Made by a program: the position numbers and the translations under genes | In this document: piece after piece, positions 1-64,000 of the stretch | Layout of the letters: every line of letters begins with the position of its first letter | Position numbering within the stretch: the first letter of the stretch is position 1 | DNA from: a virus | UHGV virus genome: UHGV-0033546 | Length of the DNA stretch: 64,000 bases | Direction: 5' to 3' (one strand) | The notes under the pieces: model-generated | Seen by the model: only the letters and a program-made list of their open reading frames with translations | What the model was told of the DNA's origin: nothing | Database searches by the model: none

Positions 1-356
1 TAACCTCTATTCATAAAAGCATTAAAAATTTGGTCATCAATCGATGGAATAGCAACTTTTTCTGCATCATTTAGCAAATCATTAATTTCATCAGATAGCA
101 TAACACATGTACCTTTATTTCCTGTAATTGTTACTGCACAATTACGAACGTTTTCTTTATCAAATTTTAGGTTAATATTTTCGTAGTGAAAATCCTTTAA
201 TGCCGAATATATTTTTAAAATGAAATTGTCTTTTACTACAATAAACCCAACCTCGCTATTAAAACGTGGTTCATGGAAGCTGTAATAAATCTTTTCATCT
301 ATGAAATCGTATGAAATTTTTTCCAATTTTAAATATGAAAATTCAGAACTATACAT
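1..356 (-). CDS. hypothetical protein, N-terminal part only (frame continues past window start)
   Basis: ATG at 356-354 preceded by AGAGGT Shine-Dalgarno; frame open to position 1; position matches the 61.x small-gene block of T-even phages. Confidence 0.4.
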   Translation of the reverse strand, partial: MYSSEFSYLKLEKISYDFIDEKIYYSFHEPRFNSEVGFIVVKDNFILKIYSALKDFHYENINLKFDKENVRNCAVTITGNKGTCVMLSDEINDLLNDAEKVAIPSIDDQIFNAFMNRG

Positions 357-368
357 ACTAACCTCTAA

Positions 369-662
369 TTATTCACCTACCACTTCAGCGATGATATTTT
401 TATTATTAAAGTTTTTATCGCAATACAGAACATAATTATATTGCATTACACCACCAGATTTAAGCTGTTTTTGCACTTCAGCTTTCATTTCAGGACGATC
501 ACGCTCAACGATATTCATAATATCTGCTTCAATTTGAGTTTCAACTTCAGTCTGATCCGCAGTCATAGACCATTCGCACAAATCTTTATCATAACCTGCC
601 ATGGCAGGCTGAGCAGCACAAGAAGATAAAGCAAAAATTGCAGCAAAGATAAATTTTTTCAT
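369..662 (-). CDS. sp: Spackle-like periplasmic protein (superinfection exclusion / lysis inhibition), 97 aa with signal peptide
   Basis: 97-aa ORF, N-terminal signal peptide MKKFIFAAIFALSSCAAQPAMA, ATG at 662 with GGAG SD; length, sequence and position next to dmd/41 match T4 Sp as I recall it. Confidence 0.7.
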   Translation of the reverse strand: MKKFIFAAIFALSSCAAQPAMAGYDKDLCEWSMTADQTEVETQIEADIMNIVERDRPEMKAEVQKQLKSGGVMQYNYVLYCDKNFNNKNIIAEVVGE

Positions 663-688
663 GATAATCTCCTCAGTAGTTTATGTTT

Positions 689-717
689 ATAGTATCTCAA
701 TTTCCTGCAAAAGTAAA
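689..717 (-). promoter_or_regulatory. early-type promoter: -35 TTTACT (717-712), 17-nt spacer, -10 TACTAT (694-689)
   Basis: Read on minus strand; about 27 nt upstream of sp ATG; same geometry as 13 other sites in the window. Confidence 0.45.
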
Positions 718-720
718 CAG

Positions 721-978
721 TTATTTTAAAACTTCTGCATAATCACATGTTACAAACTGTTTCTCTAACTTGACGATTTTACGAAAGTATCTTTTGCATT
801 GGCGAATCTGTCGCTTCGTAGGGCGCACAGCAAACTTAATAAATTCCGCTCGACCAAATGGAGGGCTTTCTTCTGCCGGAATATCTAATACTAATTCCCA
901 CGTATCTGCAATAAGTGCTTTGAATTGTGTATTTTTCCTGACGTTATACGGAGTAGGTTTAAATAAAACAATATGCAT
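721..978 (-). CDS. hypothetical small protein (61.4-like position)
   Basis: ORF in track 721..1020; ATG at 978 abuts dmd stop (TAATATG); the longer start would overlap dmd by 41 nt. Confidence 0.45.
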   Translation of the reverse strand: MHIVLFKPTPYNVRKNTQFKALIADTWELVLDIPAEESPPFGRAEFIKFAVRPTKRQIRQCKRYFRKIVKLEKQFVTCDYAEVLK

Positions 979-979
979 A

Positions 980-1162
980 TTATCCTCGGCAATCCACTTC
1001 ACATACTTTCTTGCCATCAATGAAAGCTTTAACTAATGCTTTATTAACTTCAGCATATTGAGTAGTAGCCCATTGAACGTCATCTTTCATCATTGTGATT
1101 TCTTTAGTAAACATGCTTTCGTTCTTAAACCACCCCATAAAAACTACCTTTACCAATTCCAT
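980..1162 (-). CDS. dmd: Dmd-like antitoxin (discriminator of mRNA degradation), 60 aa
   Basis: 60-aa ORF directly downstream of gene 41 with ATG at 1162 and GGAG SD; size and position as T4 dmd; identity from memory only. Confidence 0.55.
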   Translation of the reverse strand: MELVKVVFMGWFKNESMFTKEITMMKDDVQWATTQYAEVNKALVKAFIDGKKVCEVDCRG

Positions 1163-1191
1163 AACAATCTCCTCATTTAACCAACAAGACT

Positions 1192-1220
1192 ACTATACCA
1201 TAATCTTGTCAGCTTGTAAA
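1192..1220 (-). promoter_or_regulatory. early-type promoter: -35 TTTACA (1220-1215), spacer 17, -10 TATAGT (1197-1192)
   Basis: Minus-strand reading; -35 abuts gene 41 stop; drives dmd and downstream 61.x genes. Confidence 0.45.
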
Positions 1221-2648
1221 CTAAAATTTTAATTCATTTGCCAAAGCATCTAACTGAGCTCGAGCGGATTCGTTTCTTTGATAGCGGTTCTGTTCAGCTT
1301 GAATCTGCTGTGAACCTGCTACTTCGTTCACTTCGGTTGGAGTAGAATCTTGTTCAATTTCTACCCATTTCTGATTTCCTTTTTGAACACCCATCAAAAA
1401 CTTATTCCATTTATTCTTATCACCATATCGTGATTTGATTTGCTTAATGAGTTGTTGTTCAGCAGCTGCTAACTCTTCAGTTTCAATGACCGCAAGCATA
1501 AAATCGGCTGTCGCTGGAAGACCAGCAGATTCTGCTATATCACTCATGTTAACATCAGAAGAGTCCCAAGCTTGTTTACCAACCTGCGCTGCAGTCCAAA
1601 GAACAGTTTCAGTTTCAACAGCCAGAGCACGTAATTCCTCTGCAATAGCTTTAACAGTTGTGTAACTATTTTCTGAATAAACTCGGATGCGGCACGATTT
1701 ACAAATACCTAGATAGTCGACAATAATGATTGTTGGAACAAAATTCTTCTTGAGCTTCAATTCATTCAAGAGAGACCTGAATGTGTTAGCATCTGCTCCA
1801 CCAGTAGGATACTGTTTAACAATTAAACGACCGAGAGTAGATTTCTCACGCCATTTTTCCATTTTTCCTTTATACTCAGCGTAAGAAATATGCCCATCAT
1901 CAATGTCATCAAGAGAAACATCAAGCATATTAGCATCAATGCGCTTAGCACAGACTTCTTCTGCCATTTCCATGGAAATGTAAAGAACATTATGTCCAAG
2001 CTGCAAATAATCTGCTGCTAATGAACACAATCCTAATGACTTACCAACGTTAACACCAGCCATTAAAACGTTCAGTGTTCCAGTCTCAGCTCCGCCTTTA
2101 GTAATTTTATTCAGAATTTTGAGTCTAAATGGAACCTTACGAGCTTTATTCATATAAGATAGCCAACGTGCTTCGTAGTCATCCATCCAATCATGGCCAA
2201 CGTAGCTATCAAATGAAATTGATAATGCTTGACGCATGATGTCAGGAATAGCACCTACATCTGGCATTTTCTTATTTCGTTTTTCCGGAGGAAGCTCAGC
2301 ATTGGTTTGAATTTCAATTATTTTAGACGTAGCATTAAACATCGCCCTTTGCTGAACATATTTTTCTGTTTCTTTTACTAACCAACTGTGGTCTTCCGGA
2401 GAATCAGCTAGTTTTGAAATAAGTGTTTTTACACCAGAATATTCTGTTTCAGTAAATGAACTATTTTCTAATGCAACATTTAACGCATTAATAGATGGAA
2501 CGCTATGGTACTCATTGACATGAGATTTAATTAATTTGAATGTATTTTTAGCTGGACCACTTTCAAAATATTCTGAATCCATATATGGCCAAACTTTTGA
2601 AAAATAAGCTTGATCAAATATGAGATGAGAAAGAATAATTTCTACCAC
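1221..2648 (-). CDS. 41: gp41 replicative DNA helicase (DnaB-like), 475 aa
   Basis: Walker A GVNVGKS, DnaB-family architecture, 475 aa; GTG start at 2648 with strong AAGGAG SD; matches T4 gp41 sequence as recalled. Confidence 0.93.
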   Translation of the reverse strand: MVEIILSHLIFDQAYFSKVWPYMDSEYFESGPAKNTFKLIKSHVNEYHSVPSINALNVALENSSFTETEYSGVKTLISKLADSPEDHSWLVKETEKYVQQRAMFNATSKIIEIQTNAELPPEKRNKKMPDVGAIPDIMRQALSISFDSYVGHDWMDDYEARWLSYMNKARKVPFRLKILNKITKGGAETGTLNVLMAGVNVGKSLGLCSLAADYLQLGHNVLYISMEMAEEVCAKRIDANMLDVSLDDIDDGHISYAEYKGKMEKWREKSTLGRLIVKQYPTGGADANTFRSLLNELKLKKNFVPTIIIVDYLGICKSCRIRVYSENSYTTVKAIAEELRALAVETETVLWTAAQVGKQAWDSSDVNMSDIAESAGLPATADFMLAVIETEELAAAEQQLIKQIKSRYGDKNKWNKFLMGVQKGNQKWVEIEQDSTPTEVNEVAGSQQIQAEQNRYQRNESARAQLDALANELKF

Positions 2649-2657
2649 ACTTACTCC

Positions 2658-3002
2658 TTAAAAGAATTTAAATTTTTTCTTTGACCTTTTATTAAATGCA
2701 TCTTGTAGTTGCATTGTAATACATTTTTCTACATGAGGAGCTAACTCAGCTTTTCTTTCTTGGTCAAGAACAGCAAAGTCCATTACAACCTTTCCATCAA
2801 CCCAATCTAATTTTGTCACATACACAATGTGTGTAGAACCATCTTCTAGTTTAATGACAATCTCCTGGATAACATTTTCCATGGCAGATTTAATTATCTT
2901 AAGAGATTCATTAAAAAGACGTTCTTTTCTTTCTTCTTCCCCCTCCGAAGAGGGGGATTCATCGATAATTTCTAGATCTAAATCTAAATCATCTTTATTC
3001 AT
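2658..3002 (-). CDS. 40: gp40-like head-assembly protein, 114 aa
   Basis: ORF between uvsX and 41; ATG at 3002 gives 114 aa and a short overlap with the uvsX stop. Confidence 0.6.
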   Translation of the reverse strand: MNKDDLDLDLEIIDESPSSEGEEERKERLFNESLKIIKSAMENVIQEIVIKLEDGSTHIVYVTKLDWVDGKVVMDFAVLDQERKAELAPHVEKCITMQLQDAFNKRSKKKFKFF

Positions 3003-4176
3003 TAAATTCTTCCATATCACTTAACTGATCTAGGTCAGTTTCTAAATCAGCTGCTGATTTACTTTTACTTTCTGGAGATTTAAATTTTTCAACCTTTGAG
3101 TTAATCAATTCATCAACTTCAGCTTCAACAATTTCATTACTATCAATAGCACCTAATTGATAAGCACGTTTAATAGCATCTCGGAATGGCTGATGCTTAA
3201 ATAAAGGACCCCAGAATGTAGTGCAGTTGGTATCTTTTGCACGCCAAGATTTTTCTTCGCGAATCATCTCGCCGGTTTCTTCGTCAAGAAATTCACGAGC
3301 ATACCAGCCATTTTTTGGTTTTACCACAAATCCTAATTCAAGAGCCATATCTAACAATCCAGAATAAGGATCGATACCACCGTCAAATTTAACATCAATA
3401 AAGAATTTACTTTTTTCTTTAACAGTACGAGATTTTTCTACATTTAGAACAAATTGATACCCCTGAAGATCAGAACCATCTTTAATCTGGCGCTTACCGA
3501 TAATGAATACAGTATCAGCCGAATACATTACGCCTGTACCACCTGTCATCACGGTTTTACTAAACATTTCAATTGTTTCAATTGTATGGTTAACCGCAAC
3601 ACATGGAATATTTTTAATGCTAAAATAAGGAGTAACAATACGGAATAATGACTTCAGCGATTTAGCACGAGTCATATCTGCCACAGATTTTTCATTCAAG
3701 GCATCTTCCGTTTCTTTCTTAGAAGCCATATTACCGATTGAGTCGATGAATACAATAACCTTTTCACCACGCTCAATAGCTTCAAGCTGATTCACCATAT
3801 CAATTTTCAGCTGTTCAACTGACTGGATTGGCGTATGAATTACTCGTTCCGGGTCAACACCCATGGATCGCAAATAAGCTGGAGTAATACCAAATTCGCT
3901 ATCATAAAATAGACAAACCGCGTCAGGATATTTGTTCAAATACGCCGCAACCATAGTCAAAGACATATTTGATTTAAAGTGTTTAGAAGGACCTGCAAAA
4001 ATGGTTAAACCAGACTGCATACCACCATCAATCGCACCAGAAATAGCGATATTAAGCATTGGGATTTTTGTGCGAATTACATCCTTTTCATTAAAGAATT
4101 TAGATGTAGTCAGTTCAGCAGTCATTTTAGAAGTGGAAGCTTTAATCAAACGGGATTTTAAATCTGCAATAGACAT
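2995..4176 (-). CDS. uvsX: UvsX RecA-like recombinase, 393 aa
   Basis: RecA fold with Walker A GPSKHFKS; near-identical to T4 UvsX N-terminus and C-terminal acidic tail as recalled. Confidence 0.95.
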   Translation of the reverse strand: MSIADLKSRLIKASTSKMTAELTTSKFFNEKDVIRTKIPMLNIAISGAIDGGMQSGLTIFAGPSKHFKSNMSLTMVAAYLNKYPDAVCLFYDSEFGITPAYLRSMGVDPERVIHTPIQSVEQLKIDMVNQLEAIERGEKVIVFIDSIGNMASKKETEDALNEKSVADMTRAKSLKSLFRIVTPYFSIKNIPCVAVNHTIETIEMFSKTVMTGGTGVMYSADTVFIIGKRQIKDGSDLQGYQFVLNVEKSRTVKEKSKFFIDVKFDGGIDPYSGLLDMALELGFVVKPKNGWYAREFLDEETGEMIREEKSWRAKDTNCTTFWGPLFKHQPFRDAIKRAYQLGAIDSNEIVEAEVDELINSKVEKFKSPESKSKSAADLETDLDQLSDMEEFNE

Positions 4177-4229
4177 TCATTTTTTCCATAGGCATCATTA
4201 TATTTTCCTCACTGGTTAAAGATAGAGTA

Positions 4230-4253
4230 ATTATAACACAATAAATTTAGGCA
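4230..4253 (-). promoter_or_regulatory. candidate MotA-dependent middle promoter for uvsX (MotA-box-like TGCCTAA at 4253-4247, -10 TATAAT at 4235-4230)
   Basis: Minus-strand reading of the uvsX upstream intergenic region; box is one mismatch from the TGCTT consensus; spacing about 12 nt. Confidence 0.3.
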
Positions 4254-5096
4254 TTAATCAACTGCTATTGGATGAATAGCATTAAACTTATGAAATGCTT
4301 CTGATTTTTCTTTACGCGAAACACACATACGAAGAACCTTTAATGGCTCGTCTTCTTCACCCAACGATTTTCGTTTTTCAATATTAGAAGTTTTCCAACG
4401 AGCTTGCTCTGGAAACTCTCTATTGATTTGCTCAAGAGCTCTATTATGTTTTGAATTACTACGAATTGAACTACACCCACCAGGAGCTTGTGCTTTTCCA
4501 GATACAACTAGATATTTGAACAAGGCCAAATGCGGATAACCTTGATTAATTAAATTGAGAAATGCATACATATCTTCGCATAAATCAATTTTTCCATACC
4601 CAATTTGTTCTGTGGTAAGTTTTCCTAAATCATACCATGTATTTGTGAATCCATATGAATTTTCACGATAATTACCCCAAGATGAAGTAATTTTAAAAAT
4701 TGGTAGACGAGCATGGCCATGATAATACCCGCAATCCATGGCATCTTCAACGTATTGAATCAATTCATAGAACTGTTCACGAGTTAATTGATTAATTTTA
4801 TCTACGCAGCGACGATCATCTTTCTTTCGCATTGAACTCATACGAATAGTAGTATCATCATCAATCATCCAAATTCGTTGACCTGCATACATATCAGTAA
4901 TTGCTTTACGAGTACCAGCAATTCCGTTAACATCATCAGGAATAGTTATAATTTTAGCTCTAGACCCGTAAGCGTCATAATAAGCTTTTTCTTCATGTTT
5001 ACGCACTACAATATGGGGTTCATAATCAGTCGGAAACATATCAAGGGCAGAAACTGCCCCGACACGCTGATAACTTGGAATTACGAATTGAATCAT
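4254..5096 (-). CDS. GT-A fold glycosyltransferase, 280 aa, at the locus occupied by beta-gt in T4 (possibly a beta-glucosyl-HMC-alpha-glucosyltransferase type enzyme)
   Basis: N-terminal FVIPSYQRVG strand and DDD (DxD) motif typical of GT-A enzymes; ATG at 5096 in ATGA overlap with gene 42 stop; 280 aa versus 351-aa T4 beta-gt and not alignable to it by eye. Confidence 0.55.
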   Translation of the reverse strand: MIQFVIPSYQRVGAVSALDMFPTDYEPHIVVRKHEEKAYYDAYGSRAKIITIPDDVNGIAGTRKAITDMYAGQRIWMIDDDTTIRMSSMRKKDDRRCVDKINQLTREQFYELIQYVEDAMDCGYYHGHARLPIFKITSSWGNYRENSYGFTNTWYDLGKLTTEQIGYGKIDLCEDMYAFLNLINQGYPHLALFKYLVVSGKAQAPGGCSSIRSNSKHNRALEQINREFPEQARWKTSNIEKRKSLGEEDEPLKVLRMCVSRKEKSEAFHKFNAIHPIAVD

Positions 5097-5833
5097 TTCC
5101 ACTCACCATTATAATCTTTTTTCGCAATATGAGTTTCGCCAGTATTCCACCAATGGTCAACCAAATAAAACTGATTTTCGTACACATGAAGACTTCCGAC
5201 ATTCCATATAATAGAACCTGCTTTATACTGTCGTGATGGGTCGCCTGCATTCAAATCAGATACTAATTTATCTAGTACGTATTTTTGCCACGCATAATCA
5301 TTACGATAGCCTGCCCAGCAGTCATTGCTTCTCATATTAACAACTGCATTGACTTTCTTATCACGAATCAGGTACTGTACTGTATTAGTACACATGAAAT
5401 CTGACATGCCGTCTTTGTTGTAGTCAAACTGCATAGATGGACGAGTATAAATCATGATACCACGCCGAGAATCAGGATTTTGACCAAGTTCAGCTAAACA
5501 CATATCATACTGGGCATAGTTATTTTCTGACCAGATAGCCCAACCATAATTCGAGTTAATTTCGCCTTTAGAAGATGCTACCTGCTGCCAAATCTTTGGT
5601 GTTTCACCTGGAATATCTTTAACAAACAAGCTCTTAGATTTATACCATTCAAGTTCACGCTGAATGTATTCATCATTAAGAGCGCCAAAAATAAACGGTT
5701 CATCTGCTACAAATGATGCGCCAATAATTTCAATAGTTTTAACACCAGTTTTATCAACTACGAAATCTTTTTCCTTTAATGCAAGCCCCAAATGAAGACG
5801 GATTTCTTCAACTGTCATAGAGTCACTAATCAT
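5093..5833 (-). CDS. 42: gp42 dCMP hydroxymethylase, 246 aa
   Basis: 246 aa; sequence from MISDSMTVEEIRLHLGLALKEKDF onward matches T4 gp42 as recalled. Confidence 0.92.
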   Translation of the reverse strand: MISDSMTVEEIRLHLGLALKEKDFVVDKTGVKTIEIIGASFVADEPFIFGALNDEYIQRELEWYKSKSLFVKDIPGETPKIWQQVASSKGEINSNYGWAIWSENNYAQYDMCLAELGQNPDSRRGIMIYTRPSMQFDYNKDGMSDFMCTNTVQYLIRDKKVNAVVNMRSNDCWAGYRNDYAWQKYVLDKLVSDLNAGDPSRQYKAGSIIWNVGSLHVYENQFYLVDHWWNTGETHIAKKDYNGEWK

Positions 5834-5986
5834 TTAAACCTCAATTGATACATTCATATTTAACTTGTAACAGTAATAAACTCCAACCTAAAATAATAGT
5901 TGGAATCATAAGAGGAACCGTTACACTATAGTATATACTTATTATAATCATCAAGATTAAAAGCAATGCTGCTATAATTTTGCTTT

Positions 5987-6238
5987 TCATTCCTTCTCTC
6001 TGATGATAATTACTTGATTTGGTTGTGCAGACTTTTTAGTTTCACCTGCAATTGACCAAATAAATGTAATAAACCAACCAATAATTGACCAATTAAACAG
6101 TAAAGATGTGAAAAAGATTCCTACTGTCGATTTTGACCCACGCATCAAGGCGATGAACCACGGAAGCATGTATATAATAATAGCCAACACGCCTGAAACT
6201 AAAACCATAAAAATTGAACCTGCTACTAAAGTTTCCAT
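5987..6238 (-). CDS. imm: Imm immunity (superinfection exclusion) membrane protein, 83 aa
   Basis: 83-aa protein with two hydrophobic segments immediately downstream of 43/imm.1, same size as T4 Imm. Confidence 0.75.
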   Translation of the reverse strand: METLVAGSIFMVLVSGVLAIIIYMLPWFIALMRGSKSTVGIFFTSLLFNWSIIGWFITFIWSIAGETKKSAQPNQVIIIREKE

Positions 6239-6245
6239 GTTTTCC

Positions 6246-6626
6246 TCACTTAGTCAAATTTTTTACACATGAATTATAAGAATTCACTACATACTCCATC
6301 GGAGCATTTTTACCAGTACGCCATTGGTAATTATTAGCCCAATTAGCCCAAAGTTCGGCACAGTAGTTTTCAATTTTTTCTTCGCGTGTAATTACATCTG
6401 AATTACGATATGCTTGAGCAGATTCATCTGGACGAATAGCCTCGTCAAAATTCGCCTGCATTTGTTCTACCGTCTGTTTTGGAGCTTCTTTATAACACTT
6501 GACGTTAGGATTATAAAACTTACTTGAACAGTTTACAATTTTTCCTACATCAGATTGATTTACTACCGGTCCTTGAGCTACACAACCAGTAAGACCCAAT
6601 GCAATAACTAAAATAGTGATTTTCAT
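6246..6626 (-). CDS. small lipoprotein (imm.1 position), about 126 aa
   Basis: ATG at 6626 with GGAG SD; lipobox LTGC in MKITILVIALGLTGC; the longer track ORF (to 6815) would run through the promoter and terminator. Confidence 0.5.
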   Translation of the reverse strand: MKITILVIALGLTGCVAQGPVVNQSDVGKIVNCSSKFYNPNVKCYKEAPKQTVEQMQANFDEAIRPDESAQAYRNSDVITREEKIENYCAELWANWANNYQWRTGKNAPMEYVVNSYNSCVKNLTK

Positions 6627-6660
6627 TTCATTCTCCAAATCTGTATTGGTTGATAGTTGT

Positions 6661-6689
6661 ATAGTACCATGGAAGAACAGGGATGTAAA
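6661..6689 (-). promoter_or_regulatory. early-type promoter: -35 TTTACA (6689-6684), spacer 17, -10 TACTAT (6666-6661), AT-rich UP element upstream
   Basis: Minus-strand reading; lies between gene 43 terminator hairpin and the imm.1 ATG. Confidence 0.45.
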
Positions 6690-6777
6690 TAGTTTTGTGA
6701 AAAAATTTTTAATGAATTTACAGGACCTAGAATCATCTATTTTTCCTAAGTATAGATTTATATTACTTGTATGAAAA

Positions 6778-6795
6778 AGGGACCCGGAGGTCCCT
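6778..6795 (-). terminator. intrinsic terminator after gene 43 (7-bp stem, tetraloop, U5 tract)
   Basis: On transcript: AGGGACC-UCCG-GGUCCCU followed by UUUUUC; starts 13 nt after the gene 43 stop. Confidence 0.55.
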
Positions 6796-6807
6796 AGATT
6801 TATTCTA

Positions 6808-9504
6808 TCAGCCAAACAGGAAGTCTAACGAAGCTTTTTCCTCATAGTCCATACCTGCAGATTCACACATACCCGCAAGCGGTTTAACAAACGATTTTTG
6901 GAACAAAGTTGAGTAGTCAATCCAAGACAGTACGTCAGAACGAATTTCTTTTGGAAGTTCCGTACCCGATGGCCAAGCAATGCACTTATCACCAAATGGA
7001 TTTCCTTCACGTAATGGAAGAACCATTACCTTATTTCCATCCAAAATTGGAGCTACACCTAAACCGTTAACAGCTCGACGATAAGTTAGTACACCACGAA
7101 TATGGAACGGACATTTAAATCCTGGCCAACCTTTATCATCATATTTCGCTATATCGTTCGCAGTTTTTACTTCAGCAATAACTTTATAGTCAAGTTGACG
7201 ATATTCTTTCTCGAAGTTCTTGTAATATTCTTGGACAGACTCTTCACCTTCCTGAAGAATACGACGAATACTTTCTTCGAGAGCTTCTTGGACCGCTTTA
7301 GGCGTTGAGCTCTGCTGAGTTTCCATACCCATGATTTTTAGATGCGGTTCGGCAAATCGCTTATCTTCCATATCATAAACGTTCAGAGCATAACGTTTTT
7401 TCGCTTTCCAAAATCCACCGACACCCTTTGAACCAAGCGGAGGGCAAGAAATAGCTTCACGGTCCATATGCATCAGATGCTCGCGGTTATTCATATAATC
7501 ACATAACTCGCGATATGCAACATCAATCATAGGTTCCATCTTTTTCTTACCGAACTGATTCATGAATTCAACTAAATCATTTTGTTCTTTAAAGCGATCA
7601 AGACCTACTTTTTCAATAACTTTATCTACACAAACATATACCGAATCAGTATCACCTGCTGCGATGAAATCTTCACCATTAGTTCCACATACTTTATTCA
7701 GATATTCATTAATTTTGCGAGCAATCCACTGAATACCGACTTGACCGAAAATTGTGATAGCAGTAGCATTTCGCAAATCATAGTAACGGAAATGAATATT
7801 ACCAAGAGCACCATAAAGACTGTTAATAAGAATTTTACGGTTCAGCTGATTTGTGTTAGCAAGTGTAGCAGCTTTTTCACATTCTTCAATCAGACTATTA
7901 AGAACAGATTCGGTGTAATTCGATAATTCGTTTAAGAAATCATCACTGAACTTAACATATCGTTCAACTTCTGGTTTAGTTGAGCAAGACCCTGCACCTT
8001 TCATAATAATCTTTTTAATAGCTTCGGCATTCATTTCTTCCGCGAACATTTTCTTTTTCCAATCTTTACGCTGGAAAAATACTTTAGCGATTTCCTTTGG
8101 AATGATACCTTCTTGGTGCTTATCATACATCCATCCATTCGGAGAGCAAGAATATTCATCACTTGGCTTAGGAGCTGTTCCTGCGATATATTCATGAATT
8201 GGATGAACTTTAAACTGCCCACGAATAGTCTCAGGACTAATGTTAACCTGACGAATAATGCTAGGATACAGAGACGTCAAGTCAAAACTCATAATGTATC
8301 GACGAGCAATCGGTTTAGGTTCAAACACAAATGCACCTGGAAAACTCTGTTTAACGTGCGAACCTTGTTGAGGAATAACCTTATGTTCACCTTTCAATGA
8401 GTTAAAAATAATAGCATCCCAAGTTTTAATAGGACTCATTACACCAGAAAAAGGCATTTTAGCATAATAAGACATACTTAAAACTAGATCGATAAACCCA
8501 CGAATTTTATCAATTGCTTGAACTGATTCTACGTCAATGATGTTATAACTAATGTATCGTTGATGATTAGTCTCACGAAGTTTATTAATAGGACCATCGT
8601 ACGGCAATTTACCTTTTTTGGTTTCATGTTGAGCAACTGATTCCAAAGAGAATGACGGCAAATTAGTAAAAGCGAATTTCTTGTACAAATCTAAATAATC
8701 AAGAATAGATACGCCATCAATAGAATAAATTTCTTTGCTACCATACATATTTTGAATTAGTTTAGATTTTACTCGACCGATTGGAGAGAAGCGTTTCATA
8801 CTGCGTTCGCCCAGAACCATTTTAACACGATTCATGATATACGGAACGTCAAATCCCTCAATATTCCAACCGGTAAAAATAGCAGGTCGTTTCTGTTCCC
8901 AGAGATTAATATATTCCATGAGCATATCACGCTCATTATCGAATGGCATATAAATTACTCGGTCAAGAATTTCTTGAGGAACTTCATCACCACCTTCACA
9001 GTCAAGCTTAGCAGCTAACTTTGCATCCCATTTTGATACTGAACCGTACATTGAATTCAAAAGGTCGAAAACATAAAAACGATCATCAATTGAATCATAA
9101 TGGGTGATAGCATCAATTTCATATTCTGCTTTCATTGGGTCAGGAAATTTATCACCAGTAACCTCAATGTCGCAGTTAGCTACACGAACAAATTTTCGGT
9201 CATAAACAATTTCTGAACCATATGTATCACTGATATAAGCGAGTTTAAAATCGTTCATACCAAGAGCTTCGAGACCGATGTCTTCCATTCGTTTCATCCA
9301 ATCTCGGGCATCTTTCATTGATGGAAATTTTTGAGGAGCACAGTTTTTACCGTAAATGTCTTTGTACTTTGACTCTTCCTTACAGTGCCTAAACATAGTC
9401 GGAAGATATTCTACTTCGCGAGTACGTTCCTTTCCGTTTTCATCAATATAACGCTCAACAATGTTATTTCCGACTGTTTCAATAGAGATATAAAATTCTT
9501 TCAT
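6808..9504 (-). CDS. 43: gp43 DNA polymerase (family B), 898 aa
   Basis: 898 aa; exonuclease and polymerase motifs (DTDS); N-terminus MKEFYISIETVGNNIVERYIDENGKER and C-terminal DFLFG match T4 gp43 as recalled. Confidence 0.97.
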   Translation of the reverse strand: MKEFYISIETVGNNIVERYIDENGKERTREVEYLPTMFRHCKEESKYKDIYGKNCAPQKFPSMKDARDWMKRMEDIGLEALGMNDFKLAYISDTYGSEIVYDRKFVRVANCDIEVTGDKFPDPMKAEYEIDAITHYDSIDDRFYVFDLLNSMYGSVSKWDAKLAAKLDCEGGDEVPQEILDRVIYMPFDNERDMLMEYINLWEQKRPAIFTGWNIEGFDVPYIMNRVKMVLGERSMKRFSPIGRVKSKLIQNMYGSKEIYSIDGVSILDYLDLYKKFAFTNLPSFSLESVAQHETKKGKLPYDGPINKLRETNHQRYISYNIIDVESVQAIDKIRGFIDLVLSMSYYAKMPFSGVMSPIKTWDAIIFNSLKGEHKVIPQQGSHVKQSFPGAFVFEPKPIARRYIMSFDLTSLYPSIIRQVNISPETIRGQFKVHPIHEYIAGTAPKPSDEYSCSPNGWMYDKHQEGIIPKEIAKVFFQRKDWKKKMFAEEMNAEAIKKIIMKGAGSCSTKPEVERYVKFSDDFLNELSNYTESVLNSLIEECEKAATLANTNQLNRKILINSLYGALGNIHFRYYDLRNATAITIFGQVGIQWIARKINEYLNKVCGTNGEDFIAAGDTDSVYVCVDKVIEKVGLDRFKEQNDLVEFMNQFGKKKMEPMIDVAYRELCDYMNNREHLMHMDREAISCPPLGSKGVGGFWKAKKRYALNVYDMEDKRFAEPHLKIMGMETQQSSTPKAVQEALEESIRRILQEGEESVQEYYKNFEKEYRQLDYKVIAEVKTANDIAKYDDKGWPGFKCPFHIRGVLTYRRAVNGLGVAPILDGNKVMVLPLREGNPFGDKCIAWPSGTELPKEIRSDVLSWIDYSTLFQKSFVKPLAGMCESAGMDYEEKASLDFLFG

Positions 9505-9545
9505 AGATATTCCTTAGTTTATAGCCCGAGTTATTAGGCTCTTGA
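9505..9545 (-). promoter_or_regulatory. gene 43 translational operator region (5'UTR hairpin plus SD)
   Basis: mRNA reads GAGCCUAAUAACUCGGGCUAUAAACUAAGGAAUAUCUAUG, which I recall as the gp43 autogenous-repression operator; assignment from memory. Confidence 0.4.
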
Positions 9546-9562
9546 TATATTATACTCCAAAT

Positions 9563-9580
9563 AAGGGGCCGAAGCCCCTT
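9563..9580 (-). terminator. GC-clamped hairpin with UUCG tetraloop downstream of regA
   Basis: + strand AAGGGGC-CGAA-GCCCCTT; on minus transcript C(UUCG)G loop; weak U tract, so possibly attenuator or RNA stabiliser. Confidence 0.4.
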
Positions 9581-9582
9581 GC

Positions 9583-9951
9583 TTAATTACCAATCGTATA
9601 TTTAGGAACGAGTTTCCATTCATGTTTTTGTTTAAAAGAAATAACTCGGAAGTTATTAGTTAGATCTTTCATAAAAGTTCTTTGACCTGGAGCGATTTCA
9701 ATCAGTCCCCAATCTTCTAACAGCCACGCAATCGAATCACGGCGAACTTCATCTTCTTCTGTCATTTCAACCTGACGGCCATCCATACGAAGCATTTCTT
9801 TAAAATGAACGATATAGTATAGTCCTTTTTTCTGAAGAATATGACAGGACTGATACAAAACTTTATCTTTATTATTAGCAATTCCCATACGAGTCAAAGT
9901 TTCTTTTACTTTCAGAAAATCTTCAGGTTTTTTAAGAGTAATTTCAATCAT
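9583..9951 (-). CDS. regA: RegA translational repressor, 122 aa
   Basis: 122 aa between 62 and 43; sequence matches T4 RegA as recalled. Confidence 0.85.
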   Translation of the reverse strand: MIEITLKKPEDFLKVKETLTRMGIANNKDKVLYQSCHILQKKGLYYIVHFKEMLRMDGRQVEMTEEDEVRRDSIAWLLEDWGLIEIAPGQRTFMKDLTNNFRVISFKQKHEWKLVPKYTIGN

Positions 9952-9952
9952 T

Positions 9953-10516
9953 TTACCATTCCAATGCTAGTTTTTTGAGTTGTTTCTGTTCTTTTACATT
10001 CTTAGTCACTTCTTTTAAAAAATCATCCGTGACTAAACCTTTTAGTTCTTTTAATACTAAAGGAAGTTTTCCATTTTTAGTAAGAATTGATTTATAGTTA
10101 ATTGCATCATTTGTATTAACTTGATACCGTTTAGCAAGTAACTTAATAATCAATACTTCGGTAGAATCTTCAACCAGTTTTGCCCATTTACCATATCTTT
10201 TACCACGAGGAACTGCAGCCATCAGATAATTAAAATGAGCTTCATCACTTAATCCGGAACCGATTAAATTCATTGCATATACAGCTGGCATGCACTCCGG
10301 AAATTGTGATAATGCATTTTCAACCATGAATTTTGAATAATCTTTTTGAGCAATAGAGCATTTAGTTTTATTATTAATAGCTCCAATTATTTCAAAAAAT
10401 TCATTTTCAGATTTTTCCTTAAAAGAATCAGCAGCAGATTGGACAGCTGTCCAATCTTTTGAATACCAAGCAACTTGATGCTTGTTTAATTGAATATCAT
10501 CTTCAAATAAGCTCAT
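9953..10516 (-). CDS. 62: gp62 clamp-loader small subunit, 187 aa
   Basis: ATG at 10516 in TGATATG overlap with gene 44 stop; 187 aa; matches T4 gp62. Confidence 0.85.
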
Positions 10517-10517
10517 A

Positions 10518-11477
10518 TCACTTCCACTGCATTTCACATGCTAATTGAATGAAAAGATATGCTAAATGTAATTCCGTATTAGCCGCAATTCCATGATACT
10601 GATTATTTTCACCAACAATTTCATACATACGAATAATACTTTGCGGAGTTACACGTGAATAAATTTCTTCGGCAAGTTTACCTACGAACCACGAATAATC
10701 AGCTGCATATTTTGGTGCTAAAGCTCTGAGTTGTTTAACATCTTTATTTTTGAGAGACTCAAGAACATCATCAATAGCACCACGATCGTTAGTAACCAAT
10801 GATAAAATACCAGCATCCAAAACACCTTTAGATGAATAACTATCGAGCTCACCAATAGTTTTACGAAAATCAGGAAAATTCTTTTTAACCAAAGCTGCTA
10901 CAACTTTCATATCAGCTATAGCAATTCCTTCATGCTTGCAGATTTCAGTCAATCGACGAATCATCTGCTTCATCATTTCAATTTTATCTTCATCAGTCGG
11001 TTGACCGAATGTAATAACTCGGCAGCGTGACTGAAGCGGTTTAATAATACCATCAATATTGTTAGCAGTAATAATAATACTACAGTTTGAACTATAAGCT
11101 TCCATAAAGGAACGAAGATGTCGCTGAGACTCTGCTAACCCTGAACGGTCAAATTCATCAATAACGATTACTTTTTGACGACCATCAAATGAAGCTGCAC
11201 TAGCAAAATTAGTCAAAGGACCACGAACGAAATCAATTTTACAATCTGACCCATTCACAAACATCATATCAGCATTTACATCATGACACAATGCTTTTGC
11301 TACAGTTGTTTTACCTGTTCCTGGAGAAGGAGAATGAAGAATAATATGTGGAATCTTACCTTTACTTGTAATAGATTTAAAGGTTTCTTTATCAAAGGCG
11401 GGAAGAATACATTCATCGATAGTAGATGGACGATATTTCTGTTCAAGAATGTGTTCTTTTTCATTTACAGTAATCAT
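10518..11477 (-). CDS. 44: gp44 clamp-loader ATPase (RFC-like), 319 aa
   Basis: Walker A GTGKTT, SRC motif; ATG at 11477 (MITVNEKEH) with GAGGAA SD; matches T4 gp44. Confidence 0.9.
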
Positions 11478-11507
11478 AATTTCCTCATTCAAGTTTTAGT
11501 GTAAATT

Positions 11508-11529
11508 ATAAAGGGCCGAAGCCCTTTAT
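11508..11529 (-). terminator. hairpin with UUCG tetraloop between 45 stop and 44 SD
   Basis: + strand ATAAAGGGC-CGAA-GCCCTTTAT; followed on transcript by UUUAUAAUUU. Confidence 0.45.
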
Positions 11530-12215
11530 TAAAAATCATGGGTAGAATCAGCTTCAAGAGCTACTACATAATTCGCGTGTTCACCTTCAAATTTAGCAGC
11601 ACCTTGTTTACCTTTTGCCCAGAGCAGAAGTTTATAATTTCCTGGTTGCATTTTCATATTTGCCATATTGATAATGAAATTAAATGTATTTTCACCATCA
11701 TAATCACCAAGATTCAAAGAATATTTAACACGGGTCAGAGCAGAATCTTCTACTTTATTAAAACCGTTAATTACGATTTTACCTTCTTTTACCGTGATAG
11801 CAATTGTATCAATTTGCAGACCACGAGATACACGCAACAGTTGTTGAAGGTCTTCAGCTTTAATTTCAGTAACAACAGATGCTACCGGGAATGGAATTGG
11901 TTTATTAGGAGCAACTACTGTACTCGGATCGGCTGCTGGCCAAAAAATTGTTGAACGAGCATCAGCAATTTTAATATTTCCATCTTCTGATTGGGAAATT
12001 TCTGCATCATCATTAACTAGGGACAGAATACCGAGAAAACCGTTCAAATCGTAAATTGCTACATCAAAATCAATAGTGTCAGAAATATTTGCTTCCGCAT
12101 AAGTTGTACCATTAACTGCGCGAGTCATAATAAATTGACCAGATTTAAGCATAATACCGGAGTTAATAGTAGCGAAATTTTTCAAAATATTCAGTGTGTC
12201 TTTAGATAATTTCAT
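11529..12215 (-). CDS. 45: gp45 sliding clamp, 228 aa
   Basis: 228 aa; sequence matches T4 gp45 as recalled; ATGA overlap with upstream endonuclease-like ORF. Confidence 0.9.
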   Translation of the reverse strand: MKLSKDTLNILKNFATINSGIMLKSGQFIMTRAVNGTTYAEANISDTIDFDVAIYDLNGFLGILSLVNDDAEISQSEDGNIKIADARSTIFWPAADPSTVVAPNKPIPFPVASVVTEIKAEDLQQLLRVSRGLQIDTIAITVKEGKIVINGFNKVEDSALTRVKYSLNLGDYDGENTFNFIINMANMKMQPGNYKLLLWAKGKQGAAKFEGEHANYVVALEADSTHDF

Positions 12216-13099
12216 TTCAATTTCCTATTTACATAATAGTTAGACCAGGACCGTACAGCACCCTGATAAGATTCGTCGTTAAACCCATTAGCTACTGCAA
12301 TTTTACGAAATTTATTATAACTCGGTTTTCCGTAAGCATGCCATAAAGATTTTAATTCATCTTCATGTTCAATCCAAGTTCCTCTAGCTTTAGATTTTCT
12401 AAATTTTGATTTGAATTCCGGTGAATTATTTCTAACAGTTGCTTGAATTGAAGCTCTCTGTCTTCTTTCAGCATTATTCCATAACTCTTTTTGAGATTTA
12501 GAAATTTTTGATTTTACACTTTCTGAATTCATTATATCACTAAACTTTTTAGCATAACTGCAATCAAGATATTTCAATTTCATCTTATTTGAAAGTTTAA
12601 GCTTTTTCTCATCGGTCCAGTGATTCTTCATTGAATTAGATATTTTGTATTTTACGTCAGAACTATGTTTGTAACCTTTACGAATACCAACATAATCGGG
12701 CGTAATTTCAGATTGCGAAAGCTTTACAATTTTTCCAGTTAAAACATTTTTATATGTTCCATATCCTTTAGCGCCAATTAAAGTATTTTCATCTGCGTAT
12801 GCTTTATTAAAATATTTTATATTACTTTTTGCTTTAACTTTTAATTGAAAAAATCTTTCCAATTTTCTTGGATCTAATATAGTTTCAGCTAAAATTTTGA
12901 CGGTATATTTAGTGGTTTTAATAAGCTCAAAATATTCATCGCTATAACTCGATGACACGCTTCCAGTATAAATCTTTCCAGCTGAATCAATTATATTTGT
13001 TCCATCGAAAATTGCGTCAATTTTCGAACCTATATAATAACATGGAAAAATATTTTTAGCTTCCCGCTCTGGAAAGCTAATAAGATATACTAAATTCAT
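12212..13099 (-). CDS. free-standing homing-endonuclease-like protein (degenerate GIY-YIG-like N-terminus plus C-terminal DNA-binding module), 295 aa
   Basis: N-terminal VYLIS...(12 aa)...YYIGS resembles the GIY-X10-12-YIG spacing but lacks an obvious catalytic Arg; C-terminal 110 aa homologous to the C-terminus of the HNH ORF at 15437-16291; ATGA overlaps with rpbA stop and 45 start. Confidence 0.5.
12212..13099 (-). mobile_element. putative homing-endonuclease gene insertion between rpbA and 45
   Basis: Endonuclease-like ORF wedged between two conserved replication/transcription genes with precise translational coupling. Confidence 0.4.
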
Positions 13100-13485
13100 T
13101 TATTAAAATCAGCCGCAATTGTTTCTGCAACAATTTGAGCAGCGACAATTAGACGTTCATCTGCATTACCACAATAATCATCTTCAAGGCGTTCACCACA
13201 TGAAGTCATAATAAATTTAGCACCGGCGTTTAAAGATTCTGTCGTATGTTTGCGCATTAGTTCAATCCATTTATTACTTACTTCACGATCGATAGCTTCA
13301 TAATACGCATAACGAGCAGGTGCAGATTTAATTTTATCCTGAATAATTTCCATTGCGTTTTCAGAAAGAGACAAAACCCATGCTCGACGAATTTTATTTT
13401 GGTTTTGTGGATTTGAATCAGAACGCACGTGTTTTGGCTGAATATCTTTTACATCAACAGTATAATTCACAGTAATTTTAGTCAT
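13096..13485 (-). CDS. rpbA: RpbA RNA polymerase-binding protein, 129 aa
   Basis: 129 aa, position upstream of 45, sequence consistent with T4 RpbA. Confidence 0.7.
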
Positions 13486-13494
13486 AATACACCT

Positions 13495-13683
13495 TTAGTC
13501 ATAATAATCAGTAACAGTCCAAGCTTCATTTCTGTTGGACATTATTTTCATATATTCTGCTTTAAATGCATTCTTAAGCATAGATTCAGTAACTATATGC
13601 TCTTCATTAGAAAAATTATTTCTCAGAATATATCGTTTTATTTCAGGAATAGTTAATAGATGCTGTCCAGTTGAATATTCCAT
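13495..13683 (-). CDS. hypothetical protein, 62 aa (45.2-like)
   Basis: 62-aa ORF with ATG at 13683 between 46 and rpbA. Confidence 0.5.
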   Translation of the reverse strand: MEYSTGQHLLTIPEIKRYILRNNFSNEEHIVTESMLKNAFKAEYMKIMSNRNEAWTVTDYYD

Positions 13684-13738
13684 GTTTTTCCTCCATAGAG
13701 ATTATACTCTAATAAATTAAAGCATAATCTCTTGTAAA

Positions 13739-15421
13739 TTAAACCATTACAGTAAATCGACCAACTTTCTTCATCTGAAGATGCTGACCATATTCTTGCG
13801 GGTCATGGTCTTTATGTGAAATTATAAAAACATTAGTGTTTTTCATTGAATTTATAATATTAGCTACACCTTTAATACCTTCAGCATCAAATGACCCGTC
13901 AAACACTTCATCGAGTATTAATGTACTAATACTAACACCAGATACAATAGAAGCAATATCACGCCAAGTAAATAAAAGAGCAATATCAATTCGCGCTTTT
14001 TCACCTTCACTAAATGAAGCATAACTAAAATCTTCACGACCACGGGATTTAATTGTTTCATTAAATTCTTCATCTAATGTAAACACATAATCCGCTTCCA
14101 TTATTTTAAGATAATGGTTAATCTGCTTATTAAATAATGGAATGTACTTTTTAATAATAGCACCTTTAATACCAGAATCTTTGAGCATATCAGTCAAAAT
14201 TCCTCTGTGGTATTTTTCCATTACTAAATTAGTTTTTGTTTTAACAATTTTATCAAGTTCTTCTTGAAGCAGTGCTATTTCATCAGCATGGTCAATAAAC
14301 TCGGATGATGCTTTTTCGATAGCCGCTTTAACTTTTTTAGCTTTATCTACTGTGGTGATTAAAGACTGCTTTTTATTGCGAATATCATTTGCCAACGTCT
14401 GTTGGGTTTTAATATTATCTCGGTATTCATCAACGAGAACTTTTAAATTATCACGATGTGTTGAAAGCTGTTCAAACGAATGTGTGCATTCAGAAACTTT
14501 ATCTTTAATTTTAGAAACAACTTTATCACCGGAACTTAATTGTGACAAACAGGTTGGACATAATCCACCTTCGTGATACATATTAATGACTTTATTATAC
14601 GAGTCAATTTTTGATTTAATTAAAAATGCTTCTTGACCGATTTTATTAAATGCATCAGTCGGGTCTTCATCCAAAACAATATTAACTAATCTTTCATTAG
14701 CTTCTTCTATTTCCGATTTTAGTGTTCTAGCTTCTTTTGCCAAATCATCATACATATTCTGTAGACGAGTAAGATTATCACCAGTTAATTTTTTCTGGCG
14801 TTCAACATTATCGTTATATATTTTAATTTGTTGGATAATACTGTCTTTTTTAACATCAAGCACTTGGTTCTGCGAATTTAATTCACGTATTAGTGCTTTA
14901 TTAAGCTTATCCATTTCAGCTAATGTTCCTACCTCAAGCAGGTCTTCCACAAGCTTTCTTCGCGCAGGGGTCGACAAACCCATGAAAGGGGTATACCCTG
15001 CTGTACCAAGGACAACAATCTGCTTGAAACTGGCATATGACATTCCGATAAGCTGTTCAAATTCTGCTTGGAAATCTTTACTGCTGGCAGATTCATTAAG
15101 ACGTGTACCGTTAACGGTGATTTCGAAAACGTTTGGTTTTTGTCCTCTTTTGATATAGTACTTTTTCTCATCATATTCCATCCACAATTCAACTAAAAGT
15201 TCTTTCTTATTTGTGCTGTTTATTAATTGGCCTTTCTTTACATCACGAAATGGCTTGCCAAAAAGCCCAAATGTGATGGCTTCTAACATAGTAGACTTAC
15301 CACCGCCATTTCGTCCAGTAATAAGAGTTTTTTGAACCTTATCTAATTGAATGTCAACTCCATTTTGACCAACTGACATTATATTTTTATATTTTACTCT
15401 ATTAAGTTTAAATGATTTCAT
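13739..15421 (-). CDS. 46: gp46 recombination endonuclease subunit (Rad50/SbcC-like ATPase), 560 aa
   Basis: Walker A GRNGGGKST, long coiled coil with CPTC zinc hook, C-terminal signature and Walker B; 560 aa as in T4. Confidence 0.9.
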   Translation of the reverse strand: MKSFKLNRVKYKNIMSVGQNGVDIQLDKVQKTLITGRNGGGKSTMLEAITFGLFGKPFRDVKKGQLINSTNKKELLVELWMEYDEKKYYIKRGQKPNVFEITVNGTRLNESASSKDFQAEFEQLIGMSYASFKQIVVLGTAGYTPFMGLSTPARRKLVEDLLEVGTLAEMDKLNKALIRELNSQNQVLDVKKDSIIQQIKIYNDNVERQKKLTGDNLTRLQNMYDDLAKEARTLKSEIEEANERLVNIVLDEDPTDAFNKIGQEAFLIKSKIDSYNKVINMYHEGGLCPTCLSQLSSGDKVVSKIKDKVSECTHSFEQLSTHRDNLKVLVDEYRDNIKTQQTLANDIRNKKQSLITTVDKAKKVKAAIEKASSEFIDHADEIALLQEELDKIVKTKTNLVMEKYHRGILTDMLKDSGIKGAIIKKYIPLFNKQINHYLKIMEADYVFTLDEEFNETIKSRGREDFSYASFSEGEKARIDIALLFTWRDIASIVSGVSISTLILDEVFDGSFDAEGIKGVANIINSMKNTNVFIISHKDHDPQEYGQHLQMKKVGRFTVMV

Positions 15422-15436
15422 TTTGTATCCAATTGT

Positions 15437-16291
15437 TCACAATGAAGAAAATTCTTTAACTAAAGCCTGTAATGAAGCCTCTATTGGATATCCATTCTTA
15501 ACTAACATTTTCCTAAACATCACATGTTTAGGACGATTATATGATATCCACAATTCATACAATTTATCTTTATTATCCCAATGATAGCCTTTTCGTCGAG
15601 ATGCTATATGAGCTTTTCTAATCTCCGGATTTTTCCAACTAGCAGCTACTGAATTTAATATAGCTATTTTATATTCAGGTTTTGATAAAGCAGCACGAAC
15701 AGCCTTTTGGTGTTTAATTTTATTTTCTTCGTTATTAAACCATTCCCTTGAAGCCATTGAAATTTTTTGTTTTGTTTTAAAATTATTTAATCTTTCTTTG
15801 TTATCTTTCCTATTTTTTGCTACTGAAAAATATTTTAATGCCCTTTCTCTAGCAACATTTCTATTTTGTGGATTTGAATAATACTGTTGAAGCCTTTTTG
15901 ATATTGTGTCACTTACATCCTGTCTTATAAAACTATATTCAGCAGCTATTAAATCAACTTCGGCTAAAGATAAATTTTTATATGTTTTTCCTGACATCAT
16001 TCTATTTAAAGCATTTAGCATTTTTCCATTTTTACCTTTTGCTAATAAGAAATGTGCTTTGAAATGATTAAAATGACTTAAATTAACTAAATTCCATGTA
16101 GATTTTAAATATTCAGGAAATATTGATTTAGGAAGCACGTGGTGTGCTTCCGTTTTACCTGGAGTTTTAACAGTTGAATTCATAGAAATAAAATTAATAT
16201 AAGACTTGGCGTCTTCTTCACTCAACGCTAATTTTTCAACTAATTCCTTTATTAAAAATTCATCATTAATATCAAGTTTAAAATTCTTCAC
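15437..16291 (-). CDS. HNH homing endonuclease (mob-like), 284 aa
   Basis: HNH signature AHHVLPKS...WNLVNLS...HFNHFKAH near N-terminus; basic repeat-rich C-terminus; GTG start at 16291 overlapping upstream stop. Confidence 0.65.
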   Translation of the reverse strand: MKNFKLDINDEFLIKELVEKLALSEEDAKSYINFISMNSTVKTPGKTEAHHVLPKSIFPEYLKSTWNLVNLSHFNHFKAHFLLAKGKNGKMLNALNRMMSGKTYKNLSLAEVDLIAAEYSFIRQDVSDTISKRLQQYYSNPQNRNVARERALKYFSVAKNRKDNKERLNNFKTKQKISMASREWFNNEENKIKHQKAVRAALSKPEYKIAILNSVAASWKNPEIRKAHIASRRKGYHWDNKDKLYELWISYNRPKHVMFRKMLVKNGYPIEASLQALVKEFSSL

Positions 16292-16551
16292 AAAAGATTC
16301 CTTTTAATGTATCTTTTAGACCATTCTATCATATCATCATAATCTAAAAAGTATTCATCAAATTCAGCCATGCAAACAACACCTTGTGCTGCTTTTGATG
16401 TGATATAAATTATTCCAACATATCTAGAATCTTCTTCGGTGTAATCAATATTTGCTATGAATTCATCATTAATGTCAAATGTCGAAAACTTCACAGTATG
16501 CATCCTTAATACAAGATATGGCTGTATCTTGTATTGATTTAGGTGTGTCAT
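16288..16551 (-). CDS. hypothetical protein, 87 aa (possibly shorter from ATG 16503)
   Basis: ATG at 16551; overlaps next upstream ORF by 77 nt in another frame; stop overlaps HNH start. Confidence 0.3.
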   Translation of the reverse strand: MTHLNQYKIQPYLVLRMHTVKFSTFDINDEFIANIDYTEEDSRYVGIIYITSKAAQGVVCMAEFDEYFLDYDDMIEWSKRYIKRNLL

Positions 16552-16738
16552 TATCTAAAATGTTGAAGTTAAAAGATACAGCCCAGTCAGTGCAGACCGT
16601 AACCTTTTTAATACAGTTATCTTCAACTTCTAGTGGTTCAAACCAGTATTCAATAATTTCTTTATGACCAATATCATCTTTTACTTCGCATTCAAAATGC
16701 TGACTCATCATAACATTTTTAAATTCATCAAAAGTCAT
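16475..16738 (-). CDS. hypothetical acidic protein, 87 aa
   Basis: ATG at 16738 in ATGA overlap with gene 47 stop. Confidence 0.4.
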   Translation of the reverse strand: MTFDEFKNVMMSQHFECEVKDDIGHKEIIEYWFEPLEVEDNCIKKVTVCTDWAVSFNFNILDNDTPKSIQDTAISCIKDAYCEVFDI

Positions 16739-17754
16739 TGTGTTGCCTCTACATATAACTGATTTGCATATTGAATAAGTGCTTCGCGATCAGAATCAGT
16801 GATGTCTGGAATTGCATTAATGTATTCTTCCATCAATGTCTGGAGAGATTGAACTTCAACTTCTTCACTATCATCTGACTCGACAGAGTTATCAATCTTT
16901 GACACAACTCGTAACGAATGCACAACTTTTTCTAGTTCGGATTCGAACTTCGTTAGATTTTTGTCTACTTCAGTTACTATAACACGTACTGATAGATTTG
17001 TAAAATCTTTATAGTCAATTTTCCCCTTAAATGGATATTGAATTCGACGATGCCAGGTGGTGTTGTTTGGAATAAATTCCATTCGTTCTGTTTCTGTATC
17101 AAACATCCAGAACCCGCGAGGGTCATTCTCGTCACCTGCAGTTAGTGTCCATGGTGTCCCAATATATCTGACGTTAGCAGCCTCAGAGATAGTATGGAAG
17201 TGACCAGACCACACCTCTTTATAAGTCTTAAGGAAATCAGGTTCAAGACCGTGAGATTTCATTCCTTTATAAAAATAAAATCCATTCAGTTCCCAGTGAC
17301 CGACACAAAAAGAAGCAGATGAAGTTTTGATATGCTCAAGAATTTCACCAGTATTTTCTTCGCACATCCAGGGAATTAAATCAATCAAACATCCGTCAAA
17401 ATCTACTGTGGTAGGCTTATCATATACTTTAACATTAGGATATTTAGCCAAAAGCTCAGTAGAAGCATTTGGATGCATTACATTTTTGTAGTGGAGATCG
17501 TGATTTCCTACAATAGTATGTAGGGTAATACCAGCATCATCAAGCATTTGAACTATTTCACGAGCGAACTCCATAGTTTTATGTGTGATTGCTTTTCGCA
17601 CATCAAAAATATCGCCATATTGAATCCATGTAGTAATTCCATTTTTCTTAGAATATTCTATCGCTTGTTTAATTCCATCAATTTGAATACCGCGAATCCA
17701 CTCATCATCAGCTTTAACACCTAAATGCCAATCACCTAAATTTAAAATTTTCAT
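16735..17754 (-). CDS. 47: gp47 recombination nuclease (Mre11/SbcD-like phosphoesterase), 339 aa
   Basis: Calcineurin-like phosphoesterase motifs (GDWH, GDIFD, GNHD, GHxH); 339 aa as in T4. Confidence 0.9.
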   Translation of the reverse strand: MKILNLGDWHLGVKADDEWIRGIQIDGIKQAIEYSKKNGITTWIQYGDIFDVRKAITHKTMEFAREIVQMLDDAGITLHTIVGNHDLHYKNVMHPNASTELLAKYPNVKVYDKPTTVDFDGCLIDLIPWMCEENTGEILEHIKTSSASFCVGHWELNGFYFYKGMKSHGLEPDFLKTYKEVWSGHFHTISEAANVRYIGTPWTLTAGDENDPRGFWMFDTETERMEFIPNNTTWHRRIQYPFKGKIDYKDFTNLSVRVIVTEVDKNLTKFESELEKVVHSLRVVSKIDNSVESDDSEEVEVQSLQTLMEEYINAIPDITDSDREALIQYANQLYVEATQ

Positions 17755-17914
17755 ATGTCAAGAACCGTCATTGAAATGCAAAATAAAATTATTGAAATAA
17801 ACCCATCTGGTGTGCTAAAGAACCCAATCCAACATGCTCTAGTGAATAAATAAAACGCGAGAAAAAGTATCACATATCCAAGAAATATCATTATATCAAA
17901 CTCCGTATAAAGCT

Positions 17915-17932
17915 AAAGGGCCGAAGCCCTTT
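17915..17932 (-). terminator. hairpin with UUCG tetraloop overlapping a-gt stop
   Basis: + strand AAAGGGC-CGAA-GCCCTTT; 7-bp stem. Confidence 0.45.
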
Positions 17933-19133
17933 ATTTTGTAATAATGTCAAACTGTTCTTTAAAGCAGAAGCTTGAATCTTGATGCTGATACAAAAATTCA
18001 TAAGCTTTTTCTCGCTCACGGTCATAAAGAGCTCGGTCAGATGACAGTTCTTTAATACGCTCGAATGTCGATTCCATGTCATTTTCGTCAAACCAAACGA
18101 TACCGCTATCATGAGAAATTAACGGAGTATTATCAACACGGAATTTTAAATTTTCGCCAGTAGATTTCCAAAATACCGGAATTGTTCCACACGCTCCAAG
18201 CTCGAGATGAGTATATTCTAAAGAACGTTGTAGATATTTTTTGTCCAACTTACTCAACTGATAACCAAAACCGGATTTACTCATGCGTTCAAGCATTTCG
18301 CTATTTACATAACGATCAAGAATTTGCGTTGGCAAATTAGGAGCAATTTTAATTTGGTCTACTTGATGAAGACGATAATACTCGTATGGAATTCCTTTTT
18401 CTTTAATAGGAATGAACGCTGGAGAACGTTCCAGACCTTCCATAATAGTACTTAGCCCAGCAGGTTTAAGATGTTTTTCGTGGAAATCAAACATCTGATA
18501 AAAACCTTTCCATGTAGTCGTACGACCAATCCAACGATTGACATTCATGTTAATTTTAGAAACATCTTTCCAGTAGGTTGATCGAACCTTCGCAATATCC
18601 ATAGGAGGCTGAAAGTTGTATACAGTCGGTGCTTCTTCAATATCATCAAACAGAGAAACCGTTTCTGGATACCATTCTTTCATCAAAACTTTATTAAAAT
18701 CGCCATTATCAGAATGACTAAAAATAACATCAGCTCGACGAACAGTTTCTTCTAATCCCAAATTTCGACGCAAAGAAAGAGAAGAATGGTCATGTTGATA
18801 AACTACAACACGAACCGAAGGTTTAATGTTATCAATAATTTTTTTATAGTTATTAATAGTGTCTTCTTCGACTGAAGTAGCAGGAACTGAATTGATAATT
18901 AGAATATCACAATCATTTACCAGCTTAAGCGTTTTATCATATTCTTTTGCCAATAAAACCGGAATTGAAAATGATTTATAATCATGTGCGCAATTACGAG
19001 TAAATGATTTATCTTTAGCATAAACCAAAGTTACTTCATGACCATTTTTAATAAACCAATCACGTTGCTCGAGAGAAAATTTAGTTACACCACAACCTTC
19101 AAGACCCCGAGCCATAAAAATACATACTTTCAT
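17931..19133 (-). CDS. a-gt: alpha-glucosyltransferase (DNA hmC alpha-glucosylation), 400 aa
   Basis: 400 aa; sequence close to T4 alpha-gt as recalled. Confidence 0.9.
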   Translation of the reverse strand: MKVCIFMARGLEGCGVTKFSLEQRDWFIKNGHEVTLVYAKDKSFTRNCAHDYKSFSIPVLLAKEYDKTLKLVNDCDILIINSVPATSVEEDTINNYKKIIDNIKPSVRVVVYQHDHSSLSLRRNLGLEETVRRADVIFSHSDNGDFNKVLMKEWYPETVSLFDDIEEAPTVYNFQPPMDIAKVRSTYWKDVSKINMNVNRWIGRTTTWKGFYQMFDFHEKHLKPAGLSTIMEGLERSPAFIPIKEKGIPYEYYRLHQVDQIKIAPNLPTQILDRYVNSEMLERMSKSGFGYQLSKLDKKYLQRSLEYTHLELGACGTIPVFWKSTGENLKFRVDNTPLISHDSGIVWFDENDMESTFERIKELSSDRALYDREREKAYEFLYQHQDSSFCFKEQFDIITK

Positions 19134-19183
19134 TTAATATCCTCATTGTTTTGGTTTATTTTACCAAAAATTTATAAAGCAAT

Positions 19184-19203
19184 ATAGGAGCCGAAGCTCC
19201 TAT
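19184..19203 (-). terminator. hairpin with UUCG tetraloop upstream of a-gt (8-bp stem, U-rich tail)
   Basis: + strand ATAGGAGC-CGAA-GCTCCTAT. Confidence 0.45.
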
Positions 19204-19376
19204 CCACATAATACACCATACAGAGGCTCATTAGAGCTTCTAAATTTTATACGCTTATATGTTATAGTTCCTTCTGCTTTAGCTTTATCATGAGACTCTT
19301 TAAAGCGTCTCATCATTTCTACTTTAGAGGAACGAATTTTATTATAATCTATTTCACAAGTCTGGGCGTTCATCTT

Positions 19377-19583
19377 TCACAGCTGCCACCATTTTTTGAC
19401 TTGATAAGAATCAACCCACACTTTCATATTAGGGTCTGCTCTTACAATAGGAGGATTAACTTCTTTAATTGAACTATCATGGTATTCTTTTTCAGAAATT
19501 TTCACACAAAGATGACCGTTCAAAGATTCAGTAAATCCTGCATTAATTTTAAGACGCTTGAATTTTACGTGTGTAAGCATCAA
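19377..19583 (-). CDS. hypothetical protein, 68 aa
   Basis: Track ORF in the a-gt to 55 interval. Confidence 0.35.
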   Translation of the reverse strand: MMLTHVKFKRLKINAGFTESLNGHLCVKISEKEYHDSSIKEVNPPIVRADPNMKVWVDSYQVKKWWQL

Positions 19584-19866
19584 TCATATCCTCAATCTGC
19601 GATCTAGTAGTCTTCCAAAGAATACTAATGAGTTCATCGTTATATGGCTGTTTTAGAATATCCCGACTTTTCTTGATAGCATATTCGTATTGAGCAAAAT
19701 TATTATTTTCAGCTGCGATCTGAGCGTGCTTATAAAGACGGTTCAGTTCGCGTTTGTTTTTAGACAATAACTTATTTGCTTTTCTTTCTGCTTCAAGACG
19801 GTTCTTTTCTTCAATAGAAGAAATAAGCTTTTCCACTTCATCATTAATTTCGGGTTTATCAGTCAT
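19549..19866 (-). CDS. hypothetical coiled-coil protein, 105 aa
   Basis: Track ORF, charged helical sequence. Confidence 0.45.
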   Translation of the reverse strand: MTDKPEINDEVEKLISSIEEKNRLEAERKANKLLSKNKRELNRLYKHAQIAAENNNFAQYEYAIKKSRDILKQPYNDELISILWKTTRSQIEDMIDAYTRKIQAS

Positions 19867-19867
19867 A

Positions 19868-20086
19868 TTATTTCTCTAATATAAAATAAAAATCATCATC
19901 TGTTAAATGATACCGATAGTTTAATTCTACACCATTAGATTTAAAAGCGGTATCATACGGATTTTCTGGGTCAATATCAATGTCAAGAGCTAAAACTTCC
20001 CTGAGATACATTTTAAGTAAATAGGGAATAGCTTCAACTTCAGGTATTTCTTCCAAGAATCCGGAGAGGTTAATCGTTAGCCTCAT
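19868..20086 (-). CDS. hypothetical protein, 72 aa
   Basis: Track ORF directly downstream of gene 55. Confidence 0.45.
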
Positions 20087-20627
20087 ATAAAAAATCCAAA
20101 CTAGGAGAATCGTCTACAACACTTTTCTTTTCAGCCCCCGGTGTTCTATAGGTTGATTCTTCGTAATGCGTCATTTTATCGTAGATGTCTTGAATAAAAG
20201 TTTCATCTACTAACGCAACCATATCGTCGTCACGACTGTCATAGACATTGTGAACGAAGTAACTATATTTCTTTGCAACTTCCTTACGTTCTTTTTTAAT
20301 ACGTTGGACGAATGCATTAAAACAAGCTTGAGTTATATATGCATGTGGGTTTTTATATTTCGTTTCATCAAAATTATGAAGTCCCTTAATAGAAGCTTCT
20401 ATACCATCTGCAATCATTTCTTGTTTCCAAGATTGGGTGTATCCTGAAAAGTTGAAACGTTTAGATAAGCCTTCTGCAATAAGCATAATGGCTAATCCAA
20501 TAGTATCATTCTGACGAACTACTTTATTTGGGTCTTTATTATTTGCTAATTCTGTTTTCCAATCAATAATAGCTTGTAAAAGCTCTTTATTGTTTACGTA
20601 ATTATATTTAGGCTTAGTTTCTGACAT
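20070..20627 (-). CDS. 55: gp55 late-transcription sigma factor, 185 aa
   Basis: ATG at 20627 ([17 protein letters not shown]) with GAGGTG SD; matches T4 gp55. Confidence 0.9.
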
Positions 20628-20705
20628 TTTCACCTCTTAGCTCAATTCATAGATCTATTATATCATAATATTTGAAGATCTATCTTAAAGCATAGAGGAT
20701 ATCAG

Positions 20706-20975
20706 TTATCTAAGTAAACAGTATGCTTGGAACACTTTCTCCATCATCTTTTTAAATTCATGAATATCTATGTAATGACTAGTTAAATCAGCATGATATA
20801 AAAAGTCTAAAAACTTTTCATGTGTGCTAACATATTCACTTTCATTTAATTCAGAAACATGACTTTCCCAATATCCAACACCAGTCTTATTTGGGAAAAA
20901 TGAAATTTTCATGTATTGATCAACATAGAAAATGCCATAATTTTCAATAGTAATAGAAATATTAATAAATTTCAT
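20706..20975 (-). CDS. hypothetical protein, 89 aa
   Basis: Track ORF in small-gene block between nrdH-like and 55. Confidence 0.4.
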   Translation of the reverse strand: MKFINISITIENYGIFYVDQYMKISFFPNKTGVGYWESHVSELNESEYVSTHEKFLDFLYHADLTSHYIDIHEFKKMMEKVFQAYCLLR

Positions 20976-21193
20976 GCATTCATCAACTTAGCCGCTTCAA
21001 GAGCTGCATCTAGTGAATCAAATTGGTCAACGTATTCAATCAATTCGCCATAATTAGCGTATAACCACCATTGACTAAATTCATACTCAAGGATGAATCC
21101 GTTTCCTTCAATTTGAGTTAAACCAATGCCATTTGTATTTACTTCATATCCGGCAAGACGCAAATCGTTAATAAGAGCTTCGTTCATATTCAT
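20972..21193 (-). CDS. hypothetical protein, 73 aa
   Basis: Track ORF, 4-nt overlaps with neighbours. Confidence 0.4.
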   Translation of the reverse strand: MNMNEALINDLRLAGYEVNTNGIGLTQIEGNGFILEYEFSQWWLYANYGELIEYVDQFDSLDAALEAAKLMNA

Positions 21194-21516
21194 ACCTTAG
21201 CAATTTTCAGGTCAGCAAATTTTTTCTTGCGTTGATTTTTCATACGACGAATAGTTTTATCGGAAATTTCATGCTTTTGATAAGCTTTAGATTCTACGCC
21301 AAAAGCTTTAACATCAAATTCTGACAAGATATATTGAACCAACAATTCACGGACAGTATTTCGTCCAATCTTCTGATCATTCTGTTTCATCGTCTGATGA
21401 AGCTCTTTTTCCCATTTATCCAAAATTTGAGGAGTTACAATATCGCCTTTTTCTAGCAAAGAAACTACTTTATCATATGCGTAAGAATTGATGGCGTTTT
21501 TAATTTGAATAGTCAT
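21190..21516 (-). CDS. hypothetical protein, 108 aa
   Basis: Track ORF. Confidence 0.45.
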   Translation of the reverse strand: MTIQIKNAINSYAYDKVVSLLEKGDIVTPQILDKWEKELHQTMKQNDQKIGRNTVRELLVQYILSEFDVKAFGVESKAYQKHEISDKTIRRMKNQRKKKFADLKIAKV

Positions 21517-21554
21517 ACATTATCCTCAATTACATTAAAATTTTATTATCCAAA

Positions 21555-21570
21555 AAGGGCCGAAGCCCTT
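21555..21570 (-). terminator. hairpin with UUCG tetraloop
   Basis: + strand AAGGGC-CGAA-GCCCTT between two small ORFs; U-rich tail. Confidence 0.4.
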
Positions 21571-21769
21571 AACTAAACTGTTTGGCACCCTTCCAGCCTT
21601 CATACATCATTGCGGCTGATATTAATATTGCTCCTGAGCAACTTGAATATTTGTGATTCCAAAACCAATTTAGAAAAACTTCGTCATCAATACCTTGGGC
21701 TATCATATTTTCAAAGAACTGACGACGAGCTTCAGCAATTCGTTGCGATAATTTAGATTCAGGATTCAT
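21569..21769 (-). CDS. hypothetical protein, 66 aa
   Basis: Track ORF. Confidence 0.4.
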   Translation of the reverse strand: MNPESKLSQRIAEARRQFFENMIAQGIDDEVFLNWFWNHKYSSCSGAILISAAMMYEGWKGAKQFS

Positions 21770-21985
21770 TTAAATTTTCCAGTTACCATTTTCATCAATA
21801 AATTTAATCCAGTCATTTACTGACCACTTGGTCGTATCGCTTTTTGGAGTAACATTTAAAGTATATAACCCTTGTTTAAAAAGCATTCGTTTGATATTCA
21901 TATTTTCCTCAGCTGTAACGATAACACTCATTTGATTTACGTTTAGCAACTCGTTGAGAAGTATTATAATCAAAATCATCGTCAA
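21770..21985 (-). CDS. hypothetical protein, 71 aa (start uncertain; an internal ATG at 21901 avoids overlap)
   Basis: Track ORF overlapping the next by 76 nt. Confidence 0.3.
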   Translation of the reverse strand: MTMILIIILLNELLNVNQMSVIVTAEENMNIKRMLFKQGLYTLNVTPKSDTTKWSVNDWIKFIDENGNWKI

Positions 21986-22241
21986 TGTAAACAGATTTTT
22001 TCAATTTTCTTACTTCACCACGTAATTGACGATTTAGCTCATCTTTAACTTCTGAATCGATGCCTTTCATTCTACGCCATTTATCTGAGCGAAAAATGTT
22101 TTCAACCATATCTTTATGACTTACACCATCAGGAGCTTTACGCTTTCCAAAATAGTCATAATCACGAACTTTTAAGTCTTTACGACGATACGTTTTACCC
22201 ATGGAGTTTAATTTCCTTAGCAACTGAACTAAATACAGCAC
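21909..22241 (-). CDS. hypothetical basic protein, 110 aa (start uncertain)
   Basis: Track ORF. Confidence 0.35.
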   Translation of the reverse strand: MLYLVQLLRKLNSMGKTYRRKDLKVRDYDYFGKRKAPDGVSHKDMVENIFRSDKWRRMKGIDSEVKDELNRQLRGEVRKLKKSVYIDDDFDYNTSQRVAKRKSNECYRYS

Positions 22242-22401
22242 GATCGCAAATCAAGCGTTTATTCCATTTAAGTAAAGTATAGTGAACATCTAGATCATCT
22301 ACTGCTGTAACAATAACAATATGTCCATTAACACGATAATACTGATCTCTTTTAATCTCTTTATCAACCATATCAAATCCTCAAAGGCAATTCATATGTT
22401 A

Positions 22402-22430
22402 ATAATACCATAGTTTGAACTTGTTGTAAA
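22402..22430 (-). promoter_or_regulatory. early-type promoter: -35 TTTACA (22430-22425), spacer 17, -10 TATTAT (22407-22402)
   Basis: Minus-strand reading; AT-rich UP element; upstream of an unlisted 49-aa ORF (ATG 22372). Confidence 0.45.
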
Positions 22431-22512
22431 CAACTTTGTGAAAATTATTTTAGGTAATGATAAGAAAGGAACGATAGCTTAGAATGGTAATATACAGAAT
22501 GTGAGAAAGAAA

Positions 22513-22525
22513 GGCCCAGAGGGCC
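22513..22525 (-). terminator. short GC hairpin immediately after nrdH-like stop
   Basis: + strand GGCCC-AGA-GGGCC. Confidence 0.3.
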
Positions 22526-22529
22526 CGTC

Positions 22530-22853
22530 TTAATCTTCTATGATATCTCTATCATATCCAAGTGAAATGAGAGTTTCTTTGAAGTGTTTAATGTTCTTTT
22601 GTCTAGAATCATTAATGAAAATGACTGGATACCGAATGTTAAGAGATGTAAATCCAGCACGTTTAGCAAGAGATACAATCAGTGGACGATCATACTCAAT
22701 CTTACCATTATTTGTAAGAACTTTATAGAAAGTAAAAGGAGCATTGAGCTCCTTTAGAAGTTTTGTAACTGATTGACATCCAGGACAACGACCTACTTCA
22801 TCTGGAATTCCATAGACTTCAATCTTATTCTTTAAGTTCGAGTTTTGTTCCAC
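22530..22853 (-). CDS. NrdH-like glutaredoxin/thioredoxin-fold redoxin (CPGC active site)
   Basis: CxxC motif GRCPGC in a redoxin-length domain; no in-frame ATG, proposed GTG start at 22853 with AAGGA SD; track ORF extends to 22982. Confidence 0.5.
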   Translation of the reverse strand: MEQNSNLKNKIEVYGIPDEVGRCPGCQSVTKLLKELNAPFTFYKVLTNNGKIEYDRPLIVSLAKRAGFTSLNIRYPVIFINDSRQKNIKHFKETLISLGYDRDIIED

Positions 22854-23136
22854 GAGAAATAATTCCTTGATAAGCCCAATAAGGAGGATTAACAGAATCC
22901 TCACCAGAGTTTTCTTCAGGAAAATAAACTTGGATAACAAATCCAGATGCGTCAAAGGTAAAATAAACTGTAGGCAGTTCACCTAACAATTCGGCACGAG
23001 CATTAATTTCTTCAAGATCGGATTCACGCCCAGCCCAAAAACTAGGATTTAGACTACATTCGTAGAAATAATAGTCATTACCGAACATATCAAAACCATT
23101 CCAGCTTTCCACCACATAACGTTCAAAACTAATCAT
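22825..23136 (-). CDS. hypothetical protein, 103 aa
   Basis: Track ORF. Confidence 0.45.
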   Translation of the reverse strand: MISFERYVVESWNGFDMFGNDYYFYECSLNPSFWAGRESDLEEINARAELLGELPTVYFTFDASGFVIQVYFPEENSGEDSVNPPYWAYQGIISRGTKLELKE

Positions 23137-23138
23137 AA

Positions 23139-23354
23139 TTAATCCTTTTTATCAAGAACAGCATTCAGCTTGTTAGTAATTTTATCCAGACGCTCATTGA
23201 ACTCGCTAGAAGACAGTCCTTTTTCTGGAGAAATCAAACTAATTACGAAAAATATAACAATAAAAGGAATAAGGAAAATAGCTCCAACTGCCATAAACAA
23301 AAAGAATGTTACAGTTGTAAGAAAATCAGCTAAACCTTTACGAAATTTATACAT
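23139..23354 (-). CDS. small membrane protein, 71 aa
   Basis: Single long hydrophobic helix FLTTVTFFLFMAVGAIFLIPFIVIFFVISLI. Confidence 0.45.
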   Translation of the reverse strand: MYKFRKGLADFLTTVTFFLFMAVGAIFLIPFIVIFFVISLISPEKGLSSSEFNERLDKITNKLNAVLDKKD

Positions 23355-23469
23355 ATTTTACCCTTAATTGATTAACCAAGCATTGATAAGCACTAAACTA
23401 TACTGCGAATAAAATTCTGGACCAAAATGAAAAATCATATCATTTATAGTATCCATAATGTAATTCAAT

Positions 23470-23940
23470 TTAATCATGTTTCCACACCCCATTGGTATTT
23501 GACCAAAGCCGCTGATTATCTGATCCTCGCCACAGCTTTTTGGTCGGAAGATTTTTCTCATACTTCCCATCAATAATAACATCAACATATTTAAGCATTT
23601 CTAGTTGTTTAATATCTTCAAACTTATATCCTGTCCACAACCAAATGCTTTTATTTGGATAAAGATTTTTGATAGTTTGAACCACAGAGTGAATTACATC
23701 TCTATTATCAGGATAAAGAGGGTCACCTCCGGTTATAGTTAATCCTTCTATATAATCGTTATTCAAGCATTCAATTAATTGTTCCAGTGTTTCACCAGTG
23801 AATGGAATACCATTTCTAGCATTCCATGTTGATTTATTATAACACCCTTCGCATTTATGCAAACAACCTGTAACGAAAAGAACGGTCCTGCACCCAGGAC
23901 CATTAATAAAATCGCAAGGATAAATTCTATCGTAATTCAT
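23470..23940 (-). CDS. nrdG: NrdG anaerobic ribonucleotide reductase activase (radical SAM), 156 aa
   Basis: Cys cluster CLHKCEGC, 156 aa, ATGA-coupled to nrdD. Confidence 0.9.
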   Translation of the reverse strand: MNYDRIYPCDFINGPGCRTVLFVTGCLHKCEGCYNKSTWNARNGIPFTGETLEQLIECLNNDYIEGLTITGGDPLYPDNRDVIHSVVQTIKNLYPNKSIWLWTGYKFEDIKQLEMLKYVDVIIDGKYEKNLPTKKLWRGSDNQRLWSNTNGVWKHD

Positions 23941-25754
23941 TGATGCTTAACCCTATGCATGATTTCTTTATTTTTACCGAGATTAAATCCGCGTTCGTTC
24001 GGGTTTCCCAAATATCCGCATGTTCTTCTTATGGTATTCATCTTTTTAGGATCAGTTTCTCCACAAATAGAACAAACAAATCCGGTTTCAGTAGGAGTCA
24101 TTTCATGGGTACTTCCACATGTAAAACATTTATCTACTGGCATGTTAACACCAAAATAATCTAAATGTTGTGCAGCATAATCCCATACAGCCTCAAGACC
24201 TTTTAAGTTATTTTTCATATCAGGAAGTTCAACATAAGAAATGTGACCACCTGTTGCAATGAAATGATATGGTGCTTCACGAGAAATCTTTTCAAACGGG
24301 GTGATATTTTCTTCTACTGAAACGTGGAAACTGTTAGTGTACCAGCCTTTATCAGTAACATCCTTTACACTTCCATATTTTTCGGTATCAAGTTTACAGA
24401 AGCGATAACAAAGGTTTTCAGCGGGTGTAGAATACAAGCTAAAAGCAAAACCGGTTCTTTCAGTCCACTGCTTAAGATGAGCATTCATTTTAGTTAAAAT
24501 TTCCTGTCCAATATCACGACCAACAAGAATATTCAATTCATGAATACCAATGTATCCTAGAGACACTGAACTTCTGCCGTTTTTAAATAACTCAATTATA
24601 TCGTCATCAGGTTTAAGACGAACCCCGAATGCACCTTCTTGATAAAGAATAGGAGCAACAGTCGCTTTAACTCCTTTTAAGGAACTAATTCTACACATCA
24701 AAGCTTCAAAACACAAATCCATTCGCTCATTGAATAATTCAACAAATTTCTGTTCATTGAACTGTGTTCCAATATAAGAATCTAACGCAATGCGAGGAAG
24801 ATTCAGTGTTACAACACCAAGATTATTACGTCCATCAAGAATTTCATTACCAGTCGAATCTTTCCATACGCTCAAGAAACTACGGCAACCCATTGGAGAA
24901 ACAGGAACAGATGAACCAGTGATAGCTTTATTGTTCTTAGCTGAAATAATATCAGGATACATCCTTTTGCTTGCACACTCTAGAGCAAGCAGTTTAATAT
25001 CATAGTTCGGGTCGTCTTTATAAAGATTAACACCTTCTTCAACGAACATAACAAGCTTAGGGAAAATAGGAGTTATCCCATCACGACCAAGACCTTTAAT
25101 GCGATTTTTCAGAATTGCTTTCTGAATCATTCGTTCAGTCCAGTCAGTTCCCGTACCAAATGTAATTGTTACAAAAGGCGTTTGTCCGTTTGAACTAAAG
25201 AGAGTATTTACTTCATATTCATAAGCTTGGAATGCATCGTATACGTCTTTTTCTGTTTTAGATTGAGCATAATTTAACGCATCAGCGATTTGCCATTTTT
25301 CTGCATCCTCAATATGTTTTGCATAGGTGCGTTTAACATAAGGAGAAAGTACTTTATCTACATTCGCAAAAGTCGTTCCGCCATATTGGTGAGAAGCAAC
25401 CTGTGCAGTAATTTGTGCCATAATTGCAGTAGCAACGCCAATTGATTTAGGAGTTTCAATCTGTGCATTACCAAGCTTAAATCCGTTCTCAAGCATTCCT
25501 TTTAAATCTACTAAACAGCAATTAGTAAATGGAAGAGCAGGGGAATAATCAATATCGTGGAAATGAATAATTCCGCTTTCATGCGCTTTCATAATAAAAG
25601 ACGGGACCATATTTTTGGCAATGTGTTTAGACACAATACCAGCCATAAGGTCCCGTTGAGTTGGAAAAACACGAGAATCTTTATTAGCATTCTCGTTTAA
25701 AAGGTCTTTATTAGTTTTATGAATTAATCCTTCAATTTCTTTTTCAATTGTCAT
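23937..25754 (-). CDS. nrdD: NrdD anaerobic ribonucleoside-triphosphate reductase, 605 aa, uninterrupted
   Basis: Glycyl-radical C-terminus RRTCGYLG and Zn-ribbon CFTCG...CSICG; continuous 605-aa frame. Confidence 0.95.
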   Translation of the reverse strand: MTIEKEIEGLIHKTNKDLLNENANKDSRVFPTQRDLMAGIVSKHIAKNMVPSFIMKAHESGIIHFHDIDYSPALPFTNCCLVDLKGMLENGFKLGNAQIETPKSIGVATAIMAQITAQVASHQYGGTTFANVDKVLSPYVKRTYAKHIEDAEKWQIADALNYAQSKTEKDVYDAFQAYEYEVNTLFSSNGQTPFVTITFGTGTDWTERMIQKAILKNRIKGLGRDGITPIFPKLVMFVEEGVNLYKDDPNYDIKLLALECASKRMYPDIISAKNNKAITGSSVPVSPMGCRSFLSVWKDSTGNEILDGRNNLGVVTLNLPRIALDSYIGTQFNEQKFVELFNERMDLCFEALMCRISSLKGVKATVAPILYQEGAFGVRLKPDDDIIELFKNGRSSVSLGYIGIHELNILVGRDIGQEILTKMNAHLKQWTERTGFAFSLYSTPAENLCYRFCKLDTEKYGSVKDVTDKGWYTNSFHVSVEENITPFEKISREAPYHFIATGGHISYVELPDMKNNLKGLEAVWDYAAQHLDYFGVNMPVDKCFTCGSTHEMTPTETGFVCSICGETDPKKMNTIRRTCGYLGNPNERGFNLGKNKEIMHRVKHQ

Positions 25755-26224
25755 TTTAAACTCTTTCTAAGCTGCTTCTTAAATGAAGCTATTAATTGTG
25801 TTTTGGTGTCAGATTCATTATATTCAAATCCTCTTTGAAGCATCTCAGCCATCATTTCCTCTTTTCCTAAACGAGAAAATTCCTTTGATTTATCTCCAAC
25901 GAAGTTAGGGTGAATATTATTTTGGGTGTAATCGGATTTTAAATAAGTAAGTAAATTTTCTAACCATTCAAGATAATCAACGCCTTGTCCCTTTAAGCCA
26001 GAACGATTAAATTTGTGTTTCATTTGACCTTCCGCAGCATTACATAAATTACAAAGCAATCCACGTACCTTTCCCGCTTTTGGTCCATTTAATTCATGGT
26101 CATGGTCGAGGTGATTAGCTTGAACATCAGGATTTAGTTCTCGTTGGCAAATTAAGCATTTACCGTTTTGTGCATCATAAAATTTCTGTTTTTCTTCTTT
26201 GTATAATTTGCCAGTCAATAACAT
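25751..26224 (-). CDS. 49: gp49 endonuclease VII (Holliday junction resolvase), 157 aa
   Basis: 157 aa, Zn-binding CLIC...CNLC with HLDHDH motif; matches T4 endo VII. Confidence 0.85.
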   Translation of the reverse strand: MLLTGKLYKEEKQKFYDAQNGKCLICQRELNPDVQANHLDHDHELNGPKAGKVRGLLCNLCNAAEGQMKHKFNRSGLKGQGVDYLEWLENLLTYLKSDYTQNNIHPNFVGDKSKEFSRLGKEEMMAEMLQRGFEYNESDTKTQLIASFKKQLRKSLK

Positions 26225-26272
26225 AATAAACCCTTACCTTAAATAGATAAGGGTATTTATTATTTTCAAGTA

Positions 26273-26737
26273 TTAAAATGCTCGGTCAGAAAAAGAAATT
26301 TGAGTTTCAAGCCATTCAATATATTCTGCCGCGGCTTGCATTAAATTTCCTTCATAATCATCAATATCTTTTTTCAACGCCGATTTAGATAATGCGTATG
26401 AAATGCGTTCACCCTGAAATCCAGCTTTAGGCTTCTGAACAACTTGATTAGTTCGCTCTACAACTTCTTCAATTTCGCCATTTTCTGCTGATTCAGTATT
26501 CCACAAGCACCAATACGTAATTGGCTTATCGTAGATATTAATAATCTTTCCATCAGAAAGTTCAATTTCAATAATTCCAGTATCAGGTTCTATATCATCT
26601 TCGCATTCTTTTGCAAGTTCACGAACTTTAAAGACAGTACCTGCACTAAGTTCCGGCCAGTAATTACACAGCCCTTTATCAGCACGATTAATTCTAAACC
26701 ACTTATCTACTGCAATCATATCCCATCTCCATATCAA
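26273..26737 (-). CDS. hypothetical protein, 154 aa (pin-locus position)
   Basis: Track ORF downstream of 49; function not supported by sequence alone. Confidence 0.45.
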   Translation of the reverse strand: MIWRWDMIAVDKWFRINRADKGLCNYWPELSAGTVFKVRELAKECEDDIEPDTGIIEIELSDGKIINIYDKPITYWCLWNTESAENGEIEEVVERTNQVVQKPKAGFQGERISYALSKSALKKDIDDYEGNLMQAAAEYIEWLETQISFSDRAF

Positions 26738-26842
26738 TTAAGTCGTTTATCGTTGGTTCATTATATACTGTTTCTTCATCAGTGTAAACCGGTTCTTCCG
26801 GCTCTGGCTCTACTGTTTCCCATCTAGCCGCCCACCAAGGTT

Positions 26843-27190
26843 TTATAGCGTAATCCATTCTCGTATTGTCTGAGTTACTACACGTTCACGGGGCTCGACT
26901 AGTTCAACAGTCGGAACTGCATAATACCAGTCAGAATGGTAAGAACCTGAGCGAGTTTCATTTACGGAAACATGTACATTGTGTTTTGGACTAAAATAAA
27001 CACACTGACGATATTGGCATTTACCATCTTGCACCCAGTCTTCTATTTCGATAGGTTTAAGATAATCCGAAAAATCAAAATCATAGTTTTCTGAAAATGC
27101 ATCATGGTCTTCAATGATTTCATTCAGAACTGCATCAACATCGTAAATCATATTTACCCCAGTTTGACTATACAATCGCCATATTTCCAT
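26843..27190 (-). CDS. hypothetical protein, 115 aa
   Basis: Track ORF. Confidence 0.4.
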   Translation of the reverse strand: MEIWRLYSQTGVNMIYDVDAVLNEIIEDHDAFSENYDFDFSDYLKPIEIEDWVQDGKCQYRQCVYFSPKHNVHVSVNETRSGSYHSDWYYAVPTVELVEPRERVVTQTIREWITL

Positions 27191-27369
27191 TTAGAAATAG
27201 ACTTTTCACCATTAGAATAATAAACTTCAAGTTTAGCACGGTTATTTTTAATTTGAATAACCTTGGCTGTCATCAAAGTTCCATACCCATAATAAACTGC
27301 AACCTCATCACCTACATATACCGCGCTTCCGCGGTAGTCATGGATATAATCAGTTTCTTCGAGCATCAT
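27154..27369 (-). CDS. hypothetical protein, 71 aa
   Basis: Track ORF. Confidence 0.4.
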   Translation of the reverse strand: MMLEETDYIHDYRGSAVYVGDEVAVYYGYGTLMTAKVIQIKNNRAKLEVYYSNGEKSISKWKYGDCIVKLG

Positions 27370-27629
27370 TTAAAGTATTCCCGCAATTGGTCAAATCCAC
27401 CGATATGACTTCCATCAGGAGCAAATACCTGAGGCATCGTCAAACCGATTTGAGTATCACGACCTAGTTTGGTCAGAAGCTCAGCGATTTTCTCATCATC
27501 AAAAACACCTTTTTCTGGCATAATATTGATAAATTCAAACGGCTGTTTCTTCACGGTCAGAAGACGCTTTGCATTATCGCAATACACGCATTTATGGATG
27601 TTGCTATCATAACCATATACTTTAAACAT
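27366..27629 (-). CDS. nrdC: NrdC thioredoxin/glutaredoxin, 87 aa
   Basis: CVYC active site, 87 aa, matches T4 NrdC as recalled. Confidence 0.85.
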   Translation of the reverse strand: MFKVYGYDSNIHKCVYCDNAKRLLTVKKQPFEFINIMPEKGVFDDEKIAELLTKLGRDTQIGLTMPQVFAPDGSHIGGFDQLREYFK

Positions 27630-27630
27630 A

Positions 27631-27873
27631 TTATTCCTTAATTCCTAGTACTTGTTTAAAAGTCTCATCGTAATCAAGACTTTGGCCTGTTTGTTCTTTA
27701 TGTTTGTATATAATATCACTTACTTCTGATAGCATATTTTTATATGAACGAGTTAAAGCAGATTTAAGAACGCTGTATCTATCAGGAAATTTACCATGTT
27801 CATTATAATAAGCTATTGCTAATTCACGGACTGCCTTTTCAGCAGTCTCCATATATTCTTTACGCTTTGTCAT
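27631..27873 (-). CDS. hypothetical protein, 80 aa
   Basis: Track ORF. Confidence 0.45.
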
Positions 27874-28177
27874 TTTCTTCTCGGTTAAATCGGTGTTTGC
27901 AATGACGGCATTTATAACGAAGAATACTAGTCTGCCAATGAATTAATTGAACCTGTTCAGTACCGCATTCAGGACAATTAGGAACGTTTTTAGAAGCCCT
28001 TTCACGACGTTCAACCATAACCATAATAGCATCCCAGGCTGGAGGTTTAAAATCTAAATCATCACAACCATGAATCTTTCCACGCATTTCCAGATCGTCT
28101 TCTTCACCCGCTATAATAATTTTAATTAGACTGGAATTACTTGAAGCTGCAATATCTTCTAATAGACGCTTTTTCAT
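27860..28177 (-). CDS. zinc-ribbon protein, 105 aa
   Basis: CPECG...CRHCKH four-Cys ribbon. Confidence 0.45.
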
Positions 28178-29100
28178 TTCAATACCTCAATAGCATTACG
28201 TAAACCATTTGCTTTGGTGGTTAAAGCCTTAAGAACTTTGGTATGCTCTTCAATTTGTTTTTCAACTTCAATCAAACGAGCATTGAGATATTCGCGTTCT
28301 TCTTTCATAGTATCATTCCCATGATTGAATTTTGGCGTAGGTTTAAATTCGCTGGGGTCCTTTAACTTAATAACAAATTTAGTTTCAAACAGTGAAAGAC
28401 CATAATTCGTATTATCATCAAAGGATTCAACTACATCCATATTAGATAATAACTCACGCAAATTATAAGCCAAAGAACTAATAGTTTCATTGTGTTTATT
28501 AGCTTCGCGCGGTTTCATATACGGAAGATTTTTATATATCTCGTGCGGAGCACAAACAATAATTGACAATTCAAATTGTCCATTCTGGGATGATGGAGTG
28601 AATTTAGCAGTAACCCAGTCTTTTACATTCACATTAATAGTACGGTTATCACCATGACAAAACAGTCTACGAGAATGCTTAAAAAGCATATTAACGTTCT
28701 CATTAAATTCACTTGAAAACTCACTAGCGAATTTTTCTTTACTATTTTTAGAAAACCATTCTTCTAAATAAGTTCTTTTCACGTCATTAATAATATTAAA
28801 TGTAACAACACTAGCATTTGATATATTAGTCTCAATGTAGCTCGGATACATAAATTTTTTAACATTATTAACAGCTATCACAGAAGATAGTAATCGGGAA
28901 CGTTTGAACCACTCGAGCAAAGAACCAAGAGAATGTGAATACGCATTTTGTGTATCTTTACAAATATGGTTTTCCCATCCAATATAGTCTAAAAAATCAC
29001 GAAGAATATTATTGATTACTGCTCTGTGTCCTATCTGATAATTACGATGTTTAGTAATAAGACTGTCAAAATAATCAATATAATGTTTACGAGTTTTCAT
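28174..29100 (-). CDS. hypothetical protein with C-terminal coiled coil, 308 aa (paralog array member 1)
   Basis: ATG at 29100; C-terminal heptad-like helix; N-terminus MKTR... resembles array member 3. Confidence 0.5.
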   Translation of the reverse strand: MKTRKHYIDYFDSLITKHRNYQIGHRAVINNILRDFLDYIGWENHICKDTQNAYSHSLGSLLEWFKRSRLLSSVIAVNNVKKFMYPSYIETNISNASVVTFNIINDVKRTYLEEWFSKNSKEKFASEFSSEFNENVNMLFKHSRRLFCHGDNRTINVNVKDWVTAKFTPSSQNGQFELSIIVCAPHEIYKNLPYMKPREANKHNETISSLAYNLRELLSNMDVVESFDDNTNYGLSLFETKFVIKLKDPSEFKPTPKFNHGNDTMKEEREYLNARLIEVEKQIEEHTKVLKALTTKANGLRNAIEVLK

Positions 29101-29152
29101 ATTCTTCTCACTTGGTTAATGATTTATGCTCCAAGCCATCCTTGGCTTTAAA

Positions 29153-30154
29153 TTACTTAATTAACTGTAAAGCTTGTTCAAGACGATCCAGGCGATTAAC
29201 AGATTCTTCCCAAATCCTTTTAGCCTGTTCATATTCTTTTTGCGCTTTATTAGAAATTTCTAGAACTTCTTTATAAGCTTTTTCTAGTGCAATAACTTCT
29301 GGACGAATTTCTACTGGTTCAGGCGAATCGTCAAGATTATCCATTAGTTCCTCAAGGGTAGTTTCTTCTTTAGGAGTATTCACAATTTCATCACATTTTT
29401 GTTGGTAAATTTCTTTATCAGTCGGTGAATACGCACACTTTACTTCACGAAGACTAACTACAATTTTATATCCTTCCCAACCGCACATATTCTTAAAAGG
29501 ATAAGTATGAATATTTTCTACTGTTTCCATACATCCAAAAGCTGTCTCTAATTGATGAGTTATAGTGCTAGCAATTGAGAAAAATTTATTAATATTCTTT
29601 TGGTTAGCTTCTGGTGTAAAAAATTCATAATTCACAAAAATAGCTACTTTATTTTTATCAAGCTCGTATTCTTTTACGATAATCATATCAGAAGCTAAAG
29701 GATGAATTTGACGATAATCGCCATAGCATAATTTAGAAGCGGATTTTATAATTTGCTTCTTGAAAAGTCTGAAATTACTAACCCAACGACGAGTAAAAAT
29801 ATTCTCAGGGTCTTCTTTATTATTAAGATGATAAGAATTAACATCACCGAACCAATTATATCCTACTACATTTTTAGTTCGTTTAATTTCTTTCCCAAAT
29901 TTACCAAAAATATCCCGATTAACCAAATATGAAAGAAGACGAGACCCTTTAAAGGTTTCCTTAATATCATCTTTATCTGTATGACTAGAAATTTTACGAA
30001 CTTCATGAATAAATTTACTTGAAGAAACAATACTTACATCAGTATTATTGAGCCACTGATTGATAATAGAAAGAACACTATTCTGACTAGACATAGGTTT
30101 AACTTTATCATCAATAACGCTATTGAATGATTTGATATATTCGTTACGAGTCAT
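29153..30154 (-). CDS. hypothetical protein with C-terminal coiled coil, 333 aa (array member 2)
   Basis: ATG at 30154 with GGAG SD (track ORF starts 30205). Confidence 0.5.
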   Translation of the reverse strand: MTRNEYIKSFNSVIDDKVKPMSSQNSVLSIINQWLNNTDVSIVSSSKFIHEVRKISSHTDKDDIKETFKGSRLLSYLVNRDIFGKFGKEIKRTKNVVGYNWFGDVNSYHLNNKEDPENIFTRRWVSNFRLFKKQIIKSASKLCYGDYRQIHPLASDMIIVKEYELDKNKVAIFVNYEFFTPEANQKNINKFFSIASTITHQLETAFGCMETVENIHTYPFKNMCGWEGYKIVVSLREVKCAYSPTDKEIYQQKCDEIVNTPKEETTLEELMDNLDDSPEPVEIRPEVIALEKAYKEVLEISNKAQKEYEQAKRIWEESVNRLDRLEQALQLIK

Positions 30155-30211
30155 ATTAATCTCCTCAGTAGAAAGTAAGAACATTATACCACATCCTTGT
30201 GGCAAAGTAAA

Positions 30212-31216
30212 CTAGTTTAGTGCATTTAGTGCATTGTTCAGTTTAGAACGTTGTTTTGTCAGATTTTGAACCCTTGACTGTGCTTGTTCTAACACCTTTT
30301 CAGCTTCTAACATTTCATTAGTTGCTTTAACTAATTCATCATCTACTGCTTTAAGAGACTTCTCAATCGCATCGGCGTGCCATTTTTCTACAGGTTTAAA
30401 ATTTGAATTTTCAGTAGGAAGAAAACTCACTTTATTAAGTTTACATGCATCTATGTTACTTGAACTATACATCCAGCATTTAGGATCGTTTGATGAACAG
30501 TTAGTTTGGGGTTCAGGTTTTTTCTCTTGCGGGACTTCGTCCTTTCTCAAAAAATCGTATTTAAATGAAACGATCATATCAAGTTCATATGTTGTTGTGT
30601 CTAATTTAAATCGCTCAAAACGAGGTAAAATCTTAGACTGAACAGCGGCAACAACATCCATATACTTAAATGCTTCTGTCAACTGTGATTTAAGGCATTC
30701 ACAAATTGAAAGAGAATTTTTTGTATTAGGTTTAAAGCTAATTCGTGCAGTTCTATTATTTTCTTTTAATGGTCTTACTTCCATCTGAAGAGTATAACCA
30801 TCAAATTTCAGATTCTTTAAGTTAATATCAGAACCTTTTAATCGACTAGCTGTGGACAAAATTTGTTTTAGTTGTGTACGGAATAGAGCAATAAATCTCC
30901 ATTCAATACGATAATGATTTGGATTGAAAAATCCAGATGATAAATCAACCTTACTCTGACCAACACCTTGAACAAATAGAGGATTTTTATAATCAATAGT
31001 TTTACAGAAATCGGTGAGCTGCTCACGAGCAGTCATTTGTGTAATATACCCCGCTTTACTAAAATGACGTAACCATTCACTGCTATTCATATATTTAAAG
31101 TGAATATCATGATTAACTTTATCAGGGTCTAAATTATTTTGACACAAAAATGTCATAACATCACGAGTATAGCTGGCATTACGAACCATATCTTCAATTT
31201 GAGAACGAGTTTTCAT
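30212..31216 (-). CDS. hypothetical protein with C-terminal coiled coil, 334 aa (array member 3)
   Basis: ATG at 31216; similar length and C-terminal coiled coil. Confidence 0.5.
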   Translation of the reverse strand: MKTRSQIEDMVRNASYTRDVMTFLCQNNLDPDKVNHDIHFKYMNSSEWLRHFSKAGYITQMTAREQLTDFCKTIDYKNPLFVQGVGQSKVDLSSGFFNPNHYRIEWRFIALFRTQLKQILSTASRLKGSDINLKNLKFDGYTLQMEVRPLKENNRTARISFKPNTKNSLSICECLKSQLTEAFKYMDVVAAVQSKILPRFERFKLDTTTYELDMIVSFKYDFLRKDEVPQEKKPEPQTNCSSNDPKCWMYSSSNIDACKLNKVSFLPTENSNFKPVEKWHADAIEKSLKAVDDELVKATNEMLEAEKVLEQAQSRVQNLTKQRSKLNNALNALN

Positions 31217-31224
31217 GGTGTTCC

Positions 31225-31761
31225 TTAAGATTTAAGTAAATCAACAATTTTAATTAACTTTTCACGCTCAGATTTAGCTTTACTACTCAATCCAGATAGT
31301 CTGAAAATTTCATCATCATATTGTTGAATAGAAATATTCAGTTCTTCAATCTGTTTATTAAAATAATCAATTTGTTCAGAGTGTTTTTCGTTACTACGAA
31401 CTGGTACGGGTTTCGTAGGCAATTTAGTTGAACTAGATTCATCCGGGCGATAAATTAAAATACAACTTGAACCAATTGGGCATTTTGCACCAGATGAATA
31501 TTCCAATGTTCCAGATTCTTTTAAAACTTCAAAAGCTAAACAGAGATGATGCCCCATATTAACATAATCTGTAGAGCGAGCTCTGATGTAATAATCATCG
31601 CCACGAATACTAAATTTAAAGCATTTAAGGTCTTCTGTATTATTGGTCTTAAAAATCATTTGCTTATCTAGACCTTTAGCTAATCGAGCGCCTAATGCTA
31701 ATAATCGTCGCTGATTTTCCCACAAATCCGCAATCATTTGATCGAATGACAATTTCGGCAT
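31225..31761 (-). CDS. hypothetical protein with C-terminal coiled coil, 178 aa (array member 4)
   Basis: ATG at 31761 in TGATG overlap with upstream stop (track ORF starts 31830). Confidence 0.45.
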   Translation of the reverse strand: MPKLSFDQMIADLWENQRRLLALGARLAKGLDKQMIFKTNNTEDLKCFKFSIRGDDYYIRARSTDYVNMGHHLCLAFEVLKESGTLEYSSGAKCPIGSSCILIYRPDESSSTKLPTKPVPVRSNEKHSEQIDYFNKQIEELNISIQQYDDEIFRLSGLSSKAKSEREKLIKIVDLLKS

Positions 31762-32111
31762 CAGTCGACCATAAAGATCATAGCCTTTATTATAATTACG
31801 AAGGATTTCACTCGCGTTAATACGAGACAATGCTCCAATTTATTAAGGGCTTTCATAATGCGATTAGATAAACCCATTCCAGACCCATTTGTTCGCTGCA
31901 AATGTTTTTCTAATCCAAATCCAATATCAACTTTAAACTTATCTAAAATTTCTGCATGAACATCTCTGTCAATAACATTCAAATCCAAAGTTGGGTTAAA
32001 TCTATGAAAAAATTTATCTGGCTCTCCACGACGAAGTACAGTCCATTCATTCAATTTTTTATTAACTAAAGATTTAATTACTGCATTGACATTATTAATC
32101 ACTACTGGCAT
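31761..32111 (-). CDS. hypothetical protein, about 116 aa
   Basis: Track ORF 31761..32147; internal ATG at 32111 avoids overlap. Confidence 0.4.
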   Translation of the reverse strand: MPVVINNVNAVIKSLVNKKLNEWTVLRRGEPDKFFHRFNPTLDLNVIDRDVHAEILDKFKVDIGFGLEKHLQRTNGSGMGLSNRIMKALNKLEHCLVLTRVKSFVIIIKAMIFMVD

Positions 32112-32118
32112 ATTTTCC

Positions 32119-32526
32119 TCACTCAATTTCAATTTTACTAAATACATAGAATATGATTGAACAGACTACATAAGCGCCACACACAGATTGAACTAATACC
32201 ATTCCAAAGAACCAAACAATATTATCAAACAGTGTCTGTTTTACGTCGAAAGGACGTAAACTTACAGTAATATTATCGCCTTTTTCTATTGATGAATACA
32301 TCTCTGGTGAAATATATTCGCTAAATCTATAACCGTCTTTTAGTTCATATATGGCAATAAACGATAAACTAGACCCCTTTCCTTGTGTTCCTGTAATGGT
32401 ATTAACTACAGTAACATCATAATCTTTATAATGCATATAATCATTAATAGCATAATAACCATATGCAATCGCTATACATAAACAACATATCAATAAATTC
32501 AATCTTTTAATTATCAACTGTTTCAT
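32119..32526 (-). CDS. membrane protein, 135 aa
   Basis: N-terminal and C-terminal transmembrane helices. Confidence 0.45.
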   Translation of the reverse strand: MKQLIIKRLNLLICCLCIAIAYGYYAINDYMHYKDYDVTVVNTITGTQGKGSSLSFIAIYELKDGYRFSEYISPEMYSSIEKGDNITVSLRPFDVKQTLFDNIVWFFGMVLVQSVCGAYVVCSIIFYVFSKIEIE

Positions 32527-32581
32527 AATAATCTCAATTAAAAGGGCTTAGAACCATTATACCATCCTTGGTATAAAGCGG

Positions 32582-33109
32582 TTATGCGAGTACCGTCTTT
32601 AACCGTTCTTCAAACTTCCGAAGAGTATTTTGGCGTTCAGCTCTTTGCTTTTTGTAAGTTTCAATACGCTCTGAAATGAGAGTGTATCGTTCATTTACTG
32701 ATTCTTTCATAAAATCAGGAATTTCACGAGAAGCTTTAATCTCGTCAAATTTATCAATAACAGCTTGCTCTTCAGCAATTAAATTATCATACATTAAAAT
32801 ATCTTTCTTGATGAACTCAATATCTTCTTGAGTTACACGAGATAATTTAGATGCTTTATCCTTTTTGTACTGTTCGTTAGTATCACGAGACCAGTGTAAT
32901 GTACGATTTTTATTCGTATTTTTGTAAATTTCTACAATACCAATCTCATCAATAATAACGATCCAATTCCAACGTGATTTGTAAATTTGTCCTCCATCAA
33001 CAGTGATTTCACCTCCGATTGAGATGTCATTAAAGAACTTGCTTTGTGCTTCAGATTTAAATTTACCATCATTGTAATTTACCAAGTTGAAAATATCTTT
33101 AGCGTTCAT
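32582..33109 (-). CDS. hypothetical protein, 175 aa
   Basis: Track ORF with early promoter upstream. Confidence 0.5.
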   Translation of the reverse strand: MNAKDIFNLVNYNDGKFKSEAQSKFFNDISIGGEITVDGGQIYKSRWNWIVIIDEIGIVEIYKNTNKNRTLHWSRDTNEQYKKDKASKLSRVTQEDIEFIKKDILMYDNLIAEEQAVIDKFDEIKASREIPDFMKESVNERYTLISERIETYKKQRAERQNTLRKFEERLKTVLA

Positions 33110-33137
33110 TTTCTGTTCCTCCGTAGTTGATAGTTGT

Positions 33138-33166
33138 ATAGTACCACAGAGGAACAGTCTTGTAAA
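33138..33166 (-). promoter_or_regulatory. early-type promoter: -35 TTTACA (33166-33161), spacer 17, -10 TACTAT (33143-33138)
   Basis: Minus-strand reading; about 29 nt upstream of ATG 33109. Confidence 0.45.
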
Positions 33167-33169
33167 CCA

Positions 33170-33484
33170 CTAAAAGAAACTTCTTTCACAATTTTTTCCA
33201 CTGAACCAGGCGCTCACTGCTTTCTTAGTCTCAGGAGCAGTGTTATCCATAAACCATTCAAAGGCAGCCTTTTTATGATTCTGGAGGGCTTCTCGGGCTT
33301 TAATCTGCTCACGGTCTATTAACACTAACACATGAGCCTTTCTTGTCACCATGGGCTTCTTATGATTTTTTGAATACTCCCAGTCATTTGTCCATCGCAT
33401 TGTCGTTGCGAACTGAAATACTGCTTCTTTAATTTTAGTTTCGTAAATTTCACGAGCCTTTGAGTATAACATCACTACCTCCAT
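33170..33484 (-). CDS. hypothetical protein, 104 aa
   Basis: Track ORF. Confidence 0.45.
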   Translation of the reverse strand: MEVVMLYSKAREIYETKIKEAVFQFATTMRWTNDWEYSKNHKKPMVTRKAHVLVLIDREQIKAREALQNHKKAAFEWFMDNTAPETKKAVSAWFSGKNCERSFF

Positions 33485-33573
33485 TCACCAGTTTAATTCT
33501 AGTCATCTTTTTAATGGCAGTCCATATAATCTATTTCTGAACTGCCTTTTTGTCATAGAAGTCCTCTTATGAA

Positions 33574-34542
33574 TTATTTCAGAAGAGTAACCTCAGCGAT
33601 TTCTTCCCAACCGTTTTTGTCGGTCATAATAAAGTCAGCAAGATAAAGAGCAGTACGCAGTGAAACATTGCGTAAACGATTAACATTAACTTTCATCCAT
33701 GATAATGCTTTATAAGTTTCTTCATCAGAAAGACCGCGCTTTTGCATCATGTCAGTTGAAAGAATAACATCTTCAACCCTGACCATAATTTCTTCATTAG
33801 TGTGAACACCCAAATCTAAATAAACCGAGCGGGACACTAATGCTTGTAAATGTGGAGCAAGTTTAGTACCACGGTCTAATTCGCGGTCAATGTCAACGTT
33901 TGTGATAAAAACAATCGTTCCTTTAAATTCAAACTCACGCTCAATGCCTTTTTCTTCTAAGTAAGAAGACGCAGTGCTCCAGCAGACTTTACGGGTCTCT
34001 CCAGTGTCCAGAGCAGCTTTTAGAAGATTAAGAATGTCCATATCAGAGAAAACATCCACATCATCAATCAAAAGGACAGAATTCTCTTCACGATTATTCC
34101 AAAGCTGCTCATAAAGACCAATACCAGAGATTTTACCATTAATGCTTTTATATTCAATGTATCCAATATCATTTGCTTTATTTAAAGCTTTATCTAAAGA
34201 ATACGTTTTACCAATACCTGCCGCTCCTGAGATAATTAATGAACGAATATTTCCGTTAATAATACCATTCGTCATCATTCCCATAACATTAAATCTTTTA
34301 TTAATGCGGGTTTTCATATCTTCATATGATTCTTTAACTTCTTCAACTTTTACACCATCATATGAAATATCTGATTTGTAAACCCAAACACCGCGACGCT
34401 TACCGTCAATTTCAACAAAAACTTTACCATCTCCTTGTGCATCTACCGGAGCATTATCTGGGAACCATTCGCCTAAGAGCTCAAAAGTTCCAGAGATTTC
34501 TTTACCGAAGTAGATACCCTTATTGATAGTTACAGTTTTCAT
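33574..34542 (-). CDS. P-loop AAA-type ATPase, 322 aa
   Basis: Walker A GAAGIGKT and Walker B LLIDDVD; ATG at 34542 with GGAGAA SD (track start 34560 is GTG). Confidence 0.55.
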   Translation of the reverse strand: MKTVTINKGIYFGKEISGTFELLGEWFPDNAPVDAQGDGKVFVEIDGKRRGVWVYKSDISYDGVKVEEVKESYEDMKTRINKRFNVMGMMTNGIINGNIRSLIISGAAGIGKTYSLDKALNKANDIGYIEYKSINGKISGIGLYEQLWNNREENSVLLIDDVDVFSDMDILNLLKAALDTGETRKVCWSTASSYLEEKGIEREFEFKGTIVFITNVDIDRELDRGTKLAPHLQALVSRSVYLDLGVHTNEEIMVRVEDVILSTDMMQKRGLSDEETYKALSWMKVNVNRLRNVSLRTALYLADFIMTDKNGWEEIAEVTLLK

Positions 34543-34578
34543 TTTATTCTCCAATTTCACATTTGTTTTGATAGGGTA

Positions 34579-34607
34579 ATAGTATCACACTACTACCCTA
34601 CTGTAAA
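34579..34607 (-). promoter_or_regulatory. early-type promoter: -35 TTTACA (34607-34602), spacer 17, -10 TACTAT (34584-34579)
   Basis: Minus-strand reading; upstream of the AAA ATPase gene. Confidence 0.45.
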
Positions 34608-34611
34608 CAAT

Positions 34612-34875
34612 TTATTTTAATGTTTGCCAAATTTTTACTGCTTCGCGACGAGATACTTCTACAGCTCCAAGTTCTACGGCTTTTTGGCGTCGCCGAGCAT
34701 GTAAGTCATAATGTTTAATGCGTTTATCTTGAAACCAAGAACGTTTCATTCCTATTGCTTCTGCCATTTTATGAAGCTCTTCAATATCTCCATCAGTGAA
34801 CATATGACAATTTTTAGTTGGATGACCGCGAAGTTTCCATCCATGATTCATTAAAACATCTACGTAAACTGTCAT
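34612..34875 (-). CDS. hypothetical protein, 87 aa
   Basis: Track ORF; ATGA overlap with an upstream 48-aa ORF. Confidence 0.45.
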   Translation of the reverse strand: MTVYVDVLMNHGWKLRGHPTKNCHMFTDGDIEELHKMAEAIGMKRSWFQDKRIKHYDLHARRRQKAVELGAVEVSRREAVKIWQTLK

Positions 34876-35021
34876 TGATTCTGCTCCAAATATGTTTCTA
34901 TAATTTTCTGAGCGAGATAAACTGCGTTATCTTCAGTTGCATCTTCTAAGAAACTTTCAAAACACTCTGAAATTTCTTCTGTGTCAATCAACTTTTTTAC
35001 TTCAATTGGTGTAATTTTCAT
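34874..35021 (-). CDS. hypothetical acidic peptide, 48 aa (below track cutoff)
   Basis: ATG at 35021 about 30 nt downstream of an early promoter; stop overlaps next ATG. Confidence 0.3.
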
Positions 35022-35057
35022 TTTGTTTTCCGTTTATGTGTTTGTTTTGATAGTTGT

Positions 35058-35086
35058 ATAGTACTACAAAGCTCTATGCTTGTAAA
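35058..35086 (-). promoter_or_regulatory. early-type promoter: -35 TTTACA (35086-35081), spacer 17, -10 TACTAT (35063-35058)
   Basis: Minus-strand reading; AT-rich UP element. Confidence 0.45.
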
Positions 35087-35116
35087 CAGTTTTGTGAAAA
35101 ATTTTTGAAATAAAAA

Positions 35117-35136
35117 AGGGAGCCCGAAGGCTCCCT
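35117..35136 (-). terminator. hairpin with UUCG tetraloop immediately after the nucleotidyltransferase-like gene (8-bp stem)
   Basis: + strand AGGGAGCC-CGAA-GGCTCCCT. Confidence 0.45.
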
Positions 35137-35137
35137 A

Positions 35138-36151
35138 TCATTTATAATAACTTCGATGGTTTTCAAGATAGACCTTCTCAAGGAAGTCATCCCAGAAACT
35201 CATGTCTACTTTTTGCTGCATACCGTTCTTAGAAGCTTCAGTAGATGCTGCTTCTACTTGATCGACCACATCTTCCAAAAACTCTTGGACTGTTTTAAAT
35301 GGATGTTTACCCAACTTCACGTCGAGAATAAATGGAGCGTCTTGAAGTGGATAGACTAAGTCACCAGTTTTGTAAATTTCCAATAGTTGAAGTCCACCAC
35401 GACAAGCATGACTCAGAGCTTTCCAATCAATGCCCTCATTCGCTTCAGCCTTACGAGCACGTTCACCGTATTCAGCATCTAGTTTGTTCAAAGATTGCTT
35501 AAGCTCAATAAGAGAAAGTGTTGTCTGATATTTGCGACCCAACACAGTGTAGAACGTTTGTGGACCTGTTTTCTCATGATTATGGAATACCCATTCACAA
35601 AATTCGTTCTCTGGAAGACGATGCTTAATATCTTCAATTTTAACGCGACGTTGTCCTTGTGTTCCATCTTCTCGGTAGACATTCCGTTGATCAGGAATTT
35701 GATTAATTACTTTCAACACATCACGTAATGCAGCCAAACGAGAACCTTTAACACCATATTTAGAAGCTTGCTTACGAACATATCCTAAATAGGACTTCAT
35801 GTTGGTTGTATAAAAACGAGAACGGTTGTCTTGAATAAACTTCCACACATCAGGCAAATCAGATTTAACCACTAGTTCAGGTGGAGTGTGAAGCATATCT
35901 AATGCGACAGTTTCGCCATCTGCTGCTAATTTAAAGAAATACTTAAGACTGTATAGTTCATGGTCAATATCATCTTTAGTGTTTTTAGATGATGTATTGT
36001 TAGTGTTTTTACTCATGTGCTCTTTGACATTTCCGATAAGAATATCACGAGCAGGAGGAACAAAAATTTCTTTAAAATCTACATCAGATTCTGGGGTAGA
36101 AGTTCCATAAAGATGACTACCAAAATAGCTTTTCATTACTGTTTTCATCAT
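35138..36151 (-). CDS. nucleotidyltransferase-fold protein, 337 aa
   Basis: N-terminal hG[GS]x10DxD motif (FGSHLYGTSTPESDVDF) typical of minimal nucleotidyltransferases; C-terminal domain unassigned. Confidence 0.5.
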   Translation of the reverse strand: MMKTVMKSYFGSHLYGTSTPESDVDFKEIFVPPARDILIGNVKEHMSKNTNNTSSKNTKDDIDHELYSLKYFFKLAADGETVALDMLHTPPELVVKSDLPDVWKFIQDNRSRFYTTNMKSYLGYVRKQASKYGVKGSRLAALRDVLKVINQIPDQRNVYREDGTQGQRRVKIEDIKHRLPENEFCEWVFHNHEKTGPQTFYTVLGRKYQTTLSLIELKQSLNKLDAEYGERARKAEANEGIDWKALSHACRGGLQLLEIYKTGDLVYPLQDAPFILDVKLGKHPFKTVQEFLEDVVDQVEAASTEASKNGMQQKVDMSFWDDFLEKVYLENHRSYYK

Positions 36152-36609
36152 TCAGCCTTATATTCAATAACAGGACATACTTTAGCTTTACGAGCTTTTA
36201 AAAATTCGACGATAATCGATTTCTTGGGTTGAATAGGAGGTAAACCTTTAGCCTTCCTATCAATATTTTCTACATGTAAAGCATAATCCTTTTTCCATTT
36301 ATAATCTTTATATTTTTCATGTAGTTGCGCAGGAATAACAAATGAACCTATAATAAGTAAAACAATCAAAAGAGCAAATATAAATGCTGATGGAAGAAGA
36401 GTCCATAAACTACCAAAAATAAGCCAACGCTGTAGGCTTTCTGCACAAATAATTGTTAACCCTACGAGTATAGCACATCCAAAAATAGAAACGAAAAATG
36501 TAGGGATAACAATAGACCAAAAGTATGCACATAGTGTCTTAGGTCGTTTCCATTCGTCGTTAAACAGTTTGAATAATTTATAATGCCAAGAGTTTTCATT
36601 AATAATCAT
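36148..36609 (-). CDS. membrane protein, 153 aa
   Basis: Two to three TM helices; ATGA-coupled upstream of the nucleotidyltransferase-like gene. Confidence 0.5.
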   Translation of the reverse strand: MIINENSWHYKLFKLFNDEWKRPKTLCAYFWSIVIPTFFVSIFGCAILVGLTIICAESLQRWLIFGSLWTLLPSAFIFALLIVLLIIGSFVIPAQLHEKYKDYKWKKDYALHVENIDRKAKGLPPIQPKKSIIVEFLKARKAKVCPVIEYKAE

Positions 36610-36611
36610 AA

Positions 36612-37133
36612 TTATCCTTTCATTGAAGGTGTAACAGTTGTTAAATACTTAATCATAGCTTCAGCTTCTGATTTTGATAATGAAATTTCTCCATTGTTTT
36701 GACGAATAGAAATAAAATCCGGATGACGGTCACCACCAGCTTTTAAAACACACATATAAGTATCAACTTCATCTTCAATATCTGAAATGATTGAAGCAGT
36801 TCCACACGAATGTGGTTTTTGATAAATCAATACAGCTTTTCTTCCACCGTTTGACTGTTCATAAACTTTTAACACATCAAACAAATCACTTCTTTTATCA
36901 ATAGCTAAGATGTTGTTTTCATCTTCAATGTTAAATCCTTCGGATACTTCATAAAGTGTCACCCATAAATCGCCAATATCAATAACAGCGTTCACTTTTC
37001 CATGACTTTCAAGAGCATGACAAATTTTCTTGATTTCGTCATAACTCATTTTAATAATATCATCTCCTTGAATAAGAAAGATGTCATTTTTAAATTCAAC
37101 ACGAATTAAACCACTTCCACTTGAAATAAACAT
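36612..37133 (-). CDS. hypothetical protein, 173 aa (tandem paralog A)
   Basis: Shares N- and C-terminal motifs with the adjacent 183-aa ORF. Confidence 0.5.
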   Translation of the reverse strand: MFISSGSGLIRVEFKNDIFLIQGDDIIKMSYDEIKKICHALESHGKVNAVIDIGDLWVTLYEVSEGFNIEDENNILAIDKRSDLFDVLKVYEQSNGGRKAVLIYQKPHSCGTASIISDIEDEVDTYMCVLKAGGDRHPDFISIRQNNGEISLSKSEAEAMIKYLTTVTPSMKG

Positions 37134-37139
37134 ATTTCC

Positions 37140-37691
37140 TCACTTTGAAATCATAGTTGGAATGACAGAATCAAGATAAGTCTTTAGCGCAATAGCTTCG
37201 TCTTTGGTAAATGTGACAATATGCACTCGAGAATCATCAATTTGACGAACAAGTACAACATCACCATCTTCATAAGAAGTCTTGACATCCAAAGTCGTAG
37301 TATAGTTTGCAGCTACTGGATTAATAATGCTAGCACTGCGGTCTTTAGCCCATTGAAGTTTAGCCTTTTCGGGTGTTTCGACTGTTTCAGATTCCAAGAA
37401 TTCTTTCACCTTGGCAACGAATGTTTCCCAATTGTTGATAGAAATACATGCAAGTTCAGTTTCAATATTACCACCGTGAGAGCCACGATAAAAACGAACT
37501 TGGAGGTCGCCTGTAATAGTTATACTGGTAACTCCTGAGGGAGCATAAGATAAAATCGCAGCCAGTTCCATAGGAAGAATAATAATATTATCGTTTCCCT
37601 GCGTCAGAACGTATACATTACCACGTTTTTCGATAACCAGGTCACCGAATAAATTAGTTGTTTCAATTACAGCTTTCATATTATTCACCAA
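37140..37691 (-). CDS. hypothetical protein, 183 aa (tandem paralog B)
   Basis: Paralog of 36612-37133 (C-terminus TKDEAIALKTYLDSVIPTM versus SKSEAEAMIKYLTTVTPSM). Confidence 0.5.
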   Translation of the reverse strand: MVNNMKAVIETTNLFGDLVIEKRGNVYVLTQGNDNIIILPMELAAILSYAPSGVTSITITGDLQVRFYRGSHGGNIETELACISINNWETFVAKVKEFLESETVETPEKAKLQWAKDRSASIINPVAANYTTTLDVKTSYEDGDVVLVRQIDDSRVHIVTFTKDEAIALKTYLDSVIPTMISK

Positions 37692-37872
37692 TTAAAGTCT
37701 CAATTAATTCTCTTAATTTAAAAGCTTGCTCATTTGTCATTACATACTCCTCTGAATCATATCAATAATGTTGTTCACCAAATTATAAGTAAACATTGGG
37801 TAATTATATTGAATCATCACATACACAACAAGCAAAACTTTCATTCTCTTCTCCTTGGCAGTTGACAAGATT

Positions 37873-37901
37873 ACTATACCATAACCTTGCCAACTTGTAA
37901 A
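37873..37901 (-). promoter_or_regulatory. early-type promoter: -35 TTTACA (37901-37896), spacer 17, -10 TATAGT (37878-37873)
   Basis: Minus-strand reading; upstream of an unlisted 36-aa hydrophobic ORF (ATG 37844, AGGAG SD). Confidence 0.4.
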
Positions 37902-38067
37902 CCATTAAATGACGTTTTCGATAAAATTCTGAAGCTTTGTGTGAGCATCAACCATGATTTTCATTTCTTCCTTTGCGAAAGCTGTACCTCTTTCCCGAGC
38001 AGAATACTCATAGTCAGAAACTGCATTAGCATATTCTTCAATTAGCTTCATTAAAAACATCTGCTTT

Positions 38068-38262
38068 TCAGTTTTCATTATTCCACCTAATCATTTCAAG
38101 ATATTGAACTAACTTAGCTTTGGATTTATCCAAATCCTTTTTAGCAGCTTCTATACCGTCGTATGAATATCCTTCACAATGCTCAACTGCTAATTGGTAT
38201 GAATCTATTTCAATATCACGTGCTAATTTAATGATTTTTTCAAACTGTTCACGTGTCAGCAT
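38068..38262 (-). CDS. hypothetical protein, 64 aa
   Basis: Track ORF. Confidence 0.4.
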   Translation of the reverse strand: MLTREQFEKIIKLARDIEIDSYQLAVEHCEGYSYDGIEAAKKDLDKSKAKLVQYLEMIRWNNEN

Positions 38263-38264
38263 AC

Positions 38265-38504
38265 TTAAACTCTCGTATTATGATCGATAATTTCATCAAG
38301 AAACATATCTAAAGCTTCTACAGCATTATCAACTTTATCTTCAAGTTCATCAATACCTTTATTTGCAATACCTGACGAAAACCAAGCAAAGTCGCTAAGT
38401 TCCTCATCTGCTTTACGAATTAAAGCTACCAATTCTTTAATCTTATCCGCTTGTTCAATGCTAATCATTATTCCACCACGTATGAAAGAGAGAATATTGC
38501 ACAC
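38265..38504 (-). CDS. hypothetical protein, 79 aa
   Basis: Track ORF. Confidence 0.4.
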
Positions 38505-38656
38505 GCCATATGTGTTGCAGCTTCATCACACATATCATAACGTTTCTTAAGAAGTTCTACAAGCTCTTCACTAGTAACTTCATCCATGTCGACGAAAAAA
38601 TCACCATTAATGATGACGTAGATATTTCCTTCTTGATTGAGTGCTTCAATTTTCAT
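38468..38656 (-). CDS. hypothetical acidic protein, about 62 aa
   Basis: ATG at 38656 with GGAG SD (track start 38701 is TTG and would cover the promoter). Confidence 0.4.
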
Positions 38657-38684
38657 GATGTTCTCCTCTTTATCTGATAGTTGT

Positions 38685-38713
38685 ATAGTATCACAGCTCA
38701 AATGGAAAGTAAA
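38685..38713 (-). promoter_or_regulatory. early-type promoter: -35 TTTACT (38713-38708), spacer 17, -10 TACTAT (38690-38685)
   Basis: Minus-strand reading. Confidence 0.45.
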
Positions 38714-38729
38714 CCGGTAAAATGAAAAA

Positions 38730-38747
38730 AGTCTCCCGAAGGAGACT
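38730..38747 (-). terminator. hairpin with UUCG tetraloop just after the 128-aa ORF
   Basis: + strand AGTCTCC-CGAA-GGAGACT. Confidence 0.45.
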
Positions 38748-38751
38748 AATG

Positions 38752-39138
38752 TTATTCGAGGGAAAGAAGATATTTGCTCTGGTAAAACATCCCAGTAATA
38801 TCATCTATCGTGCTTTGAATGGCTGGAGGCATTTCTTTATAAATGCTGTTAGATTGGTCTAGTATGTGATCAATCATTTTAATTGTGTCGGTAGGAAGTT
38901 TACTGGCATCTGGAATAGAAGGCGTGTATTTTCTACCAGAATACCCCAAATATTGCTCACCAAATTTGTCAATCAAATCTGGCAACTCAGAAAAAATAAA
39001 ATCGTATGCTTTGTGTCTAGCATAACTTTTAGTTTCAAAATGTGCAGAATGAAAATAAGCTTGTGCAGCCATTAATAAACCTGAGTATTCATCTGCCTTC
39101 GAAGGTTTTCCACTCTGTGAAAAGTCGCTGAATTTCAT
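38752..39138 (-). CDS. hypothetical protein, 128 aa (rI.-1 position)
   Basis: Track ORF immediately downstream of rI. Confidence 0.5.
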
Positions 39139-39428
39139 TCAGTCTCCAATTTAATGTTCATAATTCTAGCGTATGATTGTGCCATCTCCGCGCCTCGTTC
39201 TATACATTCAAAATCGGAAGAGCACGGGTCATTTTTATAAGTCGTTCTCATAAAACTATAGAACTGTTCAGATGATTCTACGCTTTTATTTTCAAAAAGC
39301 ATATAAACATGTCTAATACCAGATTCCATAAATTTATCAAAATGAGGATCGACATTCGCTTCAATTGGTGGAGATAAAGCAAACGCTAATCCTAGCATGG
39401 CAAATAGTGCCGTTGCTTTTAAGGCCAT
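39135..39428 (-). CDS. rI: RI lysis-inhibition regulator (antiholin), 97 aa with signal-anchor
   Basis: 97 aa, N-terminal MALKATALFAMLGLAFALSPPIEA; sequence matches T4 RI as recalled. Confidence 0.8.
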   Translation of the reverse strand: MALKATALFAMLGLAFALSPPIEANVDPHFDKFMESGIRHVYMLFENKSVESSEQFYSFMRTTYKNDPCSSDFECIERGAEMAQSYARIMNIKLETE

Positions 39429-39440
39429 AAAGGCCTCCTA

Positions 39441-39653
39441 TCATTTTTGTCCTGTATTTACTTTATGCCGATGTACGGCCTTAACTTTATCAAGGTATTT
39501 TTCAAAATTTCGCAATCTGGTATAGTCTGCCGGAGATTGGTTGAGTGATACTTCTCGACGCAAAGCTGAAATAACATTTCCAACTTCCCTACGAATTTCA
39601 TCTAATTGAAGCACAGTAAGATTGCGAAGTTGCTTTTCAGTTAATTGTAGCAT
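39441..39653 (-). CDS. hypothetical protein, 70 aa
   Basis: Track ORF between tk and rI. Confidence 0.45.
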
Positions 39654-39695
39654 ATATACCCCTTTAGTTAGATAAACCTATTTATAACTTTTGCA

Positions 39696-40277
39696 CTAAC
39701 CGAGCTTTTTAGTTAATTCATTCCAATGTTTTCTACATAAAGAAACATAAATTTCATCACCAATACAGATTTGATTACCTTCTTTAACAGGTGTTCCATC
39801 TTCCATTAATCGAGCTGTCATAATCGCTTTTTTACCACAATGACAAACTGCCTTTAGTTCAATAAGTTTATCTGCAATCGCTAAAAGTTCTTTAGAACCT
39901 TCGAATAATTTTCCAGCGAAATCAGTTCTTAATCCATAAGCCATAACAGGAACATTATATGTATCAACAATTCGGCTTAATTGGTGCACCTGTTCAGTTT
40001 TTAAAAACTGAGCTTCATCTACAAATACGCAATGAATATCTTTTTGTGCTTCAGCCCATTTATAGAACTCGAAAATATCCATATCATCCGTAATAATATT
40101 CGCTTCCTGTTTAATTCCAATGCGAGAAACGACTTCACAAACAGAATCGCGAGTATCAATAGCAGGCTTAAGAACTAATACACCCATTCCGCGTTCTTTA
40201 TAATTATGCGCAGCAGTCAAAAGAGAAGCAGATTTTCCAGCATTCATTGCTGCATAAGTAAAAATTAAACTCGCCAT
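39696..40277 (-). CDS. tk: thymidine kinase, 193 aa
   Basis: P-loop MNAGKS, C-terminal Zn motif CHCGKK...C; 193 aa as T4 tk. Confidence 0.9.
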   Translation of the reverse strand: MASLIFTYAAMNAGKSASLLTAAHNYKERGMGVLVLKPAIDTRDSVCEVVSRIGIKQEANIITDDMDIFEFYKWAEAQKDIHCVFVDEAQFLKTEQVHQLSRIVDTYNVPVMAYGLRTDFAGKLFEGSKELLAIADKLIELKAVCHCGKKAIMTARLMEDGTPVKEGNQICIGDEIYVSLCRKHWNELTKKLG

Positions 40278-40286
40278 ATCACCTTC

Positions 40287-40472
40287 TTAAAGCGTATTCA
40301 CATAAGCTATTAATTCGTTTTCTTTCTTATCAAACCGACCAGCAAATTCTTCCTGCTGTTCGGGAGATATCGGGCCATATTCATCATAAAAGGCGTTTGC
40401 TTCTGTATGCTCATCTAGAAGTTCATGGATAAGCTCAAACAATTTATCTTTTTGTTCTTTACTTAGGCTCAT
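40287..40472 (-). CDS. hypothetical acidic protein, 61 aa
   Basis: Track ORF. Confidence 0.4.
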   Translation of the reverse strand: MSLSKEQKDKLFELIHELLDEHTEANAFYDEYGPISPEQQEEFAGRFDKKENELIAYVNTL

Positions 40473-40638
40473 ATATTAATTTCCAGAAGTTTTAAAATAA
40501 TTCGCTTTTGCTTAAATATTTCCATAGTTAAATGATCAGTATCTTTTTGACCAATTCCAATGGCAAAACCTTTATTAGCAGCGAGTTCAATTAAATTATC
40601 AAGTTCATGTAACACTTCGTATTGTAACTCAGAGCTAT

Positions 40639-40845
40639 TCATTTCGGTTTACCTTCTTTAACGAAATCAGGATAAGGATAAAATCCTGAATAAAATCCTT
40701 CGCCTTTATGATTGATGCATCCTTTATTAGAACAATAGCACCAATAATCAAAATCACAAGCCATTTCATCATTACATAAAGCAAATACAACTGGCCATTC
40801 GCACTTTTCGCAGTGGGCATTTTTAAGAATACTAGTTTGGCTCAT
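40639..40845 (-). CDS. Cys-rich small protein, about 68 aa
   Basis: ATG at 40845 in ATGA overlap with upstream stop; multiple Cys (CEKCEW, CYCSNKGC). Confidence 0.4.
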   Translation of the reverse strand: MSQTSILKNAHCEKCEWPVVFALCNDEMACDFDYWCYCSNKGCINHKGEGFYSGFYPYPDFVKEGKPK

Positions 40846-41054
40846 AACCATGTAACCTTTAAGCAATATTCTTCTACGTGTTGTTTACGACCTTTCTTAT
40901 CAATAAAGGTATATTCAACGAATGTTCCAATGTAGTCTTTATCTACATCATGTGGACTATTAATTGGGCATTTAGTACGGCAAATGCGTTCCCATTGACG
41001 AATAATTACTGCTTTGTTTTTAGGATCAAACGGATGCGGGTAATGTGCTTTCAT
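40842..41054 (-). CDS. hypothetical protein, 70 aa
   Basis: Track ORF. Confidence 0.4.
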   Translation of the reverse strand: MKAHYPHPFDPKNKAVIIRQWERICRTKCPINSPHDVDKDYIGTFVEYTFIDKKGRKQHVEEYCLKVTWL

Positions 41055-41505
41055 AATCCACCACTATTAAATCAATATCAGGAGTAAACATGTCGATTAA
41101 TTTAGAAACCTTATCCCAATCACCGCCAGCAATACCACAACCTATACGTGGAATGTAAATTACTGGTTTAAACAAAAGGGTTTCTGCCTGTAGATTTAAT
41201 TCTATCATACAGTTTACTAAAGCACCATAATCAAGATTAGAACCCGGTTCGTATTGCGTATACAAATTATAGCACATACTAAATCCTGTAGGATTATGTT
41301 TAAAAACAATAGACATGTCGCCTAATTTATCACGAGAACCGTACTCGGTAGTGGTTTTATCTATTTCTAAAATTTTGGGATAGGCTCTTGCTAATTGACC
41401 CGCTACGCCAGAGCCCATTGTATGGAAGCAATTGCACCCGTGCGCAATAATATTACCTCCAAGAAAGAGGGCGACAATATCGCCCTTGATATATTTTACA
41501 ATCAT
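41026..41505 (-). CDS. macrodomain (ADP-ribose binding/processing) protein, 159 aa
   Basis: Macro-fold motifs: KGDIV...NIIAHGCN, glycine-rich GSGVAGQLARA, and IPRIGCGIAGG. Confidence 0.55.
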   Translation of the reverse strand: MIVKYIKGDIVALFLGGNIIAHGCNCFHTMGSGVAGQLARAYPKILEIDKTTTEYGSRDKLGDMSIVFKHNPTGFSMCYNLYTQYEPGSNLDYGALVNCMIELNLQAETLLFKPVIYIPRIGCGIAGGDWDKVSKLIDMFTPDIDLIVVDYESTLPASV

Positions 41506-41849
41506 CTAGTACTCAATCCTCGATTATAAGAATCTACTAAACGGTCAACCATTGAACGACAAGCGGCTTTGTCTTTTTCCTCCGCGACTGAGCATTCTAA
41601 GGTATTCCATTTTTTAGCATATCGTTTTAATAATGTATCGTTTTTGTATCTGCTTGATTTATCTCTTTCTCCGTCTTTATATGCATATATTAATTTCTGC
41701 GCAAATTCAGCTTGACATGCTTTATTTTTCCCACAATAATCTGCCGCAGTGCGGTTTACATACTCTCTAATTTCAGTATATGATGTATCTGCTGACGCAG
41801 AAGCAGAAATTGAAATTAATCCTATACATAAAACCAAAATTTTAGTCAT
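41502..41849 (-). CDS. secreted Cys-containing protein, 115 aa
   Basis: Signal peptide MTKILVLCIGLISISASASA. Confidence 0.5.
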   Translation of the reverse strand: MTKILVLCIGLISISASASADTSYTEIREYVNRTAADYCGKNKACQAEFAQKLIYAYKDGERDKSSRYKNDTLLKRYAKKWNTLECSVAEEKDKAACRSMVDRLVDSYNRGLSTR

Positions 41850-42387
41850 TTACTATTTCCAAAAGTTTATTATTTTTAAGGTAATTAGCCTTTTCTAGGA
41901 CTTCAGAAGCATATTTAGAACCTGCTTTAACATTCCATCCCGAATTATAAGAGGATATTGCTTTTCTTATATCGCCCTTATGTATATTTAACCAATAAGA
42001 AAGTTCAATGTACGCCCAGGAAGCTGAATTGGACCGTTTATTCAACATTCTTTTTATTTCAGCATCGGTCATATTATAACCAAGTTCCTTAACTCTTGCT
42101 CGCATAGTTGGCAAATAATTTTGGAACATTCCATAGGCATGATGCTTTGGTTTAGATTTTAAATTAACTCCGCCAGAGCTTTCTTGCCATAAAATGGCTG
42201 CCATTATATGACCTAATCCACTCTTATGAACATTTTGGTGTGTTTTATATTTTCCATCCTTAGAAAACTGTTCCCCGAATTGATACGCGTAACGCATGTT
42301 ATCGAGTTGGACATTACTGAAAGTATGCTCGGAGCTATGTGCCATCATAGAAATGGCCAATAGACCAGCGAGTAGTGCTTTTCTCAT
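41842..42387 (-). CDS. secreted lytic-transglycosylase-like protein, 181 aa
   Basis: Signal peptide MRKALLAGLLAISMMAHS; SLT-type motifs WQESSGG, GMFQ, YNSG. Confidence 0.5.
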   Translation of the reverse strand: MRKALLAGLLAISMMAHSSEHTFSNVQLDNMRYAYQFGEQFSKDGKYKTHQNVHKSGLGHIMAAILWQESSGGVNLKSKPKHHAYGMFQNYLPTMRARVKELGYNMTDAEIKRMLNKRSNSASWAYIELSYWLNIHKGDIRKAISSYNSGWNVKAGSKYASEVLEKANYLKNNKLLEIVND

Positions 42388-42394
42388 GTTTACC

Positions 42395-42856
42395 TCATTG
42401 AGTTTTAATTACTGCTTTAGAAGCCTTTCCTGGTAAACGACGACTGTTGATAATTGCCATCCTACATTGAAGTGACGGGTCTTTGAACTTCGCATTAGGT
42501 TTACAAACCGTAAATCCAAGCCAAAGATTTCCATCTGTGATTTCTAAACGTCCAGGACGATATTCAACTCCATCAATAAAATCCTCGTCAATATCAGGAC
42601 GCGGAGGCATACTCAGGAATTCATTAACTTCTAAAACATGGTCTTTTATTTTATGGAATAATTCAAAAACATATGTCTCATCAATCTCCCGTTGAATTGC
42701 ACGATCAAGAAGATGTTGAGAATATTTTAGATGAAACGATGAGACTCCTGCTGCTTTTGATGCCTCACGAATCTCATTGTTAATTTGACGAAACTCCGAC
42801 TCAAAGTGACGACGAAGCTTATTTCGACGGATAAAAACTTCTGTGTTGATAGTCAT
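42395..42856 (-). CDS. regB: RegB sequence-specific endoribonuclease, 153 aa
   Basis: 153 aa; N-terminus MTINTEVFIRRNKLRRHFESEF matches T4 RegB as recalled. Confidence 0.8.
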   Translation of the reverse strand: MTINTEVFIRRNKLRRHFESEFRQINNEIREASKAAGVSSFHLKYSQHLLDRAIQREIDETYVFELFHKIKDHVLEVNEFLSMPPRPDIDEDFIDGVEYRPGRLEITDGNLWLGFTVCKPNAKFKDPSLQCRMAIINSRRLPGKASKAVIKTQ

Positions 42857-42883
42857 GTTATTCTCCTCTTAACTGATAGGAAA

Positions 42884-42912
42884 ATTATACCACAGTCAAG
42901 AGGAAAAGTAAA
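42884..42912 (-). promoter_or_regulatory. early-type promoter: -35 TTTACT (42912-42907), spacer 17, -10 TATAAT (42889-42884)
   Basis: Minus-strand reading; 28 nt upstream of regB ATG. Confidence 0.5.
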
Positions 42913-42915
42913 CAG

Positions 42916-43194
42916 TTATTCTTTAAATCTAATCAATTTATTCATAGACTTTGTAACTTCTGCACGGACCTCATGCAGGTTTTTAAGCTGTTCAAGACGT
43001 TGCTCATAGTAAGCAATTTCATCTTCTTCGAGACAGTCGTCAGAATCTTCTTTAAGATAACGCGCATAGTCCTGGAAAGCTTTACGAACTACTTCTTGGA
43101 AGTCATCAAGACTTTGAATTTTCTTAGGAGCAACAGATACACGACGAGGGGCGGTATAATACTCGTAACCAAACCCTGCGCTTAATTGAGCCAT
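42916..43194 (-). CDS. hypothetical protein, about 92 aa
   Basis: ATG at 43194 with GAGGAAA SD; track ORF extends to 43266 and overlaps the upstream ORF. Confidence 0.4.
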
Positions 43195-43459
43195 TAATAT
43201 TTTTCCTCTGGTTGGAACACTGCACGACAAGCCCACATACTGGCTTCTTTGAGTTTCGTTTAGCAATAGTTAACTGATCGAGGCTTTCGGCGTAATTCTT
43301 CGCGAATTCATAGTCTTCACAATTATCTAGTGCTTCCCAGAATTCGTCATATAAAGCGGAAAAGATAAGTCCTAAACGAACTTCAGCGTCTTTGATAGCA
43401 TTCACTTTACCGATTTTCTCTTCAGTATGTGGTTTATAACCTTTAATATCTTCAATCAT
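43124..43459 (-). CDS. hypothetical protein, about 111 aa (C-terminal 40 aa low-complexity; possible frameshift with next ORF)
   Basis: ATG at 43459; overlaps 42916-43194 by 71 nt in another frame. Confidence 0.35.
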
Positions 43460-43673
43460 ATTTGACTTCCTCGCCAGTACCCAAATCATATTCAACTAAA
43501 CGAATAGGTTCATGAATGCCATATCCTTGAACAGAAATTTCTGTCGTAGGATAAATTCCATCAATATCACCCATATTCCATGCCTCATTAAATTGTTGTT
43601 CGCCTGAATTACTAAACCATTCAGCGAAAGCATTTAGTACATCTTCAGAACCTTCAATAATTATCTTTGCCAT
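43452..43673 (-). CDS. hypothetical acidic protein, 73 aa
   Basis: Track ORF. Confidence 0.45.
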   Translation of the reverse strand: MAKIIIEGSEDVLNAFAEWFSNSGEQQFNEAWNMGDIDGIYPTTEISVQGYGIHEPIRLVEYDLGTGEEVKYD

Positions 43674-44035
43674 TATAAGCTCTCAGTAAAGGTACGAGCG
43701 ATAACGTCGCGCTGCTGTTCCGGAGTCAGAGAGTTAAAGCGAACTGCATAACCGGATACACGGATGGTCAGCTGCGGATATTTTTCCGGATGCTTAACTG
43801 CATCTTCCAGAGTTTCACGACGCAGAACGTTAACGTTCAGGTGTTGACCACCTTCAATTTTAACTGTAGGCTGTGACTCAATTTCAATTTCACGGGCATG
43901 CAAACCATAGAAAATTTCTGGGTCTACAAAAGAGTCCTCTTTAAAAGTTTTAGAGACAATAATTCGTGCTTGAATACCATCTTCAAAATAAATAGTACCT
44001 TTATGTGTGCCTTCAAGAATTTGATATGCTTTCAT
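43673..44035 (-). CDS. autonomous glycyl-radical cofactor (GrcA/YfiD-like), 120 aa
   Basis: Glycyl-radical signature RVSGYAVRF near C-terminus in a PFL-C-terminal-like 120-aa protein. Confidence 0.6.
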
Positions 44036-44041
44036 ATAACC

Positions 44042-44371
44042 TCAATTAGAAAATAAATTTATCCAAGATTGTTCTTTAATTAAAAATGGCTCAGAATCAT
44101 ATGCCATTAAACTTTGGGTAATTAATCCTTTAAATGGTCCATCAATAAATTCCATTGTAAAATATGGAATTTTATTCATTAACCGTGCATTAGGAGCAGT
44201 GCACAAAACTCTGCATCCTTTGAATACACCTTTCTGTAATTTATATTGCTTGGGATAAAATTCGCTCAAGACGTTGTTATTTGCTAAAATTTCAAAATGA
44301 TTCACCAACTTATTTTTAATAGTTTTTGGCGAAAAATAAAGATATTCAAAAAGCTGCGCATCTGTCATCAT
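44042..44371 (-). CDS. hypothetical protein, about 109 aa
   Basis: ATG at 44371 in ATGA overlap with upstream stop (track start 44422). Confidence 0.4.
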   Translation of the reverse strand: MMTDAQLFEYLYFSPKTIKNKLVNHFEILANNNVLSEFYPKQYKLQKGVFKGCRVLCTAPNARLMNKIPYFTMEFIDGPFKGLITQSLMAYDSEPFLIKEQSWINLFSN

Positions 44372-44907
44372 TGCATTCCAATTACGAAAAACTGTGGACG
44401 AGTAATACCACCAATGCAACATTTACTATTGCAGCAGTAGTGTACAGTGTCCATATGGGCGCTATAAATCTTATCCATATCAGGAGATTTAACAGGCTCA
44501 TCAATTATATACAAAATTCGCGAAAGCGATAAACCTATAAACTTGCTTCCTTTATTACCAATAAAACTACGGACAGAATCGGTAAATAAACGAAAACGTA
44601 TATCGTCATTAGAATAACGCGAAAATTCCTTTTTGATGTTATCTGCAGAAATTTTAGCGTAAGCTGAAGTATTAGAAAGAACAATAACTGTTCCGCCATC
44701 ATACAGCCAATTAGCAGCAAAGTTAGTCACAGCAGTTGATTTACCGGATTGACGTCCACCATCTAGTCGAAGAGTGCAATACTGTTTAAGCAAGTCTTCA
44801 AATGGCAAGATATAATCGTTTTTACAAATTTCTTCTACTCTAGCATCAGAATGGTGTGTAAAAGCATTCATCAGGGATAGATAAGGACCAGTCAAAAATG
44901 TTCTCAT
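44368..44907 (-). CDS. P-loop NTPase-like protein, about 179 aa
   Basis: Walker A GGRQSGKST; ATG at 44907 has the best SD (AGAGAGAA); track start 44955. Confidence 0.45.
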   Translation of the reverse strand: MRTFLTGPYLSLMNAFTHHSDARVEEICKNDYILPFEDLLKQYCTLRLDGGRQSGKSTAVTNFAANWLYDGGTVIVLSNTSAYAKISADNIKKEFSRYSNDDIRFRLFTDSVRSFIGNKGSKFIGLSLSRILYIIDEPVKSPDMDKIYSAHMDTVHYCCNSKCCIGGITRPQFFVIGMQ

Positions 44908-45060
44908 TTTGTTCTCTCTAGATTTGGGCCATTCCATGGCACATGAATTGTCCATTCCTGTATTTACCCATTACCGCGCCCGGGCTCGACCTTATTACAG
45001 GTTGGCGGGAATCCCTCACAGAATCATGAGGTCCAGGTTGTTCCCATGTTATTTACTGTA

Positions 45061-45534
45061 TTATTTAAATGATTTGACGTACTGAACAGAACCTTTGCTA
45101 TTCACGAAAGCGATTTTACCATTTTTGTTATACATGGTAGCAGTACGCTGATAGCCATAAGTTTGCTTACCAGATTGATAACCAACTAATGCAAAATTAT
45201 CTTCGCCCATTTTATTCTGTTTAGCACGAATACGCTCATGACCGTGAGCCATAAGAACCTTAGCATCGCCAGTTGCAATGGATCTACGAGTTTTTTCATC
45301 TTCAACTGTATTAACAAAGTCGTCAAATGAATCAAATTTAGCATGAGATTTATTATACAGTTTTCCATCTACTGCATAATTATATCCCTGTACATCCATC
45401 TCAACTTCTGTACCATCATCCAATACAGCAGTGATTTTTTGACCTTTTTTAAATTTCAAAAGATCAGTAAAAGATTCAGCAATAATTTGAGAATTAATAG
45501 CTGCTTCAGTGATAAATTCTTGATATGTTTTCAT
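45061..45534 (-). CDS. internal-protein-like head protein with capsid-targeting leader, 157 aa
   Basis: N-terminus MKTYQEFITEA matches the T4 IP capsid-targeting sequence (cleavage expected after ...E-A); body unlike T4 IPII/IPIII by length. Confidence 0.6.
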   Translation of the reverse strand: MKTYQEFITEAAINSQIIAESFTDLLKFKKGQKITAVLDDGTEVEMDVQGYNYAVDGKLYNKSHAKFDSFDDFVNTVEDEKTRRSIATGDAKVLMAHGHERIRAKQNKMGEDNFALVGYQSGKQTYGYQRTATMYNKNGKIAFVNSKGSVQYVKSFK

Positions 45535-45543
45535 GTGTTTCCT

Positions 45544-45960
45544 TTAAATGTAAATATTTTTACCGTAATACTTATACCAGTGTGGTTTCATTAAAATTTT
45601 TTCATCGAGTCGTTGTTGACTCAACTTAATAGCTGATTTGCATGGGTTATAATCATTTTTCCATTCTACTGGAATATCGCTGATGTCAGGAACTTCAGTA
45701 TCTTTTATACTGAACCCGCGTTTTAAGCATTCCGTTATAATGTCTGATTGACGCTTTCGCAAAAATTCTAACTTATCGTAAAAGAACGTAACATGACCAG
45801 AACCTAAAATAAACTCGGAAGATATTTTAAAATCTTTAACTCTCTTACCATTTGCCACATGTTTACGAACTATACCAAAAACGCGTGGCAATTCACGGTA
45901 TTCTGCAATTAAATGCTGATCAGCAAGTTCAGATACTAAAGTCAAATTAATACGAGTCAT
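45544..45960 (-). CDS. denV: DenV endonuclease V (pyrimidine-dimer DNA glycosylase), 138 aa
   Basis: 138 aa; [17 protein letters not shown]...[10 protein letters not shown] conserved with T4 DenV, diverged in C-terminal half. Confidence 0.85.
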
Positions 45961-45985
45961 TTTATCCCTCCAAGTAACTGTGAAT

Positions 45986-46014
45986 ATACTATCACAATTC
46001 TAGGAGAAAGTAAA
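45986..46014 (-). promoter_or_regulatory. early-type promoter: -35 TTTACT (46014-46009), spacer 17, -10 TAGTAT (45991-45986)
   Basis: Minus-strand reading; 26 nt upstream of denV ATG. Confidence 0.4.
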
Positions 46015-46019
46015 CAACT

Positions 46020-46550
<531 letters not shown>

Positions 46551-46991
46551 TTAAAAGAGGTTGTTCATTATTCGGTAAAGTGAAGGACCCATCACATATT
46601 GCCATTGAGTACGAGGAATAAGAGCAAAAGCGTCCATCTCTGGAATCATAACTCCATCTTTATTTTCAAAATAAGACTCGCAATGGCAATTTCTGAACAT
46701 CTCATGCTCTACTGGAATCGTATAATAAAATAACTGCAGGTCTTTATTACTAGAATATTTAAATACACCTAGGTCTTCTAGAAGGTCTGGATTATAATTG
46801 CTAAAACCAGTCTCTTCTAAGCATTCTCTTTTTGCAGCTTCCAGCGCATTCAAATCAGAACTTTCTACACGCCCCTTTGGAATATCCCAACGATGCGCCA
46901 TCATTCCAGGCTTACGAGAACCGGTGACCCGCCCCATAAATAAATCTTTATCTTCTGTCATAAAGATAATACCAGCTGATAGTGTTTTCAT
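46551..46991 (-). CDS. nudE: Nudix hydrolase NudE, 146 aa
   Basis: Nudix box GRVESSDLNALEAAKRECLEETGF. Confidence 0.85.
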   Translation of the reverse strand: MKTLSAGIIFMTEDKDLFMGRVTGSRKPGMMAHRWDIPKGRVESSDLNALEAAKRECLEETGFSNYNPDLLEDLGVFKYSSNKDLQLFYYTIPVEHEMFRNCHCESYFENKDGVMIPEMDAFALIPRTQWQYVMGPSLYRIMNNLF

Positions 46992-47476
46992 TTTAATTTC
47001 CTACATTCAGTGATAAAGTTATTTAAATTTTGAGTATATTTCTTTTCATCAAAAATCTTTTGTTGTCTACGTAAACGCCATGGCATTTCAATGAACACAC
47101 ACCATATTCCTGATATTACTGCTGTTATAAAAACATTAACAAGCAGAGTAAAAAGAGCCCAATCTCCTATTCTATCCATTGGATTTTTTCCAAAGAAATA
47201 AAATACGAATGATGACATAGGAAAACTAATGATATACCACAGAAGCATATTCTTGCCTGTAAACCAATCAGCGTTCGTTAACTTAGCGCGACCGTTTTGA
47301 ATACACACGAATTTATCGTCTGTTAAAGTAGATGGCTTAACTGCTTGATATCCCATTCTAAACTCCCTAATTAACAAATTTTTCATATCTTCGGAACAAC
47401 CATTCCAGTCAACTCTATCAACTGAAATGCCATCATCCCCATCATCTAAATCATACCAGCGAGTTTTAAAAATCAT
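46988..47476 (-). CDS. membrane protein, 162 aa
   Basis: Two to three TM helices in C-terminal half. Confidence 0.5.
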   Translation of the reverse strand: MIFKTRWYDLDDGDDGISVDRVDWNGCSEDMKNLLIREFRMGYQAVKPSTLTDDKFVCIQNGRAKLTNADWFTGKNMLLWYIISFPMSSFVFYFFGKNPMDRIGDWALFTLLVNVFITAVISGIWCVFIEMPWRLRRQQKIFDEKKYTQNLNNFITECRKLK

Positions 47477-47835
47477 TTAATTTTCCTACAATCACTCACA
47501 AACTCTTTCATTGATTCGTTTTCAATATAAGACATGTAGCTATTATATTCCTTTAATTGTATTTTGTAATCCTTTTTTCTTTGCCAATTTATTTTAAAAT
47601 TATCATAATGAAAATATAACATGGTACCAAAGAATGAAAATAATGAAATCGCTATAGTATAACGAAGTTCACTCCAAACCTCTGTTATAATTACTGTGCC
47701 GTCAATGTTTAAAATAAAACAGTCAATTAACAATCCAATAAGACTACCAGCAAGAGCTGTAAATACTGATACGGCAAGAATTAATAGTGCCTCAGGAAAC
47801 GAATATTTGACTTTATTTAATTTTGGCTTTTGCAT
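47473..47835 (-). CDS. membrane protein, 120 aa
   Basis: Two TM helices. Confidence 0.5.
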   Translation of the reverse strand: MQKPKLNKVKYSFPEALLILAVSVFTALAGSLIGLLIDCFILNIDGTVIITEVWSELRYTIAISLFSFFGTMLYFHYDNFKINWQRKKDYKIQLKEYNSYMSYIENESMKEFVSDCRKIK

Positions 47836-47904
47836 CGTGATTCCTTAACAAATTTCATAATTTCATCAAATTCATACGCAGCAAGTTTAAGTTGGTGTTC
47901 CTTT

Positions 47905-48204
47905 TTAATCTTTCCAATCGCGTACGCGTTTACGGTAATGTCTTCCTTGATACCAGTATCCTATCCAATTTACGGGTACTAATAAAAGTGGAATTATCAT
48001 TGGAAGAATTAGTGTTGACACAAATATTACACCAAATTTATTGGCAGTCATAACGTCTATAACCATTCCAACTACAAATGATACAACTACCACAGGACCC
48101 ATTAATACATCAGTAGAAATTATCTGACGCTTTAATTCATACTTCAACGGTTTACTTGGAAGGTATAGTGATGGTTTTGACATATTCTCTACATTCCTTA
48201 ACAA
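47905..48204 (-). CDS. membrane protein, 99 aa
   Basis: Two TM helices. Confidence 0.45.
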   Translation of the reverse strand: MLRNVENMSKPSLYLPSKPLKYELKRQIISTDVLMGPVVVVSFVVGMVIDVMTANKFGVIFVSTLILPMIIPLLLVPVNWIGYWYQGRHYRKRVRDWKD

Positions 48205-48766
48205 ATTTTTCTAATAATAAATCGCTTTCAAAATTGGGATTTTCTACGAATTTATCAAAAAGATCATCAACAATAGTTAAGATATTCTTTTTACTAAGAA
48301 TACGTTTATTTTCATGCTTCGTTTCAGAATCAACTATAAGAGTAAAGAAATATTTCTTGCCATGAAATTTTACAGTAGTATCAATATAGAACAAATTTGA
48401 CTTTTGTAAATTACGTTTAAACCATGCGTCACTTAAACTATAAACGCCAAGATAATCATAATCGTCATTTAAATAACAAACTGTCCATTCAGGAGAAATG
48501 AAATCAGTAAATTCAACATCAAAATCACATGTCAATGAATGAATTGATTCAATGCTGTTAATAAGTATTCCAGGACGTATTAAAGACTTTTTACCTCTGG
48601 AAAATCTTCCAGAAAGGCTTTCATCAGTTTCATATGAAGAACCCCAATAATAATTACGTCCTTCTGCCATACGTTTAAGAGCATTTAGTAATTGGTCTGG
48701 AACATCAACCTGTCTTTGGAACTCTTCAAACATTGAATTGAAATCACTTTGCATTTTCATTTTCAT
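48152..48766 (-). CDS. hypothetical protein, 204 aa
   Basis: Track ORF. Confidence 0.5.
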   Translation of the reverse strand: MKMKMQSDFNSMFEEFQRQVDVPDQLLNALKRMAEGRNYYWGSSYETDESLSGRFSRGKKSLIRPGILINSIESIHSLTCDFDVEFTDFISPEWTVCYLNDDYDYLGVYSLSDAWFKRNLQKSNLFYIDTTVKFHGKKYFFTLIVDSETKHENKRILSKKNILTIVDDLFDKFVENPNFESDLLLEKFVKECREYVKTITIPSK

Positions 48767-48786
48767 TCCTATTTACTCCAAGTAAT

Positions 48787-48802
48787 AGGGGCCGAAGCCC
48801 CT
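48787..48802 (-). terminator. hairpin with UUCG tetraloop
   Basis: + strand TAGGGGC-CGAA-GCCCCTTA between 48808 stop and 48766 start. Confidence 0.4.
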
Positions 48803-48807
48803 TATCA

Positions 48808-49401
48808 TTATTTCAGAGAATTAATGTATTCCTGAACATCGGCAGAGGTAGTTTCAACCCCAGAAATATTACCGTTAAAGGTTTCAACTCGAGCAAGGGT
48901 ATCTTCAATATCAACCTTAGTCAGTGCTGCAATTTCAACTACATCATCGGCAGTACTAATTCCAAGGGCATTTGCTGCACGAGTTTCACGGATATATTCC
49001 AATTTAACCGCAAGTTCTTGACGAGCATCATCTAACTCAACTACTTTCTTGGCGATTTCAATTCGCATTTCAGCATAACCGTCAGCCTTAGTAGTCAACT
49101 GCTCAGCTGTTCGACGATATAGTAAACCGAGTTTAGCATGCATTGTTACATCTTGACCTTCGGAAAGAAGTTTACGAATTTCACGCTCTTTTGATTCGGC
49201 CTGTCGATTCTTTTCGATAACAAGTTCACGAATACGTTTTTCTTCGTTAATAGATTTAATAGAAGCAGTTTTTAGATCTTTAATTTTATCAAGTAGTTTT
49301 GCTGCTGCAGCAGTATACTGTTCTTCGACAGATAGATTTTTAGCCATAGCAGAACCAAGTTTAGTGCGAATAAACTCAACAATTTTCTTCAGTGTGTTCA
49401 T
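48808..49401 (-). CDS. coiled-coil protein, 197 aa (PspA/IM30-like architecture, unconfirmed)
   Basis: Continuous charged heptad-type helices over about 170 aa; resemblance to PspA judged by eye only. Confidence 0.45.
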
Positions 49402-49505
49402 AGTATTTCCTTAGGTTGATTAAGATTTAAAATCCGTAAAAGTAGTATTATACTCTATCATCAAGTCACAGGCTCATAATATCTCAATCATGAGCCTATG
49501 TAAAC

Positions 49506-49781
49506 TTATTTCATATTATTGAAATATTCTTCTGCGATTTCGTCGTTATCATGGTAAACTTTAGAAGACAGTTTAACATAACCTTCAGCAGTGAACATGT
49601 TAATCACAACCTTTACAGTATACCACTGACCGTCTTCATTACCCATTACTGCGTAAGTTTCAAACATCGGATGATCAGGACCGATAACTTTAATATCATT
49701 CACTGTACGACCAAAATCTTCTGAAACGCATTTCATAAAGAAGTTAAACAGTTCGCCGTAATTATCCATTTCATTCTCCAA
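49506..49781 (-). CDS. hypothetical acidic protein, 91 aa
   Basis: Track ORF with early promoter upstream. Confidence 0.5.
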   Translation of the reverse strand: MENEMDNYGELFNFFMKCVSEDFGRTVNDIKVIGPDHPMFETYAVMGNEDGQWYTVKVVINMFTAEGYVKLSSKVYHDNDEIAEEYFNNMK

Positions 49782-49812
49782 GTTGTTTTCTGTATCAGTA
49801 GTTGATAGTTGT

Positions 49813-49841
49813 ATAGTACCATGGAAGAACAGTCTTGTAAA
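49813..49841 (-). promoter_or_regulatory. early-type promoter: -35 TTTACA (49841-49836), spacer 17, -10 TACTAT (49818-49813)
   Basis: Minus-strand reading; strong AT-rich UP element. Confidence 0.45.
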
Positions 49842-49980
49842 CAGTTTTGTGAAAAAATTTTTAAAAATTTTTAGGGAATTCTAGGGCAGGGAGGGGAAAT
49901 TAAAAGGTAGGATAATATATTATAAAGGGTATAAACTAAATGATGCCTAGAAAGGCCCGGAAAGGCCTAGATACCAAAAA

Positions 49981-50002
49981 GCCCCAACCTTTCGGCTGGG
50001 GC
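49981..50002 (-). terminator. intrinsic terminator, 9-bp stem with GAAA tetraloop and U5 tract, immediately after the IP-like gene
   Basis: Transcript GCCCCAGCC-GAAA-GGUUGGGGC followed by UUUUU; near-identical twin at 50540-50561. Confidence 0.6.
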
Positions 50003-50010
50003 TAAGAATG

Positions 50011-50484
50011 TTATTTGATTTGTTTAGCAGACCAAATGCGGTCTTTAATAATTTTTTGGATGTCTTCAACATACTCTAGGTCATGAGCATGTGGATTATC
50101 TTTAAAACTATGAGCTCGCGCAAGTTTCTGGCCTTCGGTCTTAATTACCAAAAGTTCTTTAAGGATAGCTTCATATTTAGAGATAATTCCTTTAACAATA
50201 TTTTTCTCTTGTGCGGCTTTAGGATCTGCTTTAGGAGCAGGTTTACCCGAAGCCTTTGCAAAAGCAGCTCCAGTAGCAACTAGACTTTTCCAGGCCATAC
50301 TAACCGCATTTCCCGTAAATCCTTCTGCTTTCATGTCGCGAGCAAATTGGAATCGTGATTCGTCAGAAGCATCTTTATAAGAATATTTACCCGCTGCAAT
50401 GGCTGCTTTTGCAACAGCTTGAATTTCGGTGCTAGATGCTTCATTTAACACCGCTTCATTTAAAAATTGAGTATATGATTTCAT
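50011..50484 (-). CDS. internal-protein-like protein with capsid-targeting-like leader, 157 aa
   Basis: N-terminus MKSYTQFLNEA follows the IP leader pattern; Ala/Lys-rich body; own late promoter and flanking terminators. Confidence 0.5.
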   Translation of the reverse strand: MKSYTQFLNEAVLNEASSTEIQAVAKAAIAAGKYSYKDASDESRFQFARDMKAEGFTGNAVSMAWKSLVATGAAFAKASGKPAPKADPKAAQEKNIVKGIISKYEAILKELLVIKTEGQKLARAHSFKDNPHAHDLEYVEDIQKIIKDRIWSAKQIK

Positions 50485-50524
50485 CTTATTTCCTGTTTTA
50501 ATTCGTGGATTTAATATACTACTA

Positions 50525-50532
50525 TATTTATA
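50525..50532 (-). promoter_or_regulatory. late promoter box TATAAATA
   Basis: Exact consensus on minus strand 41 nt upstream of ATG 50484; AGGAAA SD in the UTR. Confidence 0.55.
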
Positions 50533-50539
50533 CTAAAAA

Positions 50540-50561
50540 GCCCCAACCTTTCGGTCGGGGC
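50540..50561 (-). terminator. intrinsic terminator, 9-bp stem with GAAA loop and U5 tract (twin of 49981-50002)
   Basis: Transcript GCCCCGACC-GAAA-GGUUGGGGC followed by UUUUUAG; closes the tRNA/small-RNA transcription unit. Confidence 0.6.
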
Positions 50562-50868
50562 TAAGCCTTGCGGCAACCTTGTCGGGGTTCCACCTGCTAA
50601 GGCAAGTGTTTGTACGAAACGCCGGGATTCGAACCCGGTTATTAAGTAGTTGACGCTACTCAATATTTTTAAAAGGCCATATCTCGACCATATCCGAACG
50701 TTCCGTCAAAAACGCTACTCGGCTTACGGTAAAGATATTTCCTCGAATCGATAATTCGGTGCGCCGTTTCAGCTGTGATAGTAAAGAACCAGAACACAGT
50801 AAAACTGTGGGAGGAACTATACTCCAGGGAACATCAGTCCGACGACTTACCGGTAGCGACCCGGTTTC
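50562..50868 (-). ncRNA. candidate stable small RNA(s) downstream of the tRNA array (T4 species 1/2-like region), boundaries uncertain
   Basis: No minus-strand ORF; contains a perfect tRNA T-arm-like element (CCGGG-UUCGAAU-CCCGG at 50620-50636) and several GC-rich stems. Confidence 0.35.
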
Positions 50869-51219
50869 TTAATATTCTTTTAAAGTATCAATCTGTTCAC
50901 GACGTTTACGCCATAAATCAATTGCTTCATACGCAGATTCAGCATTTCGAATTAGTCGGCATTTGTGTAAAGACTTATGATTTTGATATTGTGTAGATAA
51001 CGGAATTTTATCTAAAAGGTCTTTACGTTCAAAGTATTCGTAACCATCTAAGCCAAATGAACGATTTTTAAGAAATTGCCAATGACCATATTCGTTTTCG
51101 ACATAAACATAATCCGCGTGTTGATAAAGCAAATTAATTACACGTTCAGAAATAACAGTGTCATTGTGATTAAAATAAAATGTTAAATCATGAACTACTA
51201 AATAAACATTACCTTTCAT
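50869..51219 (-). CDS. hypothetical protein, 116 aa
   Basis: Track ORF with ATG at 51219, directly downstream of tRNA-Arg. Confidence 0.5.
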   Translation of the reverse strand: MKGNVYLVVHDLTFYFNHNDTVISERVINLLYQHADYVYVENEYGHWQFLKNRSFGLDGYEYFERKDLLDKIPLSTQYQNHKSLHKCRLIRNAESAYEAIDLWRKRREQIDTLKEY

Positions 51220-51235
51220 ATTTTCCTCACTTAAT

Positions 51236-51311
51236 TGGTCGAGGCAGTAGGGATCGAACCTACGACCTAGGACTTAGAAGGTCCTTGCTCTTCCTTCTGA
51301 GCTATGCCCCG
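51236..51311 (-). tRNA. tRNA-Arg (anticodon UCU), CCA encoded
   Basis: Manual cloverleaf: acceptor CGGGGCA/TGCCTCG, T-arm GTAGG-TTCGATC-CCTAC, anticodon loop CUUCUAA. Confidence 0.85.
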
Positions 51312-51315
51312 TAAT

Positions 51316-51391
51316 TGGGGTGACCGATGGGAGTCGAACCCATGACTACGAGAATCACAATCTCGAGTTCTACCAACTGAACTACGGCCAC
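51316..51391 (-). tRNA. tRNA-His (anticodon GUG), CCA encoded
   Basis: Manual cloverleaf: acceptor GTGGCCG/CGGTCAC, D-arm GTTC-AGTTGGTA-GAAC, anticodon loop UUGUGAU, T-loop TTCGACT. Confidence 0.8.
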
Positions 51392-51505
51392 ATTAATACC
51401 TACTCCAACAATCAAGATGTCTTCACACGAAATTAAGAGAAGAATGATCAGTTCAACCCTTATAATCGCGTCAAGTAGATATTAATGTGACAGTTGTCAC
51501 AAATT

Positions 51506-51580
51506 TGGCGGACATGCATGGATTCGAACCATGGACCAATTGATTAACAGTCAACTGCTCTACCACTGAGCTACACATCC
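51506..51580 (-). tRNA. tRNA-Asn (anticodon GUU), CCA encoded
   Basis: Manual cloverleaf: acceptor GGATGTG/CATGTCC, anticodon loop CUGUUAA, T-arm CATGG-TTCGAAT-CCATG. Confidence 0.8.
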
Positions 51581-51584
51581 AAAT

Positions 51585-51671
51585 TGGTGGGGAGTGATGG
51601 AGTCGAACCACCCGAGTCGCAATGACAATGGATTTACAGTCCACACCGCTACCTCTACGGGATAACTCCCC
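51585..51671 (-). tRNA. tRNA-Tyr (anticodon GUA), type II with long variable arm, CCA encoded
   Basis: Acceptor GGGGAGT/ACTCCCC, anticodon loop CUGUAAA, 15-nt variable arm, T-loop TTCGACT. Confidence 0.75.
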
Positions 51672-51684
51672 CTAATTCATAATT

Positions 51685-51759
51685 TGGTGGCCCTGGGTGG
51701 AATTGAACCACCATCTGGCGATTATGAGTCGCTTGCTTGAACCTTCCAGCTACAGGGCC
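51685..51759 (-). tRNA. tRNA with anticodon CAU (Met, or Ile if lysidine-modified as in the T4 tRNA-Ile)
   Basis: Acceptor GGCCCTG/CAGGGCC perfect 7 bp, anticodon loop CUCAUAA, T-arm GGTGG-TTCAATT-CCACC. Confidence 0.8.
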
Positions 51760-51760
51760 T

Positions 51761-51836
51761 TGGTGCTGATTGACGGAATCGAACCGCCGACATCCTCATT
51801 ACAAGTGAGGTGCTCTACCTACTGAGCTAAATCAGC
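51761..51836 (-). tRNA. tRNA-Thr (anticodon UGU), CCA encoded
   Basis: Acceptor GCTGATT/AATCAGC, anticodon loop CUUGUAA, T-loop TTCGATT. Confidence 0.85.
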
Positions 51837-51841
51837 AAAAC

Positions 51842-51931
51842 TGGCGGAGGCGATAGGATTTGAACCTATGAGTCGCCGGAGCGACTGCCGGTTTTCAAGA
51901 CCGGTGCATTAAACCACTCTGCCACGCCTCC
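51842..51931 (-). tRNA. tRNA-Ser (anticodon UGA), type II, CCA encoded
   Basis: Acceptor GGAGGCG/CGCCTCC, anticodon loop CUUGAAA, long variable arm. Confidence 0.85.
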
Positions 51932-51933
51932 AG

Positions 51934-52007
51934 TCTCCATACAAGGATTTGAACCTTGGACCTCCTGATCCCAAATCAGGCGCTCTACCAAACTGAGCTA
52001 CACGGAG
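51934..52007 (-). tRNA. tRNA-Pro (anticodon UGG), CCA not encoded
   Basis: Acceptor CTCCGTG/TATGGAG, anticodon loop UUUGGGA; 3' end is 2 nt from the tRNA-Ser 5' end. Confidence 0.85.
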
Positions 52008-52017
52008 TAAATTAAAT

Positions 52018-52091
<74 letters not shown>

Positions 52092-52096
52092 AAATT

Positions 52097-52183
52097 TGGT
52101 GCGAGAAGTGGGACTCGAACCCACAAGGAAATCATTCCGCAGCATTTTAAGTGCTGTGCCTTTACCAATTTGACCATTCTCGC
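52097..52183 (-). tRNA. tRNA-Leu (anticodon UAA), type II, CCA encoded
   Basis: Acceptor GCGAGAA/TTCTCGC, anticodon loop CUUAAAA, long variable arm. Confidence 0.85.
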
Positions 52184-52184
52184 G

Positions 52185-52257
52185 CTGGGAATAAAGGACT
52201 CGAACCTTTGCATCCTGGAATCAAAATCCAGTGCCTTACCAACTTGGCTAATTCCCA
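52185..52257 (-). tRNA. tRNA-Gln (anticodon UUG), CCA not encoded
   Basis: Acceptor TGGGAAT/ATTCCCA, anticodon loop UUUUGAU; 3' end is 1 nt from the tRNA-Leu 5' end. Confidence 0.85.
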
Positions 52258-52354
52258 ATTATTAACAAAGGCTCTTAAGCAAGAACCCTTGATGATAGAG
52301 GGTATTAATCAGTGCGATATGAGTTAATAATAACAAATAATTCTTAAAGCATAT

Positions 52355-52648
52355 TTACCATTTATGATAATACATATTTACGATGCATTCAAGACCCAAA
52401 GGATTCTTGAAAATATCATATTCAAGAGGACCTTTTTCTGTTTCAATAAAGAAATCAAAATTTACTGTATTAAATTTACGATCTTCCTTCACTAATTTAA
52501 CTTGAGAAGATGAACGGTCAATGTAAACCTTTTCAACTTCAAAATATGTTAAAATGCCATAATCATCAATCAAGGCTTTAGCTGCTTCTTGATCATATTT
52601 ATATCCATTTTCAATGGATGATACTTTCGCATAAAGAATCATTATCAA
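52355..52648 (-). CDS. hypothetical protein, 97 aa
   Basis: Track ORF. Confidence 0.45.
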   Translation of the reverse strand: MIMILYAKVSSIENGYKYDQEAAKALIDDYGILTYFEVEKVYIDRSSSQVKLVKEDRKFNTVNFDFFIETEKGPLEYDIFKNPLGLECIVNMYYHKW

Positions 52649-53046
52649 CCTTCATCAACAATAGTGTGCGTATTGGCATTTACAATTTGCCACCAATCAA
52701 AGCGATTAGAACCACACATCGCTTTGTTTTCATTTTCTTTGATAATGTCACGAAGTTCATCTTCAGTGGAGGCTTTCGCGATTAAATCAGTATACCCACC
52801 ACGTGGATAATAATTATCACCTGCAAACAAAAGGAAATTTACCTTCCCGGAAGGAACATATGCTTCCTTAGGATACTTGTTTCCTGCGTGGTCAACCACT
52901 TCAATATAACGGTAAGGAATATCGGTTCTTTCAACCCATTGCCATGCCGCTGCAGGGGAATCGAAAGCATCTACACCTAAACGATTATCTTCATCTTTAG
53001 ATGGATTATTTTCGTAATCCGCATATACATAGTATTCAACGTTCAT
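52645..53046 (-). CDS. hypothetical protein, 133 aa
   Basis: Track ORF. Confidence 0.5.
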   Translation of the reverse strand: MNVEYYVYADYENNPSKDEDNRLGVDAFDSPAAAWQWVERTDIPYRYIEVVDHAGNKYPKEAYVPSGKVNFLLFAGDNYYPRGGYTDLIAKASTEDELRDIIKENENKAMCGSNRFDWWQIVNANTHTIVDEG

Positions 53047-53231
53047 TATTCACCTTTAGAAATTTTATCCATAACGATAGCGATTAAACCAATTAAAAAT
53101 GCTACTACAAGTGAAAACACATTTTCTGCTGTAGTTAATAATCCACATATAAATCCAACAAACATTGAAAAACTAAAAGCGGAAGCAGAAATTGCAATAG
53201 CAACATTTCGAATTAATTCACAACGTTTCAT
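53046..53231 (-). CDS. small membrane protein, 61 aa
   Basis: Two hydrophobic helices; early promoter upstream. Confidence 0.45.
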   Translation of the reverse strand: MKRCELIRNVAIAISASAFSFSMFVGFICGLLTTAENVFSLVVAFLIGLIAIVMDKISKGE

Positions 53232-53259
53232 TTTATTCTCCTCAGTAGTTGATAGGGTA

Positions 53260-53288
53260 ATAGTATCACTACTAAAACCCTATGTAAA
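53260..53288 (-). promoter_or_regulatory. early-type promoter: -35 TTTACA (53288-53283), spacer 17, -10 TACTAT (53265-53260)
   Basis: Minus-strand reading. Confidence 0.45.
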
Positions 53289-53308
53289 CAACTTTGTGAA
53301 ATTGTTTA

Positions 53309-53596
53309 TTACAAAAGATTTTTAGCAATAATCTTGAGATGTGCTGCAGAAATGTGTTTAGCTTTAAACAACGCAGTTTCTTCAGCAGGAGAGATAACGA
53401 TTGTAGCACCATCCTTTTTAGCAGACCACCCATCACCTAGGTAAACAGTACCTTTGATTTCTTCGCCATCAACCAGACTAATCATTGGTTTACCTTCTCG
53501 TCCTTTATTTGCTTTAATAACTTCAGAAGTAAGAGTAGCCTCGGTAATGGTAGAAACCGGGGTAGTTGTAGAAGTAAATTCTTTGAAAGTTTTCAT
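53309..53596 (-). CDS. ipI: internal protein I (IPI), 95 aa precursor with capsid-targeting leader
   Basis: 95 aa; leader MKTFKEF...; body ...ATLTSEVIKANKGREGKPMISLVDGEEIKGTVYLGDGW matches T4 IPI as recalled; position next to 57B. Confidence 0.7.
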   Translation of the reverse strand: MKTFKEFTSTTTPVSTITEATLTSEVIKANKGREGKPMISLVDGEEIKGTVYLGDGWSAKKDGATIVISPAEETALFKAKHISAAHLKIIAKNLL

Positions 53597-53626
53597 TTTA
53601 TTTTCCTAATTAATTTTGATGAGATA

Positions 53627-53655
53627 ATAGTATCACTACCTCATCAGCGTGTAAA
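53627..53655 (-). promoter_or_regulatory. early-type promoter: -35 TTTACA (53655-53650), spacer 17, -10 TACTAT (53632-53627)
   Basis: Minus-strand reading; 31 nt upstream of ipI ATG. Confidence 0.45.
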
Positions 53656-53668
53656 CAACTTTGTGAAA

Positions 53669-54365
<697 letters not shown>

Positions 54366-54366
<1 letters not shown>

Positions 54367-55091
54367 TATAGTACCTTTAGTGTATTTTTAATTTTAGAAA
54401 AAAGTTCTTCAAGAGAACCATCGTTTGTAATTACTAAATCACCATCACGAATTGGCAATCCAGCTTCTGTAATATGTGTATCATTGGATTTTTGACCAGG
54501 ACGAACTACATGAATTACTGTAGCACCCATCGCCCTAGCCGCATCCATTTCATGATCTTGACGAGTATCAGGAACGATATAATAATCATAACCTGAATTA
54601 AATTTATCAAGATAATCTAAAGCAAATAATTTTACCCAATACATGCGGTCGAAGTTATTAACAATCAAATCCGTACCTAGGGCTTGCATCAGACGACGGA
54701 CTGACCATTGATCTTCAATATTATTTATAACGTCAATAATCTTGTTAAATGCTACGGAATTAACTGATTCTTGTCCTTCGTCATCAAAAACAAACACACC
54801 CTTAATTGGGCTTTTACCGTTAAGATAGCAAAATGCTTGTTCCATAATCGTGATTACTTCTAATTTAGTCAGATTTAAATTAGTCTCACGATCATAGTCA
54901 ATTCCTTCAAACTCTTTACGAGTCAAGCAAGGATAGTCAGTGTTTGCTGCAAATACAGCCCATGCATAAGCCAATGCATCCTTAATCGGACCAGCAAGTT
55001 GGTATTTAACTGCAGAATAACTGTTCATAATAAAATCAGCAGTAGTATCTTTTCCACTACGCTTTACACCGCTTAAAAAGATTAATTTCAT
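54366..55091 (-). CDS. 1: gp1 deoxynucleoside monophosphate kinase, 241 aa
   Basis: ATG at 55091 (MKLIFLSGVKRSGKDTT), P-loop GVKRSGKDT; matches T4 gp1. Confidence 0.9.
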
Positions 55092-55140
55092 GTGTTTCTC
55101 CTCAAATTTAATTAAGATTATAACACACAAAACTGAAGCA

Positions 55141-55671
55141 TTAAACTTCTGCTATAATTTTGCCATCTTTTTCTACTTGAAAATAGGTGTAAGGAATCGT
55201 TGCAGTACATACTAAAGCCGGGTCTGAATCTTCCGTGTAGCTAAATTCTACTTCAGATAGGTCAGAAACCCAAGGCTTATAAAAATTTATTGACATCACG
55301 ATTTCAGTTTTGCTATTATCTAAGATGTAAAGCGTAATGTACTCAGGACCTGTTTTTTGGGCAGTATTTTCACCTGTAAGATAGTTGCTAGTTCCTAGCA
55401 TCCATTCATACATTCCTATCCACGACTTAAGCTCTTCATCAACTATAAATCTCACGATGAGTGGATCGTACTCAAATGTAACTCCTGGACGTTGTGCTCG
55501 GCCCAGTCCAAACGGCCCAGTCACGGTATCAGTAACAGGTATTCTAATTCCCGGAATAGGAACTGACTGAGCATTTAAAGTAAAAGCAGATGTAGTATTA
55601 CTATGTGGTATTGATACTACAAAGTTAGTTGTATTTGCTTGGTTAAAAATTTGTTGTAATGCTTGCGACAT
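55141..55671 (-). CDS. 3: gp3 tail completion/sheath stabiliser, 176 aa
   Basis: ATG at 55671 with AGGA SD gives 176 aa as T4 gp3; track ORF starts 55752. Confidence 0.75.
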   Translation of the reverse strand: MSQALQQIFNQANTTNFVVSIPHSNTTSAFTLNAQSVPIPGIRIPVTDTVTGPFGLGRAQRPGVTFEYDPLIVRFIVDEELKSWIGMYEWMLGTSNYLTGENTAQKTGPEYITLYILDNSKTEIVMSINFYKPWVSDLSEVEFSYTEDSDPALVCTATIPYTYFQVEKDGKIIAEV

Positions 55672-55777
55672 ATATTCCTCATAATGCTTTATAAATGTTG
55701 GTGGTATAATGGGTCTAAGTCCCTTCCATTCAATTCCATTTAGAACAAACAACAGAAAAGAATGGAAGATAATAGAA

Positions 55778-56602
55778 TTAAATATTTGACCAGACTTTGT
55801 TTGCAGAGAAACGTTTTCCTTTGGAGTAGAAGCTTTGGAGTGGCATTAACACAACGTTCGCCCAGTCTTTCGGGGCGATTTCAACAAGGCTACCCATAAT
55901 ATTACCAGGTATATATGCCTTAATCATTTGGTCTGCACCTCTAAATCCTTTCACTTGACTCCAATCAATTTTTAATTTCGTTTTATTAGTAATAGTAGGT
56001 GTATTTGAATATTGCTTTAAAAGCTCTTCTAGAAATTGCTGACGAGCTTTAGGTGGAATATAGTGCAAGTTCAATCCATACATTAAATTATGCTTACCTA
56101 AACCAAGGTAAATTATCAAAGGAAATTTATCCCAATAAGGAAGAGTTTCCTTGTGTTTAGCATCATAAGCAAAAGCATATATTCGTCCCGGCTGCGGGCG
56201 AACAACTTTATGTCCTTTTACTTGCTTAATAGTTTCAGCAAACCACTTTCTGGTTTTATTATTAATTGCTGCACCTTCATTACGAATTTTATCACGTAAT
56301 GTTTGTCTGAATGAATTTATCATAAGCAACTGTCTTTCTTGCTTATTGAGTTTATTCATTGGTTTTGATTCAAGCTTTTGAATCTTTTCAGCCGTTTTAA
56401 TTCCTGAAGCATATTTTGACATTGCTGAAGTAAATGTAGAGTATTTGATTCCTCTTTCTTCAGCAAATTGCTTTCCTGTCATTCCTTTTGCTTTGGCCTT
56501 TTTATATTCAAGACCTATCTGAATCCATTTCTTTTCGTTTAATGATTGCTTAACCTTTGGAACTTGGGGAGTGCTTTCATTAATTATTTGAAAAATAGCC
56601 AT
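55778..56602 (-). CDS. 2: gp2 DNA end-protector protein, 274 aa
   Basis: 274 aa, basic; position and length as T4 gp2. Confidence 0.8.
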
Positions 56603-57054
56603 TATGCCCCCTTAAAGCCAAGAGCTCGTAATCCATCTTCCGTTAGAATTCTAAATTTTATTCCACGCTTTTCAGCTAAAGATTGCGCTGCTTTCCATTT
56701 GTCAGTATTAACGGAATATGTATAAATTTCATTCATGAATCTTTTCTTCGCTGCAGTTGTTAGATGTGCTGGTTTAACTGGTGGTTGAGTTTCTTTTTTA
56801 GGTTTTATTTCAATAAAAAATTCTTGTCCAGAAGAATCTTTCATCCAAATATCCATGAAGTATCTACGTTTTTTCCCTTCTGCATTACAAAAATAAGGAA
56901 TTACTGCTGTTTCACTACCCCATGCAATAATTTCTGGATTTTTATCTAACCATTCAAAAAAGAATTTTTCCCAATTTGATCTATACGTAATTTTTTTAGG
57001 GTCACCTCTATATTTTGATACATTTTTAGGAACCCATTTTCCAGAATATGCCAT
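56602..57054 (-). CDS. 4: gp4 head completion protein, 150 aa
   Basis: 150 aa; ATG at 57054 with AAGGAG SD; late promoter upstream. Confidence 0.8.
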
Positions 57055-57065
57055 TGGATTCTCCT

Positions 57066-57073
57066 TATAAATA
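57066..57073 (+). promoter_or_regulatory. late promoter box TATAAATA for gene 53 (plus strand)
   Basis: Exact consensus 28 nt upstream of gene 53 ATG (57102), followed by CAGGAGGG SD. Confidence 0.6.
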
Positions 57074-57080
57074 GATAATA

Positions 57081-57088
57081 TATTTATA
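57081..57088 (-). promoter_or_regulatory. late promoter box TATAAATA for gene 4 (minus strand)
   Basis: Exact consensus 27 nt upstream of gene 4 ATG. Confidence 0.6.
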
Positions 57089-57101
57089 AACAGGAGGGCC
57101 C

Positions 57102-57692
57102 ATGCTCTTTACATTTTTTGATCCGATTGAATATGCGGCCAAAACGGTGAATAAAAACGCGCCGACTATTCCTATGACAGATATTTTTAGAAACTATAAA
57201 GACTATTTTAAACGCGCTCTTGCGGGATACCGCTTACGTACTTATTATATCAAAGGTTCACCACGCCCGGAAGAATTAGCAAATACTATATATGGAAATC
57301 CACAGTTGTATTGGGTTTTATTGATGTGTAATGATAATTATGACCCGTATTATGGATGGATTACTTCACAAGAAGCAGCTTATCAAGCATCTATACAAAA
57401 ATACAAAAATGTAGGTGGAGACCAAATAGTATATCATGTAAATGAGAACGGTGAAAAATTTTATAATTTAATATCATACGATGATAATCCATATGTTTGG
57501 TATGATAAAGGCGATAAAGCTAGAAAATATCCTCAATATGAAGGAGCACTTGCTGCGGTCGATACGTATGAAGCTGCTGTTCTTGAAAATGAAAAACTTC
57601 GTCAAATAAAAATAATAGCAAAATCAGACATCAATTCATTTATGAACGACCTTATACGTATAATGGAGAAATCTTATGGAAATGATAAGTAA
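57102..57692 (+). CDS. 53: gp53 baseplate wedge protein, 196 aa
   Basis: 196 aa, first plus-strand gene after the divergent late promoters; length and position as T4 gp53. Confidence 0.8.
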   Translation: MLFTFFDPIEYAAKTVNKNAPTIPMTDIFRNYKDYFKRALAGYRLRTYYIKGSPRPEELANTIYGNPQLYWVLLMCNDNYDPYYGWITSQEAAYQASIQKYKNVGGDQIVYHVNENGEKFYNLISYDDNPYVWYDKGDKARKYPQYEGALAAVDTYEAAVLENEKLRQIKIIAKSDINSFMNDLIRIMEKSYGNDK

Positions 57693-59403
57693 TAACCTCA
57701 ATTGGTTTGTTGGTGTTGTTGAAGATAGAATGGACCCATTGAAATTAGGTCGTGTTCGTGTTCGTGTGGTGGGTTTGCACCCACCTCAAAGAGCACAAGG
57801 CGATGTAATGGGTATTCCAACTGATAAATTACCATGGATGTCAGTTATTCAGCCTATAACTTCGGCAGCTATGTCTGGAATTGGAGGTTCCGTTACTGGA
57901 CCGGTAGAAGGAACCAGAGTTTATGGTCATTTTTTAGACAAATGGAAAACTAACGGAATTGTCCTTGGTACGTATGGTGGAATAGTTCGCGAAAAACCTA
58001 ATAGACTTGAAGGATTTTCTGATCCAACTGGACAGTATCCTAGACGTTTAGGAAATGATACGAACGTATTAAACCAAGGCGGAGAAGTAGGATATGATTC
58101 GTCTTCTAATATTATCCAAGATAGCAATCTAGACACTGCGATAAATCCTGATGATAGACCGCTATCAGAGATTCCAACTGATGATAATCCAAATATGTCA
58201 ATGGCTGAAATGCTTCGCCGTGATGAAGGATTAAGACTAAAAGTTTATTGGGATACTGAAGGATATCCGACAATTGGTATTGGTCATCTTATCATGAAGC
58301 AGCCAGTTCGTGATATGACCCAAATTAATAAAGTTTTATCAAAACAAGTTGGTCGTGAAATTACCGGAAATCCAGGTTCTATTACAATGGAAGAAGCGGT
58401 AATTTTATTTGAACGCGATTTGGCTGATATGCAACGGGACATTAAATCACATTCTAAAGTAGGACCAGTCTGGCAAGCTGTCAACCGTTCTCGTCAAATG
58501 GCATTAGAAAATATGGCATTTCAGATGGGTGTTGGTGGTGTAGCTAAATTTAACACAATGTTAACTGCTATGTTAGCAGGAGATTGGGAAAAAGCATATA
58601 AAGCTGGTCGTGATTCATTGTGGTATCAACAAACAAAAGGCCGTGCATCCCGTGTTACCATGATTATTCTTACGGGGAATTTGGAATCATATGGTGTTGA
58701 AGTGAAAACTCCAGCTAGGTCTTTATCGGCAATGGCTGCGACTGTAGCTAAATCTTCTGACCCTGCTGACCCTCCTATTCCAAATGACTCGAGAATTTTA
58801 TTCAAAGAACCAGTTTCTTCATATAAAGGCGAATATCCTTATGTGCATACAATGGAAACTGAAAGTGGACATATTCAGGAATTTGATGATACCCCTGGGC
58901 AAGAACGATACAGATTAGTTCATCCAACTGGAACTTATGAAGAAGTATCACCATCAGGAAGAAGAACAAGAAAAACTGTTGATAATTTGTATGATATAAC
59001 CAACGCTGATGGTAATTTTTTGGTAGCCGGCGATAAAAAGACTAACGTCGGTGGATCAGAAATTTATTACAACATGGATAATCGTCTTCACCAGATAGAT
59101 GGAAGTAATACAATATTTGTACGTGGCGATGAAACTAAGACAGTTGAAGGTAATGGAACTATCTTAGTTAAAGGTAATGTTACTATTGTAGTTGAAGGTA
59201 ATGCTGACATTACAGTTAAAGGAGATGCTACCACTTTAGTTGAAGGAAATCAAACTAACACAGTAAATGGAAATCTTTCTTGGAAAGTTGCTGGGACAGT
59301 TGATTGGGACGTTGGTGGTGATTGGACAGAAAAAATGGCATCTATGAGTTCTATTTCATCTGGTCAATACACAATTGATGGATCGAGGATTGACATTGGC
59401 TAA
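57676..59403 (+). CDS. 5: gp5 baseplate hub / cell-puncturing lysozyme, 575 aa
   Basis: 575 aa; OB-fold N-terminus, central lysozyme domain MAEMLRRDEGLRLKVYWDTEGYPTIGIGHL (paralogous to e), C-terminal VxGxxxxx beta-helix repeats. Confidence 0.95.
   Translation: MEMISNNLNWFVGVVEDRMDPLKLGRVRVRVVGLHPPQRAQGDVMGIPTDKLPWMSVIQPITSAAMSGIGGSVTGPVEGTRVYGHFLDKWKTNGIVLGTYGGIVREKPNRLEGFSDPTGQYPRRLGNDTNVLNQGGEVGYDSSSNIIQDSNLDTAINPDDRPLSEIPTDDNPNMSMAEMLRRDEGLRLKVYWDTEGYPTIGIGHLIMKQPVRDMTQINKVLSKQVGREITGNPGSITMEEAVILFERDLADMQRDIKSHSKVGPVWQAVNRSRQMALENMAFQMGVGGVAKFNTMLTAMLAGDWEKAYKAGRDSLWYQQTKGRASRVTMIILTGNLESYGVEVKTPARSLSAMAATVAKSSDPADPPIPNDSRILFKEPVSSYKGEYPYVHTMETESGHIQEFDDTPGQERYRLVHPTGTYEEVSPSGRRTRKTVDNLYDITNADGNFLVAGDKKTNVGGSEIYYNMDNRLHQIDGSNTIFVRGDETKTVEGNGTILVKGNVTIVVEGNADITVKGDATTLVEGNQTNTVNGNLSWKVAGTVDWDVGGDWTEKMASMSSISSGQYTIDGSRIDIG
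59140..59283 (+). repeat. six imperfect 24-bp tandem repeats inside gene 5 (encode the gp5 C-terminal beta-helix octapeptide repeats)
   Basis: Units such as ACAGTTGAAGGTAATGGAACTATC / TTAGTTAAAGGTAATGTTACTATT / GTAGTTGAAGGTAATGCTGACATT in register. Confidence 0.75.
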
Positions 59404-59437
59404 TATAATTCCAATGAGCACTGATTTAGGAGAATCC

Positions 59438-59932
59438 ATGGAAGGTTCTTCTATCGACGTCACCTTTACTGCTCAATTAGAAACAGGTGAAACGTTAGTA
59501 TCTATAAATATAACTAGTTACGAAGAAACTCCTGGGGTTTTAGTAGAAGAAAATCGTTTATATGGAACGTATGAATCTGTATTTGGATTTGGAAATGATG
59601 CGTTGAAATATCGTTTAGATAATGAATTTAAAACTGCTGCTTCATGGGAAGACCTTCCAACTGATTCTAATACTCAGTTATATTTATGGAAAGCTCCTCA
59701 AAACCTCCAGAAGACATTCACTTACGAAGTAACATTAATATATGACTACCAAGAACAAGGTGAATCTGGAGGTTCTGGCAGTAATTCTAGGTCATCTTCT
59801 GATACTACTGAACCAACTGATCCTCCAGCTCCAATAAGAAAAACTCTTGTTAAAAATTATACAAAAACTATAGTTGGAAATTGGAGTCGTTGGGCTAATA
59901 AATTGAGAAGCTACGTGTATGAGAGGCCATAA
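59438..59932 (+). CDS. 5.1: gp5.1-like protein, about 164 aa
   Basis: ATG at 59438 with AGGAG SD; track ORF begins 59375 overlapping gene 5. Confidence 0.55.
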
Positions 59933-60226
59933 ATGTCAGGATTAAGTTATGATAAGTGTGTTACTGCCGGCCATGAAGCGTGGCCTCCAACAGTTGTGAA
60001 TGCTACACAAAGTAAAGTATTCACTGGAGGAATTGCTGTTCTCGTAGCAGGTGATCCAATTACAGAACATACAGAAATTAAAAAGCCATATGAAACACAT
60101 GGCGGAGTGACACAACCTAGAACTTCTAAGGTATATGTCACTGGAAAGAAAGCTGTTCAAATGGCTGATCCAATATCATGCGGTGATACTGTGGCTCAGG
60201 CATCATCTAAAGTATTCATTAAATAG
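59933..60226 (+). CDS. 5.4: gp5.4 PAAR-repeat spike-tip protein, 97 aa
   Basis: 97 aa, PAAR-like motifs (ITEHTE, ISCGD), follows gene 5 as in T4. Confidence 0.8.
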
Positions 60227-60234
60227 GATTTAAA

Positions 60235-62217
60235 ATGGCAAATACCCCTGTAAATTATCAATTAACAAGAACAGCAAATGCTATTCCCGAGATATTCGTC
60301 GGGGGTACATTTGCTGAAATAAAACAAAACCTCATTGAATGGCTTAATGGTCAAAATGAATTTTTGGATTATGATTTTGAAGGCTCAAGATTAAACGTTC
60401 TGTGTGACCTTTTAGCTTATAATACATTATACATTCAGCAGTTTGGTAATGCTGCCGTATATGAAAGCTTTATGCGTACTGCTAACTTACGAAGCTCAGT
60501 TGTTCAAGCTGCACAAGATAACGGATATTTACCTACTTCAAAATCCGCTGCGCAAACCGAAATTATGTTAACATGCACCGACGCATTGAATAGGAATTAC
60601 ATTACAATTCCTCGCGGAACTCGCTTTTTAGCATATGCAAAAGATACTTCTGTTAATCCATATAACTTCGTTTCTACCGAAGACGTTATTGCTATTCGTG
60701 ATAAAAATAACCAATATTTTCCGCGTTTAAAATTGGCCCAGGGACGTATAGTAAGAACTGAAATCATTTATGATAAATTAACGCCTATTATCATTTATGA
60801 TAAAAATATTGATAGAAACCAGGTTAAATTATATGTTGATGGAGCAGAATGGATTAACTGGACGAGAAAGTCAATGGTTCATGCTGGTTCAACATCAACG
60901 ATTTACTACATGCGTGAAACTATTGATGGAAACACTGAATTCTATTTTGGCGAAGGTGAAATTTCTGTTAATGCAGCAGAAGGAGCTCTAACTGCTAACT
61001 ATATTGGAGGTCTTAAACCTACTCAGAACTCTACGATTGTTATTGAGTACATCAGTACTAACGGTGCAGATGCTAATGGTGCAGTTGGTTTTTCATACGC
61101 AGATACATTGACAAATATAACTGTTATTAACATTAATGAAAACCCAAATGATGACCCAGATTTTGTTGGTGCGGATGGTGGTGGTGATCCAGAAGATATT
61201 GAACGTATTCGTGAATTAGGTACTATTAAGCGTGAAACTCAGCAACGATGTGTAACTGCGACTGACTACGATACATTTGTTTCGGAAAGATTTGGTTCTA
61301 TTATTCAAGCTGTTCAAACTTTCACTGATTCTACTAAACCTGGGTATGCATTTATTGCTGCTAAACCTAAATCAGGATTGTATTTAACTACTGTACAACG
61401 CGAAGATATTAAAAATTATCTCAAAGATTATAATTTAGCGCCTATTACACCATCAATTATTTCTCCTAATTATCTTTTTATTAAGACTAATTTAAAAGTC
61501 ACATATGCTTTAAATAAACTGCAAGAATCCGAACAGTGGCTTGAAGGCCAAATAATTGATAAAATTGATCGCTATTATACCGAAGATGTAGAAATTTTTA
61601 ACTCATCTTTTGCCAAGTCTAAGATGTTAACTTACGTAGATGATGCAGATCATTCTATCATTGGTTCATCAGCGACTATTCAAATTGTTCGTGAAGTACA
61701 AAACTTCTATAAAACACCTGAAGCGGGTATTAAATACAATAATCAAATAAAAGACCGTTCTATGGAATCTAATACGTTTTCATTTAATTCCGGACGAAAG
61801 GTTGTAAATCCTGATACTGGTTTAGAAGAAGATGTATTATACGATGTTCGTATAGTATCAACTGATAGAGATTCTAAAGGAATTGGTAAAGTTATTATCG
61901 GTCCATTTGCTTCTGGCGATGTTACAGAAAATGAAAATATTCAGCCATACGCAGGAAATGATTTTAACAAATTAACAAACTCCACCGGACGTGACAAATA
62001 CTATATTATTGGTGAAATAAACTATCCAGCTGACACAATTTATTGGAATATCGCTAAAATTAATTTAACATCTGAAAAATTTGAAGTTCAGACTATTGAA
62101 TTATATTCTGATCCAACAGATGATGTTATCTTTACTCGCGATGGTTCACTGATTGTATTTGAAAATGACTTACGTCCACAATACTTAACTATCGATTTGG
62201 AGCCTATATCACAATGA
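60235..62217 (+). CDS. 6: gp6 baseplate wedge protein, 660 aa
   Basis: 660 aa as T4 gp6; ATGA overlap with gene 7. Confidence 0.9.
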   Translation: MANTPVNYQLTRTANAIPEIFVGGTFAEIKQNLIEWLNGQNEFLDYDFEGSRLNVLCDLLAYNTLYIQQFGNAAVYESFMRTANLRSSVVQAAQDNGYLPTSKSAAQTEIMLTCTDALNRNYITIPRGTRFLAYAKDTSVNPYNFVSTEDVIAIRDKNNQYFPRLKLAQGRIVRTEIIYDKLTPIIIYDKNIDRNQVKLYVDGAEWINWTRKSMVHAGSTSTIYYMRETIDGNTEFYFGEGEISVNAAEGALTANYIGGLKPTQNSTIVIEYISTNGADANGAVGFSYADTLTNITVININENPNDDPDFVGADGGGDPEDIERIRELGTIKRETQQRCVTATDYDTFVSERFGSIIQAVQTFTDSTKPGYAFIAAKPKSGLYLTTVQREDIKNYLKDYNLAPITPSIISPNYLFIKTNLKVTYALNKLQESEQWLEGQIIDKIDRYYTEDVEIFNSSFAKSKMLTYVDDADHSIIGSSATIQIVREVQNFYKTPEAGIKYNNQIKDRSMESNTFSFNSGRKVVNPDTGLEEDVLYDVRIVSTDRDSKGIGKVIIGPFASGDVTENENIQPYAGNDFNKLTNSTGRDKYYIIGEINYPADTIYWNIAKINLTSEKFEVQTIELYSDPTDDVIFTRDGSLIVFENDLRPQYLTIDLEPISQ

Positions 62218-64000
62218 CAGTAAAAGCACCTTCAGTCACTAGTCTCAGAATTTCCAAGTTATCCGCAAATCAGGTGCAAGTACGCTGGGATGACGTTGGT
62301 GCTAATTTCTACTATTTTGTAGAAATCGCTGAGACAAAAACAAACTCGGGGGAAAATCTCCCGAGTAATCAATATAGATGGATTAACTTAGGATATACTG
62401 CAAATAACAGCTTCTTTTTTGATGATGCTGATCCATTGACATCATATGTTATTAGAGTAGCCACGGCTGCGCAAGATTTTGATCAGTCTGATTGGATTTA
62501 TACTGAAGAGTTTGAAACTTTTGCTACAAATGCTTATACATTTCAAAACATGATTGAAATGCAATTAGCTAATAAATTCATTCAGGAAAAATTTACTCTT
62601 AATAATTCTAATTATGTCAATTTCAATAATGACACAATAATGGCTGCGTTGATGAATGAATCATTTCAGTTCAGCCCATCGTATGCTGATGTCTCATCAA
62701 TCAGTAATTTTATTATTGGTGAAAACGAGTATCATGAAATACAAGGTTCTATTCAGCAAGTATGTAAGGATATTAACCGAGTTTATTTGATGGAATCAGA
62801 AGGGGTTCTATATCTTTTTGAGCGCTATCAACCTGTAGTTAAAGTATCTAATGATAAAGGACAAACCTGGAAAGCTGTAAAGCTCTTCAATGACCGTGTA
62901 GGATATCCTTTATCTAAGACAGTATATTACCAATCTGCAAACACAACATACGTTCTAGGATACGATAAAATTTTCTATGGCCGTAAATCGACTGACGTTA
63001 GATGGTCAGCAGATGATGTCAGATTTAGTTCGCAAGATATAACATTTGCTAAATTAGGAGACCAACTTCATTTAGGATTCGATGTTGAAATCTTCGCTAC
63101 TTATGCGACTTTACCAGCGAATGTATATCGTATAGCTGAAGCCATTACTTGTACGGACGATTATATCTATGTTGTTGCCAGAGATAAAGTTAGATATATA
63201 AAAACGAGTAATGCACCTATAGATTCTGACCCGTTATCGCCAACATACTCGGAAAGACTTTTTGAACCTGATACAATGACTATAACTGGAAATCCTAAAG
63301 CAGTATGCTATAAAATGGATTCTATTGGTGATAAAGTTTTTGCTCTTATTATTGGCGAAGTTGAAACATTGAATGCTAATCCTAGAACATCAAAAATAAT
63401 TGATTCCGCTGATAAAGGAATATATGTTTTAAATCATGACGAAAAAACATGGAAAAGAGTTTTTGGTAATACTGAAGAAGAAAGAAGACGTATTCAACCT
63501 GGATATGCGAATATGTCAACTGACGGTAAATTAGTTTCTCTGTCTTCGAGTAATTTTAAATTTTTAAGTGATAATGTTGTTAATGACCCTGAAACTGCAG
63601 CAAAATATCAGTTAATTGGTGCTGTCAAATATGAATTTCCTCGTGAATGGTTAGCTGATAAGCATTATCATATGATGGCGTTTATAGCGGATGAAAAATC
63701 TGATTGGGAGACTTTTACTCCTCAACCAATGAAATACTACGCAGAACCATTCTTTAACTGGTCTAAAAAATCTAACACACGCTGTTGGATAAACAACTCT
63801 GATAGAGCTGTAGTAGTTTATGCTGATTTAAAATACACTAAAGTTATAGAAAATATTCCGGAAACATCACCAGATAGATTAGTCCATGAATACTGGGATG
63901 ATGGTGATTGTACTATAGTAATGCCAAATGTTAAATTCACTGGATTTAAAAAATATGCATCTGGGATGCTTTTCTATAAAGCCTCCGGTGAAATAATTTC
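62214..64000 (+). CDS. 7: gp7 baseplate wedge protein, N-terminal 595 aa (truncated by window end)
   Basis: ATG at 62214; open frame to window end; MTVKAPSVTSLRISKLSANQVQVRWDD matches T4 gp7. Confidence 0.9.
   Translation, partial: MTVKAPSVTSLRISKLSANQVQVRWDDVGANFYYFVEIAETKTNSGENLPSNQYRWINLGYTANNSFFFDDADPLTSYVIRVATAAQDFDQSDWIYTEEFETFATNAYTFQNMIEMQLANKFIQEKFTLNNSNYVNFNNDTIMAALMNESFQFSPSYADVSSISNFIIGENEYHEIQGSIQQVCKDINRVYLMESEGVLYLFERYQPVVKVSNDKGQTWKAVKLFNDRVGYPLSKTVYYQSANTTYVLGYDKIFYGRKSTDVRWSADDVRFSSQDITFAKLGDQLHLGFDVEIFATYATLPANVYRIAEAITCTDDYIYVVARDKVRYIKTSNAPIDSDPLSPTYSERLFEPDTMTITGNPKAVCYKMDSIGDKVFALIIGEVETLNANPRTSKIIDSADKGIYVLNHDEKTWKRVFGNTEEERRRIQPGYANMSTDGKLVSLSSSNFKFLSDNVVNDPETAAKYQLIGAVKYEFPREWLADKHYHMMAFIADEKSDWETFTPQPMKYYAEPFFNWSKKSNTRCWINNSDRAVVVYADLKYTKVIENIPETSPDRLVHEYWDDGDCTIVMPNVKFTGFKKYASGMLFYKASGEII

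Follow-up and report, generated by a model that had tools for sequence, protein, structure and literature searches.

A probable Mob-type HNH homing endonuclease gene has captured the start codon of recombination gene 46 in a T2/T6-like phage

I-HmuI of phage SPO1 is a nicking HNH endonuclease encoded in a group I intron. MobC and MobD are predicted HNH homing endonucleases, and we know of no experimental characterisation of either. The gene mobE is located between nrdA and nrdB, lacks a promoter, overlaps the stop codon of nrdA and encodes a protein that introduces nicks into the 5′ region of the gene downstream (PMC2790892; PMC2988022), an activity that is lost upon deletion of the HNH motif (PMC2790892). 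For free-standing endonucleases of T4, the published sites of cleavage are tens to thousands of bp away from the endonuclease gene (PMC2988022), and in Aeromonas phage Aeh1 mobE splits nrdA (PMC3045599).

We investigated a 284-aa ORF within a 64,000-nucleotide stretch of viral DNA (UHGV virus genome UHGV-0033546), which is referred to as the window in the following analysis. The window derives from a Tequatrovirus of the T2/T6-like type and is not identical to any record searched. Its closest record is phage EC121 (97.5% over 14 kb), and at the 46-47 locus it is about 98% identical to both T6 and T2. A first-pass annotation of the sequence had placed an ORF with an HNH signature between genes 46 and 47, and this ORF is indeed present at 15437-16291 on the minus strand. 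Every gene in this part of the window lies on the minus strand, and in the direction of transcription the order is 47, 46.2, 46.1, 284-aa ORF and 46. The features of the locus are the following:

16735-17754, minus strand: gene 47, 339 aa, Mre11/SbcD-like subunit, head of the 47-46.2-46.1-HEG-46 string
16475-16738, minus strand: gene 46.2, 87 aa (Pfam T4_Y03C 6e-42, PHROG 2192, T4 annotation), resident gene outside the insert
16288-16494, minus strand: gene 46.1, 68 aa with a GTG start (Pfam DUF5487 2e-48, PHROG 2327, T4 annotation), resident gene outside the insert
15437-16291, minus strand: 284-aa ORF with GTG start and TGA stop, very probably a free-standing Mob-type HNH homing-endonuclease gene (HEG)
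16274-16291, minus strand: first six codons of the 284-aa ORF, GTGAAGAATTTTAAACTT (MKNFKL), equal to the native gene 46 start of T4 in the alignment of the T4 junction
16040-16153, minus strand: predicted HNH (beta-beta-alpha-metal) core, residues 47-84, from alignments and AF2 secondary structure
15440-15967, minus strand: basic, all-helical C-terminal region, residues 109-283, a presumed DNA-binding module (AF2 helices, pI, MobD alignment)
15422-15436, minus strand: 15-nt spacer ACAATTGGATACAAA, which arrived with the insert, is absent in T4 and contains a ribosome-binding site, albeit a weak one, that serves the rebuilt start of gene 46
15404-15421, minus strand: rebuilt gene 46 start ATGAAATCATTTAAACTT (MKSFKL), an imperfect direct repeat (13/18) of 16274-16291
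15359-15404, minus strand: patch A, 46 nt from +18 to +63 of gene 46, with 13 positions that differ from the RB3-type allele; candidate target or immunity determinant
13739-15421, minus strand: gene 46, 560 aa, Rad50/SbcC-like recombination nuclease subunit, downstream of the insert

Genes of this string are chained by overlapping stop and start codons at two places, an ATGA at 16735-16738 (47 stop and 46.2 start) and a GTGA at 16288-16291 (46.1 stop and 284-aa ORF start). The first-pass annotation had extended this chaining to gene 46 as well, but there the 284-aa ORF is followed by a 15-nt gap (15422-15436). It had also given both small ORFs a length of 87 aa. Gene 46.1, however, is annotated with 68 aa starting from a GTG and then overlaps 46.2 by 20 nt rather than 77 nt.

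Comparison with T4 defined the extent of the insertion. The alignment is interrupted only around the 284-aa ORF, where the window is longer by 870 bp, and the flanks on either side are 96-98% identical. The insertion point of these 870 bp is exactly the 46.1/46 junction: in T4, 46.1 is contiguous with 46, joined to it by a GTGA, and no ORF takes the place of the 284-aa ORF. The two small ORFs had initially been counted as part of an insertion of about 1.3 kb between genes taken to be neighbors in T4, but T4 itself has 46.1 and 46.2 between 46 and 47, and both are resident genes. That the whole ~1.3-kb block, comprising the 284-aa ORF and both small ORFs, is a mobile cassette between an otherwise adjacent 46 and 47 is refuted by T4 and by the insert-free records. 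Both small genes occur without the HNH ORF in T4, RB3, RB27, RB69, VR20 and about 446 records, each has its own Pfam family named from T4, and the T4 alignment breaks only at the 870-bp insertion. In favor of the larger cassette is a single record, phage HP3.2, which was obtained by directed evolution in vitro and in which 46 and 47 are adjacent and neither small ORF is present, so that 46.1 and 46.2 are dispensable.

At the nucleotide level, the insertion has taken over the translation start of its neighbor. Gene 46 of T4 begins with GTGAAGAATTTTAAACTT followed by AATAGAG; its GTG overlaps the stop codon of 46.1, with AAGGA-N7 in front of it. In the window, the same 18 nt and the same ribosome-binding site open the 284-aa ORF (MKNFKL followed by DINDEF...). 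Because its first 18 nt are identical to the native gene 46 start of T4, the 284-aa ORF has captured the start codon, Shine-Dalgarno sequence and first six codons of gene 46. Gene 46 resumes 15 nt past the stop codon of the 284-aa ORF with a new ATG, reading ATGAAATCATTTAAACTT followed by AATAGAG (MKSFKL...), and N3S is the sole change in gp46 that results from this rebuilt start. The mobile unit consists of the 284-aa ORF, the 15-nt spacer and the rebuilt gene 46 start.

The edges of the insert thus form an 18-nt imperfect direct repeat (13/18), within which the 9-nt sequence TTTAAACTT is exact at both ends. Judging from these repeats, recombination between the two copies of TTTAAACTT would restore the T4 sequence exactly. 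The rebuilt start ATGAAATCATTTAAA is also the gene 46 start of Mosigvirus RB69, a match that hints that the 870-bp cassette may have arrived with a little foreign flank.

We next consider the protein itself. The 284-aa ORF carries the signature EAHHVLPKS...WNLVNLS...HFNHFKAH, in which H50, H51, N67, H76 and H80 never vary across two alignments, one of 81 and one of 87 diverse homologues. The same five H-H-N-H-H residues align with MobC, MobD and MobE in a five-way alignment (HH..N..H..H in MobE). By tblastn, the protein matches MobC (35% identity, 1e-21) and MobD (30%, 6e-11) as well as MobE-like genes, and comparison of the family profile with T4 MobE by hhalign yields 99.4% probability with an E value of 1.7e-21. 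A profile search of 1.84 billion representatives returned 8411 relatives at E<=1e-3. The proposed check by profile searches had a divided outcome: Pfam and NCBIfam scans of the 284-aa protein gave no HNH match, but PHROG 655 "homing endonuclease" (1e-44) and PHROG 12434 "HNH endonuclease" (5e-15) both match, as does MobE in the profile-profile comparison. T4 MobE itself barely reaches the Pfam HNH cut-off (21.5 vs 21.4 bits) and MobD stays below it (18.2), while Pfam matches among the 81 homologues comprise NUMOD3 (26), I-HmuI NUMOD-like (7) and HNH PF01844 (5). Searched against PDB sequences, neither the protein nor the family profile retrieved anything relevant, and no structure match was found either.

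AF2 models of the protein are confident, with a pLDDT of 94 for the full length and of 90 for residues 1-110. They show a strand at residues 47-51, a second strand at 68-72 and a helix at 73-84, and then many short helices in succession. Based on these models and the alignments, the N-terminal half is predicted to be an HNH (beta-beta-alpha-metal) nuclease. An Rfam scan of 11000-19500 yielded no family at threshold and no intron, and gene 46 is a continuous, uninterrupted 560-aa ORF, which rules out a group I intron-encoded endonuclease.

The C-terminus had been described in the first-pass annotation as basic and repeat-rich, of which only the first part stood. The whole protein has a pI of 9.9 and residues 109-235 have a pI of 10.3, but an ungapped 30-aa self-comparison revealed no significant internal repeats (best score 20 vs a shuffle mean of 18.5). 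Seven short helices span residues 109-232 of the AF2 model. NUMOD3 has no match in the 284-aa protein itself but is found in 26 of its 81 homologues. The C-terminal half is homologous to that of MobD and, with 27% identity (E 2e-12), to that of the neighboring 295-aa Seg-like ORF (12212-13099), and both of these also have its C-terminal helical tail. Basic and helical, the C-terminal half resembles the NUMOD3 and MobD DNA-binding modules and presumably binds DNA. Such a modular build is usual for phage homing endonucleases.

The flanks of the 284-aa ORF match 519 phage records. The insert is found in ~71 of them (about 14%), whereas the 46.1/46 junction is uninterrupted in ~446. T6 has an intact copy, labeled "homing endonuclease" in RefSeq. 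In T2, a 2-bp deletion causes a frameshift that cuts the protein off after about 205 aa, and the copy of RB68 is truncated to 208 aa; most sampled copies are full length. Ten records of the genus Mosigvirus, AV112 among them, have a 45%-identical homologue immediately upstream of gene 46, where it takes the place of the 46.1 body and makes use of the first seven codons of 46.1. About 150 Mosigvirus records, RB69 included, do not have the homologue. A patchy occurrence, the existence of decayed copies and adherence to a single site in different genera are hallmarks of homing-endonuclease genes. In several GenBank/RefSeq records the 284-aa ORF is already labeled "homing endonuclease" or "MobD-like", and our literature searches found no paper describing or analysing this particular gene.

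The earlier assignment of an HNH homing-endonuclease gene to the 46-47 operon is thus borne out by the homology to MobC, MobD and MobE, the invariant residues, the predicted core and the presence in ~14% of the records. We conclude with good confidence that the 284-aa ORF belongs to the Mob family of homing-endonuclease genes and was inserted at the 46.1/46 junction as described above. We are less sure, yet still inclined to believe, that its product has homing activity at present.

It could instead be a relic, that is, an open but immobile frame that is inactive or lacks targets and is kept by its linkage to the essential gene 46. The decayed copies of T2 and RB68 fit this explanation, as does the lack of clear purifying selection among copies that are 98% identical (synonymous to nonsynonymous changes 6:4, window vs T6), and deletion may be slowed by the need of an exact loss to recreate a working gene 46 start. 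However, the residues of the catalytic motif are all intact, the similarity to MobD and to the Mosigvirus homologue spans the whole protein, full-length copies form the majority of those sampled, and exact loss is easy via the 9/18-bp direct repeat, giving back the T4 sequence. A relic is therefore unlikely in our view.

Far less probable still is that the 284-aa protein is an HNH nuclease that serves the phage without copying its own gene, either by attacking competitor genomes or by introducing recombinogenic nicks with gp46/47. Such a role would suit an ORF embedded in and presumably co-expressed with an Mre11/Rad50-like operon, and the related SegB has been reported to help T6 by amplifying anti-defence genes (PMC13096335). 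Most relatives, however, do without the 284-aa ORF, and its sporadic presence (~14%), the decayed copies and the distinct homologue at the same site elsewhere are better explained by a selfish element.

How could such an embedded gene be expressed? Since no late-promoter box (TATAAATA) is present in 13600-19300, the 284-aa ORF is presumably promoterless and would be transcribed together with 47, 46.2, 46.1 and 46. MotA-box-like sites are confined to gene 47 and to the sequences upstream of a-gt and of 45.2, and the number of sigma-70-like matches (35) is not clearly above that in shuffled sequences (27±5). The ORF is preceded by AAGGA-N7-GTG, which is native to gene 46. We suggest that its translation is coupled to that of 46.1 at the GTGA overlap via the former ribosome-binding site of gene 46, in the way proposed for T4 mobE. 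A GC-rich hairpin at 16131-16151 was considered as a MobE-like internal terminator and rejected, as it has no coding-strand U tract and is absent from the AV112 homologue.

A further feature of this locus is found in gene 46 itself. Insert-free Tequatroviruses carry two alleles of its 5′ end: patch A (T4-type), which is the sequence adjoining the insert in the window, and patch B (RB3-type), which shows 13 differences between +18 and +63 of gene 46. The two alleles do not differ at all in the 100 nt upstream and differ at few positions downstream, and the divergent patch begins at the insertion point. Counts of these alleles in Tequatrovirus were obtained by 80-nt allele-specific searches and are given below; because the records are phylogenetically related, the 71/0 linkage between HEG and patch A does not represent 71 independent events.

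HEG present, patch A: about 71 Tequatrovirus records
HEG present, patch B: 0 Tequatrovirus records
HEG absent, patch A: about 72 Tequatrovirus records
HEG absent, patch B: about 360 Tequatrovirus records

The same three classes exist in Mosigvirus, where 10 records are HEG-positive and patch-A-like, 5 are HEG-negative and patch-A-like, and the rest are patch-B-like. Within genes 46-47 the patch is the densest divergence, but a-gt contains equally dense or denser ones, so that patch A is taken as a candidate only.

During mixed infection, the enzyme would presumably nick or cut the DNA of an insert-free relative within or close to the 5′ end of gene 46. Recombination-dependent repair would then copy the HEG and adjacent markers, including the patch, into the broken genome. 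Since donors are protected by polymorphisms in the case of MobE, SegF and SegG, we favor the reading in which patch B would be the cleavage-sensitive target and patch A the resistant allele, and we consider the chances of this interpretation of the allele distribution to be evenly balanced. It is possible, though less likely, that the insertion splits the actual target, which would then be the uninterrupted T4-type junction. Patch A could also be ordinary hitch-hiking mosaicism carried along with the insert, and because published cleavage sites can be far from the gene, an adjoining patch need not be the target.

We tentatively propose that the 46-nt patch is the recognition and immunity determinant of an endonuclease lineage that persists in two genera and that the HEG drives replacement of gene 46 alleles in mixed infections, a proposal that we hold to be somewhat less likely than not. 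If true, HEG-free phages with patch A (T4-type) would have survived with an immune allele, either retained or newly acquired, after the HEG was lost or never gained. As the HEG owns the native translation start of gene 46, expression of the Rad50-like subunit, on which homing repair depends, would, if this holds, be tied to the HEG.

The locus adds an intact Mob-type endonuclease gene to the T-even toolkit, one that is intact in T6 and decayed in T2. Its candidate target is concrete, comprising the junction of 46.1 with 46 plus the initial ~65 nt of gene 46, and natural alleles of the putative "sensitive", "immune" and "HEG-lost" types exist in sequenced phages (RB3, T4 and T6). It also provides a clean example of a homing-endonuclease gene that takes both the ribosome-binding site and the start codon from an essential neighbor. 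Here that neighbor is gene 46, whose product belongs to the Mre11/Rad50-like nuclease responsible for processing the breaks on which homing depends.

Overall, the 284-aa ORF is an ordinary element of a known kind, with two details of modest interest, its capture of a start codon and its linkage to the patch. Among its closest known parallels is T4 MobE (Wilson & Edgell 2009, PMC2790892), which is likewise free-standing and has a homologous N-terminal HNH domain. In both cases, the start codon overlaps the stop codon of the upstream gene (nrdA for MobE), and both genes lie directly upstream of an essential gene, the 5′ region of which is nicked by MobE. The promoterless state of mobE has been demonstrated, whereas for the 284-aa ORF no promoter of its own was detected; similarly, the activity of MobE is demonstrated and that of the 284-aa protein inferred. 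With 141 aa, MobE is without most of the long C-terminal region of the 284-aa protein. It also occupies an intergenic slot without taking the start codon of its neighbor, in contrast to the 284-aa ORF, which took that of gene 46. The internal terminator hairpin of mobE follows 27 nt after the AUG, while the hairpin of the 284-aa ORF lies 140 nt into the gene, has no U tract and shows no conservation.

In sequence, MobD and MobC are similar to the 284-aa protein over the full length (30-35% identity), and the MobD tail "GxHW..D.LY..W...N.PK...F......GYP" is common to it as well. The insertion sites differ: mobC is flanked by nrdD and nrdG, and mobD belongs to the nrdC/tk region. I-HmuI of SPO1 resembles the 284-aa protein in principle, combining an N-terminal HNH domain with an extended, helical, NUMOD-like DNA-binding region, but it is intron-encoded, and no intron is detectable at the 284-aa ORF. 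Like the 284-aa ORF, segF and segG, known for "intronless homing" in T4 x T2 crosses, are free-standing genes located between conserved genes and absent from close relatives, and by this likeness localized marker exclusion and co-conversion of flanking polymorphisms would be expected here (PMC2988022). The Seg enzymes are GIY-YIG rather than HNH endonucleases, and their cut sites are hundreds of bp away, whereas the candidate patch described here abuts the insert. Finally, a change in the coding architecture of an essential neighbor, as opposed to a place in neutral spacer DNA, connects this locus to T4 mobA (between 39 and 60) and to mobE of Aeh1. Unlike nrdA of Aeh1, however, gene 46 is not split: its first six codons have been duplicated and its translation start has been replaced.

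The counterpart of the 284-aa HNH endonuclease gene in Mosigvirus lies at the same site upstream of gene 46, and its placement was examined by comparing the AV112 locus (L004) with that of RB69 (L012).

L004 2444-3304: homologous endonuclease gene of Mosigvirus AV112, compared with RB69 (L012)

This gene takes the place of 46.1 rather than being inserted beside it, and it opens with the first seven codons of 46.1 (MTKTDYE). Therefore, the endonuclease genes of both lineages begin with the initiation region of the neighbor they displaced. Both small genes between 46 and 47 are dispensable, since the laboratory-evolved Tequatrovirus HP3.2 (L011, OP978391) lacks 46.1 as well as 46.2 and retains a gap of only 44 bp between genes 46 and 47. 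In many records, including those of KarlGJung, RB3, RB27, and KMB39 (L006-L009), gene 46 is annotated from the internal Met15 (ATGTCAGT...), which leaves a 38-nt gap downstream of 46.1. Apparently, these records overlook the GTG start of gene 46 that overlaps the 46.1 stop codon.

Shortened copies of the endonuclease gene occur in T2 and RB68.

L003 (T2, LC348380) 4138-4990: T2 copy of the endonuclease gene

A 2-bp (AA) deletion, corresponding to window positions 15682-15683, ends translation of the T2 copy after about 205 amino acids, and the annotation splits the gene into two hypothetical ORFs, T2_055 and T2_056. The RB68 copy likewise encodes a product of only 208 amino acids.

An additional endonuclease-like ORF was found in the window by PHROG matches and comparison with T4, T2, and T6.

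12212-13099, minus strand: additional endonuclease-like ORF of 295 aa

It is located between gene 45 and rpbA and joined to its neighbors by 4-nt overlaps; together with the 284-aa ORF, it brackets rpbA-45.2-46. The locus comparison revealed its absence from T4, T2, and T6, and only 25 of 521 records contain it. The protein matches PHROG 655 and 7504 (both “homing endonuclease”), it shares a homologous C-terminal half with the 284-aa ORF, and a GIY-YIG-like motif (VYLI...YYIGS) was recognized by eye. Searches against Pfam, NCBIfam, and PDB found no support.

Several very dense patches of divergence, with up to 21 differences per 46 nt, were observed in the α-glucosyltransferase gene a-gt (18150-19000) when the window, T4, T6, and RB3 were compared. 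They represent local mosaicism without relation to the endonuclease finding.

Within the 284-aa ORF, a stem-loop coincides exactly with the HNH-motif codons for E-A-H-H-V-L-P.

16131-16151: GC-rich perfect hairpin, GGAAGCAC-loop-GTGCTTCC

The local fold amounts to about –15.6 kcal/mol. This hairpin is kept in T6 and T2 and missing from the Mosigvirus homolog, and no U tract accompanies it on the coding strand. It is probably incidental. MobE of T4 does possess a functional internal terminator hairpin, but at a different position in its gene.

Follow-up and report, generated by a model that had tools for sequence, protein, structure and literature searches.

The window analysed here, a stretch of 64,000 nucleotides from a virus genome (UHGV-0033546), contains a gene for a nucleotidyltransferase (NTase) whose start codon overlaps the stop codon of an upstream gene for a membrane protein. 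The arrangement raises the question of whether the two products form a functional module, and what the NTase acts upon. An initial annotation, made from the sequence alone, had offered a nucleotide-signalling, tRNA/nucleic-acid-modifying or exclusion module. The window is that of a T4-like phage, its DNA being 95% identical to Tequatroviruses, and both genes were found on its minus strand at the positions given by that annotation (Table 1). The numbers of homologs, 3455 representatives for the NTase (E≤1e-3) and matches in 918 phage records for the membrane ORF, indicate that these are genuine genes and not chance ORFs.

The NTase ORF begins MMKTVMKSYFGSHLYGTSTPESDVDF, and the motif quoted in the initial annotation is present. 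At the junction with the membrane ORF (GAATGATGAAA) the first NTase ATG overlaps the TGA of the upstream frame by 4 nt (ATGA), as had been described. T4 and other orthologs initiate at the second ATG, at position 36148, which is the conserved start; it yields a protein of 336 aa, as in T4, and a 1-nt overlap (TGATG). Either start would be compatible with translational coupling. The claim that the NTase gene is followed by its own terminator is borne out by an intrinsic hairpin (AGGGAGCC-UUCG-GGCUCCCU, then UUUUUUAUUU) which starts two bases past the stop codon and has a folding energy of -17.7 kcal/mol (z = -3.9), with equally good folds in 0/200 shuffles; in phage D5505 the equivalent hairpin carries a terminator annotation. 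A sigma-70-like promoter match was noted at 37873-37901 on the minus strand; it is a consensus match only and carries no weight as evidence. The same window also holds 11 tRNA genes, 15 kb from the NTase gene, of which those for Pro and Gln encode no CCA.

Table 1. Features of the NTase and membrane protein locus (positions are those of the whole window).
Feature	Position	Strand	Basis or remarks
Intrinsic terminator hairpin, 8-bp GC-rich stem, UUCG loop	35117..35136	(-)	U-tract to about 35108
NTase CDS, NrdC.11-type, RlaP family	35138..36151	(-)	ORF call; 337 aa from first ATG
C-terminal-domain block YG.R...DWKA.SHA.R (Y227-R250)	35399..35470	(-)	Conserved; presumed NTP/RNA-binding face of helical domain
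Subdomain inserted between helical segments, beta-rich and variable (about residues 141-208)	35525..35728	(-)	AF2 and alignment
D62 codon, third catalytic carboxylate	35963..35965	(-)	Invariant; in beta-strand of residues 61-67 (AF2)
Catalytic signature FGSHLYGTSTPESDVDF	36074..36124	(-)	hG[GS] (G10, S11) and metal-binding D22-x-D24, T4 numbering
Stop/start junction ATGATG	36146..36151	(-)	Membrane-ORF TGA overlaps NTase start codon(s)
Membrane protein CDS, 153 aa	36148..36609	(-)	ORF call, hydropathy, PHROG 944 'membrane protein', AF2

Judged by its sequence, the 337-aa ORF is an ortholog of T4 NrdC.11, in the RlaP (PF10127) branch of the Pol-beta nucleotidyltransferases. The two proteins are 95% identical (320/336 aa), and the T4 gene (product AAD42629.1; 'conserved hypothetical protein', 38.9 kDa) occupies the same strand and the same place, between nrdC.10 and the mobD.1 block. 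The initial annotation did not identify this T4 gene. The Pfam RlaP profile scored 44.5 bits against a gathering cutoff of 23 (E-value=2e-11), the match spanning NTase residues 7-135 only, which correspond to profile positions 23-142 of 249. PF10127 is also the precomputed assignment of all listed close homologs, and PHROG 388 was matched at 3e-136. A 2025 preprint (Carruthers et al. 2025, PMC12776372) counts T4 NrdC.11 itself among the RlaPs and assigns it to cluster 5 of its PF10127 network. The gene nrdC.11 is long catalogued in T4 and is kept in about 1500 sequenced T4-like phages. The NTase represents an already known family and no new kind of system; the 'thioredoxin' label, widespread on nrdC.11-type genes, is wrong.

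Several other families of nucleotidyltransferases were considered and rejected. For CD-NTase/CBASS there was no SMODS/CD-NTase Pfam match at E≤1 and no PADLOC match, and for CCA-adding enzymes or poly(A) polymerases the PolyA_pol head and neck were not matched in Pfam or NCBIfam at E≤1. An MNT/NTP_transf_2 antitoxin was rejected on scores of 13.6 bits for NTP_transf_2 (cutoff 21) and 13.3 for MntA (cutoff 60), and a kanamycin NTase (KNTase) on failure of the Pfam and NCBIfam HMM thresholds. NCBIfam as a whole returned sub-threshold noise, PADLOC matched neither the NTase nor the membrane protein, and no HEPN gene adjoining the NTase was found. Searches of PDB sequences, with the single NTase and with a 75-sequence profile, gave nothing relevant.

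The motif recognized initially proved to be conserved, G10, S11, D22, D24 and D62 being invariant across 75 homologs of 33-55% identity, and D62 aligns with an invariant Asp of canonical RlaP (hhalign). AlphaFold prediction, which had been proposed as a check, gave a confident NTase model (AF2, pLDDT 94.2) and not a non-catalytic domain: an NTase domain is followed by a helical domain, with G10 and S11 at the turn between strand 1 and the helix and D22 and D24 at the start of strand 2. The enzyme is apparently catalytically competent and of Pol-beta fold. Foldseek found no match to this model in the PDB at E≤1e-3. Its structural neighbours are KNTase/ANT(4'), MNT-HEPN and lincosamide NTases, with a HEPN/KNTase_C-like C-terminal bundle, and the closest solved fold is HalB of the Hailong system (PDB accession numbers 9dbh and 9dbj), of which 136 residues were aligned at 17% identity.

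The approximately 250 residues beyond the motif had been described as unassigned sequence; they are in fact conserved along their full length across the NrdC.11 clade. The least conserved stretch of the protein is residues 141-200, with a mean column identity of 0.20-0.24. It belongs to the insert listed in Table 1, for which AF2 predicts strands at residues 154-158, 164-168, 184-191, 195-202 and 205-208, and the 150-210 stretch has a length of 40-80 residues within the clade. When the clade was compared with canonical short RlaPs using hhalign, only the NTase core (residues 3-90) aligned, with a probability of 52%. The C-terminal two-thirds of the protein, including the variable beta insert, may thus specify a substrate different from that of canonical RlaP.

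Against this background the pairing of the NTase with the membrane protein can be assessed. Of 78 viral loci, 46 have the membrane gene upstream of the NTase gene and on its strand, loci of Acinetobacter phages among them, and the two genes overlap by 4 or 1 nt in 12 of the 15 loci where NTase identity is at least 76%. In the clade of 60-75% identity the genes are 406-1836 bp apart with other ORFs inside, below 60% the membrane gene occurs in 8/39 loci, and in 80 cellular loci it was not found once. In T4 the HNH homing endonuclease MobD fills the slot directly upstream and the NTase is kept; T4 further differs from the window in having neither a second y05I paralog nor the flanking DUF4031 and 49-aa ORFs. 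Phage L088 represents a natural deletion of the block, with retention of the NTase. The likeliest reason for the stop/start overlap is the close packing of genes within a single operon in this lineage. These gene comparisons do not support the membrane gene as an obligate partner of the NTase, and point instead to a lineage-specific neighbour.

The membrane protein was investigated separately. The ORF is real, but the 'multi-TM' description must be reduced to a two-helix hairpin: its sequence has two long hydrophobic blocks (Kyte-Doolittle window centres 34-51 and 71-89), and the AF2 model (pLDDT 81.8) shows helices at residues 26-65 and 68-120, with an N-terminal strand paired with a C-terminal strand. 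The 153-aa protein is therefore predicted to be a transmembrane hairpin with conserved soluble termini. H9, C27, Y29, K143 and C145 are invariant in the family alignments. The family is limited to the Straboviridae and has no Pfam entry; in deep searches neither the single sequence nor a profile led to any cellular or annotated family, no match was found in E. coli genomes, and Foldseek returned nothing from the PDB with E below about 1, HalA not being matched. Several of the Tequatrovirus copies are truncated. We regard it as a fast-evolving membrane hairpin that is peculiar to phages and separate from the NTase.

A two-component module, in which a nucleotide or oligonucleotide signal made by the NTase would gate the membrane protein or be sensed by it in the manner of Hailong (HalB with the HalA channel) or CBASS, and which the phage would use to exclude superinfection, to time lysis or as a decoy against Hailong, would agree with the gene order and overlap among the close loci, with the upstream, same-strand position of the membrane gene in the viral loci at large, and with the selection on the membrane family to which its invariant residues testify. 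We nevertheless regard it as very improbable, since the overlap is confined to one clade and gives way to a wide gap and then to frequent absence as identity falls, the membrane gene is missing from the cellular loci, T4 and L088 hold the NTase alone, and the membrane gene is itself truncated in some phages; moreover, gene order is usually conserved in T4-like genomes, which makes synteny weak evidence. The resemblance to HalB appears to concern the generic NTase core only. HalB was absent from the PDB-sequence profile search, which showed no sequence-profile relationship between it and the NTase, and the membrane model resembles no solved structure, the HalA channel included. PADLOC was empty, and the present genes belong to a lytic phage and not to a bacterial defence island. 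A genuine pair restricted to this lineage, in which an oligonucleotide made by the NTase would gate the His/Cys-terminated hairpin or be sequestered by it, so echoing or countering Hailong in superinfection exclusion or anti-defence, has a slimmer chance still. The functional module of the initial annotation is accordingly unsupported, as is nucleotide signalling, for which neither a CD-NTase or PADLOC match nor a membrane protein resembling any known effector was found; of the functions offered, modification of tRNA or other nucleic acids is the one favoured by RlaP family membership, by the repair genes that neighbour cellular relatives and by RlaP biochemistry (PMC12776372).

The closest cellular relatives of the NTase were examined in 80 bacterial and archaeal loci, 16 of which carry Pnkp (7), RtcB (7), Hen1 (4) or Ro60 (4). 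These RNA-repair neighbours are mostly on the same strand as the NTase gene, often at a spacing of -3 to +11 bp; the remaining 64 loci have no such neighbour. In 11-13 of the 80 loci, one of them from Asticcacaulis, the NrdC.11-type gene stands in tandem with a canonical RlaP, which suggests that the two enzymes are not redundant. Among the 78 viral loci no ligase, Pnkp, Hen1 or Ro60 gene was found beside the NTase, and a single RtcB gene lay 3.4 kb off on the opposite strand. T4 Rnl1 and the NrdC.11-type NTase show near-identical genus counts among phages, a co-occurrence which is confounded by the common ancestry of T4-like phages.

The characterised members of the family are PfRlaP and PaRlaP of Pseudomonas (Burroughs & Aravind 2016; PMC12776372), with which the NTase shares the catalytic triad and, as far as the AF2 model suggests, the plan of an NTase domain joined to a helical C-terminal domain. 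In the PfRlaP crystal structure the two domains form a cleft; for the NTase, AF2 predicts a helical C-terminal domain which bears a conserved basic block. The likeness extends to gene context, cellular relatives of the NrdC.11 clade being operonic with RtcB, Pnkp and Hen1. In contrast to these enzymes, which fall into cluster 1a of the network (PMC12776372), NrdC.11 belongs to cluster 5, is about 70-80 aa longer with its variable beta insert, and in phages is not encoded beside a ligase. The Pseudomonas RlaPs add 1-2 NMP to RNA 3'-OH ends with a preference for Mn2+, favour mimics of cleaved tRNA and leave DNA and protein untouched, and RlaP improves the aminoacylation of repaired tRNA that is missing a nucleotide (PMC12776372).

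It seems rather likely that NrdC.11 adds nucleotides to broken RNA 3' ends in tRNA repair, the membrane gene being non-obligate, and the position of its cellular relatives beside RNA-repair genes supports this role. The N-terminal domain would hold the NTP and two metal ions via D22, D24 and D62, and conserved basic residues on one face of the helical domain (R230, K243, H247 and R250) would line the opposite side of a cleft for the RNA 3'-OH end, to which one or a few nucleotides would be added without a template. In the infected cell NrdC.11 would act in trans with PseT (Pnkp) and Rnl1, the phage enzymes of healing and sealing: it would put back the nucleotides that cleaved tRNAs lose to RloC-type anticodon nucleases of the host, and ligation would regenerate usable tRNA. 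NrdC.11 would then be a counter-defence or RNA-repair accessory. Orthology with T4 NrdC.11, membership of RlaP, conservation of the catalytic residues, the fold, the repair genes around cellular relatives and the non-obligate pairing are shown by the present analysis; that RNA is the substrate, how many nucleotides are added and the part played in counter-defence are inferred. A nucleotide-restoring role has been proposed already (Burroughs & Aravind 2016; Iyer et al. 2021; Carruthers et al. 2025). The wobble-excision lesion of RloC has been termed potentially 'repair-defying' for T4, and rescue from it is unreported in the RloC literature. Deletion of nrdC.11-mobD.3 is tolerated by T4, as is expected of a conditional counter-defence gene.

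Two other readings keep the enzyme and change its target. The NTase might instead rebuild CCA where it is damaged or missing at the 3' end of a tRNA, whether of the host or of the phage, as in phage tRNAs encoded without CCA or in tRNAs trimmed by host defence exonucleases, a suggestion invited by the phage's own eleven tRNA genes with their two CCA-less members, by the membership of CCA-adding enzymes in the Pol-beta NTases, and by the labelling of full-length tRNA- and rRNA-sized species by canonical RlaP, which takes any RNA 3'-OH (PMC12776372). We consider such acceptor-end repair unlikely, given that the CCA-adding and poly(A) polymerase families went unmatched in Pfam and NCBIfam, that canonical RlaP discriminates little among NTPs and, on a cleaved-tRNA mimic, favours the end of the 5' half over the acceptor end (PMC12776372), and that the cellular neighbours Pnkp, Hen1, RtcB and Ro60 are genes of break repair and not of tRNA maturation.

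Similarly doubtful is a substrate of another kind, through nucleotidylylation of a protein or small molecule in the style of MNT or kanamycin NTase, or through a MenT-like attack on host tRNA or RNA ends that shuts off translation. The absence of detectable homology to canonical RlaP over the C-terminal ~245 aa, the fold neighbours with their HEPN/KNTase_C-like bundle, and the bacterial tandem pairs, which suggest distinct activities, would all accommodate it, but the NTP_transf_2 and MntA scores given above are far under threshold, no conserved toxin-antitoxin-like partner accompanies the gene, and canonical RlaP leaves proteins and DNA unmodified (PMC12776372). Bacterial members of the same clade share operons with Pnkp or RtcB, which argues for an RNA end as substrate; kanamycin NTase/ANT(4') and the MNT-HEPN minimal NTases likewise show no family-level sequence match, and the context is one of RNA repair and not of antibiotic or toxin modification. 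As a milder variant of the lineage-restricted pair considered above, and likewise improbable, NrdC.11-type enzymes might be functionally distinct from canonical RlaP, which would explain both the tandem pairs and the unrelated C-terminal region.

For the T4-like phages, the analysis sets aside the membrane 'partner', shows the association of the T4 clade's cellular relatives with RNA-repair genes, reveals a C-terminal region in the NrdC.11 clade which is unlike that of the characterised RlaPs, and corrects the 'thioredoxin' annotation. If NrdC.11 restores trimmed nucleotides, it would supply, alongside PseT and Rnl1, a third activity hitherto missing from the classic T4 pathway of tRNA healing and sealing, and would answer a question open since 2008, namely whether a phage can counter the 'repair-defying', wobble-excising RloC.

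The region containing the nucleotidyltransferase (NTase) gene shares ~95% DNA identity with many Tequatrovirus (T4-like) genomes, and the gene is already catalogued as T4 nrdC.11, of the RlaP family. Its product is identical to T4 NrdC.11 at 320 of 336 positions (95%), has an equal map position, and matches Pfam PF10127 (RlaP; 44.5 bits, gathering score 23) and PHROG 388 "nucleotidyltransferase" (3e-136). A 2025 preprint in which two Pseudomonas RlaPs were characterised counts T4 NrdC.11 among the RlaPs and assigns it to cluster 5 of the PF10127 similarity network (PMC12776372). Loss of nrdC.11-mobD.3 is tolerated by T4 (PMC9825161). The name "thioredoxin", very frequent in GenBank and UniRef for NrdC.11 orthologs and neighbouring genes, was apparently carried over from the gene symbol nrdC.x, the protein being a nucleotidyltransferase; one ortholog record is named "putative HNH homing endonuclease".

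With a threshold of E<=1e-3, an exhaustive HMMER search returned 3455 representative homologs; the 827 among them with E<=1e-30 align over the full length, so that the ~250 residues which the initial annotation left unassigned are part of a conserved architecture. Among 75 homologs of 33–55% identity, G10, S11, D22, D24 and D62 (T4 numbering) are invariant, as are N56, Y131, R230, K243, H247 and R250. The AlphaFold2 model (pLDDT 94.2, pTM 0.83) comprises an alpha/beta NTase core, in which the GS turn follows strand 1, DxD opens strand 2 and D62 sits on a strand further along; helical segments; a beta-rich insert (~141–208) that is of low conservation and differs in length among members; and a C-terminal helical bundle. 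With invariant motif residues and a confidently predicted NTase fold, the original fold assignment stands.

Features of the NTase locus and of other parts of the window
Feature	Position	Strand	Remarks
MobD-like stretch	15449-16153	minus	Encoded protein 30% identical to T4 MobD (HNH homing endonuclease)
NrdC.10 ortholog	33574-34560	minus	328 aa; GAAGIGKT Walker-A-like motif
DUF4031 gene	34612-34875	minus	87 aa; between nrdC.10 and nrdC.11 orthologs
49-aa ORF	34872-35021	minus	Overlaps DUF4031 gene; between nrdC.10 and nrdC.11 orthologs
Terminator hairpin	35117-35136	minus	8-bp GC-rich stem, UUCG loop, U-tract; 2 bases past NTase stop
NTase ORF	35138-36151	minus	337 aa counted from first ATG; N-terminus MMKTVMKSYFGSHLYGTSTPESDVDF
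Membrane ORF	36148-36609	minus	153 aa; two long hydrophobic blocks
y05I paralogs	36612-37133 and 37140-37691	minus	Both match Pfam T4_y05I_N and T4_y05I_C ("putative transcription factor", T4 MobD.1 family); 28% identical
tRNA cluster	51236-52257	minus	11 genes: Arg, His, Asn, Tyr, Met, Thr, Ser, Pro, Gly, Leu, Gln

Both ORFs, their stop/start overlap and the terminator are present as first described, with the strand corrected to minus and the start codon probably to be moved. At the junction (GAATGATGAAA) the first NTase ATG shares 4 nt with the TGA stop of the membrane ORF; the second ATG, which is the start in T4 and other orthologs and probably the true one here, leaves a 1-nt overlap. The terminator hairpin has a folding free energy of -17.7 kcal/mol (z = -3.9), which was not matched by any of 200 shuffled sequences. 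Apart from the NTase and membrane ORFs, the apparent transcription unit comprises the two y05I/MobD.1-type paralogs, of which T4 has a single copy and which give no hint of an enzymatic link. Neither the DUF4031 gene nor the 49-aa ORF has a match in the 44–59 kb region of T4, and the NrdC.10 ortholog gave only sub-threshold matches to AAA/STAND-type NTPases (AAA_14, 23.5 bits; cutoff 27). No mob-type endonuclease occupies the nrdC.11/mobD.1 slot; the MobD-like stretch places one elsewhere in this phage.

The membrane ORF matches PHROG 944 "membrane protein", and no Pfam, NCBIfam or PADLOC family was found for it. When 5.8 billion proteins were searched with the single sequence and with a profile, homologs turned up in T4-like phages only, and E. 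coli genomes yielded no match. Alignment of 22–25 diverse members showed a weakly conserved hydrophobic core and conserved termini, with H9, C27, Y29, K143 and C145 invariant. The AlphaFold model (pLDDT 81.8) replaces the "multi-TM" label with a two-helix hairpin (residues 26–65 and 68–120), its N-terminal strand pairing with the C-terminal strand; no solved structure resembling it was found. This pairing would bring the invariant His/Cys termini side by side, forming on a single face of the membrane a small domain that possibly holds a metal site. The family is duplicated in tandem in one homologous locus (L139, 3712-4592), and in another (L146) copies flank the NTase on both sides (3931-4413 and 6312-6734). 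In T2 and several other Tequatroviruses the gene is N-terminally truncated (proteins P0274 and P0276-P0278 in the duplicated/truncated set).

Using an iterated HMM, membrane homologs were sought in 78 diverse viral loci and found upstream of the NTase, on the same strand, in 46. Pairing varies with similarity to the window's NTase. At >=76% identity the membrane gene is present in 14 of 15 loci and overlaps the NTase start in 12; at 60–75% it is present in all 24, lying 406–1836 bp off with other ORFs intervening; at 50–59% it occurs in 5 of 20 (349–1668 bp) and below 50% in 3 of 19 (587–2607 bp), always separated. Three ORFs separate the two genes in Klebsiella phage JD18 and one in Acinetobacter phage AbTZA1. 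The 44–59 kb region of T4 holds no membrane homolog, the slot upstream of nrdC.11 being taken by MobD. In a natural T4-like phage from IMG/VR (L088, 4817-6011; NTase 94% identical) the whole block is deleted, including the membrane ORF and the two y05I paralogs, and a MobD.3-like 66-aa ORF now overlaps nrdC.11 at the deletion joint. Within the same genomes the membrane protein retains 28–50% identity against 69–80% for the NTase, a much more rapid divergence. Confinement by clade, separations, losses and truncations indicate that the overlap is a lineage-specific outcome of compact operon packing. The proposed membrane partnership is not borne out, overlap being restricted to the most similar NTases and both T4 and L088 keeping the enzyme without the membrane gene; a two-protein machine is not supported.

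For the closest cellular relatives (33–54% identity, full length), flanking genes were called and clustered in 80 bacterial and archaeal loci, and recurrent clusters annotated. RNA-repair genes lie within 6 kb in 16 of these, against about one expected by chance by our own estimate, which assumes one copy per family per genome of a few thousand genes. Pnkp kinase-phosphatase-ligase and RtcB each occur in seven loci, Hen1 and Ro60/TROVE each in four; in five of the seven Pnkp loci this gene is directly upstream on the same strand (gaps -3 to +11 bp). No small membrane ORF recurs in the 80 loci. A shorter, canonical RlaP paralog follows within 300 bp downstream in 11 loci and is more distant in two others (1.6 and 4.3 kb). 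Such tandem pairs suggest two non-redundant RlaP activities within one repair operon. The NrdC.11-type gene precedes the canonical one in L059 (6001-7802), and likewise in L011, L026, L036, L056, L062, L064, L077, L078 and L081; the bacterial gaps are mostly -1 to 84 bp. In Asticcacaulis both genes lie downstream of Pnkp.

In vitro, canonical RlaPs extend RNA 3'-OH ends by one or a few nucleotides independently of a template, and raise aminoacylation of repaired tRNA missing a nucleotide (PMC12776372). According to a review of jumbo phages, RlaP is the commonest of the phage NTases with a predicted role in nucleotide restoration ahead of ligation (PMC7824862). Profile-profile comparison of the NTase clade with ten canonical paralogs aligned residues 3–90 only (probability 52%), and the PF10127 match is confined to residues 7–135; NTase core and genomic context thus identify the T4 clade as an RlaP, and the C-terminal two-thirds may have diverged far from, or be different to, those of the assayed enzymes. 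This possible divergence, together with the tandem pairs, is the main caveat in applying published RlaP biochemistry to the present protein.

Among the functions initially proposed, RlaP membership and the RNA-repair neighbours of the cellular relatives favour action on nucleic acid. In the best-supported reading, the NTase would add one or a few nucleotides, without a template, to RNA 3'-OH ends, acting in trans with the phage healing and sealing enzymes PseT and Rnl1 to restore what host anticodon nucleases of the RloC type trim from cleaved tRNAs; what it acts on, how many nucleotides it adds and its part in counter-defence are our inferences. On the T4 map rnlA (Rnl1) lies ~80 kb from nrdC.11. 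Counted by genus, phage records of Rnl1 and of the NTase are almost equally numerous (287 and 286 for Klebsiella, 83 and 83 for Shigella, 77 and 75 for Aeromonas, 69 and 69 for Acinetobacter), a pattern confounded by shared T4-like ancestry. Repair of tRNA CCA ends might be considered, since the Pro and Gln genes among the 11 tRNA genes lack an encoded CCA (the other nine have it), but the NTase carries no CCA-enzyme signature and the neighbours of its cellular relatives are break-repair genes. The diverged C-terminal region would permit a protein or small-molecule substrate, or offensive tRNA-tailing; against these stand the same Pnkp and RtcB operons.

The RloC papers left as an open question whether phages can repair tRNAs after wobble excision. 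As a putative restorer of trimmed nucleotides, the NTase bears on this old question in T4 tRNA repair, a hypothesis already in print.

Follow-up and report, generated by a model that had tools for sequence, protein, structure and literature searches.

The window analyzed here, a 64,000-nt stretch of the viral genome UHGV-0033546 to which all coordinates refer, carries a second, divergent allele of the T-even phage gene tk.4, and the product of this gene is a stand-alone macrodomain of the ALC1-like class (TARG1, DarG, SCO6735, Poa1p). We consider it rather probable (about 60%) that this protein is an ADP-ribose hydrolase acting at C1'', which removes the marks of DarT2 from phage DNA. The gene tk.4, its family and its role in countering host defense were already known. 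The points that go beyond the earlier reading are the second allele, the putative Gln-type active site, and the homology of the T-even AdfM with the phage protein Adpp.

In phage T4, tk.4 was renamed adfM (anti-DarT factor macrodomain) in a 2025 preprint (bioRxiv 10.1101/2025.11.20.689424). When a T4 transposon library was analyzed by HIDEN-SEQ on a DarTG2 host, tk.4 was the single significant match reported there, and a clean tk.4 knockout rendered T4 sensitive to this defense system, which ADP-ribosylates thymidines in DNA (10.1101/2025.11.20.689424). Removal of ADP-ribose from DNA by T4 Tk.4 was proposed in the same preprint on the basis of the phenotype, and its available text reports a conditional phenotype of tk.4 on the DarTG2 host only. 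This role fits the residual resistance of T2 and T4 lacking adfA and adfN, which stay DarTG2-resistant and for which another factor was expected (PMC11825919). The gene is part of a layered anti-DarTG armory of T-even phages consisting of AdfA, AdfN (guanosine marks), and Tk.4/AdfM (thymidine marks), and this armory matters for the range of hosts and for selecting phages for therapy.

Locus and gene neighborhood

The preliminary description of this DNA had placed a macrodomain gene in a tk-regB early block and had left its strand unstated. We found the ORF on the minus strand, and the block was recovered as described: tk and regB are both recognized by their Pfam profiles (Table 1), and vs and vs.1, the latter with an SLT domain, lie between tk.4 and regB. 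The gene order is of the T-even type (tk, a small zinc-binding ORF, tk.3, tk.4, vs, vs.1, regB), and farther along the window we found denV, the lysozyme gene e, and a gene for a NUDIX protein resembling NudE. The slot between vs and tk.3 is common to the window tk.4 and to tk.4 of RB14, T4, and T6, whose records carry the gene under this name, and the upstream neighbor vs encodes a protein that is 97% identical to RB14 Vs. Stretches of 3 kb and 24 kb of the window share 95-97% identity with many Escherichia and Shigella Tequatroviruses, and the carrier of this tk.4 is a Tequatrovirus.

Table 1. Features of the tk.4 region and further elements of the window
Feature	Position	Strand	Description
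tk	39696..40277		Pfam TK, E 1.7e-60
Divergent patch by tk	40282..40424	minus	tk.1/tk.2 area, sharply bounded
61-aa ORF	40287..40472		56% identical to RB14 Tk.2
75-aa Cys-rich ORF	40639..40866	minus	Pfam Phage_zn_bind, E 4e-29
Allele-replacement block	41024..41485		sliding nucleotide identity to RB14 (T4-type), MAFFT alignment
tk.4/adfM orthologue	41026..41505	minus	ATG-initiated ORF, 159 aa, single-domain macrodomain protein, window-type allele
tk.4/tk.3 overlap	41026..41054	minus	29 nt, 3' end of tk.4 and start of tk.3 (Pfam DUF7202)
Diphosphate-binding loop	41116..41151	minus	PRIGCGIAGGDW, residues 119-130, matches SCO6735-type loops
MotA-like motif	41199..41224	minus	inside the tk.4 coding sequence
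Gln84 codon	41254..41256	minus	invariant in 58 family members
HGCN codons	41431..41442	minus	codons 22-25 of the AHGCNC motif; H22, G23, and N25 invariant in the family alignment
GC-rich hairpin	41468..41486	minus	tk.4 codons 7-13
vs/tk.4 overlap	41502..41505	minus	ATGA (vs stop, tk.4 start), read from the sequence
regB	42395..42856		Pfam REGB_T4, E 1.4e-68
Promoter candidate ahead of regB	42884..42912	minus	sigma-70-like: TTTACT, 17-nt spacer, TATAAT, upstream TG; consensus scan only
NudE-like NUDIX protein	46551..46991	minus	about 5 kb upstream of tk.4
tRNA cluster	51236..52257	minus	11 tRNA genes

The overlap between the stop codon of vs and the start codon of tk.4 fits translational coupling of the two genes within one transcript, and the predicted sigma-70-like site ahead of regB is a possible source of a regB-vs.1-vs-tk.4 transcript. 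At its 3' end, tk.4 of the window extends considerably farther into tk.3 than the RB14 gene, for which this overlap comprises 4 nt only.

Several additional elements of this region were recorded. The motif TGCTTTA, 13 nt, TAGAAT, which is similar to a MotA-dependent middle promoter, could drive transcription of tk.3 through tk; at the same tk.4 codons, RB14 reads cGCTTTA...TAGAAT. The pattern occurs 19 times in the window, about four times the expected number (4.5). The hairpin AGGGCGA-TATTG-TCGCCCT stands out against the AT-rich genome background, and the RB14/T4-type allele has exactly the same sequence. It scored as terminator-like on both strands, but as a terminator it was rejected, since it is located within the ORF and the z-score of the fold is only -2.1 for the 101-nt stretch around it. 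The NudE-like gene is encoded on the same strand as tk.4. NudE is active on ADP-ribose according to the T6 record, and a functional pairing is possible, in which the NudE-like protein would consume the ADP-ribose released by Tk.4. The 75-aa Cys-rich ORF is 98.5% identical to RB32ORF111c of RB14, and the inspected part of the T4 wild-type record has no counterpart in the interval from tk.3 to tk.2. The tRNA cluster covers Arg, His, Asn, Tyr, Met, Thr, Ser, Pro, Gly, Leu, and Gln and is larger than the set of T4, which has eight tRNA genes. An Rfam scan yielded tRNAs only.

Fold and active-site residues

All three motifs that had been read as macro-fold signatures are present in the translation (KGDIV...NIIAHGCN, residues 7-25; GSGVAGQLARA, 31-41; IPRIGCGIAGG, 118-128), and the macrodomain assignment held in profile and structure searches. 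The Pfam Macro profile (PF01661) matched with 35.2 bits (gathering cut-off 22, E 1.3e-8) over profile positions 2-117 of 118, and PHROG 335, which is named 'phosphatase', matched with an E-value of 1.3e-69. When a family alignment of 58 homologous sequences was used as input for AlphaFold2, we obtained a model with a pLDDT of 93.6, which has the alpha/beta/alpha fold of Macro proteins. The top Foldseek matches in the PDB were TARG1, Poa1p, Thermus aquaticus DarG, BT1257, and Mycobacterium tuberculosis DarG. The closest neighbors in structure and in sequence all belong to the ALC1-like class, and they are set apart from the other macro classes.

The residues of the ADP-ribose site are all invariant among the homologues, down to 38% identity. 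Just beyond the HGCN codons, C26 is likewise invariant. H22 aligns with H23 of Poa1p and T29 with S30, and mutant structures exist for both Poa1p residues. N25 aligns with the Asn that was mutated (N23A) in the AdfM protein of phage PhiKZ (PMC13309987). Gln84 occupies the position of TARG1 Lys84 in the profile alignment and that of DarG Lys80, SCO6735 Gln85, and the corresponding Gln of BT1257 in the panel alignment. Around this residue the L-INS-i and HMM alignments agree and were used for the assignment; default MAFFT misplaces BT1257 there. A phmmer search of the PDB with Tk.4 residues 56-159 aligned SCO6735 over the C-terminal loop only, and a search with BT1257 as query recovered the SCO6735 sequence and numbering, by which V25 and Q85 were confirmed. 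The diphosphate-binding loop PRIGCGIAGGDW matches PRIGCGLAGGTW of SCO6735, PRIGCGLAGGKW of BT1257, and the Adpp-like loop PLIGCGLAGGDW. It is at this loop that T4 Tk.4 departs from the window protein: its sequence reads PRIGAGIGKGNW, with GAGIGKGNW in place of the GCGIAGGDW of the window allele.

Two alleles of tk.4 in near-identical backbones

The window Tk.4 shares 57% identity with wild-type T4 Tk.4 (89 of 155 residues, no gaps, E 7e-69), and the RB14 protein is 99% identical to that of T4. For the surrounding genes tk, tk.3, vs, vs.1, and regB, the encoded proteins of the window and of RB14 are 95-99% identical. When we followed the nucleotide identity to RB14 along the locus, a sharply bounded block of replacement became visible (Table 1). 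The flanks reach about 97%, the first 120 nt of the block about 80%, and the remainder of tk.4 only about 55%; within tk.3, identity is back to 92-98% from the start of the gene.

A megablast search with the window tk.4 retrieved 329 phage records in which at least 80% of the gene was covered. These carriers of the window-type allele include PP01, RB7, Shfl2, and pSs-1; JS98 is less close. Another 250 or so records, including T2, T4, RB68, and AR1, matched over the first 150 nt of tk.4 only, with an identity of about 84% for T4-type genomes. Approximately half of the Tequatrovirus records carry the window-type allele. Since T2, T4, and T6 all carry the T4-type allele (the T6 protein is of the 155-aa type), the other allele is the one present in all T-even phages for which a DarTG2 phenotype has been reported, and none of these three phages of known DarTG2 behavior has the window-type allele.

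Two side observations concern the variability of this region. Next to tk, in the second divergent patch, identity to RB14 drops to about 55-60% between flanks of 95-99%, with a deletion of about 100-190 nt. The gene tk.1 is absent from the window, and the 61-aa ORF located there is only distantly similar to RB14 Tk.2 (Table 1). In the T4 clone T4_7t1 (OL964745.1, positions 1531..1906), tk.4 is split into two short ORFs annotated as 'macro domain-containing', which fits dispensability of the gene on laboratory hosts.

Function of Tk.4 and comparison with known systems

What our analysis established for the window gene is its reading frame, fold, and class, together with its motif pattern, its synteny, and its allele structure. 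On the side of the homologues, the anti-DarTG2 phenotype of T4 tk.4 (10.1101/2025.11.20.689424), the hydrolysis of thymidine-ADP-ribose by SCO6735 (PMC9411070), and the hydrolysis of ADPR-1''-phosphate by Adpp (10.64898/2026.01.28.702374) are reported. For the window allele, we infer a DarT2-reversing activity and a Gln-type mechanism, which may proceed as follows. From a regB-vs-tk.4 transcript, Tk.4 would be made before replication, probably in translational coupling with vs. The protein would hold the distal ribose and the diphosphate of ADP-ribose via the H22/N25 pocket and the diphosphate-binding loop, and the invariant Gln84 would position the substrate and a water network. Hydrolysis of the bond at C1'' of the distal ribose would then free the DarT2-modified thymidines of single-stranded phage DNA from ADP-ribose, and replication could proceed. 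This chemistry probably requires no lysine, in line with the proposal made for SCO6735.

The best precedent for such a reaction is SCO6735. This enzyme acts on thymidine-ADP-ribose produced by DarT, which it hydrolyzes faster than DarG and TARG1 do, leaves guanosine-ADP-ribose uncleaved, and rescues E. coli from DarT; its Q85A and Q85E mutants are inactive, a water-mediated mechanism was proposed, and a longer mobile loop together with Lys34 was linked to efficient DNA handling (PMC9411070). Because SCO6735 has the same Gln and is active, the missing lysine of Tk.4 is no argument against thymidine-ADP-ribose hydrolysis. The orthology with T4 tk.4, the invariance of Gln84, the canonical SCO6735-type loop, and a window without NARP1 genes speak for the removal of DarT2 marks. 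On the other side of the balance are the absence of the DarG lysine, low scores in DarG models, and the lack of an equivalent of the mobile loop and of Lys34. Moreover, the nearest characterized relative is an ADPR-1''-phosphate phosphatase and not a DNA hydrolase. The low pI of Tk.4 (5.0) was dropped as an argument against a DNA substrate and counts little, the DNA-active PhiKZ AdfM being equally acidic (pI 5.05).

The relative in question is Adpp of Vibrio phage Gary, which according to LC-MS data converts ADPR-1''-phosphate to ADP-ribose (Osterman et al., bioRxiv 10.64898/2026.01.28.702374). ADPR-1''-phosphate is the product of the NAD+-cleaving RES-domain defense aRES; Adpp is needed to overcome aRES, its reaction lets NARP1 rebuild NAD+, and the order Adps-Adpp-Namat is the NARP1-AP arrangement (10.64898/2026.01.28.702374). 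A protein of phage Achelous (gp176), 98.7% identical to Gary Adpp, shares 38.7% identity with the window Tk.4 (86 bits, E 5e-26) and 35% with the T4-type protein. Going by these identities, Adpp is the closest biochemically characterized relative of the window protein (about 39%), nearer than SCO6735, BT1257, and DarG. Both proteins carry the motifs AHxCNCF, NxYxQY, DYGAL, and IGCGxAGGDW and the same Gln, and Adpp has seven more residues in the loop that follows it. In tblastn searches, 2,769 phage records were matched by the window protein and 2,711 by the Achelous protein, the host-genus counts being almost equal, and at the sequence level we assign Tk.4 and Adpp to the same phage protein family. 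This homology of T4 AdfM and Adpp is not stated in the available text of the publications on T4 AdfM, PhiKZ AdfM, and Adpp.

These relations raise the question of whether Tk.4 is mainly an ADPR-1''-phosphate phosphatase of the Poa1p/Adpp type, which would form ADP-ribose from the product of RES-domain NAD+ phosphorylases such as aRES. In addition to the identity to the Achelous protein and the motifs common with Adpp, this explanation can draw on the alignment of H22 and T29 with the Poa1p residues and on the database names of the family ('phosphatase', 'A1pp phosphatase motif', 'Poa1p_like', next to 'macro domain protein'). It can also draw on genomic context: in Achelous the macro gene is located between genes for a 'ribose-phosphate pyrophosphokinase' and a 'nicotinamide phosphoribosyl transferase', corresponding to the order Adps-Adpp-Namat. 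Vibrio phage homologues found by tblastn adjoin a 'ribose-phosphate pyrophosphokinase', and those of the Pakpunavirus phiMK and of Thalassavirus stand beside Adps-like and Namat-like genes. The neighbors of a Vequintavirus homologue are hypothetical only.

However, Adpp is useful only where NARP1 rebuilds NAD+, and no homologue of Adps or Namat was found in the 64-kb window (best tblastn E-value 0.24). We counted 178 Escherichia phage records with Adps-like genes, Shigella being outside the ten commonest names, whereas the tk-regB block is present in 552 Escherichia and 79 Shigella records; these counts argue against NARP1 in most Tequatroviruses. Without NARP1, ADP-ribose formed from ADPR-1''-phosphate restores nothing, and a phosphatase role is therefore less likely to have been selected in the window. 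The sole conditional phenotype reported for the T4 orthologue in the available preprint text points to DarTG2 as well (10.1101/2025.11.20.689424). An ADPR-1''-phosphate phosphatase activity of the window protein may well exist, and it would not exclude the removal of DarT2 marks, both reactions being cleavages at C1''; as the main function we regard it as unlikely. The preliminary description had offered a role against NAD-derived host immune signals. The reported action of Adpp on the aRES product lends this idea indirect support. The substrate, however, is a breakdown product and not an immune signal, and Adpp works together with NARP1 genes, of which no homologue was found in the window.

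As a separate observation, the macro region of the Escherichia phage skuden (Felixounavirus) lies at the N-terminus of a 261-aa 'putative phosphatase' (2995..3780). The gene is followed by 800 nt without annotated gene (3781..4580), and in the related phage tootiki an Adps-like gene occupies almost the same coordinates. This gap may harbor a NARP1 gene that was left unannotated.

Since the family includes Adpp, both substrates are relevant to any of its members. It is conceivable, and we offer this tentatively, as a reading to which we give clearly less than an even chance, that Tk.4/PHROG 335 is one phage family of general C1''-hydrolases reused against two defenses. The target in T-even phages may be DarT2-catalyzed thymidine ADP-ribosylation in DNA, and that in NARP1 phages may be RES-type NAD+ phosphorolysis. 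The alleles may differ in their spectrum of substrates or defenses; in this respect, the window allele retains the SCO6735/Adpp-type loop, at which the T4 allele has diverged.

It might also be that Tk.4 acts chiefly by binding to DarT2 or to a different ADP-ribosyltransferase and inhibits it stoichiometrically, without hydrolysis as its main activity. Inhibition of DarT in vitro persists in the catalytically dead mutants SCO6735 Q85A, DarG K80A, and TARG1 K84A (PMC9411070), and the sharp replacement of tk.4 in near-identical genomes is the pattern expected of a protein-protein arms race. The invariance of the ADP-ribose site down to 38% identity, however, suggests selection on catalysis or ligand binding, and the single 159-aa domain has no DarG-like C-terminal DarT-binding domain, so that we consider a purely binding function quite improbable.

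The preliminary description had proposed two roles linked to ADP-ribosylation, and they fared differently. Countering of host ADP-ribosylation defense agrees with the T4 data, whereas editing of the phage's own marks found no support; the observation itself was confirmed and its interpretation partly supported. T-even phages possess three ADP-ribosyltransferases, Alt, ModA, and ModB, which produce arginine-linked marks. Their presence is the circumstantial point in favor of Tk.4 editing these marks on host proteins or acting on ModB RNAylation. Arginine-specific macrodomains do exist, for instance Legionella MavL (PMC10951314), but none of our searches revealed similarity to MavL-type macrodomains. 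For the characterized members of the ALC1-like class, the documented substrates are Glu/Asp esters, thymidine-N3, and 1''-phosphate, and the tk.4 phenotype reported in the available text of the T4 preprint is confined to the DarTG2 host. This makes own-mark editing very unlikely. Even less probable is the degradation or sequestration of ADPR-derived immune signals such as the cyclic ADPR isomers of Thoeris, for which we found no homologue with such an activity, for which known phage solutions use other folds (e.g., RyR-domain proteins, Tad proteins), and against which the matches to the ALC1-like class are much stronger.

In a comparison with known systems, the window Tk.4, for which removal of DarT2 marks remains our preferred reading, is distinct from DarG. 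DarG macrodomains have an FPTKxHWR motif with the catalytic lysine (K80 in T. aquaticus) and a PPLGxxNGGL loop, and gp104 of PhiKZ resembles them in the FPTK lysine and in this loop. In their place, the window protein has NLYTQ with Gln84 and the PRIGCGIAGG of PRIGCGIAGGDW. It scored 29.3 bits in the NCBIfam DarG model NF048014 (cut-off 250) and 28.5 bits in the PADLOC DarG model, in which PhiKZ gp104 reached 132.9 bits. No darT gene is adjacent to tk.4, its neighbors being vs and tk.3. Judged by motifs and scores, the window Tk.4 is not of the DarG type, and a mutagenesis design taken from DarG (K80) would overlook the key residue of a T-even factor that is Gln-type and not a captured DarG.

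PhiKZ gp104, which is also named AdfM, removes DarT2 marks from DNA according to a 2026 Cell Reports paper (PMC13309987). The two proteins that bear the name AdfM share only about 20% identity in the panel alignment, and they appear to be independent recruitments. The name was given independently to T4 Tk.4 (Gln-type, Poa1p/SCO6735-like) and to PhiKZ gp104 (Lys-type, DarG-like), which could cause annotation confusion; the difference in subclass is not stated in the available text of the papers on T4 AdfM, PhiKZ AdfM, and Adpp.

In TARG1 (PDB 4J5S), the K84/D125 pair corresponds to Q84/A126 of the window protein. Poa1p (PDB 6LFQ) acts on a by-product of tRNA splicing, a pathway without counterpart in the setting of the window. 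With SCO6735 and Bt_1257 (PDB 5E3B, 2FG1), Tk.4 shares only 27-28% identity, but it has their hallmark, a Gln at the position of the catalytic lysine and a PRIGCGLAGGxW loop; NLYTQ84 aligns with NMIGQ85 of SCO6735. BT1257 carries a 6-residue insertion after the Gln relative to the Tk.4 family profile, with the same gap in the L-INS-i alignment. The extended mobile loop, which is five residues longer than in TARG1 and DarG, was not found in the window Tk.4, and K34 of SCO6735 is replaced by S32. SCO6735 is a basic housekeeping protein of bacteria, whereas Tk.4 is acidic and encoded by a phage. Pelagimonas P0120, a bacterial homologue, stands alone among housekeeping genes with no DarT neighbor, which says nothing either way. 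The closest counterpart is T4 Tk.4 itself (155 aa vs. 159 aa in the window), which occupies the same slot, has the same single-domain size, and has H22, N25, and Q84 in common with the window protein.
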